A stretch of DNA of 63,351 nt, filler included, from Hyphochytrium catenoides (lineage: Eukaryota > Protista > Hyphochytriomycota): NCBI GenBank assembly GCA_900088475.1. It is 8 parts of 8 records of this genome, joined end to end, with 100 filler letters (N's around TTAATTAATTAA, not from the genome) between each part and the next. Parts side by side here need not be neighbours in the genome. Positions count along the whole stretch, not along the records: positions 1 to 15,435 come from FLMG01002382.1; 7 more parts are not named here. The stretch is one strand, 5' to 3'. The stretch's first letter is position 1. The number at the start of each line of letters is the position of its first letter. The notes beneath the pieces were generated by a model. That model had not been told where the DNA came from, made no database searches, and saw nothing but the letters and a program-made list of their open reading frames with translations. This document shows, piece after piece, positions 1 through 63,351 of the stretch. The position numbers and the translations under genes were made by a program.

Positions 1-56
1 GAGAGAGAGAGAGAGAGAAAGAGAGAGGTGACTGAGTCCGGGAGAAGAAGAAGCCC

Positions 57-842
57 CTAATTATATTCCCGGGTAAGACCTTTCTGGCTCAGAAGAGGAG
101 CGATGCCTTTCATATGCGCCTGCACTGTATCAATGACTGGCTTAAGTTCTTTCTCCTGTTGGCCTCTTCTTAACCGTTCCGACAGTGCCTTGATAATGTA
201 TTGGTTATGCTCGTCTAGCAGCCTGAACCTGGCCGCAGAGCTCCGAAGATTTGAAGATTTTCCTGGATTCTTCATCCTCTGGGTGATGGCAATGAATCTC
301 TGCAGAAGATCTTTCTGCGCTGCCAAGCTGTTTACATACGGGCCAACCAACTCTTGCAGATTGATGTCCTGCCGCGTATATGGAAGAAGATTTGAGTGCA
401 AGGTGCCGGCGATCTCCGTGACGGCAGAAATCTCCGTCGCCAGTCTTCCAATCTCTTGCCTCCTGGAATGGCGATAATCAGGAGGACTCAGACGAAGCTT
501 TTTACGTCCAAGAAAATCCAATAGTCTCTGAATAGAGACTCGTTTTGCATAATAAGAGGAAGACGATTGGTGCAGTTGTGGTGTCCTTCTCCTTAAGGCT
601 TGTTGCCATGTTGCTGGTAGAAGAGAGAGCGCTTCCGTCGTGTTTTCAAGCAGCAGGAGAGAGAGGAGTGAAGTCGTCAGAAAGAAGAAGAGGAGAAAAC
701 GAGGAGAAGAAGAAGAAGAGACGTTGGAGGAGGAGGACGAGTAAACAGCCTGTCTTCTTTCTCTGCTGCATCTCTTCCCGTCTTCTATTCTCGTCTTCTC
801 TTGTCTTAGTAGAGGAGTAGATGGCCGTCTTCTTCTCTCCAT
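57..842 (-). CDS. Intronless orphan predicted secreted protein (~261 aa), family member A
   Basis: First ATG of the 57..1034 ORF is at 842 (MERRRR...). An Arg/Ser-rich leader precedes the hydrophobic segment FLLFFFLTTSLLSLLLL and cleavage-like NTTEA. The body is non-repetitive and helical-looking; motif QEIGRLATEI matches REMGRAVTEM of 11929..13014. Confidence 0.7.
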   Translation of the reverse strand: MERRRRPSTPLLRQEKTRIEDGKRCSRERRQAVYSSSSSNVSSSSSPRFLLFFFLTTSLLSLLLLENTTEALSLLPATWQQALRRRTPQLHQSSSSYYAKRVSIQRLLDFLGRKKLRLSPPDYRHSRRQEIGRLATEISAVTEIAGTLHSNLLPYTRQDINLQELVGPYVNSLAAQKDLLQRFIAITQRMKNPGKSSNLRSSAARFRLLDEHNQYIIKALSERLRRGQQEKELKPVIDTVQAHMKGIAPLLSQKGLTREYN

Positions 843-1454
843 CTTCTCCGCCGCTGATGACGCGAAAGAAGAAGAGATGATCCTTATGCTGATGATCGAG
901 CTGATAATGGAGAATGAACGGGGTAGGGAGAGAAAGAGAGAGAGGAAAGAGAAAACGATGTCGAGCTTTTCTCTTCTTTTTGCTCTCCTCAACGAAAGAC
1001 TTTTTGCCAAATGGAGGAGAAAGTGAAGAAGCAATACTTTTGGCTACCGGAGGGATGACGAGATGAATGGGGAGAAGTATAATAACACCTCTTCTTTCCT
1101 CCTTTAGTTCCTCTCTCTCTCACATTCTCTCTCTCTCTTGTCATCGCTCTTTCTCTCCCCTCTCTCTCTCATCCTCTCTCTCTCATTCTCTCTCTCTCTT
1201 GTCATCGCTCTTTCTTTCTCTCCCCTAACCGAGCAGCCGCGGCCCTGCATCCTCCTCATCTGTAGCAGGCACCGTGGGGCGCCGACCTCATTCGACTGTT
1301 TCTTGCCAAGATCGCGCGCGCATGTGTTCTTCTTAGGCTCCTTTTCCGATCACCATTTTCTTTTCTTTTACAGTAGTAAAACTGTAGAGCTACTATACCA
1401 TAGACTTATTTTGTAATACTGTTTTTCGATAAACTCTCCCTCTCTCTCTCTTTT

Positions 1455-1485
<31 letters not shown>

Positions 1486-2557
1486 TTTTCTCTCTCTCTC
1501 TCTCTCTCTGTCTCTCCCTCTCTCTCTTTCTTTCCCCCTTCCCCCCTTCTCTCCCTCTCCCTTGTTCTTTTCTTGTTTCTTTCTCTCCTGTTCTCTCCTT
1601 TCTGCCTCGCTCCCTCTTGATCGTTCCATCCTGTCGACTAAAGAATGTGTACCATGTTGTCTGCCTATGTTCCGAATGACGAATATTATATTTCTGATAG
1701 TTGACTTTTCTAAGCATCCTCCCTCTTTTGTTTCTTTCGCGTTCATGTTATGTTCGGGTTGTAGTGCATACTCTCGTAAGAGTAGTGCTTAGTTTCCCGG
1801 ATGTCTCCTTCCTCTTCTTTTTTGCTCGTCCTTATATTCGTGAAGTAGTACATACTTTTGGTAAAGCTGGTACTTATTTTCCGTTTCTTCTTGGCCTTCA
1901 AAACGGTACTGTGGTAGTTCTACAACAGGACTCAAAGATGTGGTTGCGCTTCAAACGCGTTATAGAACTATTCGAATGCTGACCAGAATAGTTGACTCCT
2001 CTCTTCCTCTATGTTTGGGCGTCTTCTGCCGCCTCAAGAGCATCTCCACCGGGAGTCTCTAAATGAATCTCTATTGCCGCGCTGAAAGCTCTGGCGATGC
2101 TGCTTGGCATCTGCTAGCTGCAGGCTGTTGATGAACGTCCCCTGCCCCATTCTTCCAGGCAGGGTGAGTAGGAGTAGTAGTAGTAGTAGTGGTATGAGAG
2201 GTAAGGATCACGACCAACAAGAAGGTTGTTGTTGTCCCCGGATCCCAGTTGGGCTGATGACGTCGTCGTGCGTACGTAGTAGAGCATTGCAAGGAACCTT
2301 GTAATCAGAAGCATGGCTGATGAGGAACATGCAGCTGACGAACTGAGATTCTTGTCACAATGTCATCCGGTTTTAATGAAAGGGCTAGCGAACAATAAAA
2401 TGAGCTTGAGGCCGTGTTCTGCCTAGAACGCCGGGATGTGAAAGGAGAACGCGCGCAAGGCGCTACCTTTCAGCATTTCAGATACTCGAGAAGCGATCTG
2501 ATTGGTCAACGACTGGGATTCCCGTTAGGGGCTCTATAGCGACAACTCTATCGCTAT

Positions 2558-2870
2558 ATTTGTGTACACAAATACAATCGCAAATAAATATTAGAAGTTT
2601 GTGCAAATATAAATAATTGTACATAAAATGGAGGAGCCTATTTGTGTGCGTACAATCCATTTGTATACGATCCGCCGAGTTTGCTTGTAAACTGACAATT
2701 ATTTGTATAAAAACTATAGCTTCCCATTTGTAGCTACAAATTTATTTGTACATAGAGTGAGCGTGGCTATTTGTATCACACAAATACATTTGTACGCGAT
2801 TAGTGAAGGGTCATTTGTGCTCTACAACTATTTGTCTACTATAAATAGATATTTATTTGTAGGTACAAGT
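2558..2870 (+). repeat. Phased repeat-spacer array 1 (ATTTGT-N4-6-ACAA..-ATTTGTAYA, ~43-bp period)
   Basis: Unit starts at 2597, 2640, 2683, 2726, 2769, 2813, 2855, plus a partial unit at 2558; unique 14-15 nt spacers. Confidence 0.85.
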
Positions 2871-3585
2871 GGACTGAAAGTGCATCTTACTACAAGGGAG
2901 GGGAATGATAAAGAGGCGCCAAGACAAGCGAAAGGATCGGAGGTCTTCATCATCACAGTGTGAATGACGATAGAGAACGCAAGTAGAACGTCAGAGCGAG
3001 ATAGACGGAAGTCCTAGCAGGCCTCAAGCCCAAGACAGTCGACAACAAATAAGGAGATTACATTTTGCATCAATAGTCAAGAGCAAAGAAAAGCAGATAT
3101 GAAACCACCACTGGTATTTAGTGATGAACTCATCATCGAAGAAAGAAGCAAGGCTGCACAACAACATAAGAACTCAAGTGACTAATAAATTCTGTGAGCG
3201 GTTTATTATTATTAGTATGACTATATCAAACTTTCAGTATCAAATGTCTCGCCGTTGGGCTATTATAAACAGTAGTAGTAGGATGGAGCCATACACAGAA
3301 CACAATTGAATTAGTTTTGCCAAACGACGGAGAAGTTTACGAGGGCTGAATGACCAGATGGTGGTAACAAGAGGGGAGGATGACGGAGAGCAAAGTTGCT
3401 GGCCAAAAAGCTCTACATTAAAGAGAGTTTGCTCCTGCTCCATCAGCTTGATATTCCTGAACTATTCATAAGAAGAAGAATAAGGACTTTCTTTGTCTCG
3501 AATCTAAAAGAGGCCAGTTCCAGCTGGAGCTCATCAGTCCAGTTGTTTGACCTTAATTAATTTTAACCCGTCTCCACGCCGCTTT

Positions 3586-3912
3586 ACTTGTACATACAGA
3601 TAAATATTTATTTGTCTGGGACAAACAATTGTACACGATCTTTCACTCACCACTTGTATCGACATAAATATTTGTACATCTTTTCTCTCTGCTTCCTTGT
3701 AGATACAAGTAATTTGTTCCCTAAGCAAGGCTTCATATTTGTAGAATGCACAAATATTTGTATACGTTTCCTAGGGAGTCATTTATAAGACACAAAAGAT
3801 TTGTACATGATTCTTCCTAAGGCCTTACACCATTTGTAAAATACAATTTATTTGTCCACGTTTTTCGCCCGACTATTTGTAAAGTACAAACCATTTATAT
3901 GTCCATTTGTCC
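3586..3912 (+). repeat. Phased repeat-spacer array 2 (same unit and orientation as array 1)
   Basis: Unit starts at 3610, 3652, 3695, 3737, 3781, 3832, 3875; unique spacers of 15-16 nt (one of 23 nt). Confidence 0.85.
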
Positions 3913-4558
3913 AATGTGTGTAGAGTTGCTCCACCGGCAATGGAGTCATGTCCTTCTTTCTTATATAGTAGAAAGTTCTGTCTTTCGCCCTAAAAAGCAA
4001 TTTTGCTGCTGAAACAGAGACAAACTTAGTACAAGATAAACTCAGATCAAGGCCCAAACCCATTGCATCTGTTTCACAAAGTTCTAGTGTTCAAAATCAC
4101 ACTAAAATGAAAACCCATAACTGCCTGCACTAGAGACTGAGAGCCGTCAACCGATAAAGACGGTCTCAGATTTTGCTGCTGCTGATAGACGAGGAAGACA
4201 GGAAGGGGCATTCCCCTGACAAGCGAGCCAGAGTTAGTAGAAGTCAGACAGACAAATACCAAGGTACCATAACTTCAGTTTTGGCTATATATGCTGCTAG
4301 ACAGAGCAAAGAGAGATACAATAAAGCGATAGAGATATCGATAGAGACCCCTGGTAGGAGATGCTCTCCTCTCATCACAACGGTAGCTGTCAAACGCCGC
4401 GAAGTGCATTTTTACTTGCTTTCTTCTTCTTCTTTCTTCTTCTTCTTCTTCTTTGCGTCGTTTGATGATGATGATGATCATCATCAGACAACAAGAAGAT
4501 GTCTTTCTGTTGGGCCGCCCGCCGTGTGATTGTATTGATTGAGGTTGTTCTCTTCTTC

Positions 4559-5465
4559 CTCATTTCCCCGCCGCAGTGTCACCCTTCACAACTTCAATCA
4601 TGGCTGGGCCGGCCTAGGAGAATGCTTCAGTCTCAACCCTAGCTCTGTAGAAGTTGAAGACTTCTGACAGATTTTTTTTTCAATGGCTACTGGGGCAGAC
4701 CTAAAACCGTTCTGGAGGACCTCATCGCTAGAGGAACAACAAGAGAGAGGCACCTCGGATGGCCTGAATATTGAAGACAATGCGTTAGTTAGGAGAGACT
4801 CTTCTTCTCTTGCTGGTCTTATATAGCCAGGAAGAGAAGAGTGATTGATGAGGCCGAGGTGCCTTTTCTTCTTGTCAACATTATGTTGTTGTGAGGAAAT
4901 GAGCTATGAATCATGATGCTTCTTCATTTGATCATGATGCTGGTGGAGGGGAAGGAGACAGTGGAAGAGAGACTCAAAAAAAAAATTAGCTCTTGGCTTC
5001 TTCTTCTTCTTCATCCCTTTTTCTTCCTTCTTCTTCAATTCCTGTCTTCTCTTCCACTTTCTCTTCGACATACTGTCTCCTCCTCCTCTCTTCTACTTCT
5101 TCCTCGTCAAACAGTAGCGTCTACTACCTGGTGCGCTCACAGAAAAGGAAAAGGAAAGAGAAAAAGCTTTTCCTTCTCAATCTGGTTGAAGAGATCTACT
5201 ATCATCTGTTCAACCCTTCTCGCACCTATGGAAGAACTCTCAAGTCTTCCACGATATAATAGAGTAATGCATCCTCCTTCTTAGGTACAAAAAAGAAGAA
5301 GAAGATGATGAAGAAGGCCAATGCAACACCACGTCGTCGCTCGGATGTCTTTCCTTCTCTCTCTTTTTCTACTTCTGGTTCATATTAGACGGAGTGCCAG
5401 GACTCTAAGCCTGTCTTTTTCTTCCTCTTTTCCTTTTTTTCGGGGCGCTTTCCAGTCTTCAATAT
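4559..5465 (-). pseudogene. Possible highly decayed paralog of the secreted family
   Basis: Minus-strand fragments resemble pieces of 57..842 and 11929..13014: IEDWK (vs IEDGK), hydrophobic VALAFFIIFFFF, DEVLQNGF...KSSTSTELGLRL (vs KDLLQRF...KSSNLRSSAARFRL) and terminal TAAGK* (vs PATGKM*, PVAGKT*). Many stops and frameshifts. Confidence 0.3.
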
Positions 5466-6231
5466 NNNNNNNNNNNNNNNNNNNNNNNNNNNNNNNNNNN
5501 NNNNNNNNNNNNNNNNNNNNNNNNNNNNNNNNNNNNNATAATAATGAAGAGATCTTACTTTCTTCTCTGTTGTTGTCTTTCTCCAGGCGCAGGTTTGCTT
5601 CTTGTCTCCTGCCTGAATCTAGTTTCCTTTCCCTTGTCTTCTTCCTCGATATGTCTTGCTGGCCCCTGTCATCTTGACCGTTGGAAGAGGAAGAGAGAAT
5701 ATAAAGAGAGAGAGACATTCTTTGCGAAGACGAGGAGGCTGAGAAGTATTTAGAAAGGAGAGAGGGGAGCAAAAAAGATGGAGGTTGAAAGAGAGAGAGA
5801 GAAAGCAAGGCACGGGATAGCCGTGAAGCGGGGAGAAAGAGATAAAATAAGAAGAAAAGTTAGAAGATGTAGAGAGATGGAGAGGACCACCAAGAGAGGG
5901 AGAGAAAAGAGGGAGTTCGAAGAGAGAATCGAGAGAGCCGTTATAAATGGTGACATAGGACCATTGCGAGCGGAGGGAGAGAGAGAGAGAGAGAGACAGA
6001 AAGAGAAAGAGAGAACGAGAGGATGCCAAGCTATTAGTCTCTGTTCTCCTTTTATTCTTAAGCTTTTCTTTTTCCTTTTCCGGAGGAAGATAGAGATGAT
6101 GGTTTATTCACAAGTCTCTTTCTTCCTCTTGCTCAACAGATAGAGAGAGAGAGAAAGTGAAGGGGAGAGACGATGGGGCAGCCGTGTAAATTATAGAGAT
6201 ACTCTGCCTCTCTCTTTCTCTCTGTCTGCCA

Positions 6232-6269
<38 letters not shown>

Positions 6270-6322
6270 GATGAATCTCCCTTGTTCTCCACTTCCAACA
6301 ACGATCATATTCTTAGAAATGT

Positions 6323-7575
6323 CTACGTTTTGCCTGCCACAGGCTGAGGAAGTTGCTTAGCGCGCGCTTGGATAGCATAATAAAGATCTGAGTGCTGGTC
6401 CACTAAGCCGTCAAAGTCTTTTCTCAGTTCTTCATGTCTCTGAATGGCCGGACCAGGGCGGACCTCAGGCTCAAGGAAGTACTCGAGCAGATCGGCAGTG
6501 TCTTTCATAGTCTGAAGAGCTGGTTACGTGCTTCCTGTTTGCTCCTCTGCGAGCTTCATGGATGCCATGAGCTGCTGAAGATGCGCTGATTTATCTTTCT
6601 CTTGCACGCTGTTCAACTGGTCCAACGATGTCTTTTTCTTGCTCCGAGTGTCTGCATAGGCTTTCAAGGAAGCTTCTGCTATTCCTTGGCTGATGTCAAC
6701 GCTGTCAAGGGCCGCGCCTTTCAAAGCTGCTTGGATCTCTGCCGCTTGTTCATGATATCTCTGCATCTCTGGACCATCAAGAAGATTGCTCTTGGGCCTT
6801 TCGTTCACTTGCCTTTTCACGGCTTCTAGCCTTGATGTCAATAGCTGAAGGATGAATTGACCGGACAGCATAAGGGTCAACCTTTACTGCTGCCCTGGCG
6901 GTAGACCTGGCGCCTGCATCATGAGAGCAAGAAGCTCAGGATTGTAGGGTCCGCTCTGCGGTGGAAGGTAAGAAGCTGGGGCAAGCTGTCTGCTCAGCAC
7001 TTCCAGCAGCGCGTCCCTGTTGACTGTTCCCTGTTATTTGCCCTCTTTTAACCTGAGCAAGGTCTGATCTATGACGTGATCTCATCCAGAGTGCTGCCGA
7101 TGTCGCGGAGAAAGTTCTCATCAGTTTTCTTCGACACAGGGCGGGCTTGCTTCTTCTTCTTCTTCTCGACCAGCAAAAAAGTCCACAGGCTTCTTTGATG
7201 CCGAGCTCTCTCCGTCCTTGAGCTGCAAAGGTGGAGTCACATCCGCGTCTGTCCCGCGAAGAGAAGGCTGCTGCTGCTCTAGCGGCGCTGCGGCTTCGGC
7301 GGTGTGAGAAGAGGAGAGAATTTTCCCTCGAACGGCTAAGACCACGGGCGACTTTCTTGCTGATGATGGGATGCCTCTGCCTTTCCGAGGAGAGAAGGCT
7401 GTCGTCTTAGCGGTGTCGCAGCTTCGGCGGCGTGGTGGCTCCCCATGCGGAAGACAGAAGAGAAGAGAATGATGAAGACGAGCAGGATGAGAGAGCAAGA
7501 CGTCGGGCTGCAGCGTCTCTTCCTTCTCCCTCCTAATAAGACAGCAGTAGCTGTCCGCCCTGTCTGCCACCTCAT
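6323..7575 (-). pseudogene. Disabled paralog of the 11929..13014 secreted protein (family member B)
   Basis: Colinear matches: MRWQTGRT vs MRQTGRT; FLRDIGSTLDEITS vs ILREMGRAVTEMKS; LPPQSGPYNPELLAL vs LPEQGGPYSPEVIAL; EIQAALKGA vs EIRSALEGA; YAIQARAKQLPQPVAGKT* vs GAIYEASKRYPTPATGKM*. In-frame TAA at 7034-7036, 6884-6886 and 6524-6526; frameshifts near 7070, 7178 and 7320. Confidence 0.85.
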
Positions 7576-7631
7576 CTTCCTCTTCTTCTTCTCTTGGGGA
7601 AGACTGCTTGAGGCTCAAGTGGGCGGCCACC

Positions 7632-7691
<60 letters not shown>

Positions 7692-7799
7692 TTTGCTCTT
7701 CTTAAGTCGGGAGAGAATGACGGGGCAGCAATGGTCTGTCACCTTATTTAGAGCATCAGACACATTGACGGAAAATGACGGACGTTATTTTCTTTCTTC

Positions 7800-7840
<41 letters not shown>

Positions 7841-8244
7841 ACTCTCTCTCACTCTCTCTCTCTTTCTCTCTCTCTCTGTCTCCCTCTCTCTCCCCGCGAC
7901 CCCCCCGCGCGCTCTCTCTCAGTCTTTCTCCTCTCATCTCAGAGCTTTGTGCCACTTTTTCTCTCTCTCTCTGTGTAATGAAGTTTGTGGACTTTCTCCC
8001 CTGATTCTCTTGATTCTCTTTCTCGTCCCTTCATGTTTGGCCGCCCTTCGTGGCTTATCATGGTCCTGCGGGCGGTGGGCTTCCCCTATTGGTTTTCAGT
8101 CTATGACGTCTTTCCCTTGCCGGGCAGGAAAGAAAGAGAAACAAGAAGAAGAGATAGCGTGGTTTTGGGAGCAGGTAGTAACTCCCTCTTTCCTCTCGTG
8201 GAAATGACTCGGTTTTCATCCAGGCTGCACTGTTGATGAGCTGC

Positions 8245-8575
8245 TCTCTGTCTCTCACTCTCTCTCTCTGTCTCTCTCTCTCTCTCTCTCACTGTCTCTC
8301 TCTCTCTCTCTTTCTGTCTCTCTCTCTCTCTCTCTCTCCTTTTGTCTCTTTCTCTCTTGTGCCTACTCTCTCTTCCTCCTCCCCCTTTTACTCTCTCTCT
8401 TTCTTTCTTTCCCTCTCTCTCCCGGCTGACTCTCACTTTTCGTCTCTACCTTCTCTCTCTCCCTCTTGCACTCTCTCTCTCTCTTTTTCTCTCTCTCTTT
8501 TGCTCTCTCTCTTTTTCTCTCTCTCTTTCTCTCTCTCTCTCTTTCTCTCTCTCTGTCTCTCTCTCTCTTTTCCTT
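8245..8575. repeat. Long imperfect (CT)n/(AG)n microsatellite tract, representative of many (e.g. 1437-1560, 7637-7686, 11478-11610, 15247-15435, 22555-22785, 51160-51240, 61600-61720)
   Basis: Seen directly; explains the LS/ER-rich spurious ORFs. Confidence 0.95.
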
Positions 8576-9257
8576 CTCTGTTAAGTTGCCTACCTATCCA
8601 TTAGTTCCATCTACTCTTCTTTCACACGAAAGCAACAGCAACAGCAGGAAACAGAAGAGAACCAGATCTTCAACAGCAGAAAGAACAGGAGCAGATCCGA
8701 CGAACGAGACTGGAAGAGAAGTGGATCCAGACCCTTTCTCTCTTATGAGAAGAGTGCACGATATATAATAAAGAGGAACCTCTCGCCAACCAGAGAAGAG
8801 AGAAACACTGCCAAAGAGAGAGAGAGAGAGATACCGTTTCTTCTTCTTCTTCTCTTTCTCCTCTTTTTCTCTTTCTTTCTATCTCGTCTCCTGCTATTAT
8901 TATCTTTTCCTTAGCAGTAGAACTAGACCGTCTCCCTGTCAACAGGCCATGGCGGGCATGATAGAGCCACAGAAGCTGAACGGACCGGAATAAGAGAGAG
9001 AAAGAAGGAAATAGGCCAGGGAGAGGAACGAGAGAGAGAGAGAGAGAGAGAGATGTGATGAGAAGAGAAAGGCATCGGGGCCTCTCATAACTCTGGCCGC
9101 CTTTCTCTCCTCTTTGTTCCCTTTCCCTCTGCCTTCTTCCTTCGTGCTCCCTCTCTGCCGCTATCTGTTTGAAGTCTGTGTGTCTGTCTGTCTGACTCGC
9201 CCTCTCTCCTTTTCTCTGTCTCTCTCTCTCTCTCTTCTCTCTGTCTCTGTCTCTCTC

Positions 9258-9290
<33 letters not shown>

Positions 9291-9753
9291 TCTATTTCCT
9301 TTCTTCTTTCTCTGACCTCCTCTTTGACAATCATGTACACCAGTAGTTCTACGGCCTTTGATGTGTCTGTCCATGCTTCACTCGCTCGGCGATCAAGGTC
9401 GTTGGTTGGAGAAGAGGAGAAGACGACGTTGAAGAAGAAATCATGAGGTTCTTTCTTCTCTGCTGTCAGGCGGCTGTTATTAGGGCGGCTAGTCAAGCTT
9501 CTTTAGTGTGATCGTGCTGTCTCTCTTCTTTGAGGCTTTTCCTGCTGTTCATGATGATGATGATGATGATGGTCTCGGCGCCACGCTTTCTTCTCTCTTC
9601 TCATCATCCTCCGTCCTCTTTCTATTATCGTTATTGAGAAAGTGTTCATCTTGGCCTCCTCCGATGTTGATGGTGGAGGAGGAGAGAAACGTGTTGAATA
9701 AGAGTCCAGCAGGAGACTCTATGTAGCTCTCGTCTCGCCTTCAGTTTCTTCTC

Positions 9754-10130
9754 TTGCTTCTTCTTCTCTTTTTCTTCTTTTTCGTCTTCTTCTTTTTCGT
9801 CTTCTTCTTCTTCTTCTTCTTCTTCTTCTTTTTCTTCTTCTTTTTCTTCTTCTCCTTCTTCTTCTTCTTCTCCTTCTTCAACTTCTCCTTCTTCTTCTTC
9901 TTCTCCTTCTTCTCCTTCGTCTTCTTTTTCTTCTACTTCTTCTTTTTCTTACTTTTTCTTATTCTCCTTCTTCTTCTTCTTCTTCTTTTTCTTCTTCTTC
10001 TTCTTCTTCTTCTTCTTCTTCTTCTTCTTCTTCTTCTTCTCCTTCTTCTTCTCCTTCTTCTCCTTCTTCTCCAGCTTCTTGTTCTTCTCCTTCTCCTTCT
10101 TCTTCTCCTTCTTCGTCTTCTTCGTAGCTT
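9754..10130. repeat. (TTC)n/(GAA)n trinucleotide array, ~380 bp
   Basis: Seen directly; imperfect, with GGA/GAC/AAA variant triplets on the minus strand. Confidence 0.95.
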
Positions 10131-11474
10131 CTCTTCTCCACTTCCTGTCGTCAGTACTCGGCCTTTGATGTGGTGTCTCTCCTCGTCCATCACGAACTCG
10201 CTGCCATAACTCAGAAGCCTTGCTTCCTCATTATGCAGCAGTCCATGCAGATGAACAAGAGAGTATCAGTGTTCCTTGTAAGGCTTGTAGGGCCTGCAGG
10301 TTGTCCTTTCGCTGCTTTGGGAGGAGGAGTCGTTGGTTGGTTGAGCGAGAAGAAGAGCTCTGCCCCGGGCGGGCGGCGCCGTTGAAGATCGTGTAGGACA
10401 TCTTCTGGTGAACCTGAGGCATCATTATTGATTGCTGTCTGGATGGTGGTGAGGCCTCCAGTGAGTGGACATGGACACTTGCCTCTTCTTGTCTGCCACC
10501 GCTGCCCTGCTTCAAAGGAAGGCAGTGATGATGCTCGGGCTGGGTCATCATGCGGGAAGCTAGGCCTCGTTGTGGGCGTCGCGTGTCTGATCTCTCTTCT
10601 TCGTTCTCTCCGCTTATCACTCTTTTTCTCCGTCTTCTTCTCCTCGTTTTGAGCCTATGACTAGGGCATGATGATGCTTTTTTCGAGGGCTCTGCGTTTC
10701 TATATTTTTAATGTACATCCATCAATCTTCTTGGAGATCCTGCGCTGGGGCGGCCGTGCTTGTCTCTCTCCCGCGCTTGGTGCTTCAGCTGTTATTATTG
10801 TGCGTCCGTCAGCAGGAAGAGGACGCTCTTGTTGCTGCTCTTGCTGCGGTGGCCGGCTTCGTCTCTGAAAGATTGCTGTCTTTGAAGAAGGAAGGAAGAA
10901 GGGCATTCGCGGTACTTTTCTCCTTCTTCGATGACAAACATGAAGAACGAAGGCCTCAGAAAAGAGAGAAGAGAAAACATTCTTCCAAGGAAGACATCCT
11001 CCTCTTCTTCCTCTTCCAGGGCCTGTTCAGGGACTTCTGGTCTCCACATCTCGCGTGCAATCATCCAATACTCAGAAGAAGACCTGGAGGGCTCCCAGAA
11101 CAGTCTTTGCTGTCCACTAAATGGAGAGAAGAGTACACGCACTCGGCCAACCACCTGGCAAGCAAGAATGAAGAAGAAGAAGAAGGCTTCTAAGAAACAA
11201 CTGCTGCTGAAGACTCATCTTATCATGAATCCCAGGGTCTTCGCGTTGTCTTTCTTCTCTCTCTCTCTCTCTTCCTCTTTTTCTAGAAAGAAGAAGGGCT
11301 AGCGTTACATTTCTGGGGGAAATTTCCAGAATGGGAGAAGAGGATGATGAATTTGGCCTGCTACCAGGATGTCTCTCTCCTGTCTGCATCCTTCTTCTTC
11401 CCTTTTGTTTATTCTCTTCTTCCTCTGTCGATGACTTGGTTGCTGCCCCCTGTTTTACTATTAGCTGTGACGGG

Positions 11475-11512
<38 letters not shown>

Positions 11513-11928
11513 ACAGAGAAAGAGAGAGAAAAGAGAGAGAAAGGGAGAATGAGAGAGAGAGAGAGAGAGAGAGAAAAGAGAGAGAAAGGGAGAATGAGAG
11601 AGAGAGTGAGAATGCACGAGAGAGACAATGGGTCATATTGACATGGGAGAAAGATGTCAGACTGGTCGCTGTTCTCTCTCTTATTAGAATCTTAGCTTAT
11701 GCTTTGCGGAGAGAAGCTTGGGGAAAGCGATGATGCTGATTTTCTTGTTGCATCTTCTTCTTAGATAGATAGATAGTAAAGATAGATAGTGAGGAAACTC
11801 GGAAGATAGGCAGACAAAGAAGGAGAACAGCAGAGCACAGAAATCTCTCTCTCTCTCTCTCCGGTTAAGCTTCCACCACTTTGTTCTCCGCTTCAGTCAT
11901 CGACGGGCAAGAGCTCAAAGAGAAGCGT

Positions 11929-13014
11929 CTACATCTTTCCCGTCGCAGGCGTTGGATATCGTTTAGAGGCCTCATAGATGGCGCCCCATAGGGCACTGAG
12001 CTCCGCCTGGAAGCTATCGAAGGCCTTGTTATGGGCTTCATAGCTCTGCTTGAGCTCATTTAGCTTGCTCGAGTCGAACTTCTCGAGCTCCTTGGTGGCA
12101 TATCTCAGATCCGGAAGATACATGTTGGCCTTGTCTCTTGGCTTCACGGCGAGCATCAGGGAGTCCCATGACTGCTGCACAAGCGCTGCTTTATCTTCCG
12201 CGCTTTCCAACTGGGCAAAGGTGTCCTTCGTCTTTCTCAGAGCATCTCCATAGCTCTTCAAGAGACCGCCAACTTCTGAGACATCCGTCTCAAAGCTCTT
12301 GACGAGGGCACCTTCAAGAGCTGAGCGGATCTCCTGGACTGTCTTCCCATACCTCTTGTCAAAAGCCTCACGAACAAACTGGTTCCCGCCATCTGCAGCT
12401 GGATTGACTCGCTTTAGCACGCCATCTAGCCTTCGATTGAACTCTCCGAGGACAAAATGAAGGATATAGTACAGCTCCAACTTCTCTGGCAGAGGACCTA
12501 GCTGGCGCAGCGCCAGCGCAATGACCTCAGGGCTGTAAGGTCCGCCCTGTTCTGGCAAGAGCTGCTTCACTAGCTGAGCACGCAGAGCCGCCTGATCGCC
12601 GGTTTCTAAAGGCCTTAGCCGCTGGTCGAGGTCTGACTTCATCTCCGTCACTGCCCTGCCCATCTCCCTCAGAATAGCTTCTTCCTCCTGGGAAAGACCT
12701 GTTCTCCTTATCGTTCTCGGTGCTTTACGAGGCAGGCCTTTGATCGTTAGCTTCTTCTTGACGCTTATCCCTCGAACTTTGCGCGCCTTAGGCGGCACAG
12801 CTGGCGTCACATCCCCAGGCAGAAGGTTCTCAACCGTAGCTGGTGCTTTGAAGCCTGCAGCTTGGGCTGTGTGGCTTGTCAGGAGTAGGAGAGAACAGGA
12901 GAGAGTGATGAAGAAGAGAAAGATGGCAAAGGAACTAGCGTTGCGGCTGCTGCGGCGGCGCCGCTGCTGTCCGAAGAAGAAGACACTGGTCCGTCCTGTC
13001 TGCCTCATCTTCAT
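11929..13014 (-). CDS. Intronless orphan predicted secreted helical protein (361 aa), family member C
   Basis: Intact ORF with a basic leader, hydrophobic FAIFLFFITLSCSLLLL and HTAQA cleavage-like site. Full-length colinear similarity to pseudogene 6323..7575 supports real coding status. Confidence 0.85.
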   Translation of the reverse strand: MKMRQTGRTSVFFFGQQRRRRSSRNASSFAIFLFFITLSCSLLLLTSHTAQAAGFKAPATVENLLPGDVTPAVPPKARKVRGISVKKKLTIKGLPRKAPRTIRRTGLSQEEEAILREMGRAVTEMKSDLDQRLRPLETGDQAALRAQLVKQLLPEQGGPYSPEVIALALRQLGPLPEKLELYYILHFVLGEFNRRLDGVLKRVNPAADGGNQFVREAFDKRYGKTVQEIRSALEGALVKSFETDVSEVGGLLKSYGDALRKTKDTFAQLESAEDKAALVQQSWDSLMLAVKPRDKANMYLPDLRYATKELEKFDSSKLNELKQSYEAHNKAFDSFQAELSALWGAIYEASKRYPTPATGKM

Positions 13015-13478
13015 TTGTTAAGAGGCAAAAGAAGGAAAAACAATCAGAATCCTGCCTGGAATTCGGCAGGCAAGAGAGAGAGAGAGTCTTTCTCTTGATC
13101 TTTCCGTTTGGCTTAGGGACCGAGAGGGAGAAGAAGCTAGCCCCCCACAGTGACGTAAAGTTGCGCTGGTCGGTTCTCTCCTTTGGCTGGAAGGTCGAGG
13201 AATGACTGACTGATGACTGGAACGCTCCGTGGGGAAGGAGAAGACAATTTCTGTGTCTCTATACCTGGAGAGATGAAAGGGCAACGCCATTATCATTTAT
13301 CACCAAGAGGTTTCAACTTGCACGGGGAATGGACGGCCTTGCTCTCTCTCTCTCTCTCGTCTCTCTTTCTCTTTACTTTTCCATCTTCTCCTCTTTCTCC
13401 CTTACAACCTCTCTCTCTCTCTTTCTGTCCTCCCCACGCAACTTTCTCGCTCTTTGGCTCACACATGCGGATCTTCTT

Positions 13479-13518
<40 letters not shown>

Positions 13519-13690
13519 CTCTTTCGCGTCTCTCTCCTTTCTTATTTGTTATTTGCTTTCCTACTGCTATCCTTTAAAATCACAAAGCAGCTGCGGCAGG
13601 AGCATCAACCGCAGGAGTTGGAGCAGCCCCGTCAAAAGACAAAAGACAACAGCAACCTCAATTCAACAGAATGAAGGAAGAGAGAATGAG

Positions 13691-13728
<38 letters not shown>

Positions 13729-14207
13729 CATCTCCCGACAAAAAGCAGCGACAGAGAGAAGTGATACGGAGAGAAAGAGAGGATCCAGAACCTCTTCTTT
13801 CTTCTTCTATCTCGTCATGTTAACGCTTCTTTCAATATTTTTTTAAAAAGCTCACGGCCATGAAAGAATGAACGGATCCTATGCCTTGATTGGCCTGTAA
13901 GTATCTATAGGGGAATCCTGGCCAAAGGGAAAACAACTGCGGGACCTGCAAGAGACGGAGAGAGAGAGAGTTCTTAATTAAAGTTCTCTTGTCTTAGTCT
14001 CTTCTCTCTTTTCTTCTCTCTCTGATTTGAAGAAGAAGGTTCAGGTTCAGAGGGCAAAACTGTTTTCTCTATCTTTACAGCCTATAGTACTACTACTACT
14101 ACTTTATTGCTGACTTTAGAAGAGAACAGGAACCCACTGAGGGAAAATGAAATACAGTCACGAACTAGCTATCTGGAACTATGGACTACTACTTTACTGC
14201 TTATAGA

Positions 14208-14704
14208 GGAGCATCTCCATCGCGGAGTGCTATTGCCATTTCTATTAGCCCGTTGAAGGCTTCTTCTGCTGCAATCTGACTGGTCTGGTCTGTATTTATT
14301 GATGCGTTAACGGCTGGGGTGCTATTCATGCATCCGTATTGGTGAAAATGAAAACTGCGTTCTATTATTTTACCCTTCAACGGTTACCATCCTGCTGCCG
14401 TTGTGTCATAGAACTACTGGTACTTCTTCATCGCAAATCGCAAACACACATCACCAGTCCAGGGGGTTGACAGTGTATCTTGCTTCAACTCGGGGGAAGG
14501 GACATTAGAGCACACTTGTCCCGTAGTGAACTATAGTCAGCTTTCTTGGAGGGACAGGACAAATAGCACTAGTAGCCGGTACCGCTTGTAGAGTAATTAT
14601 ATGCTATAGATACTCCCAATGAGGATGCCATTTTTGGAGTAGGAATGTAAAATACCGGAAACGGCCTTTAAAATAGCGATAGCACTCCGCGATGGAGATG
14701 CTCT
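14208..14704. mobile_element. Tourist/Harbinger-like MITE (~495 bp)
   Basis: Perfect 25-bp inverted repeat GAGCATCTCCATCGCGGAGTGCTAT (14209-14233) / ATAGCACTCCGCGATGGAGATGCTC (14679-14703). Right flank TTA; left TSD degenerate. Confidence 0.85.
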
Positions 14705-14749
14705 TTACTACTCCTAGAGACTTACTACAACTACTACTCTTCTCCCTAA

Positions 14750-14995
14750 AGGGTTGTGCCACTATTTTGCCCTGCCACTATTGTGCCCACCTAAGATAAT
14801 GTATAAGGGCTGGGTGGGTGGGATCGCACCATGCCTGGCCACCCTTCTTAGAAAGGTGCGATATTTGTAGATTTGCTGTGTTATAACACCAATGGGGCAC
14901 AATAGTGGCGAACAAAGCTGGGGTAAAATGTGCGGTACGGGGTTAGTTGTTATTGTTAGGCTAAGCTCGCCTGGGCATAATAGTGGCACTACCCT
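14750..14995. mobile_element. Tourist-like MITE (246 bp) with TAA target-site duplication
   Basis: TAA|AGGGTTGTGCCACTATTTTGCCC ... GGGCATAATAGTGGCACTACCCT|TAA; extra internal copies of GCCACTATTGTGCCC in both orientations. Confidence 0.9.
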
Positions 14996-15435
14996 TAAAC
15001 CAACCCGCCAAGGACTGCTCCAGGAACCTGCTGCAGGATTACTACTTCCTGGAGGGCTCGTGGGAGAGGAAGACGTGCAGAGACCATCTGCGCATTGAAC
15101 AGATATTCTGCCATAGATAGAATTGAAAAGGGAAGACAAAGAAACTCCCCCTCCACATCTATCATGTATCGCCCGGATCCAGTGACGTAGAGTTCTATGG
15201 ACTTCCTCCGTTGCACCACCCTACTACTACTAGTATGGTACTACTTTTCTCTCTCTCTCTCTCTTTCACTCTCTCTCTCTCTTTCATTCTTTCTTATTCT
15301 CTCTCTCTCACACTCTCTCTGCCGGTCTCTCTCTCTCTCTCTCTCTCTCTGCCGGCGGTCTCTCTCTCTGTCTCTCTCTGCCGGTCTCTCTCTCTCTCAC
15401 TCTCTCTCTCTCTTTCATTCTTTCTTATTCTCTCT

Positions 15436-15535
15436 NNNNNNNNNNNNNNNNNNNNNNNNNNNNNNNNNNNNNNNNNNNNTTAATTAATTAANNNNNNNNN
15501 NNNNNNNNNNNNNNNNNNNNNNNNNNNNNNNNNNN
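15436..15535. other. Artificial contig-join linker (N44-TTAATTAATTAA-N44); also at ~23745-23844, 54568-54667, 56871-56970, 59530-59629, 60811-60910, 62044-62143
   Basis: The same six-frame-stop 12-mer sits centred in N runs seven times. Plain N gaps at 5466-5537, 36271-36384 and 53781-53818 lack it. Confidence 0.97.
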
Positions 15536-17934
15536 GAGAGAGAGAGAGAGAGTCAAGCCACATGAGAATGCAAAGATAGACGTTATGACGTGCAAGAGAG
15601 ATTGAATCAACAGCAGGCTATCGATCCTCAGAAACATGCAAAAGAGAGAGAGAGAGAGCAGAAAAGGGAAAAGAAAGAGGGAGAAGAACATCCGTCGTCA
15701 GAGCCAGCCGTTCTTTCTCTTTGACTACTCGCCGTCCTGAGAGTCCTCTCATCCAAGAAGAGCAGAGGCCGCATCACACCGGCCCGATCCTCATCCAACG
15801 CTTGGATCAGGTGCTTGGTCAGCAGGTCAGCCGGCCATCATCCTCTACTATGACCGGAAAAAGCAGGAGCCTTATTGTCATTGAACCATGCTTCGTGGCA
15901 AGGAGGCGCGGCCGGACGACAGCGTCGATCATCCGTGGAAAGGATGATCGAGGCAGTTGGGCCGTCAAGCAGGCGGCGGGCGGCGGCGTGTAAGATCGCC
16001 ATAGGATCCGGGTTTTCTCTCTTCTTTCTACTCCTCTTCACTTCTGCCTGAGGAGAGAGTAGTCTGTGTAGAATCACATTTCTATTATTGGTCTCTTCTT
16101 CTCATCTTCATCATCTTTTTTTCCTTGTCCTTGGTTGCTTGTTAGTGTTGGCGCTTCCCTTTGCCGGCGCCGCGCCCTGCCATTACCTTTGTCTTCTTGA
16201 TTCCCTCTGACGGACAGTATTATTATCTCTATGTAAACTTTGCACCAATCTCTATATACTAGCTACCATGCTATTTTATCTTCATTACTCTCTCGCGAAG
16301 AGACTAAGCTAGCTGCAGCACTATTCGTCGTCACACTTTGTTTGGTCTCCGTCTGCCAAGATCTTCTTGTCGCTTACTGACAAACCATAGGATATAAACC
16401 TTCATTGCGCTGAGGGCAGCCAATTTTAGGTAAAGAAGTTAAGGATAGCAAAGAAGTAACCCCAGAAGACCTCATCCCTGATATTTGCCGGGCACGGGTA
16501 ATGGTTGTTGCACTCTTTTATTAGCGGACTACCTGTCACAGCAGCGAGCAAAGAAGAGTTCAACAGCGCTGCCAGAGTAGTGTGCAACCACGCACGTTTA
16601 TCTCCTAACGCCATCTTATCCCAACAGTCGTGCACCGTGCCAGCAAGCAGAAGAAGCAAACGAGATAGTCAAATTGGTGCCTTTTCTTTTTTGTGCTGGC
16701 TCTTAGGGTTAGGCTTGGGATGATTGATGCTCATGAGGTGAAGGATTTCAGCAGCAGCTACTATTCCCCGAGCAGCGATGACCGACAACTACGTTCCTGC
16801 CGTCGCCCGGACAATGACTATGGCGGCCCTAAGTGCTCCAACAAAAAATCTAGATTGTAGGAGGAGAGCATCATGAAGGACGAACGACATCTTCTTTAGT
16901 TGTCAGGGAGTGAACCCGTGCCAGGCAGCGTAATGGCGTAGAAGAATGCCTGATGCGCCTACGGGCCAAAGAAATAGCTAATGAAAGTTGATTGAAGTCA
17001 AAGGGGAACACGTCTCAGCGTCCGGTGGTCCTCATGGTTATCGAGAAACAAACAAGGAGACTAAGTGCCAAGCTCTAATGAGGATGCGAAAGGATCACCT
17101 CTGCTGATCCACACAAGAACTAGCTACAAAGAGAACGCACCCGTGAGGAGATGAAGAGAGAAAATGAGAGACGCTAGTAGAATAGCATTCGGTGGGAAGA
17201 GAACAGGTCAGGAAGTGAGAGCACGGTCTTCGTCCTCTTATTGGCTCGGGAGGACGATTTCCACTAAGAGGACGAAGACCAAAAAAGGACAGTTATCGGG
17301 ATCGTCCTGAGCCCTAGTAATAAGCATGGAATTATAGGCTATGACTGGGCTGTGGATTCTGAAGAGCCGGATAGTGGGGAGATCAGTTGAGGAGAACTGA
17401 GAACAAAGACCAGAAGAAGGGAAAGACCGTGAGAGCCAGAAGAGAATCAACAGGAGAATCGTCACTGACGACTGTGGACACACCGATTAGAAAAGTATAA
17501 CAAAATAAGCACAAGCACACCAAAAGCGAGGAAGCATAACGGCTGAACGGTAACAGAACTGAAGACGGCGCGGACTCGAGAAGCAGGAAGCCTGGGGAAG
17601 TGAATGATGACGGACCGGAGGCTGCTGGAGAATGGAAGAAGCCGAGAACCCCGCAACGGAGGAGAATCGCAGGACCAAGAATCGAAGAAGGCCAGGAGAA
17701 CGGAGGACGACCGCCGGGTGAGACCGGGAGAGGCGGGGCCCGGAGAAGAGGGAGAGCGCCGGAGAAAGCCGGAGGATGGCAAAACCACCAACAACGTTAC
17801 ATTACGAGGCAGGGACACGAGGGCCAAAAGAGGAGAACAGCAGAACGGAGAACACAAAAGAGTCAGAGATGCGACGGATGATGGAGAACAGCTTTCTGAC
17901 CCATGCGTGGGGCCGAAGAGCCCGTGGACAGGCC

Positions 17935-17965
<31 letters not shown>

Positions 17966-19481
17966 AGAAAAGAGGAAACAGCAGCATGTATGCCTCTCGA
18001 CCTCATGGAAGAAACTAGTGAGATATTCTTACTCTCCGCCCGAACTCATGGACTGCCCCGTCTTACACTTATGGCGCCTTTTTGGTTGGCCACATTTCCT
18101 ACACTCTGGCTCTTTTCGAACCTCTTCCGCAAGCTGGTTGGTCAAGCTTTGGAGAGTGAAGCGCGTACTTTCGCTTGAACTATCCACCCAGGAGGACGCA
18201 GAGTCGGGGAGGAGAGAACATCGATCGACGCCCGAGGAATCGGGAGAACGGAAGGACTGGAGAAGAAGAAGGTACTCGTAGATAGAAGATGAACGTAGAA
18301 TCATTGAAGCCTAAGGTTAGCTTATTAGGGTTAGTAACCCTTGTGTACAGTTTGGGTCTGCTGGACTGCTTTGCTGGACTGCTCTGGACACGAGAATTTA
18401 GAACTTGACAAGGCACTTGCTCTTCCTACTATGTACCAGATACCTTCTTAGACACGTGAAAAGCAAACTGTACAGCCTAATAGTAGTTCCAATACTGGAG
18501 GCTCAGAGCGCTCTTCGGGGGATAATTTATGAACAGGTCGAGAGAATGTGTTCAGGTCGCTCAAAGAATAAGATATAGACCAGAGGTAACATCAGAACAG
18601 TAGTTCTACTAGTAGTGGGATCCTTCTAGATGCATCACTTATTACTCGTAGTACTCAGGGGAAGGACGTTTGGACTCACATCAAACGAAAGACCAACAAG
18701 AGGCGTGGTGTGTCCAGCAGCACTGCAGCAGGGGACGGGAAGGTGAGAAGTGTACGGTACTGCCTGCATTTTTTTGGGTCGGTCCTCGTAAGACTGGACA
18801 GCTCTCTTAGACTCCCCTGCTCCTCCGCGGAAGTCCCAGACTACTCGTAGTCGTGTTCCTGCTAGGGAGTTCTACTACCTGGGTAGTACAATCACCCAGG
18901 AAGAGAGAGAGAGAGTGAGAGAGTGAGAGAGAGAGAGAGAGAGAGTGAGAAAGAGAGAGAGAGAGAGAGAGAGTGTGAGTGAGAGAGAGAGAGAGTGTGT
19001 GTGAGAGAGAGAGAGAGAGACACTAGGGAATGAGTTGAACAAGCTCTTCATCGCGACTGTTGGTATGCAAAGTTTGGAAGTTTGGCACATCACACTGGAC
19101 GTGCTACAGCAGTTCTGGACCTACCACCAATTCTGCGGTAGTTCTGTGGCGTTGATTGGATGACCTGTTACCACCCCTACTAATTTTCTCTATGATCATC
19201 ACGAGAGTCTAGCTGCTGCAAGGGAGGAGGAGGGATCTCCTCGACATCTAAGAGTGCTAAGGGTTTTCTTTCTTCAGAACTCAACTTTCCAACACGAGTC
19301 CAAGTCTTCAAACTAACGACTGTAGACCGTAGTGGGGCTCAGCCCTCCCGTCCACCAGACTCCGCGCAAGACTTCTTCCACTGGTGGTCCCACTGCTTTT
19401 CCTGCTTCCCGTGAAGAAGACTCTCAAAACTGAGTCAACTCCCTAGCCGTAGTCAATCTTCTGTACTACAGAGTGACGTTG

Positions 19482-20522
19482 ATGAGTGAGGCGGAGAGGA
19501 AGCTATCGTCGCGGAGGATGAGGAGGATCAAAGCCTCTCCAGCCATTCTTATTCTTGTTCTCGGACTATTAAGTGATGGCTCATCGCAGCAGACCACAAA
19601 GATCATGATAGTATCTGCCCAAGCAACTACTGGACAGCGGGACGACTTCTACGAGAGTGTTGATAATGAGAAGGGCGGCCGTTTACTGATGCCGTCGGCT
19701 GATAGTACTCCCTCCACCCAGCGCTTTCGTGGACTCTGGCGGAGATCGACTGATCCACCTCCCGATCAGCACTCTCCTAATTATATATGCTGGACAGCCC
19801 GTCGCTCCAGCCCCTATGAAGATGACTGGCAGGTAACACTTGGCGCATGTCTTAAGAACAGCGGAGTTCTGAAGATGACAACGAATGAAGACTTGAAATT
19901 TGAAGTGGGAATACCAAGTTGTCTTCTTCCAAGCAAGGGAGGGAGAGATCAGGTCATGTCAGGCTCTTTCCCAATAGGCGGTGCCGCCGGTGTAAAGTCT
20001 TTGATTGAGCAAAAAAGAGCGGAGCTCCGGTCATTGGATAACCTCCATACAGGCGCCACTATCGAGAATATTCGCAACAACTTTGGAGAGGGCGACTGCT
20101 ATCAGTCCAAACTCTGGGCTCTCAGCCATAATGACCTTCCGAAATGGGATGGCTTTAACCCTAATTCCGGCGTCGATGCCATCCGTGACATTCGTACGAA
20201 GATCTTTACAGAGAAGATGACGACGAGGGCCATTTCCTCGCCTTCTAAGCTACCGCCGCCGTCACCTGGTGACGAGAAGCTGATTGCACTCCTGGACGAG
20301 CTACTAAAGCTCGATGTGTACTCGACCATTTGCCCTTACGCTCTCGTCCACCCGAATTATCCAAGTTCTGATGGCAGGAGCAAGGAGAGTCCGCCACCCT
20401 TCTTCCTACAAAAGAACGTAAGGAATTCAGGTCCTATGCCATGCAAAGACCATAGATCCGACCCAGGATGGCCTCCTGTCTTTTTTGCACCTTTCTCTCG
20501 GCTCAGGCGGATGGGGTGGTAG
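19482..20522 (+). CDS. Intronless orphan predicted secreted protein (~346 aa)
   Basis: Long, non-repetitive ORF (first ATG 19482). Basic leader, then hydrophobic AILILVLGLL; six Cys; Pro-rich C-terminus; no recognisable family. Confidence 0.7.
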   Translation: MSEAERKLSSRRMRRIKASPAILILVLGLLSDGSSQQTTKIMIVSAQATTGQRDDFYESVDNEKGGRLLMPSADSTPSTQRFRGLWRRSTDPPPDQHSPNYICWTARRSSPYEDDWQVTLGACLKNSGVLKMTTNEDLKFEVGIPSCLLPSKGGRDQVMSGSFPIGGAAGVKSLIEQKRAELRSLDNLHTGATIENIRNNFGEGDCYQSKLWALSHNDLPKWDGFNPNSGVDAIRDIRTKIFTEKMTTRAISSPSKLPPPSPGDEKLIALLDELLKLDVYSTICPYALVHPNYPSSDGRSKESPPPFFLQKNVRNSGPMPCKDHRSDPGWPPVFFAPFSRLRRMGW

Positions 20523-20645
20523 CAGGGCGTGCAGATGAATATATAAGCCTCTGGTAGGGGGATCAAACTGGCTGGCGCTTGACATGACTAGCCTGGGAGC
20601 TCTCCTTGCCGCCTAGCTGGGTCAAGCGGGAGGAGACTCTTGGCC

Positions 20646-22200
20646 CGTTAGTAATTACCGTCGTGTCCTAATAACTCTACAACTAACTCACAAAGACTAA
20701 GCTAACTAACAAGAACTGAGTACATCTTACCGCCGTGACTACAACTTAACTACGTACTCTCTCTCGCATGAATTTGGCGCAGCGAAGAAAGGGCGGGCGG
20801 GCTGTTGACTGTTCCTGCTGCGCCGAATATGTGCAGTCAGCTGTGCCTCCCCTCTCGGTCGCCGCTGTGTCTAAGTCTGGGCAGGCGGCAGAGGCTGAGG
20901 CTGACCGAGCAAATCTGAGACTAAGCCGTAGGTCAGCCCCATCCTCTAACCGCGTCAGGAAAACCTAATATCCCCCTTGGATATTCAACCAACCCGCACA
21001 GCCAGTTAACGTCGGCATCTAGAGCATGGCGAGGGACCCATGCCAAAAGGCCAAGTTAAGTCCCACAAGAAGAAAAAGGGAAAGAAAGAGAACGAAGAAG
21101 GGAAAGAAGGAGGCCATAGGTCTACCTTCTCATAGCTCCTACGTTATTTAAGGCCAGTATAATACGCAGGCAGCAGCATATCTGCCAGGCAGAAAGGCCA
21201 AAATGATTCTTTGCTCAAGAATCCACTGATCTCTCTCATGCTTATGTCAAGGGTTAGGGAGGAGAAGGTAATGCGCCAACAAAGAGACGAAAGAAGAAGG
21301 AAGAAAGGATATGCCACTGTCTTTACTTGGGGTGAGGAGGAGCAGGCGCTGCGCGCCGCTGGTAGTACAAGTGGCCAGGAACATGCCCCAACACTGGCGA
21401 CAGGACACTGTCTTCTTGCGTCTCAGACGTGTGCTTTGCAAAAGCAAGTCACCTGTCTTTAGATTTGCCAACCGAACTAAAAGAGGAGACTGTCAAGCGT
21501 GAGTAGGGCCTCTGATAGTGAGAAGGAGGAAGAGATATCTTGACCTACTTCTTGACCAGTAGAACCAGAGATAAACAATAGTGAACATACAAGAGAGCAC
21601 AAGTTTACGCCCGGACTGCCTCTGCCGAAGGTCGAAGCCTGCCGCAGCAGGTCCTGGTAGACCCCTCACCTCGTCCGACGATATATGAGGGTAGTTGTTA
21701 TTAAACTTTGTAGCTCGTCACGTCAGCCTGGCTAGGAGAGAAGGATGTCGTGGTTGGCCCTCAGTCTACTACGTTAGTCTCCCTCCTCTTTCACTCTCAA
21801 TTGTCACTCTTGGCGTAGAGCCCTAGCCTCTGTTCTCTTCCTCCTGTCATCTATTTGGGACTTTACGCTCCTCCATCTCCTGCCGAAGAGGTTTTTCTTC
21901 GTCGTGTGGTTTCTGCCTCTGTCAAACAGCAGCCCTTCTTATCGCTCTTCGGGAGGCGTTCGAGTACGATAAACGCTGTCTCCATCTAATCTCCTGGTGT
22001 CTGCTCTACGCAGCTCCTCTCTTTGTTTGGTAATGCCATCCTTCCGTCTACAAGCGGTGCACACGCCGCACCATGAGTAGTGATTCTTAAGACGTAGCTC
22101 TCCTCCTCCTCCCAATTCTTTCAGCTCTTGGCCTGCAATTCTGCTCTTTGTATGGGCTTCTCTCCAAACCAGAGGCTTTATAATACCTAGGACCAAGGAG
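20646..22200 (-). mobile_element. Decayed Ty1/Copia LTR retrotransposon (RT remnants, PPT, 3' LTR ~20646-20970)
   Basis: Minus-strand remnants in Copia order: DLRQRQSGRK (cf. YGLKQSGR), ALLYVHYC (cf. LYVDD), AQRLLLLTPSKDSGISF (cf. AKRILRYLKGTKDxGI). Purine tract AAGGGGGA (20978-20971) abuts TATTAG, and the other LTR end reads CGTTAG at 20646 (degenerate TGTTAG..CTAACA). Confidence 0.5.
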
Positions 22201-23595
22201 AACACTGCAGATCCCTAAGTACTTGGAAGATGGGGAGGGAAGCAGCAGAGAAGAAGAAAGGTCATTCTTCTATTCTTTGTGAACAATTTTGCAGAAGATG
22301 AGCAGCCTCAGAGCCAGGAGAGGAATGCAAGGAAAAGAACAAGGAAGTGGGGAGATGATATCATTAATGTCCTCTCTTTGTTCCTCTCTCCCTAGAGTAA
22401 CCAGCACTTTTCAAAGTAGAAATGATGGTTAGAAGAGAGGCGACCGTACAGCTATCATAAGAATAGTTAGAATGATGGAGCTGTATGATGGCTGTTTATA
22501 TGACGCCACTTCCGAGGAAACGAGAGACAAACGATTCCAAGAGTAGAAGAGTGAGAGCGAGAGAGTGGGAGCGAGCGAGCGAGCGAGCAAACAACAAGAG
22601 AGAGAGCAGAGAGAGTGAAAGAGCAGATAGAGCGAGAGAGAGAGAGGAAAAGCAAGAGAGAGAGCGAGAGCAGAGAGAGAGAGGGAGAGAGAAAGAGAGG
22701 CGAAAAAGAGATAGAGGGAGAGAGAGAGGGGGAGAGAAAGAGAGAAAAAGAAAGTGAGGGAGAGAGAGAGAGAAGAGAGAGACAGGCAGACAGAACAGAC
22801 CAAGTCCCAAGAAGGACAATGCTCCCCCTCTTCCCCCGCCGGTACCCAATAATAGGAAAACAAATATGTTGGTCTCTTTATCAGACAAAGGTCTCAAACC
22901 GTCCTCCTACTAGTTCTGAGAGGTGATGGAAGAGTCCGTGGCATCTTAGGGATTTTCCAGCTGGCACGGTTTTGGGGCTGTTTCCTTCATCATTCACTCG
23001 CGAACGTGCTCCTCGATCGGTCGACCAGAGCCTCAGTCGCTGTCATTATAAAGCACTATGAGCCAACAGCAGTGGAAAGTGGTGAGATGGCAGAGTAGTA
23101 GGTTGGAAGCTCTTCTTTGTTCTAGTGCGGATAGCAGAATGAGATTAATGAAGATTATACGCTCGAGGATAATAGCTCGATAGACCAATGGTCCTATAAC
23201 TATGCTAGCGTCAAGTGATTAATGCGACCCTAACATTTGGGAATGTTTTCTTGGCGACCCGCGACCCACGGAAGTCCATATGAAGTTAAGTGTTAGATGT
23301 ATGGCATCAGGGTCGCCGCACAAAAGACTGGCTTACGGGGTTTTGGGGTTCTATGTTGTTCTTCCTGGCTTTAGAAGCAGGGTTACAAAAAACCTCACGC
23401 TGTAGAGGGTACACGCCTAAACATTACCTGTGTTTTATGGGTTCAAATTTCGATTGGTGTACCTAAATCTTATTCCATCCCCCTTCCCCGCCAAAAGACT
23501 GATGATTATAGAAGGACCGTAAGTAGAACTACCGTGCACATTTTCCCTACTCCATTCACACTCCCCCTTATTGTTGTGACTGTACCGCACCACAG

Positions 23596-23744
23596 GAGGT
23601 CACCGACCGGAAGTCTGTCTATTAACCCACTCCACCGGGCCGTCAGCGTACATATTGTGACGCAAATGTCCCTGGTGAGTGCCTGTTGTGTTAGGCTACT
23701 GGGGAGAGAGAGAGGACGAGGTCACCGAACGGAAGTCTGTCTAT
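23596..23744 (+). repeat. 27-bp direct repeat, 122-bp period, at contig end
   Basis: GAGGTCACCGA(C/A)CGGAAGTCTGTCTAT at 23596-23622 and 23718-23744. Confidence 0.8.
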
Positions 23745-23844
23745 NNNNNNNNNNNNNNNNNNNNNNNNNNNNNNNNNNNNNNNNNNNNTTAATTAATTAA
23801 NNNNNNNNNNNNNNNNNNNNNNNNNNNNNNNNNNNNNNNNNNNN

Positions 23845-25863
23845 ACCTCCTACATCTTCCACGAGCACAGCACCAACTGGAAAGATTCTGATTCTCACCA
23901 TACCGTAAGCTTTAAGCACTTCTAGGATGCATAGATCTGAGAGACAAAAAGAGCAAAGGTGGGTCGCTTCTCAATGCCTTCTAGTGGATAGAAGGCATCC
24001 ATAACATTAAGGACATATGTGTTATTCATTCAAACTTTGTGTTATCCTTCCCGTCAAACCACCTCGGTACCGGTCAGGACTGTATATCGTGTCACACCCT
24101 ATTCATCTATGTGCCTTGATCTTTAGACAGGGCCTCAGCCAGTAACAACTTAATGAGAGCCCGTTTTATAGTAGTTTCGTAACATAAAGATGTCAACACG
24201 GCTCCTGTTGAGGCTCTGCCAGCGCAAGTAAAGGCTCTGCCTCGCAGGTACTAAAGCGGATAAAGTCTCGCTCCACAACTTGGAAGTGCCGTCGTAGGGC
24301 CATTGCCGCGTTCTCCCAGTCTGACTGTGGCACCAAGGTAAAGTCCTAGACGAAGTGGCAATCAAACGATTATACTAAGCCAGACCTGCAGCGAGACTAA
24401 CAGTAAAGCAAATCTCACCGTGGAATATGTACTGAGGTAGATGACCGTAGAGCCTGCTCCTGACAAAATGGAAGTCTGTCCAGCAACGATACCCGTCTCC
24501 GTGAAACCGAGGTTACTGCTTCCAACCTGGACTATCTTCCAAGCATGAGGAGACAGCATCTGCGAGGTGGCGGCCGCGTTAGGGTCCGAAAGAGTGGAAG
24601 AGACATGGAGCTATGAAAAGACATTGTGCGCCACAAGCAGTAAATAAACGATTACCAAGAATGGTAAGCGAAAGAGCCTAGAATAACGATAATAATCTGA
24701 TGAAGTATGAGCCTTAGCATCCAACGAGATCGAGTCAAGAGAGTCGAAATGTGACTAGCGCAGACGTAGTAACTGACCAGGCTTCCTTGCCTCTCCGCGT
24801 ATGCAATGAACTCCGCATCTGCAGTCAGGACGCAGATTTCATCATCTGTCTCTGTAAAACTAGCAAAGCTATTCTCCTTATCATTACAGAAGAACAGCTT
24901 CACGAGGGCATACATATGATCCTGTTCTGCCCCCTTCGGTATCGAAACTAGCTTGAAGGAGATGTTGGGCACCGTCAGTACATGTTGGTGGAGCGCTAGA
25001 CTCTCCTTGCACGAGAGTCTGGTATCATCTATGGACTCCACTTCTTCTAGAATGGCTCCTTGGGCATCTACCTCTACCGTAAACCGAGCTTGAAGGCATC
25101 GTATTGCATCTGCCAAGTCTTCATGCCTTACCAGAACTAGGCGACGCGAAAGAGGATAGCAGAGACAGAGGTGAGCTTCTAGATAGAATTATATACTCGC
25201 ACTCATGGCAAGCAGGACAGGGAGAGATTAAGACATTAGGGCCTCAAGCTAAAAAGTTTTAAGTGAGTTAGCAAAAAGGGCGGAAAACTTGGACGTATGA
25301 AGAGAATCCAGAGAGAGATGAGAACAAGAAAGGCAGAGATACGACGAGGGCGAGGATCTCAAGGTAAGACCCAGCAGGACCACAAGTGGCCATAGCAGGT
25401 TAGCTTGTCCTCTAACTATGTTACCTACCATAGTCTGTTTGGAAGGTGGAGATGAACAGGACAGATATGCTATCTAGAGCTAATGGTTCAGTGATTCTTT
25501 GTATGATGGCGACCTGGTCAAAGCCGGCAGCTCCTTCACTGATCTGTACCGCACACCAGGTCTCCTCAGCCGCCTGGTAGCTCTCTGAGGGGAAAAGGCT
25601 CAAAGAGTCAAGGTCTGCCACCAGGCTAACCTCATTTACAGTCTCGGCATAGCTAAAGAATCGACCACTATTACAGAAGGGAAAGGATGGAGCAGTCAGT
25701 AAGACTGAAAGAAAGGGGACAAGAAGCGCGCTCACCTCTGACTTGTGAAAAAGAATAATCTAAGGAAGGATGAGAGCAGCTCTTTCACGCATTTGTCTCT
25801 CTCAAAGGACGCTATCTTAAGGTTGTAAGGCAGCACGGTCAGGAGAATGTCGGAACACGACAT
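23845..25863 (-). CDS. CASTOR/GATSL-like multi-ACT-domain protein (multi-exon, 3' end lost at contig edge)
   Basis: ATG 25863: MSCSDILLTVLPYNLKIASFE...FLRLFFF / GRFFSYAETVNEVSLVAD...QISEGAAGFDQVAIIQRITEPLALDSISVLFISTFQTDY / LVKLFF...FASFTETDDEICVL / GFTETGIVA...VIYLSTYST. This is the repeated CASTOR ACT pattern. Confidence 0.8.
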
Positions 25864-27076
25864 AGTCAATCTCTCAATCCTGAGACGCGAAATCCCTTAT
25901 TTGAGCGGCGCTATTCTTCGTCTCTTGCTGGTTTACGTGGACAACGTGGACAACAGCAAGTGCAGAGATGACATCCCGATTCAAAGTTCGGTGCCCTCTG
26001 TCTGCAAGTCACGTCTTTCTTTGGTTTCTTATGCCAGCAATACAAGGCTATGTACTTGTGCCATCTAGGACGCCCTGTCAACCTCACAGTCAAGAGCGAG
26101 AAGTGGCTCTCAAGCTCTTTGTCAGTTAAATAAGAGATGAAGATGTGCCAGTGTGCCACCACCAACTCACCCCCACGTGTTCGCGCGGTTTATCACTACC
26201 CACACAACCGTTCGTTGGGAAGTCCAGAGACTATGGATTGTGATGGTCGGACAGCAGGGCTGGGCTGGGGTAGCGGACTCAAGGCTCTCAGGAGAGTCTG
26301 CGAGGCTGAGTTGGAGTTCCCCGATGCGGCTGATCGGTAAGACGCCGCACTTCAGATGGTCGGATGATAGAGAGTGGGTATAGGGAGGAGACGGGGACTT
26401 GAGTGGGCCGCTCTGTCTCCTCTCCACAATATGTCTTTTGAGTTCTAATGTGTGTCTCTCTCACGTCTTTCTCTCTCACTCTCTCTCTCTCTCTCTCTCT
26501 TTCTCTTTCTCTTCTTGGGTTTTCGCGCTTATCTTTGTTTGTGTCCCACTTTCCCGCCACCTCAACCACCCGCAGCCAGAGCATTTCTAGTCCTCCTAGG
26601 TAGCCGACGCCTACCCCGGTCTTTCCTCTTACATTAGTCTAGAGGTTTGCGAACGGGGGTACCTCCGTTGAGGAAAGATACGCTAGCAACTCCCTCCCTC
26701 CCTAAAGAAATTTCTCCCATCCTGTCCGTTAGGGGCTCTTCAGCGGTCTCATATGAACGCTATAGCGAGATTGTTAGTGAACAACAATTGACCACTACTC
26801 TTCAGGGATCTTTGATGATGCGGCGAATCTTCATCCAACAAACGGCTCCTACCCTAGGGATCTTCGACGGTCTGCATCTTCTCAGTCGTGGGAAGCTCCA
26901 GGTGCAGTTCATGTACCCTTCTCCATTCTGCGCCAGAACCTCTCCTTCCTTATATCTCTAAAAGGAAATTGATCCAGAACTTGGCTCCGCTAATGTCATT
27001 GCAGTCATTACTCCAACTTTTTGAGTGGTGTTAAGAAAACCTAGTTCAATCTAGGCAACGTCGCCCATTCGCAGCG

Positions 27077-28330
27077 ATGGCGTCTGGAGACTTCCTTCGA
27101 GGTAAGGTGGCGCTCGTCACCGGAGCTTCTTCAGGGATAGGTGAAGCTATTGCAAAAGCATTGGCTAGTCATGGCGCACATGTGGCCTTGGCTGCTCGAA
27201 GAACCACAGAGTTGGAGAAGGCAAGTCACATCAACCCCAAACCAGGAAAAATGGCAATGTCGCTCACAAGCCATTCTCTTTCAAGGTTAGAAGTGAGATT
27301 ATGGAGGGTAGTCCAAGCGCGAAAGTTATATTAGGAAAGGTCGATGTCACTGTTGTTGAGCAGGTGAATGGAAACAGCCCTTACCTTTGCCATATGATGC
27401 AAAGGGTGAATGGACTCATTCAGAGTACAGGTTAGAGGATTTGCTGAAGAGACAGTGCGGGAGCTTGGCGCAATAGACATCCTTGTCAACAACGGTACTA
27501 CTTGCAAATTTAAATGTAGACCAGAAGACGGACATGGTGCTAACATATTATCTTTGAACTGGTCAATGCTTCAGCTGGGGTTATGGTTTATCAGCTTATC
27601 AAAAATGCAGACGTGGCTACCTGGGATACGGTACGGTTTCTGAGTTTCATACTTCAGTCACCTTACAACCTAACCTTCTATTGTGCTGCAATTGTTAGAT
27701 GATAGATGTAAACTGCAAGGGCATGCTGCATACCATTGCCGCGGTTCTTCCTGACATGATCCAACGGAAGTCGGGGCATATCATCAACATCACGTCAGAT
27801 GCAGGGCGGAAGGTGCCAGTGACGCTATCGCACATCTGGCCTTTCTTGCTAATGAACTAACAAGGCTGTTTAGGTATTTCCTGGACTTGGAGTCTACTCA
27901 GGCACCAAAATGTTTATGGAAGCGGTCTCTCAAGCCATTCGCCTCGAGAATATTGGTTCCGGCCTAAGAGTGACATGCATACAGGTACAGGACTACAGGA
28001 TGCCAAGATATTGACATCTCTTCTGACGACATACTCTCTCACTTCAGCCAGGCAATGTAGCGACAAACCTTGTCAATCATAGCAACAAAGCGGCCGCTAA
28101 GGGGGATGAGGAGGCGATGAAGCGCTATGGAGAACCCTCAGGTCTGCCTCCTCGGTGATCACCTCATGCCTCGGTGATAGCCTCATGCTACTTGCACTTC
28201 ACTCCTTGCCTTAGGATACCAAGTTTTGGAGCCATCCAACGTCGCGGATGCAGTTCTATTCGCACTTAGCCAACCCAGCCATGTAGCCACCAATGAGATC
28301 TTAGTAGAACCAAGAGACGAACCAATATAA
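27077..28330 (+). CDS. Classical short-chain dehydrogenase/reductase (multi-exon)
   Basis: [41 protein letters not shown] catalytic motif, QPGNVAT; ends [19 protein letters not shown]. Confidence 0.93.
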
Positions 28331-28443
28331 CCCCAGCTTTGTCAGAGAAGAGATAGGTTGGGACAATGAAAGCCGAGTTAGAGCTATTCATATGCACTTC
28401 GAGTTCTTCTTTCTATGTACAAAAGTTATCTGGTCCTTGTCGT

Positions 28444-28850
28444 TTAGGCACCGCCTACGAGCAGCTCTATGATGATCACCAAAATGTTTGCAAAGATCAA
28501 TGGTACTGTGAGGAGACGAAGTCAGATGTTGTCCAGTTCCACAATCAGTTGAACTATAGAGAAGAACTTTGACAAACAACAGAAGTGTAAGGTCATGGGA
28601 ACTTACTCCGCAAGTACTGCACCGCTAGCAATAGACCAATCACCTGATTCTTCATCGTCTGCCCCTCCGAGGCGTCTATTTGATCCCAACCATCTTTTAC
28701 ATAATGGCTAGGGTGAGCAAACAAGAGATATTATGGGACACATATTGAAAATGTCGTACATTTCCGCAAGAATCTCTTCTCATGAAGGATCGCCACCGAG
28801 TTAGAGCAGAGGATGATGGCCTTGAAGAGGTTCCATAAGCTGAACGCCAT
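28444..28850 (-). CDS. IER3IP1: Yos1/IER3IP1 ER-Golgi transport protein (3 exons)
   Basis: MAFSLWNLFKAIILCSNSVAILHEKRFLRK / YGWDQIDASEGQTMKNQVIGLLLAVQYLR / IPLIFANILVIIIELLVGGA*. Confidence 0.88.
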
Positions 28851-29631
28851 CTTTTGCCCCTCAACCACGTTGTCAGAAGCTATCAGTTGTCCGCGGCACC
28901 AAACGTCGGATCTCCTTCCGCCAATAAAGAGTTCCTCTGCTTTGAAGAGAGCTGTGACTCCTTGCTCGAGTACCGGTCCTTGTGCCTCACTCAATCAATA
29001 GAAAGGCCATCACGCGTACAGTAGGGAAGTCCTTTATAACTCAATCTGAATTGTTTCATGTTTCAGGAAGCAGAAACTCCATAAATCTCTTGCAGACTTG
29101 GCGACCTGCACCTATCCTCTCTGGCAATCACAAAAGAGAGTTAGCCGTTAGCTTCCCTTTGTCAGTTAGCGGCTATAGAGCCGCCAAAAAGCGTTCAACT
29201 CAAAAACCGATTGTATTTACAGTATTCAGAGGTTGGGCCGTTTTCTTCAAAATAGAAGGTTGCCTATGGTCTTCCAAGAGAATCATGACTGAGTAGAACT
29301 CTGAAAAGATTTTATAAACTCCGTAAACTTTCTTTTTCCCGACTCCCAAAGTCCGTGGCGTCATCGATGGACTGCTGGTGATCTGGTAGCTATTTCTTAA
29401 TCTCACGAGGGCCTCAGTCTGCGGTCAGATATAGAGTAATTGTGACTAGCAGGAAGCCTTACCTCATCGAGAGGTATAAACTGCACGTGGCGGACTCCAT
29501 ATTCACAACTGCTTCTAACTCGAGGGTTCGCGTTGCGGATTTGATCCGGCCAAAGGCATCTTTAGTAGTAATGCCGATGCAGAAATAGCGCCCAGTGCGC
29601 AGTGTTCTACCACTAGTAGACTTCGCAAAAG

Positions 29632-32268
29632 ATGGGTGTGACAGGCCTCTTGCAATGCATCAAGTCGGTGACGGATCGGGTCCGCATCACGAAGTATGCG
29701 GGAAAGACTGCCGCTATTGATGCCCTTGCATGGTCAGTACTCTTTATCCATTTGCCGCTATGTACAGTAGATCCCTCACTACGAAGCAGGCTTCATAGAG
29801 GAGCGTACGGCTGTTCGCACGACCTATGTCAAGGCATTCCTACCGACTTGTACGTACCTTTTCCTCTAAGTCGGAAGGCAACTTTGCTTGTCCGAAGCTA
29901 ATCTCTCCTTGCCCAGCTACCTCCGATTTTGCCTAGACCGCATTGAGCTCTTACGCCAGCATGGTGTCAAGCCCATTATGGTGTTTGACGGCGCATACAT
30001 CTCTGCTAAACAGGATACCGCTTTTAAAAGGATGAAGTGAGTAGACATTCCCATCATTCATAACGGACTTGGCTGATGGCCTAACAATTACCTCTAGGCA
30101 GAAGAAGGAGAATCGCGAGCTGGTAACTCTGCCCCACTATGGTCTTATAAGGTTTTCGCCTACTAATAACGGTTGGACTGTGCGATAGGGGCTGAAGCTA
30201 CTGAAGGCTGGTAAGGAGAGTGAAGGACGGGCACAACTGTCAAGGGCTGTGACTATTGGGCCCGAGATGGTCCACGCACTGATCAAGGTAAGTTCCTTTT
30301 CATACTGGCTTGTCCGGCCCGGTATACGGCTCGAAGCGTAATCTATTTATCTGCAGGCCCTAAAGAAGAGAAACGTGGAAATCCTAGTAGCCCCGTATGA
30401 GGCAGATGCGCAGTTGGCATTCTTGTCAAGGTGAGAGCTTGAACTGAAGGCGGAGACTGTTAATATAACTCGAACCGCATACAGGGTCGGCGTTGCGGAT
30501 GTCGTCATCTCCGAAGACTCGGATTTGATTGCCTATGGATGTAGAGCGGTAAGCTCCTCTTGGCTAACATCAATACAGTAAAAGCTCACTTGCGATTGAA
30601 AATTGCGCCTTTTGACGTACCTACCTCAGTCTAATATCTGGTTCGGCTATATCGCTGAATCCCTCATATACTTTTCGTCCTCATCAGGTGCTTTTTAAAA
30701 TGGACAGCCTAGGTTATGGGGATGAAGTCCGCTGGCGGAATCTTGGCGCTAACGAAGATCCAAGCTTTCTTAATTGGACAGAGGACATGGTCAGTTCCAG
30801 GAACTAGTACATCTACGGTTGTTGCGGGTTCTTACCTTGCTTCTTGGCTGTGGCAAAGATGATTGCAATGTGCATTCTCGCTGGCTGCGACTACTGCCCT
30901 GGAATACCAGGAGTTGGGCTTAAACGAGCACACAGGATTGTGATGGACAACAAGGATCCACCGGCAATTCTGCGTAATGTCAGCACCCAGTTTCAGGACA
31001 AAATCCCCGAGAACTACGCCGAGCACTTTTTGAAAGCTTTTCTTACCTTTAAATGCCAGCGGGTATTTGACCCATTGACAGGGGTGAGGTCCGCTATTCT
31101 TCATACTCTATGACTGTTGGAGCTTACCCTATTGCTCCTCATTCCGCTCAGTGCGTAGTCACTCTCAACCCTATTCCTGCTGACGCGAAAAAATGGGTCC
31201 AAGACGGAAACTTCGACTTTTTAGGCAAGTCCCTGCCCCGACCACTTGCTCGAGCCATTGCTTCTGGCGAGATTAATCCGTGCACGTTGGAGCCCTACCC
31301 ACCTGTGAAACTAGAACTGAATGAAGAAGAGGACGAGATGGCATCGCAACTAGACGAGGTCGGAGTACGGGCTAGTTGTTTTATTTCCTTGGCCCTCCGC
31401 CCAGGCATCACTCATCTCTTTCGCTAGACAATATATTGTTCTCTCGAGCGTTTGCCCCATATCGCTCTCTGTCTCGGTGCTGCGAAAAGAGACCTGAGTG
31501 TTAATTCCTGATTATGTACAGGCCAAGGAGAATGATGTGCCGCTGCAGAGCCCTGTGCAGGTGAAGGTCCCTTCATTTAGTAAACGGAATTGGAAGAAGC
31601 GGAGTGCCACCGCCATGGAAGACCCTACGGCTTCCCTGCAGTCACGTCAGCTCCCCAGCAGCGCTCAACAGCACCAAGAACCACGACTACTGGGACCCCT
31701 TGCCGGCAAAGCCTTGAAGTCGTCCTACCTCAGGTCTTTCTCGAGCAACCTTGTGAGCGAGAACCTTACCTTTCTCAAAAGTGCAGACCTTGGAAACTAC
31801 AGTAAGCTCGTTTGGCCATTTCCTAAGAAGTTATAGCCGCTTAACCTCTTGCTGTGGGGAGACCTGAGAAAGCTCTGCCTGGAAGGAACAATACCTCAAG
31901 CTCTATCGAAGCAGCAGGCAGGCCCTATCAGCCGAGGGGCCCATTATGCAGTAGAGTACCCCCCTACCGGCCAGACTACTGCCAGGAAGACAAGCTTTAC
32001 GATCAGTCTGCGGCAGAACCTGAGCCCAGCAAGCCTCTCAGACGGGGGCCAAAATATCTTTCAAGACGCTTTCCATAAGGTCTTAGCTCAACCAAGTGGG
32101 GCGCCAGCGGCTAGGGAGTCGCAACCATCAATGGCCGTGGGCTTCACCCTGGAGGCAACGAAGGCAGCCTCCACCTTGGCTGAGGAGGAGGAGGCGTATC
32201 TCTTAGCCGATTTTTATGAGCGAAAGTGGGATGACCTTCTATTAGAGGGTGAAGATCTCTGTCCGTAG
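29632..32268 (+). CDS. EXO1: Exonuclease 1 (XPG/Rad2 family), multi-exon
   Basis: MGVTGLL, AAIDALAWLHRG, IMVFDGA, VAPYEADAQLAFL, VISEDSDL, MCILAGCDYCPGIPGVGLKRAH, FKCQRVFDP. The disordered C-terminal exons and 3' end are less certain. Confidence 0.92.
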
Positions 32269-32462
32269 TTTCTGCTGAAACGATCTCTGTCCGCAATTTC
32301 TGCTGAAACCATAGTCGTTTTCTTGTCGAATCACCTATGTGAGTGCATCATGTTTTCTCTCCACTTTCTGTCCAGCTCAACAGCAACCAAGAGTACATTC
32401 CCAGGGCGTGCGATAATAAATAAGTGGCTATAATCTTTATGTGCTATTCGGTCTACTTCCTA

Positions 32463-33564
32463 TCATAGTCCGAATAGATGCTTCTTGTTTTTCTTCTTCG
32501 CTGCCTTGGCCATTGCAACCTCCACATTCCGGTCCTTCCACTTGCTCTTGCGAAGCTTTACTGGTCGATTGCCAATGTAACGTCCATTCATTTCCCTGAG
32601 GGCCTGGGCACAATCAAAGGGATCCGCAAAGCTCACAAAGCCGTAACCTACATGTGGTATTGTGTTTAGCCACAAAGAGAACCCTTTGCTCAGTACTTTT
32701 CCTCAGACAGCCCGGTAACTATGGCATTCCTTCCTCGCATGATCCTTCCTCGCCCCCGAAGGTTACTCTCATAAGCAAGCATTCGTATTGCCCTGCCCAG
32801 CTTCCCCTTCGTCCACCCTTTCTCCTCCCACAGTTCAAACCAGAAGTAAACTTCTTCATGAAAGTTCTGACCTTTGGATTTGTGCGTATGTTTATCTCTG
32901 ATGACTCTTGATCTTTGGAAAGACGGATACTTCGAGAAAGCATGAGCTAAGAGCTCGTCAGATACATCGTTACCGAGATCGCCACAGAACAACCGGAAGT
33001 CATTATCCGGCCAATCCGCAAGAGTAGGATCCGCCCATACTTCTCCTCCTATTGAGAGGGCAGCAATGTAAGGTAAGTAAACTTCGACCAGGGCTTTGAG
33101 AGAACGAAACTACTACCTGCTGCTCGCACTACCGCTTTTTTCTTTGCGGCCTGCTTCTCGCTCTGACCGCCCCAGTAAGCTTGCTGAGGCTGAACCCCGA
33201 ATGCCTGAGCGCCATGAGGATGGGATCCGAAAGGTCCATTAAACTGAGAAGTTGCAGGAACGGTCGGAGGGTTTGAGCTTGGGGTGATATTCTGATATAG
33301 AGGTTGCGTTGTTGGCGCAGTCGAGTGGTTAGTCGTCGGAACTACCGTAGATCCGCTGTTTTGAGTTACTTTTGGCGGTGCAGCAATAATTTGAGGCTTC
33401 GCTGCAACCACGACGGTCGTCGGCTTGAGCTTCTTTTTAGGGCGTGTCGCCTCCTTTTCTTCCTCTAACTTACTCTCTCCGTTACCGTTCTCGGCAGTGT
33501 TTTCGCTGGTCTTCTTGGTCAGAGCCTCGATCTCAGCTTGAAACAGCGCGAAAGGATCATCCAT
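32463..33564 (-). CDS. RBM42: RNA-binding protein 42 homolog (RRM, tri-snRNP), 3 exons
   Basis: VRAAGGEVWADPTLADWPDNDFRLFCGDLGNDVSDELLAHAFSKYPSF...KSKGYGFVSFADP...REMNGRYIGNRPVKLRKSKWKDR. Confidence 0.92.
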
Positions 33565-34393
33565 ACTTGTTCTTCTTACACAGCGTGGGCCGTTCTGGCT
33601 TATGCTTCTGGGCACTTATGAACAAGCGACTGCTAATGCGAGCACAACGCTTCGTTCAAGAGAGACTAAAATTCTTGATCCTAGAGTTGTAGCCCAAAGA
33701 TGAATATTCTGTAGGGCATCCAATACCCAGAGACGTCTTTATGAGAGGCAACTTGTCATGATTCGATTGAGCGATGCCTCCGTCCGTTAAATGTGTATGT
33801 TCATCCCAGTGACCTCAGTGACCTTGTAGTTCTATTACTCGTAAGGTCTCCACATCCGAAGCTTCAAAATGCCTGGACAAATACGCTTTTTTTGGCAGAA
33901 CATGGATGATTTGTTGGTGTTGAAATCGATGAGGACAACCAATCCCTTGTTGATAATCAACGGCCGAGCTAGTCAGTTACCACGTATCCTCCTATGATCA
34001 GAATGATCAGACACAAAGGGACAGAGTGAGTCACAACAAAAGACTTTTTCTACGAGTAGTAATAAAGCTGGTGCTTTTCAGATTTGCTGTTCAAACCTTG
34101 GCAATGAGATTTGAGCTTGTTCGCTCTTGCTTTGGGAGCAGAGGTTTTTAGACATTGGTGGGACTTGTCTCGCTTCCTATAGGCCTGTCATCAGGTTAAC
34201 AGCGGTTCGCACCAGGTTATTAGGTAGTATAAGGTGATTGGTCGTTTGGTTACAGATCTTGATGGTTCCGGGCTGATCATCGCTCGTTGTGCTGCAAAGG
34301 CACGCGAGACGGAGTACTCTTCTGAGAACGCGCGCACATCTGTTCACTTGAGCTCATAATAATAACAAGACGTTACTCAGGCCATCAAAGATA

Positions 34394-34960
34394 ATGCTGC
34401 GGCAGCCGGGCTTTCTGCTGCCATGCCTGACGCCTGACCCTACAGATGGTAGGAGCATCGCTTTCTGTAGCCTTGCTGGTGCTAATAGCTAGTGCTAATA
34501 GCTTGTCCTAACTTACGCCACCGATCGAAGTCTGGCTATCAGGCAATCCAATAGACGAAGCCCAGGAGTTAGACGACCTGGAGCGTGAAATAGAGGATAA
34601 GGTAGCAACACCTCTTTAAGGCCGGTATGTACCCTATTATTACTTTCGCTCACTCCCGTCCCGTATTGCAGTTTGACGCTATCAGAAAGTGTCAAGCGCC
34701 ACAACCCGTTGGGCTTTCAGCAGCCGTGAGGGAGTGTGAGGAAGAGCATGGCGCACTAGACATGGACGATGAAGAGGAAGAAGAAGATGAACTTGCGGAC
34801 GAAGAGGCCAACGAAGAAGACATGGATCTCGGTGATGAGAGTGATGTGGAAGGGTTTGAAGAGGTGTGTTTTGCTTGCAGTAGTAGCTTTAGCGGACTGT
34901 CTCTAAGTGGTTCTTAACACCGTGCAGGTATCAGATGAGGATGAAACTGGCGCCTACTAG
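34394..34960 (+). CDS. APC15/Mnd2-like small acidic protein (4 exons)
   Basis: Spliced reading MLRQPGFLLPCLTPDPTD/VWLSGNPIDEAQELDDLEREIEDK/FDAIRKCQAPQPVG + D/E-rich tail. It follows the APC15 layout (PxLxP..W..PxxExxEL...PIG + acidic tail). Confidence 0.6.
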
Positions 34961-35228
34961 ATAATCAGAAGCCTCCACAGCACTTTTTCTCAATGCTGCT
35001 CTAGCGCTCCCCACGTAACTATTTATGACGACAGCTAACATACACGGCTTTTGGCTTCGGGATCAACTTGAACACCATCAGTCAGTTCTATCGTGTCCAG
35101 GGATCTGGGGCAACCTTAGCGCTCTTGTATCGACCATCTAACAGGGATCCAATCCTTCTGTTTCTTGGAATAGTTTCGGTTCCCTATTGCCCTGCTGCCG
35201 CGACAGGGAAGCATAGTGCCTCCATAAA

Positions 35229-35686
35229 TTAGTTTCTCACAGCGCCGACATCCTTCAGATACTTTTCTCTGGCCTCACGTTCTAATTCCGGATTAACTTT
35301 GCCAGTGACGGGGTCCGTACCAAGCGGCCGCCGGAAGAGCAGGATATGTGGCTCTGGTCTAAGATCAATAGAGGCGAAACATGCTTTAGCGTCTGTGGCA
35401 AGAGCCCACGTAAAGGTTAGAGACAACGTATTACCTGTGAATGGCGTAGTGAACCCATCCACGGCTCTGCTGAACACCGATTCCCCGCCATTCATTCTCT
35501 GTCAGAAGCCTCTGCTTAGGCAGCATCTTGGCGAGCTCTTTTGGAAGTATAACATGCCTATGTCAAAGAAAGATGACAAGCATGAGGGTTTACTACTCTT
35601 TCCACCACCTGGCTCCCATTATAAATGTACCTGTATTCATGCTTGTCATCCATGTACTTCTCAGAGTACTCAATGCGCGAAGTCAT
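35229..35686 (-). CDS. CKS1: Cyclin-dependent kinase regulatory subunit (3 exons)
   Basis: [72 protein letters not shown]. Confidence 0.95.
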
Positions 35687-37052
35687 GTCATGTGAAGGCA
35701 TGGTTGGACTGGATATGAGGTACTCTGTTAGTTTGTTAAAGCCGACGGAGCTTCGTTCAGACCTGTACGACTAGCCCTCTCTCAAACTCGTACCTCGGCT
35801 GACTTGGGAGCTTGCTCAATATGGGATCGAGGATTCACAACCCGAAGTCCTTAGAAGGTTGTTTCGAAGGGGATCTCTAGCTCCTAGTCCTGAGCAAGCC
35901 GTGAGCAGTACCAGGCGGCTGTGAAGCTCTGCTTATCGCAAGTGAATACGGAGATGCGGGTCGAAGGATTGCCTTTTTGGAAGCCAAGTGTAGCAAGATT
36001 GAAAGAGAGTGAATGAGACCTGATAGAAGTAGAGGGAAAGGGCGATTATGAGAGTGTTGATAATGGCGTAGGCGGTAACCTTCGTCAGACAGAGTGGGAA
36101 CTAGATGGGGACTCTACGAGGGAGACAGAGCTACTATGAGATTCATAGAAGGCTCAGCACAGCACGTACATAGAAAGAGACAGAGCGACAAAGAAAGGAG
36201 AGGGACGCCCACAAACACAGAAATGTGAAGAACTTTTGATGGCGCGCCAGCAAGCTCTTTCCCACCCGCCNNNNNNNNNNNNNNNNNNNNNNNNNNNNNN
36301 NNNNNNNNNNNNNNNNNNNNNNNNNNNNNNNNNNNNNNNNNNNNNNNNNNNNNNNNNNNNNNNNNNNNNNNNNNNNNNNNNNNNACGGTCATCTTTTCAA
36401 ATCTTCACCAGATGACCTTCGTGGAGATCTGAATGAGATCCGCAAAAATCCTCGAAGAGGTGAGACCTGATGAGCATCGTGAGCTCTTCTTCCAAGACCT
36501 TGGAGGTTGGAGTGAGACATAGGGGCCAACCGATGCTCTCATATCTAGATATACTTTCAAGAACTAGTAGTAGCTGTCCACGCTATACATTTCGGAGGAA
36601 GGAAAGGCGACGGGAACTGAATGAGCACTCAACCTCGATGTTTCATCACCTTTGGCATCGGCCACTAATAAAACATATGCCACATGCTGCAAAGAAGATA
36701 GTACATGGAGGAAGGAGACCAGAGTTTGCATGGGGTTGTCGGTCAAGGTCTAGTTTTTCGGATGCTTCCCACTTCTTTCACCCCTAAACCCTTCAGAGTG
36801 GCCGTCATTCGACTTCTTACTTCATATCAAAGGACATCAGTTCTGGCGTAGTTGCATCATTCTCTCATGAAGGTCCAGCTATTAGTTGTAGCTTTTTAAC
36901 GCTTCATTTCCTGCACAAGAGGGGTGTCGAAGCAAAAATATATTGAAACACATCCCTGTTTCGCCGACGTCACTCTTCTTCGCTTCAATTCCATGCACAA
37001 CATAATAGCATGATAGAGACATGAGACCGCACTCCTTTTATTCTGTCAATCC

Positions 37053-40000
37053 CTACTTGTTCGCCAGCAGAAGCTTCTCCATCAAATTGTTCAGGCGCGG
37101 AAGCATTGCACGACTGTCATCTAAGATACCTGCCGCGATCAGTGCGTTATCATAGATCTGACCGGCCACGAGCTCCGCCACCTCTGGGTTAGTCGTCCTA
37201 ATCTCATTAAGGTGTAACATGATGGGATGGCGAGGATTGATCTCAAGAACCTGCTGAGTGACCTCTGTGTCGCTGAGACCCTGATTCACTACCTGCATCA
37301 TCCTAGAAGAGCAACAGATGTCAGGCAAAAGGAACCGCTAATAAGACAAAGAAGCTAGAAGTGTCCGCAAGTAGGACGACTGTCAAGAGTCAGGCTCAGT
37401 CATGGTCATCAGAAAGTATGCCGAATATGGCAGCAGGTACAGGGTAGGTCCCTTCACATCAAAGAAAATATATCTAAGCATCTTCCGTAGGCTTACCTCC
37501 GAACAGCTGCGGACTGGTGATCAACAATGACAGCAGGTGTCTTTACAAGTCGCCGCGAGTCCTGTAAAAGAATGGTAGCCAATCAGACTTCTTCCAATCT
37601 CATAGATACATATGGCTTCCTTGTACCTTAATCTCCTTTACTCTCTCCTTCAGAGTTAGCTTCAGCCAGCCCTTGAACTCATCCAAGTCCTGCCCCTTGA
37701 GCACGTTAGTTTCCTCTTTAGCCTCCTTATCCGCTTCGGTCTCCTCAGGAGTTTCAATGGCGGAGCGCTCAATCGTCACAAGCTTGCGCTGATTATACTC
37801 TCCAATGTTTGTCAAAACAAAGTCATCCATAGCAGCGTAGGCGAAGATAACTTCAGTCCCGTTTTCCCTGAACGTGCGTTTTTGAGCGCAACGTTTTTAA
37901 GCCTTTAGATTGATTCACCCCAGAACTAATGTTTGAGAGTAAAGAGAATGCTGGAAGATGACTGAGACAGAAGAGCGAGAATGTGAAAGACTAGGGAAAG
38001 TGCGATTGCAAAGGCAATAAAACTCACTTGAACGCTTCGAAATAAGGCGAAGCTTCAGCCAGAGCCCTGTTAGGCGCAATGAGGAAGTAGATGTTGGCCT
38101 GAGAGGGCTTCATCCTAGCAATGTACTCATCTAGTGTGCAGCTCTCTCCGCTTTTTGTGGCACTTGTCTCATAGCGTAGAAGTTTGGCAAGATTGTCCTT
38201 GTGCTGGAAGTCGGTACAGATTCCCTCCTTGATGAAAACATCAAATTCTCGGTACCAGGCCTGATATTTCTCAGGTTCCTTTCTGCTCATTTCGTCTAAG
38301 AAGCGGACGATTCTTCGAGTCAAGACCTCCCGAAGCCGACGGAGTAACGCAGAGTCTTGCATCTTTTCCCTAGAAAGACTGAGGGGAAGATCCTCGCTGT
38401 CCACAACACCTGGTGCAATCGGCAAGCAGATGACCATTTAGTACCATGAAGTCTCCAGAAATTGCGCCATGAAAAATGTTATCGGAATCTGTAGTATGCC
38501 CGGAAATGGCATGCTTGCCCAACCAACGACGCGAAAAGGTATGGTCGAGCGAGAGGCGGCGATGCTGCAGATAGTATCCCAGAAGCCTGGTTGTCTTACC
38601 CCGAATAAATCTAAGCCAGTCTGGCAGAATGTCTTGAGAGTTCTTTTCAATGAGAACCTTCCTCGAGTAAAGCGAGACTCCTGGATCCAATCGGGCCATC
38701 CCAAACTTCTCCAGATGCTGAGAAGGAAAGAAGAAGAGCGCTTTCATCTCCAAGGGTGCATCGGTTGTATAATGCAGCCGGAAGGAAGGCTCGTCATAAC
38801 TACGGATCAAGCAAAGTATCAAGAGATCGAATCAATGAGAGGCCTACCATGCTGCAGATAAGAAGCTTGAAGGCATAACAAACTCGACACTTTGCCGCGG
38901 AGAGATGGTCACTACTGCTTGGTTAGCACCAGGAAGGAGAAGACCACATAAAGCAGCATGCTTTGTAGGTACTTACGCGTTGGCGATAAACCGATAGAAC
39001 TCGGTATACTGCTGGTCACTGAGGGAGCTCTTATCCATGGCCCAAATGGCCTGCACGGTGTTGACCTCATCATCGTCCAGGTAGATAGGGAAGGAAACGA
39101 AGTTGGAGTATTTCTGGATGATGCCTTTCACTCTATCGGTCATGCAGAACTCAGCAGCATTTTCCTTCAGCTTAATGACAATCTTTGACCCCCGTTTGAC
39201 ACCTTCTGCCTGGGCGATCTCATAGGATCCCGACCTAGAAATTGAAAGGTTAGCTCCTATAGGGACCTCACCTAGGTAATGTAAACATGGCGTCATAAGG
39301 GACCAGTTCTCTGCCATTCTTATTACCCAGTATTGGATAAACTTCCTTGCGATGCCCTTCGTAAACGATGACCTTCTTACTCACCCATCAGATGTCCAAC
39401 AGTAAGCAGGTTCCCCATGCTTGGCAGACTGCGAGAACACGCTGACACTCTCGGCAACCATGAATGCTGAGTAGAAGCCAACACCGAATTTACCAATGAT
39501 TCCAGATGCCACGTCAGCGGAGGAGGCCTAGAAAGGAAGAAGAGGGTCCGAAGTGGAAAGAAATATGCACTCAGTCATGCAATGCTAGAGGAGGGAAGTG
39601 CAGGATGTGAAGGATAGATGCGGCCGTCATCCATCCCTTTTCTAATGTCCTGATCACCCCACCTGACTCTCCTTAAGCTCTTGCAAAAAGGCTTTACTGC
39701 CGGACCGAGCAATGGTTCCTAAGTTAGACACTAGCTCGGCTTTGGTCATTCCGATGCCCGAGTCTTCAATGGTAAGAGTCCTGTTCTTCATATCAGTCTG
39801 AATACGAATCCAGAGGGGTTCCTCAGGGTCACTAATCTCTGTCCCCGTGGCCTGGAATTAGATGCTGAAGTGAGCATACTCAACGCATTCCGGCTACCGC
39901 CAAGTTATATAATCAAGCATTCTTGACCTGAAGGTGCCGAGCCTTCTCCAGCGCATCGGACGCGTTAGAGATCAGCTCACGAACGAAGACTTCTTTGTCA

Positions 40001-40396
40001 GTGTATAGAGAGTGGGTTACAATGTCTAAAAGCTGACGAGTCTCCGCCTGGAAGTCCAATTTCTCTTCTGCAGGGTAAGACGTGAGTAACAAGAATAGTC
40101 AGCGCATACTTGGTATGGTGCGTCCTAGGGAGAGGTTGGGAGTACATACTGGGAGCGCCTTCTAGGACCCTCTCCGAGGACTCGACTTCAGTCCTTTTCG
40201 ACTCCTCATTCTCACTGGAGAAAGATCTGAACTGAGTGAAGTTCTGAATAACTGTTCGGTTTCCAAGTGAAAGTTGGGTTGGTCTCCCTAACGCAGGAGC
40301 ACTAGGGACATTCCTCGAGGGAAGCCGGGCACTTACAGCCCTCACTGCTGCTGAACGCAGGCATAGAGCCCTTCTAGCTGACTGCTTTGCTAACAT
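37053..40396 (-). CDS. TRAP1: Mitochondrial HSP90 (TRAP1/HSP75), multi-exon
   Basis: Arg/Ser/Ala-rich presequence; [76 protein letters not shown]; no MEEVD or KDEL. Confidence 0.93.
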
Positions 40397-42284
40397 CCTG
40401 ATGGTGTTTCACACAGAACACTTGTTGGTCAATTGGTGCCTCATACAGCTCTTTCTCCGCGGCGAGTCCAGGAAATCACTGCTGTCGACTTCTGAAGCTC
40501 GCAGCGCCAGCCTGCGCGAGTCCGTGGGCCTCTGCTCTCATCATCTATCGTGATGATGAGCCGATCACGATGGATGAGAACCACAAAGGTTGAAGATCGG
40601 TGGTTTCTATGGAGGAGGACAGATTCTGGAGCTTTCTCCGTTCAGATCTCCTCCTCGAGTCCGAAAGCTTTCCCATGAAACCTTTCCGAGAGGGAATAGT
40701 TTCCATTTGTATTATGCATCATTGGGCAATTATTTTGTCTTTCCTGAAACTTGCAAGATGGTATTCAGATGGCCGTTATCCGACCCGAATCAGACTTTTG
40801 GTGGCAGTGACAACTGGAGTGACCTCACTTTATCATCACCACTTACTGCCGATTGTTCAGAGGCCCATGGTGTGCTGCTTGTTGGGTGTGAGGTCTGGTG
40901 TGATGATAGCCTGGCGGCGATGCCCGCTGCTTATGCGACGGCCATCACCTGAAGTGCTGCTGCACTTGCTTCCCCGTACGGCCAACTACTGCTAAAAGGA
41001 GGAAAATATGATTCTCCACACCTGAAGCCAAGGTGTAAAAGTGATGCGTTGTTGTCATTCTATTATTGTCTTGAGTTCTGTGCTAGACGCAGCGCGACAT
41101 GGATGACCTAAATGGTTCACCAGCCTTCTCATTTCTGCTTGTCTTTCTTGCAAGAGGGCGCAGTTCATTATTCACCGAGTTGACCAAACTCCATGGGACA
41201 GCAATTAAAGCAGAACTTATAATAGCAGGACCCCATCGACGAGCTAAACCGAAGAATGTGGTTCATTTAGGAATAGAAAAAGGATTGATAGTTCTCAAAC
41301 TCTGACATCCGCTCTAGTACCTCCCTCTCCGAGTGCTATAGTACCACGTAAGTAGTATCTCAATAACAAACGGAAGCCCTACGGCATTTACCCTTCTTCC
41401 AACTAGTTCTCAATAACAACGGAAACTCTACTGCTAGTGACGCGGTCTGGCCAAGCTTTCTTTCTTCGCCACTATGGTTGGTACCTCGTCTTCGACCCTT
41501 AACTGCCAACATCCGACCTCGAGGCCACCGCCCGCTAATCACTGAGCTCATCACTGGTTATGCCCGTACTACTACTTTGTCAATGTTCAAGCGAGGATCC
41601 TGCCGCTGCGGTGCTGCTGCTGCGTGTTGGGCACTTGAGGAGCGGCGATGCATCCCCTAAGAATGGGAAATTATTAGGGAAGAGACGTTTCAGTAAATTT
41701 GAGAAAGATATGTGGTCTAACGTATAGGTTGTGCCTTGTTGGAAACGTTTCACATCTTCATGTAATGAACCTTTCAGATTGAAGTGTTGGGAAAGACGGT
41801 TGAAGATCTCTTTCTGCCTTCGTTCTTGCCGTCGATCGAAAGGAAAGGTACGGCCGACTCGGCGTGCCGCTGCTGCCGTGTCAAGCGACCTAGAGATAAA
41901 AGGACGCACTTTGATGGGTGTGTCGCCCTGGCAGGACGACCTTCATCAGCTTATCGGGTCTGGTTAATGAGGTATCAGGCATATATGTTCCTACGCTGGT
42001 TGGTTTGACAGAGTAAAGAAGACGCTCAATAGAGATCTTTCAGCAAGATAAGGAAGTACAAGTCCAACTCTTTTGGACTCAAGCGAAGCTGCCGACACGG
42101 GCAGTGCAGTATAGTTATTCTGAAGAGAGCCGTACTTTCTGCCTGGATTGGGTTTGCTGGTAATGGATACCCGTTCCTATGCTGGAGCACGGCCAGTGGC
42201 AGCATTGATGTACCCTGTACCCAACATTCCTTTGGAGTCAGTAACTGTAAGAGAAGTCGAGCTATAAAGCAAGGAAGGAGAAGA

Positions 42285-45200
42285 ATGAAGGTCTGCGCAG
42301 AGCCCAATGGCTCAAGAAGGCGTCTCTTTGCTCTAGTCCTTGTCGTGGGGGCACTAGCCAGTGCCCTCATTTATTCGGCAGCTGGCACCGCGATCAAGCC
42401 CCGACAGGACAGTCGACTGACTTCCCCGGATAAGGACATATTTGCAGTTGTCAGTCGGCCACTTTTGGAGGTCGTTCGGCCCCTGAATGGGGAGGTGCTG
42501 GAGAGTGATAAATTGGCAATAGTCCTGAATGTCGAGGGCTATACTCTGCCTTCCCTCATGAGAGACAGCAAGATCTGCCTGAGTCTGGCCTGTCGGGGAA
42601 AGGTCTTAGTGGAACAATGCTTTGAACAAACTCACTCGCTAGACTATAGGGCGAGCGGACTGGCAGCTGGACAGAACTATCAACTTAGAGCGTACGTCTT
42701 ACATCGCAATGAAGTTATCGCTGTCTCTATCCGCAGCTTTAGAGTGGCAGGAATCAAACTGGAAGAAGAGCCCCAGAGCCTAGTCACTTTAGAGACCGCC
42801 CTGCAAGTTGCTCTCTCTCTTCATGAGGCTGGGAACCATCAGGCTGCTGAACTGATTTACCGAAAAATCCTCGCGGAAAGACCCATGCAACCGGACGCCT
42901 TGCATTTGTTAGGTAGGCATCCGGGGCGTGTCCTCTTCCTGTCAGGGGTTAGGCGGTGCTCTGCAACAACAATGTTGTGGGGTCTATGACGCTGTGCCAA
43001 GTATCATCGCTAATTGTAGTGGACCGTTTATTCTCTTTCTCCCACTGACTTGCCCTGTCTTACCCATAGGCGCCGTCCGTCACTCTTTTTGAGAAAGTGG
43101 AGCATTTTTTGCCACACTATTTATGCCTCTCTCCTACAAGGACTAAGCTCGTCACTTCTCTCATCTCCCTAGGTGTGGCCCTCTATCAGATGGGTGATCC
43201 ATTCGCTGCTATTGATTACATCGAGAGGGCAATAGAGTCCAAGGCATCCTTTGATAACTTCCATAACAGTCTGGGCGAATGCCTTCGAGCTGTAGGGCGC
43301 ATCTCGGAGGCCATAGAACAGTACAAGAAGGCTTTGTCGATCTCCCCCACGTTCATCGAGGCCAAGATGAATCTGGCTCGGGCCTATCAGACTGCAAAAG
43401 ATTGGGAAAACGCCATAACTCTGTATAAGGAAATAGCTGATCAGGAAGAGTTGTCTCCGGGGGACAGTACATCTGTTCTCCCGATGGGACAAGAAAAGCC
43501 CTTGACCGACGTTTCATCATTGGACCCCACTGATGTTGAAGAGTATAACCAGAAGCCCCCTGAGGAAAGAGCCATCGCTGAACAACCTCCAGCAATCGTA
43601 GCGAAGAAGCTGAAGTTCCAAAGAGAAGCTCGAATGAGGCAGTGTGACCTCCTCCTGGGCTTGGGTCGCATTCCAATGGCACAAGAGTGCTATCACAAAG
43701 GGCAGGAGCAATGGCCAGAGGACAGCCACTTTTATAGCGAGTTGGGCAATATCCACCTAGAGGTAACCCTTACCAATCCAACAGCGTTGGGCTCTCTAGC
43801 TCTATGGTCGTTAGTCCTAATTGTCTCCAACCATCTGATAGTGGTGATGAAGATCAGACGACGTTCTGACCTCTACTATGCCTTTCTAATTTTGACACAC
43901 GTGTGCCGTCTCACTTGCCCCCTTGAAGGCGGATGATCATCCAGCCGCACTAAAGTACTTTCAGGGGGCGGCTCTTAGGGGTAACGAACACGCTGAGGTT
44001 AGTGGAAAGTCTACGTTCCTTTTCGTCTGGGGGGTGGCACCTTGTTCTTGTTGTCTCTGCTCACCGGGCATAACGAATACCATTCATTCCCTCACTCTCC
44101 GCTGTATCCACGCTTTTGATCATGGTTTGAAAGATCAACGTGGCAGTGACCCAGGAGCTGCTTGGCTACCACTCTGAAAGTCGGATGGTTCTTGACAAGG
44201 TAATACTATCTTTGAGAAGTAATGGACCGTGGCTCCTTTAGATCTCGCTTTCCATTCAGCAGGATTGCCCTGCTGCTCCAAGCTTGCTCTGGAGCTCTTA
44301 GCGACTTCCATGTAATGCAATGCAGGTTCTAGCAAGGCTGGGCGATAGGAGCCTTCCGTCCGCTCATCTTCGCATCAAACGGGCTACCATCCTCCCTCGG
44401 GTGCTGCCGCCCTCCGAGAATCTCAAGGTTATGAGAGCAGAGATGTCAGAGAAACTAGACCGCTTATTGTTAGAATGTAAGACTCTCTCTTCGAACTTCT
44501 GTTCGGTATTTAGGTCCCCTCACATCACTAGTCGTACCGCTGACTTGTCACCCCTTGACCTGACAGGGCCTCGTCCTTAATCGCTTTCTTTCCCTCGTTA
44601 GTTTTCTCTTGCTGTTTGACCTGACCTATACTATCGTTTTTACCCCGGATATCGACCGTACGCTAGAGCCGCCTATTCTTGCGCTGACCTCTTATAACCC
44701 AGTTGTCGCTAGAAAATGACTAACTTCCCCTGGTTTCTGTGTCTTGTCGTTTGATATCCTTGCAGCTCCGAACTCTCCTGACCTCATCGAGCCTCTTCGC
44801 AGTGCTTTCTCCAATGGATTCTATCTTTCCTTCCATAACGGCAGCAACAGGAATTTAAGGACCAAGCTTGCGCGCGTGTATTCTACTTATATTCCAGCCC
44901 TTCTCTCAGGAGACTTCGTCGGGCCTAAAGCAAGCGACTCCATGGTATATTCATCTAGACATCACCCCGCCTTCCCTTCTGGACCCGTATATCTGATGAC
45001 TTTTTTTGACGATCACTACGACCCGTTCTTCCTGACTGTCGTAGCCTGCACTTTCACAAAGCCCAGGTAGAGTGAAACTGGGCATTGTCTGCCGTCGCTT
45101 TTTTAGCTATCTCTGCCAAGAGGTGGTGCATATCATGAAAGAGCTAAATAGGCGAAAATTCGAGGTGATTGCCTTTATCCTCCCTCACAGAAGTAGGGAG

Positions 45201-47781
45201 GATGCGGTTCGGAAGCTAAAGGACGATGTGGAAAAGGTGTGTCTTGCTTGATTCTCCTGCCACACACCGTTTGAACGTTTGCGACAATTTCTCAAGCTTA
45301 TGCCTGCATATCTGCTACGTTTGCCTACGTTTGCCGTATCAGGTTTTGCGGCTCCCCGAAAGACTGCAGGACTGCCATCATCTCTTGAAGGCTGAGTTAT
45401 TGGATATTCTCATCTTCTCAGAGGTAAAAAAGATTTTACTGTCCATCTTGATCTGCGGAGTGCCAGCCTTTTTTATGATTCTGTCATGGGGACTAACTGC
45501 AACGCGCTAAATCAACGAGCAACCTCGTGTCTCTCTCTTGCGGAAACCTTGTTATGTTAACGACGTCGGAATTGCTCCTTTTCTAAACTGAGTCCTACCT
45601 TCTTTCCTCTTGCCCGGTGTTACCGTCCGAAACACTAGGTTCATGTCGGCGTCCAAGAGTATTTCCTCAGCTTTGGGCGTTTTGCTCCTGCCCAGGGCAC
45701 ATTCTGGTTCCACCCAGATACCACAGGCTCACCCTCTATGGACTTCTTTTTGTCCTCCGAATATGAGCACAGAGGCGCCCAAGCTGAGTATTCAGAGACA
45801 CTAGTCAGACTGAGGTATTGAGGTTTCAGTGGTCTTTCTCTGCCTACCAGCATTGGACACTTGATAACTTGACGTTTAGTCTTCTTTCTCTCTGCCACTG
45901 CATGTACTCTATATCTTAGATTCTTCACTCCACATATCACTGGGTTCATTTCTCTTGGCTTAGCATTGGACTCTGGCATACTAGTGGACTACAAATATTC
46001 TGTGTTGCCATACACGTGACGTCAGGCTGTCGTGCTCTATCTGCCTGTCTTTCTGTTTTAGGGGACTTGGCGCCTACCTCAAGCCACCACCGTTGCCTCG
46101 CAATCGAAAGCCGGTAAAGAGCTGACCTGCAGTAGCTCCACCGTGTCTTTCATGCTGATCTTCCTCCTGTTCTGGCTCTGATTTATTTAGCGAGAAGCCA
46201 TCAAGGAAACTGTTGGCCTCTCCTTTCAAGTCCCAAGCTCTTACCGCCTTTATGTGGTACCACAGGTCAAGTCAGACCTCTGCTAGTTTCTCAGCCTTTT
46301 TACTGCCGACTTTTGACAGCTGATATCCCTTGGCACTTTGGCGCGTAAATAGTTCCTTTACCCAGCATAACAGCCTTTAGTGTCCTCCTTATACGCACCG
46401 GATCCTGCTTCTGATATCTCTTACACTGGGGGAACCCTTAGTTTTGATGAGGGCTCAAATTCTTCCTCATCTTGCCTTAATGTTGCTGCTTTGGTGACTT
46501 CCTGGGGCATCAATTACAGAGTCAGACTGTCCTTCCTGAAGCTCAGGACAGTGTTCTCCGACAAATATTGTCAAAGGATCTGCTAGCATTGGTCGTGGTC
46601 CTCATAGATAGTACCAGAACAAGTTGGACGGAGCTCCTGCAACAGAGATTCCAGAAGACGATTGGCCACCCGCTTGTCAAGGTGGGCAAAGAGCATAGTC
46701 GCACCAACAGGCTATAAAAGAGATCCAGAACCTCATCAAACGCTCTGACATTGGCACCTCCCAATCTTGAACAACCTTCATTTTTCTGCACTAGCGGTAT
46801 CGCATGTGTACCTGCCTATCCCCTCTTTGGCATTGTACATGTCTAGCTCCTAGAAGTGGTTGATGAATGGTACTAGTGTTGATCATTATTGGTTAGCTCC
46901 GCCTAAGTCTAATCTTCGACTCGGGCATTAACCTAGAAGTAACGCGGATTCGCGTTTGGTTTGCTTTCGTCTCGTGCAGAGGATACACTTATTAGACACG
47001 AGAGCTACTGACTTCTCGGAGTTAGACCTCTTTCAAGCAGCCGATGTAGTTCTGGATGGCTTGGTTTTCAACGTCTTCCCCACGAGCTACGAGGTACTTC
47101 TCTATCCTCCTGCATAAGTTCATCTGATAGCCATCTCTGCTGTAGGTTCATTAGAGCTTTCTGTGAAAGAGTGTCTCTGGTGTTAGCATGTAGCTTTGAG
47201 GAAGAGGACTTCATTCGTTCACCTAGCCTGAGTCCTCTAACTATTTGCTTCACTCCCCTTTCTCAATTTAAGTACGCGGCTCTTCTTCTCGTGTACAGCT
47301 TCTGTCTGAGCTCTTCACCTAAGTCACCGTCTATCTATCAGGTCTTGTACCTAGGAACTCCCATTGTGACTATGGAAGGCCACTTCTGGCGCTCTCGGAT
47401 CACGGCCTCAATGTACAGGCAGATGGGACTATGTAATTCTGATAAAGATGGTGAGCTACAGCTTATTAACCCGTGCTTGTTCTTCAATGGACATCTCTCG
47501 TCTTCACCTTCAATATCTCCTCTGCGCCTAACCTAAATTGTCTAGGCGCTCTAAGAGGACAAGGCGCTTGCTGTATTGTTAAATCTGAAAGAGAGTACGT
47601 GCAGCTTGCTCTTATGCTTGCTCACAATGAGAGGAGAAGAGCGGCTGTAGTCTCACTCATCAAAAGTAACGTGGGCAAGCTATTCCTGGACCGCCGTGTC
47701 ATCAGTTCCGTAGAGCGCTTCTTTCTTAGCATTCAGCGCCTCAAGATGTTTGGAAGCGTGAAAGGAAAAGGTGAGGCATGA
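42285..47781 (+). CDS. Signal-anchored TPR protein with C-terminal GT41 (OGT/SPINDLY-like) glycosyltransferase domain, multi-exon
   Basis: N-terminal LFALVLVVGALASALIY; TPRs (DALHLLGVALYQMG, FHNSLGECLRAVGRISEAIEQYKKAL). C-terminal ADVVLD..., LYLGTPIVTMEGHFWRSRITASMYRQMG and EREYVQLALMLA are typical of GT41 C-lobes. Internal exon boundaries are partly uncertain. Confidence 0.75.
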
Positions 47782-48469
47782 AGGGCCGAGTTTCGCAAAC
47801 CCTCTTCTGGACGGTCATAGTGCTGAGGCTAAAAAAGGACGGTGACAGTGCGAGGATGAGCATGATGAAGCCAGAAGAATTGATTCCGTAAGAGGGCTAA
47901 CAGTAACCAATATCTAGGTACCTCTGAGAGCGCGCAAGATGAACACAATTTGCAACATGGCAGGAATGTAGGCAAAGCATCGACAGAAACGGGCAATGAC
48001 GAGGAAAACAAACGGTTTCTCAGTGACGTCGTGGAGATCGACATGGACTTCCGCCGCGGAAGTGAGCAGCGGATGGCAGAGGTCTCATAAGGTCTATGTA
48101 GGAAGTGGGTGAGGAAGTCAAAGGATATGGCTAGAGCGCTTACCCTCAGAAAGCACATGTAAGCTCACTTTATGCTAGGGAAGAAGTCTCTTCCTAGACC
48201 ATAGCAAGTAGTTATGATTAAACGCAGATGAGTGTAAAATCTGCATACAGAAACCGAAAACGAAGGTCGACTTATGCTATCAGAAACAGCGCTGACGAGA
48301 AAGAATATGGCCCCATGCCCACTTAAATGAGCCTGATGTCACTACCCCCATCTTTCTGGACCCTTCGTCCTCCTCCTTATTTCAATAGCTGTGGCCTTTA
48401 TCTTCAGTTACTCCTCTATAATCATTGGAGGGCCTTAATCTAATGCCCATCACGCAGTTTGTGGTTCTC

Positions 48470-50418
48470 TTACGTATCAGCTGGCCCTCTCACATCGACA
48501 GTGCTTGACACTTCTGCACGGCATAGAAGGTATTCGCATAAGTTAGAGAAGGTGCATGGCATAGCGGAAAGAGGGTCACACCTGGGGATTGGTCAGCAAA
48601 CAGCGGTTTATCTTCGGAGGCCGCATGGCCACCTTCTTCACCACTGCTAATCTCTTGGCTGCAGAAATAGCATTCTAGGTAAATCCGGACATTTCCTTCT
48701 GAATGACTTGCTCCCTCATCTCTTGCGCCCCACAAGGCCTCTCTTCTCCTCCCTTACTTCGTCCATGACACTGCTGTGGTACAGCAATCACTCTCCCATG
48801 ATCATCCCGTTAAGATGACGTTGTGTTTGCTTCTACCATGAGCCCCACGCTCAAGCTAACGGGTCTAGCAATCAAGCACAACCTATCGACTAGTCTATCA
48901 TGACTGCTGCGGACGTTAATCCGCCCTTATACTTTTACCTCAGTAAGCCAAAATAAGCCAGCAGATCGATGACCTTCAGCTCCTTGACTTTCATTTGACT
49001 GAACGTCTTTTGAATCCAAATGTTGAATGAGGGCAGACCCACATTACCGCCGACGTCTCTATCAGCGGAGAGGAATACCTGATCTGTTGGAAAGAGAGCA
49101 AGCAAAACGTTCAGAAGAAGTCCGCAAAACTGACCACCACTGAGTATGTGGACAGCGCATGTAAGATAAGAATAGGAGCCTAGAGTGTAGCCTCTGTTTT
49201 CCCTTTCTACCTGCCACGTTTTCCATTTCTGAGTCCTCTGGGTAGCGGATCCCATTATTCGGTCTTACGACCTACATTGGCGGCGTTACAAGCAAAGTTA
49301 TACAGATTGAAGACAGGCTGGCTATGCTTTGAAGCAGCGAGACTGACTTGGAGAAGGAGGAGGGGTTCCTCAACAGAGAGCCGTTCTTGGAAGCAAATGA
49401 GTTGCTTAAAGGAATCTACTTGCAAAAGAAACGGCGAGAGATAGGAAGAAGCTATCAGGCTTAAGCCAGAGGATGGGGAAGGCGGAGACAGGAGAAACGA
49501 CAAGTAGGTATCTGGTGAAGGGGTTGGTCATCTTATCTCACCTTGACCAAGCCCGAGAGAGTGCAGATGAAAAGCACAACCAACTCGTCGTAGGTGAGCT
49601 CTCCTTGAGCCTGAAGGTCGAAGATATGGAAGATCAGGGTTGCTTTATCGCTGACTGATCCAGAGGAGATGGCAGCCAGAGTGGCTAACATTTCCAAGGC
49701 ATTCACTCTGTGAAATAGGTGGGAATATGAGATGGTAAGGCATTGCAAATGCTACCGAGGCACACTACGAGCAGAGCCATACCACAAAGTGGAAGCCACT
49801 GCAGCGAGGAAAGCCGTACCAAAGAGATAAAGGAAGAAAGAGAAGGAGTAATAGGGGAACACTGATGAATGAAAACCGGGTCCGTCTCGGAAGACGGATG
49901 TGCACAGAGCTTAAGCCGGAGATGCGTGGGAGCCACCGGCCTTTACGTTTGATGAGAATATGTAGACTAGGTGTGGACGTACAGGCCTGCCGTCTCAGGA
50001 TCAAAGACCTCGAAGAGCTTCTTGGCAGTCACTTGCTTTTTCCACGAGGCTTCCACCAAAAGCTGGTGAATTGCCTCCTCTGTCAAGCCGAAGTCGTAGT
50101 AGCCATCCCTATAGCAATTGTGCAGCCTGCTAACGTCCTCCAAAGTGATAGTGAAAGCTGAGAGAGCAGTAAATTGGGGAGGAGAGGCGGAAGAATGTCA
50201 GGTGAGTCTCTCTTGAGATGCCGTCAATGAAGCGGAGGTGAATTCACTTCAGCTCCCCTAGCTCTGCTGAGAAATGCAAGTAGCAACGAGGTACCTTCTT
50301 GCTCTTTTGGAGCCTCCTTCAGGGCTTCTTTCGAGGACTCTTTCGCTGGCTCTTCCCCTGTTGACCGCACAGGAGGGATCTCCAGGCACCTATTTAGCAC
50401 ACTGGGACCATTACCCAT
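48470..50418 (-). CDS. N-myristoylated EF-hand protein (calcineurin B/NCS-like), multi-exon; 3' end uncertain
   Basis: MGNGPS start; KKLFEVFDPETAG/VNALEMLATLA, KATLIFHIFDLQAQGELTYDEL, VFLSADRDVGGNVGLPSF. Confidence 0.7.
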
Positions 50419-51185
50419 GGTAATAAGATCTAGTTAGTAGACAGGAATCCTCCTCTTTCCTTCTCCACCGAGACAGCACTATGAAGAAGATTGACTATTG
50501 AAGATCAGAACCGGAGCCCAGGGAGGAATTGCCCCTAGGTCAAGGGACTGAGGTGGCTCTTAGCGACAAGGCACTGTTGGACGGAATGGTTTGATAATGT
50601 TAGGCGATAAGTAAGGGTTAATGACTGGAGAACTTGGTAGTCTTCAGAGAATGACGGTGATCCGCTCCGATCTTCATCTTCATCAAAAGCTTCAACTCCT
50701 CGATCTCATCATCGGCAGACACGGCCTTTCGCTCAGAATCAGATCACGAGAGAATTCTCCAATTGATAACTGTATGAGTTCTCATGCAGTTGTCTATTCC
50801 AAATAGGCGCTGGACATATTGATTTTATTGAGAACATCTCGCCTGGTAGGTGGTCCAGATCAGGGTTACCATCCCACACAGAAGGGGACAGAGGAAGCAG
50901 AAGTGAGCGTGGGGGCAGATAGGGACACTCTGTCTCGTACCTCGTTTGTCTTCCTGTCTCCTCCTCCTCTTTCTGTTTAGGATAGTGCCTCTGTCTCTCA
51001 TCACTACTCTCTTTTGGGTTTTCTGTCATTATTCGGCCCTTTCTCTTGAGGGCTGTCACTCCTTTTTTATCACTCTTTCTCGCGCTTCGGGTGGGTCCTC
51101 TCCGTCTCTCATTCACTTGCTGCCTAGTTGCTTAGCGCTGCCCCTACGTCTCTGTCTCTCTCTATCTCTCCCTCACTCTCTCTCT

Positions 51186-51242
<57 letters not shown>

Positions 51243-63351: not shown

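What the first reader, a model, noticed from the sequence alone, without database searches (positions are those of the whole stretch)
2543..3928. Two same-orientation, 43-bp-phased repeat-spacer arrays bracketing a 0.7-kb core, inside an 8-bp inverted repeat
Seen: a ~28-bp unit of three hexamer half-sites (ATTTGT > N4-7 < ACAAAT, ATTTGT > AYA) recurs about 7 times at 2597-2870 and about 7 times at 3610-3912. Periods are 42-44 bp (one of 51). The intervening 14-16 nt spacers all differ (e.g. AAAATGGAGGAGCCT, AAACTATAGCTTCCC, AGAGTGAGCGTGGCT, GATTAGTGAAGGGTC, GTTTCCTAGGGAGTC, GTTTTTCGCCCGACT). The block is bounded by CAACTCTA (2543-2550) and TAGAGTTG (3921-3928) with no evident TSD, and is nested in the Harbinger-like element. 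Conserved spacing with unconserved spacer sequence is not what recent tandem amplification yields. Inference: ~4 helical turns per unit suggests a phased protein-binding lattice (transposase/recombinase or iteron-like) of an unrecognised mobile element. The two arrays are direct rather than mirrored, unlike the usual symmetric subterminal repeats. The layout is CRISPR-like, but no cas gene is present.
Basis: partly seen in the sequence, partly recalled or inferred. Interest (0 to 1): 0.8.

Follow-up and report, generated by a model that had tools for sequence, protein, structure and literature searches.

The report
Phased binding-site array in decayed transposon
A non-coding, inverted-repeat-bounded mobile-element remnant in an unidentified eukaryote carries about 15 evenly spaced (43 bp) copies of a short composite protein-binding-type site with unrelated DNA between them. 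This is most likely one docking array later split by an insertion, and it is unusual in scale but not a new kind of system.

Summary
ATTTGTA occurs 15 times in the window against 0.8 expected, 14 of them in the block and 13 of those on the + strand. The sites form 43-bp units: a dyad ATTTGT-N4-7-ACAAAT (A), then ATTTGTAYA (B) 17-19 bp later, then the next A at about 25 bp (exactly 25 in 9 of 12). The intervening 15-16 nt are no more alike than shuffled sequence.

The left array ends on an A site without B, and the right array starts on a B site without A. Deleting about 713 bp restores phase and a canonical unit, so this is most likely one array of 15-16 units split by an insertion, not two element ends. 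The 8-bp inverted repeat is near chance (3% of shuffles). Its left copy lies inside a 34-bp segment whose true partner is at 4320-4352. The block sits in a non-coding element with about 47-bp terminal inverted repeats (2037-4367). A 495-bp sibling at 14209-14703 lacks the array.

No transposase, target-site duplication or cas gene was found, and nothing related turned up in any accessible collection. "Harbinger-like" and "CRISPR-like" are unsupported. Best reading: a transposon-borne lattice of binding sites, once constrained and now decaying. Its function is inferred.

The parts
2037..2089 (+). Left terminal inverted repeat (L1) of element E1. It starts AGAGCATCTCC and contains two CTCTA-type subrepeats.
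   Evidence: Local alignment to the reverse complement of 4315-4367 scores 18.5 against 7.6 +/- 1.1 in shuffles, 0 of 500 reaching it. It is also homologous over about 55 nt to the left end of E2, 0 of 500.
2527..2560 (+). Partial third copy (L2) of the terminal repeat, covering the inner 34 bp only.
   Evidence: 28 of 34 identical to the reverse complement of 4320-4352; score 17.5 against 8.2 +/- 1.1, 0 of 500. It is weak against the four-sequence profile, E = 0.2.
2558..2870 (+). Array part 1: eight A dyads and six B sites, 43-bp period. It ends on an A dyad (2855-2870) with no B site.
2871..3583 (.). Interrupting segment of about 713 bp (GC 0.42). It has no TTGTA site, no ORF with a family match and no end repeats. 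The last 43 bp (3541-3583) may be one degenerate unit, which would make the insertion 670 bp.
   Evidence: After removal, A-to-A spacing across the junction is 42 bp and B-to-B is 43 bp. The inverted repeat of its ends is at chance, 458 of 1000. No Pfam match. Composition.
3584..3920 (+). Array part 2. It starts with a B site (3586) with no A dyad, followed by seven A dyads and further B sites, and ends with a lone half-site at 3905.
3921..4314 (.). Non-repetitive internal segment of E1 with no array. One inverted TTGTA-type site (TACAAT, 4317-4322) lies at the inner edge of the right terminal repeat, just past this part, mirroring the first half-site next to L2.
   Evidence: Only 6 TACAA occur in the ~14 kb outside the block, so one at this spot is expected with p of about 0.003 (inference).
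4315..4367 (-). Right terminal inverted repeat (R) of E1.
14209..14703 (.). Sibling miniature element E2 (495 bp) with 33-bp terminal repeats. It has the same terminal GAGCATCTCC but no TTGTA array.
   Evidence: Terminal repeats 94% identical over 33 bp, E = 6e-8. Shared terminus shown. Internal sequence is unrelated to E1.

Best explanation
The block is one phased array of 15-16 composite binding sites carried just inside the left terminal repeat of a non-autonomous, inverted-repeat-bounded DNA element (2037 or 2527 to 4367). An unrelated insertion of 0.67-0.71 kb later split it in two.

Each 43-bp unit has three parts:
- a dyad (TTGT ... ACAA, centres about one helical turn apart), suited to a dimer;
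- a further direct half-site, ATTTGTAYA;
- a spacer of fixed length and free sequence.

Because 43 bp is about 4.1 helical turns, equivalent sites recur on nearly the same face of the helix. A sequence-specific DNA-binding protein could therefore load cooperatively along about 650 bp. That protein would be supplied in trans by an autonomous relative (a transposase or an accessory DNA-binding protein) or by the host.

The most likely role is a one-sided docking or enhancer platform for assembly of the transposition complex at that end.

Shown: the anatomy, the constraint pattern, the phase continuity and the terminal repeats. Inferred: protein binding, the identity of the binder and the role in transposition.
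For: 1. Site enrichment and strict strand bias.
2. Site columns are about 0.9 conserved while spacer columns are at the random level. Spacers are not alignable.
3. The B-to-A distance stays at 25 bp in 9 of 12 cases although the spacer sequence is saturated. This argues for selection on geometry, since neutral decay would add indels (inference).
4. The direct half-sites are only about 7.5% off consensus (7/98 and 7/90 from the rows). This is close to the roughly 9% per-lineage divergence implied by L2 against R (28/34). The sites were therefore probably near-perfect when the element was last active (inference).
5. The left array ends with A and the right array begins with B, and phase is kept after removing 713 bp.
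6. The terminal repeats are significant, and a sibling element sits in the same window.
7. A mirrored TTGTA-type site lies at the inner edge of the right terminal repeat.
8. Only one clean compensatory change occurs in the dyads, and the outer dyad positions are often unpaired. This favours recognition of duplex DNA over a hairpin.
9. Transposase binding to subterminal repeated motifs of a miniature element is documented for Lemi1/Emigrant (PMC1636448, found).
Against: - No transposase or DNA-binding ORF is present in the piece, so the binder is unknown.
- The sibling E2 has the same termini but no array, and the right end of E1 has a single site. The array is therefore not required for this family's ends, and its motif differs from the CTCTATCG subrepeats of the terminal repeat.
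- No convincing target-site duplication exists for E1, E2 or the insertion. The three terminal-repeat copies (L1, L2, R) leave the true left boundary ambiguous.
- The complementary break in the array would arise by chance in about 1 of 10 cases (my estimate, roughly 5 of 43 registers).
- No second copy of the array was found anywhere. Family-level conservation is untested.
Confidence: 0.45

Rival explanations
1. The two arrays are the two ends of an unrecognised mobile element (2543-3928) whose end-arrays are direct rather than inverted, bracketing a 0.7-kb core.
For: The two arrays are of similar size (313 and 329 bp) and flank a distinct core. An 8-bp inverted repeat lies at the outer edges. 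A 48-bp, 79% inverted repeat lies at the inner edges, 2823-2870 against 3586-3633.
Against: The outer inverted repeat is at the 3% chance level, and its left copy belongs to a longer repeat paired with 4320-4352. The inner inverted repeat is built from the palindromic sites themselves. The arrays are complementary halves in phase. There is no target-site duplication and no ORF in the core.
Confidence: 0.1
2. A host cis-acting lattice, such as an enhancer, insulator, origin or tethering site bound by a host factor. It merely lies between, or was captured by, miniature-element insertions. The terminal repeats at 2037 and 4367 need not belong to one element.
For: The array motif differs from the terminal-repeat motif, and E2 lacks it. 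The window is dense in small inverted-repeat elements, so two ends 2.3 kb apart could be independent. The constraint on sites and spacing holds whoever the binder is.
Against: The array begins exactly at the inner end of the terminal-repeat copy L2, and a mirrored site sits at the inner edge of R. No gene with any homologue is nearby. The sites are already decaying and the array tolerated a 0.7-kb insertion, which is not expected for a host element in use.
Confidence: 0.17
3. A neutral, old minisatellite inside a transposon with no function. The apparent sites are the slowest-decaying or most AT-rich part of a 43-bp unit.
For: Head-to-tail units of constant period lie inside a repeat-rich, non-coding region. 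Internal tandem repeats in miniature elements are common (general knowledge).
Against: Divergence is extremely uneven along the unit, 0.9 against the random level. Spacer length is preserved despite saturated sequence. TRF does not detect the array even at score 30, because the units are too unlike one another.
Confidence: 0.12
4. An RNA-level system: the array is transcribed and processed into units of about 43 nt (CRISPR-like or a small-RNA cluster), or the sites act as single-strand hairpins.
For: The layout is repeat-spacer. Array folds are more stable than shuffles, z = -3.05 and -2.6.
Against: The predicted folds pair distant units rather than forming one hairpin per unit. Dyad stems are 4-6 AT-rich pairs with 4-7 nt loops and only one compensatory change. 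There is no Rfam match in the block and no cas or other protein family. The spacers are 15-16 nt and the genome is eukaryote-like.
Confidence: 0.03
5. Iterons or a partition site from an integrated episome or virus. The dyad plus direct half-site in arrays would be bound by a replication initiator or segregation protein.
For: The layout recalls iteron plus operator arrangements and the EBV oriP family of repeats (my knowledge, not tested). An unrelated ATTTGTAGTTA iteron-like array turned up in a metagenome contig.
Against: No viral or plasmid gene is in the window. There is no similarity to plasmids or phages or to viral contigs. No AT-rich unwinding element adjoins the array.
Confidence: 0.05

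Closest known systems
Subterminal repeated binding motifs of class II transposons and their miniature derivatives. Examples are Lemi1/Emigrant (PMC1636448) and, from general knowledge, En/Spm 12-bp TnpA motifs, Ac AAACGG hexamers and Tn7 TnsB sites.
   Same: Short conserved motifs are repeated just inside a terminal inverted repeat, with unconserved DNA between them, in a non-coding element that must be served in trans. Asymmetry between the two ends is common.
   Different: Here there are 15-16 composite units (dyad plus half-site) at a strict 43-bp period, on one end only. The motif is unlike the terminal repeat, and a sibling with the same termini lacks the array. No transposase is known.
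The gypsy Su(Hw) insulator (general knowledge: about 12 degenerate binding sites in roughly 350 bp of a retrotransposon).
   Same: A mobile element carries a dense, same-orientation array of sites for one DNA-binding protein, with variable spacers.
   Different: Gypsy is an LTR retroelement, its sites bind a host zinc-finger protein and its spacing is looser. Nothing here shows insulator activity.
EBV oriP family of repeats, and plasmid iteron or parC arrays (general knowledge).
   Same: Regularly phased dyad or direct sites load a dimeric protein cooperatively. R1 parC even has two same-orientation arrays flanking a core.
   Different: Those units are near-identical including their short spacers, and they sit next to the gene of their binding protein in an episome. 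Here the spacers are random and no such gene or episome context exists.
CRISPR arrays
   Same: Partly palindromic repeats alternate with unique spacers of constant length.
   Different: The repeats are degenerate with variable loops, the spacers are 15-16 nt, there are no cas genes or leader, and the genome is eukaryote-like. No defining feature is met.
Minisatellites inside miniature inverted-repeat elements
   Same: A tandem array with constant period occupies most of a small non-autonomous element.
   Different: Such arrays normally diverge evenly along the unit. Here only the sites and the spacing are kept.

Membership tests
Non-autonomous TIR (class II) transposon / MITE-like element | Terminal inverted repeats | tested here: met
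   2037-2089 against 4315-4367: score 18.5 against 7.6 +/- 1.1, 0 of 500 shuffles. 2527-2560 against 4320-4352: 28/34, 0 of 500.
Non-autonomous TIR (class II) transposon / MITE-like element | Target-site duplication flanking the repeats | tested here: inconclusive
   The 7-mers abutting the repeats, CGCCTCA and CCTCTCA, match at 5 of 7 positions only. There is no clean duplication for E1 or E2 (sequence).
Non-autonomous TIR (class II) transposon / MITE-like element | Several copies sharing the termini | tested here: met
   E2 at 14209-14703 shares the terminal GAGCATCTCCAYCG..GGAGT. Genome-wide copy number is not testable.
PIF/Harbinger | DDE transposase and Myb-like ORF, or derivation from such an element | tested here: not met
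   No Pfam family matched in 69 stop-to-stop ORFs of at least 70 aa across the piece. An autonomous partner elsewhere cannot be excluded.
PIF/Harbinger | 3-bp TWA target-site duplication | tested here: not met
   The E1 flanks are TCA and CCT. E2 has TTA abutting on the right only.
hAT | YARNG termini with an 8-bp duplication | tested here: not met
   TAGGG and CAGGG occur at 2526 and 4353, but they are internal to the longer repeat, and the 8-mers ATTCCCGT and GTAGGAGA do not match.
CRISPR array | Near-identical repeats of 23-47 bp | tested here: not met
   Only about 16 of 28 positions are conserved and loops vary from 4 to 7 nt. TRF finds no array.
CRISPR array | Spacers of about 26-72 bp, adjacent cas genes, prokaryotic or viral context | tested here: not met
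   Spacers are 15-16 nt. No protein family matched. The window is dense in microsatellites and has an assembly gap, as in eukaryotic drafts.
Neutral minisatellite | Units diverge roughly evenly along their length | tested here: not met
   Site columns 0.90, spacer columns 0.445, against 0.414 for random columns.
Described transposon family (Dfam/Repbase) | Sequence match of the ends or the unit to a curated consensus | not testable with these tools
   No eukaryotic repeat library or eukaryotic genome collection is available. The accessible collections gave nothing related.

The most novel reading that the evidence does not exclude
The lattice is not a transposase platform. It would instead be a self-standing eukaryotic site-spacer scaffold: a mobile, phased array that recruits a host or element-encoded protein to build an extended chromatin or nucleoprotein domain with insulator-, tethering- or centromere-like function.
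Probability: 0.12. Interest if true: 0.7.

Novelty: new variant of a known kind. Interest (0 to 1): 0.35.

Why it matters
If the array is a docking lattice, it is an unusually long and regular example: about 15 composite sites with fixed geometry and free spacers. It would show how a non-autonomous element can concentrate a trans-acting protein at one end. Its simple motif would make the binder easy to find. It would also be a ready-made source of a phased binding-site array that a host could co-opt. With a single decayed copy from an unidentified genome, it is a lead rather than a discovery.

Tried and rejected
1. Relatives by DNA pattern.
- Two scans of viral contigs gave only single chance hits.
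- One metagenome scan gave 21 loci, all homogeneous tandem repeats or unrelated iteron-like arrays.
- Two scans of bacterial and archaeal genomes found no terminal-repeat pattern. The array pattern hit only two-unit identical duplicates in a Saccharibacteria MAG.
- Plasmid and phage BLAST found no match.

2. Host identity through proteins.
- The 361-aa ORF gave nothing in the word-indexed search or in 1.84 billion representatives, and exact look-up found nothing.
- A second ORF gave nothing.
- Pfam on the long ORFs and on 69 stop-to-stop ORFs found nothing meaningful.

3. RNA families and tRNAs. No hit lay in the block. All hits were (GA)n/(CT)n hairpins below the gathering thresholds.

4. A literature search for the 9-mers returned only primers and unrelated text.

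6. A 7-bp inverted repeat (GGACTGA) plus an AGT duplication around a 670-bp version of the insertion is at chance level.

7. Arrays as LTR-like duplicates of each other were rejected. There is no unit-by-unit correspondence, and only the two spacers next to the insertion resemble each other.

8. A nested-sibling reading was considered: 2037-2524 as a 488-bp element inserted into the left repeat of the array-bearing element, with an outer remnant at 2018-2031. Matches of 10/14 and 8/15 are suggestive only, so it is left open.
Full report
**Context**

The piece looks like draft eukaryotic DNA.
- GC is 0.47, CpG observed/expected is 0.62, and there is a 72-N gap at 5466-5537.
- It is extremely dense in (CT)n, (GA)n and (TTC)n runs.
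- None of 69 ORFs of at least 70 aa matches a Pfam family.
- The two best ORFs have no homologue in the large protein collections.
- The organism could not be identified, and no transposase or cas gene lies within reach.

- ATTTGT occurs 24 times on the + strand, 21 of them in 2543-3928.
- ATTTGTA has 15 matches against 0.81 expected, and no shuffle of 200 reaches 15. Fourteen are in the block, 13 of them on the + strand.
- The 713-bp core has no TTGTA at all.

Laid out in register, each unit has:
- an A dyad, ATTTGT-N4-7-ACAAAT, whose inner TTGT/ACAA is nearly always intact;
- a B site, ATTTGTAYA, often followed by CG, starting 17-19 bp after A;
- the next A, 25 bp after B in 9 of 12 cases (24 bp in two, 33 bp in one).

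This gives the 42-44 bp period, with one unit of 51 bp. B-site columns average 0.90 majority. Spacer columns average 0.445, against 0.414 +/- 0.085 for random columns. Spacers score no better against each other than shuffled spacers, in either orientation. TRF does not see the array at all.

**Two arrays or one?**

The left array stops after an A dyad (2855-2870) that has no B site. The right array opens with a B site (3586) that has no A. Deleting 2871-3583 gives a junction unit that is 25/28 identical to the unit at 2726. Spacing across the junction becomes 42 bp A-to-A and 43 bp B-to-B.

I estimate that such a complementary break would occur by chance about once in ten. It explains directly why both arrays point the same way. 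The segment has:
- no terminal repeats (458 of 1000 shuffles do as well),
- no duplication of flanks,
- no coding capacity.

Its last 43 bp may be one more ruined unit.

The 48-bp inverted repeat at the inner edges is made of the palindromic sites plus two AT-rich spacers. Those are also the only spacers that resemble each other. I do not read it as a pair of element ends.

**Boundaries**

Its left copy lies in a 34-bp segment, 2527-2560, that matches the reverse complement of 4320-4352 at 28 of 34 positions, with 0 of 500 shuffles reaching the score.

That right-hand repeat continues outward to 4367 and ends in GGAGATGCTCT. The same terminus occurs:
- in forward orientation at 2037-2089 (0 of 500);
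- at both ends of a 495-bp element at 14209-14703, whose 33-bp repeats are 94% identical.

The array therefore lies inside an inverted-repeat-bounded, non-coding element of the same family as a miniature sibling in the window.

Three points stay unresolved:
- Which of the two left copies is the true partner of 4367. The inner copy fits the right repeat better. The outer copy alone has the terminal 14 nt.
- Whether 2037-2524 is a nested sibling.
- The superfamily, because no clean target-site duplication exists.

A proposed fourth copy at 3923 is not significant. "Harbinger-like" has no support in the piece.

**How the array relates to the element**

- The first half-site overlaps the inner end of the repeat copy at 2527-2560.
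- A single inverted TTGTA-type site (TACAAT, 4317-4322) sits at the inner edge of the right repeat, where chance would put one with p of about 0.003.
- The sibling has no such sites, and the internal sequences of the two elements are unrelated.
- The motif is thus native to this element's ends but expanded on one side only. It is not needed by the family's termini as such.

**Constraint**

The direct half-sites deviate from consensus at about 7.5% of positions (7/98 and 7/90, counted from the rows). This is similar to the per-lineage decay implied by the two repeats. The sites were probably near-perfect in the active progenitor, while the spacers were already unrelated.

Spacer length stayed fixed while spacer sequence randomised. 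That is not expected under neutral decay, where indels accompany substitutions. This is the main argument that sites and geometry were once selected.

The dyads show one clean compensatory change and many broken outer pairs. RNA folds, although more stable than shuffles (z about -3), pair distant units rather than forming unit hairpins. No Rfam family matches in the block. Duplex recognition by a protein is therefore the better reading.

**Mechanism proposed (inferred)**

- A dimer binds the dyad; the half-site centres lie 10-13 bp apart, on one face of the helix.
- A further subunit binds the B site.
- This repeats every 4.1 turns, giving cooperative loading over about 650 bp next to one terminal repeat.
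- The result would be a one-sided docking or enhancer platform for the transposition machinery, served in trans.
- Alternatives are a host-factor array carried by or trapped between elements, a neutral minisatellite, an RNA system, or episomal iterons. They are scored in the rival explanations.

**Novelty**

The kind is known: repeated binding motifs inside transposon ends, and transposon-borne site arrays. The scale, the strict phasing, the composite unit and the one-sidedness make this a variant worth a look once the genome is known. No relative was found in any accessible collection, and eukaryotic repeat libraries were not available. Membership in a described family is therefore untested.

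Noticed in passing
14209-14703: A 495-bp miniature element with 33-bp terminal inverted repeats (94% identical) and the same terminal GAGCATCTCC as the element that holds the array. The 16 nt outside each end are 12/16 alike (TTTACT..TAGAG) in a TAC-rich flank.
   Followed up: partly
14749-14996: Another small inverted-repeat structure. The 16-bp motif TGCCACTATTGTGCCC occurs twice in tandem at 14757-14788 and twice inverted at about 14897 and 14973, with 24-bp arms 92% complementary.
   Followed up: no
11929-13014 (-): The longest ORF (361 aa) has a signal-peptide-like N-terminus. It has no homologue in the word-indexed search or in 1.84 billion representatives. A 13-nt match to the element terminus (AGAGCATCTCCAT) lies inside it at 12239-12251.
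   Followed up: partly
2535-2558: A local hairpin, TATAGCGA / 8-nt loop CAACTCTA / TCGCTATA, formed by the two subrepeats of the partial terminal-repeat copy. The right terminal repeat has no counterpart.
   Followed up: no
7633-7892, 6137-6269, 9030-9290, 13481-13727: (GA)n runs facing (CT)n runs form long hairpins. These give sub-threshold Rfam hits to plant miRNA families and a Leishmania Hsp83 3' UTR model. They are low-complexity artefacts.
   Followed up: yes
4447-4499: An imperfect 53-bp palindrome centred on (GAT)n/(ATC)n, just outside the right terminal repeat.
   Followed up: no
5466-5537: A run of 72 N, an assembly gap. The piece comes from a draft scaffold.
   Followed up: no
L082:1560-1830; L139:4740-4860 and L142:4040-4110: Unrelated finds from the pattern scans. 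One is a metagenome contig with about 12 irregularly spaced ATTTGTAGTTA iteron-like sites upstream of an ORF. The other is a Saccharibacteria MAG with two separate 2-unit 43-bp duplicates carrying ATTTGTAG sites.
   Followed up: no
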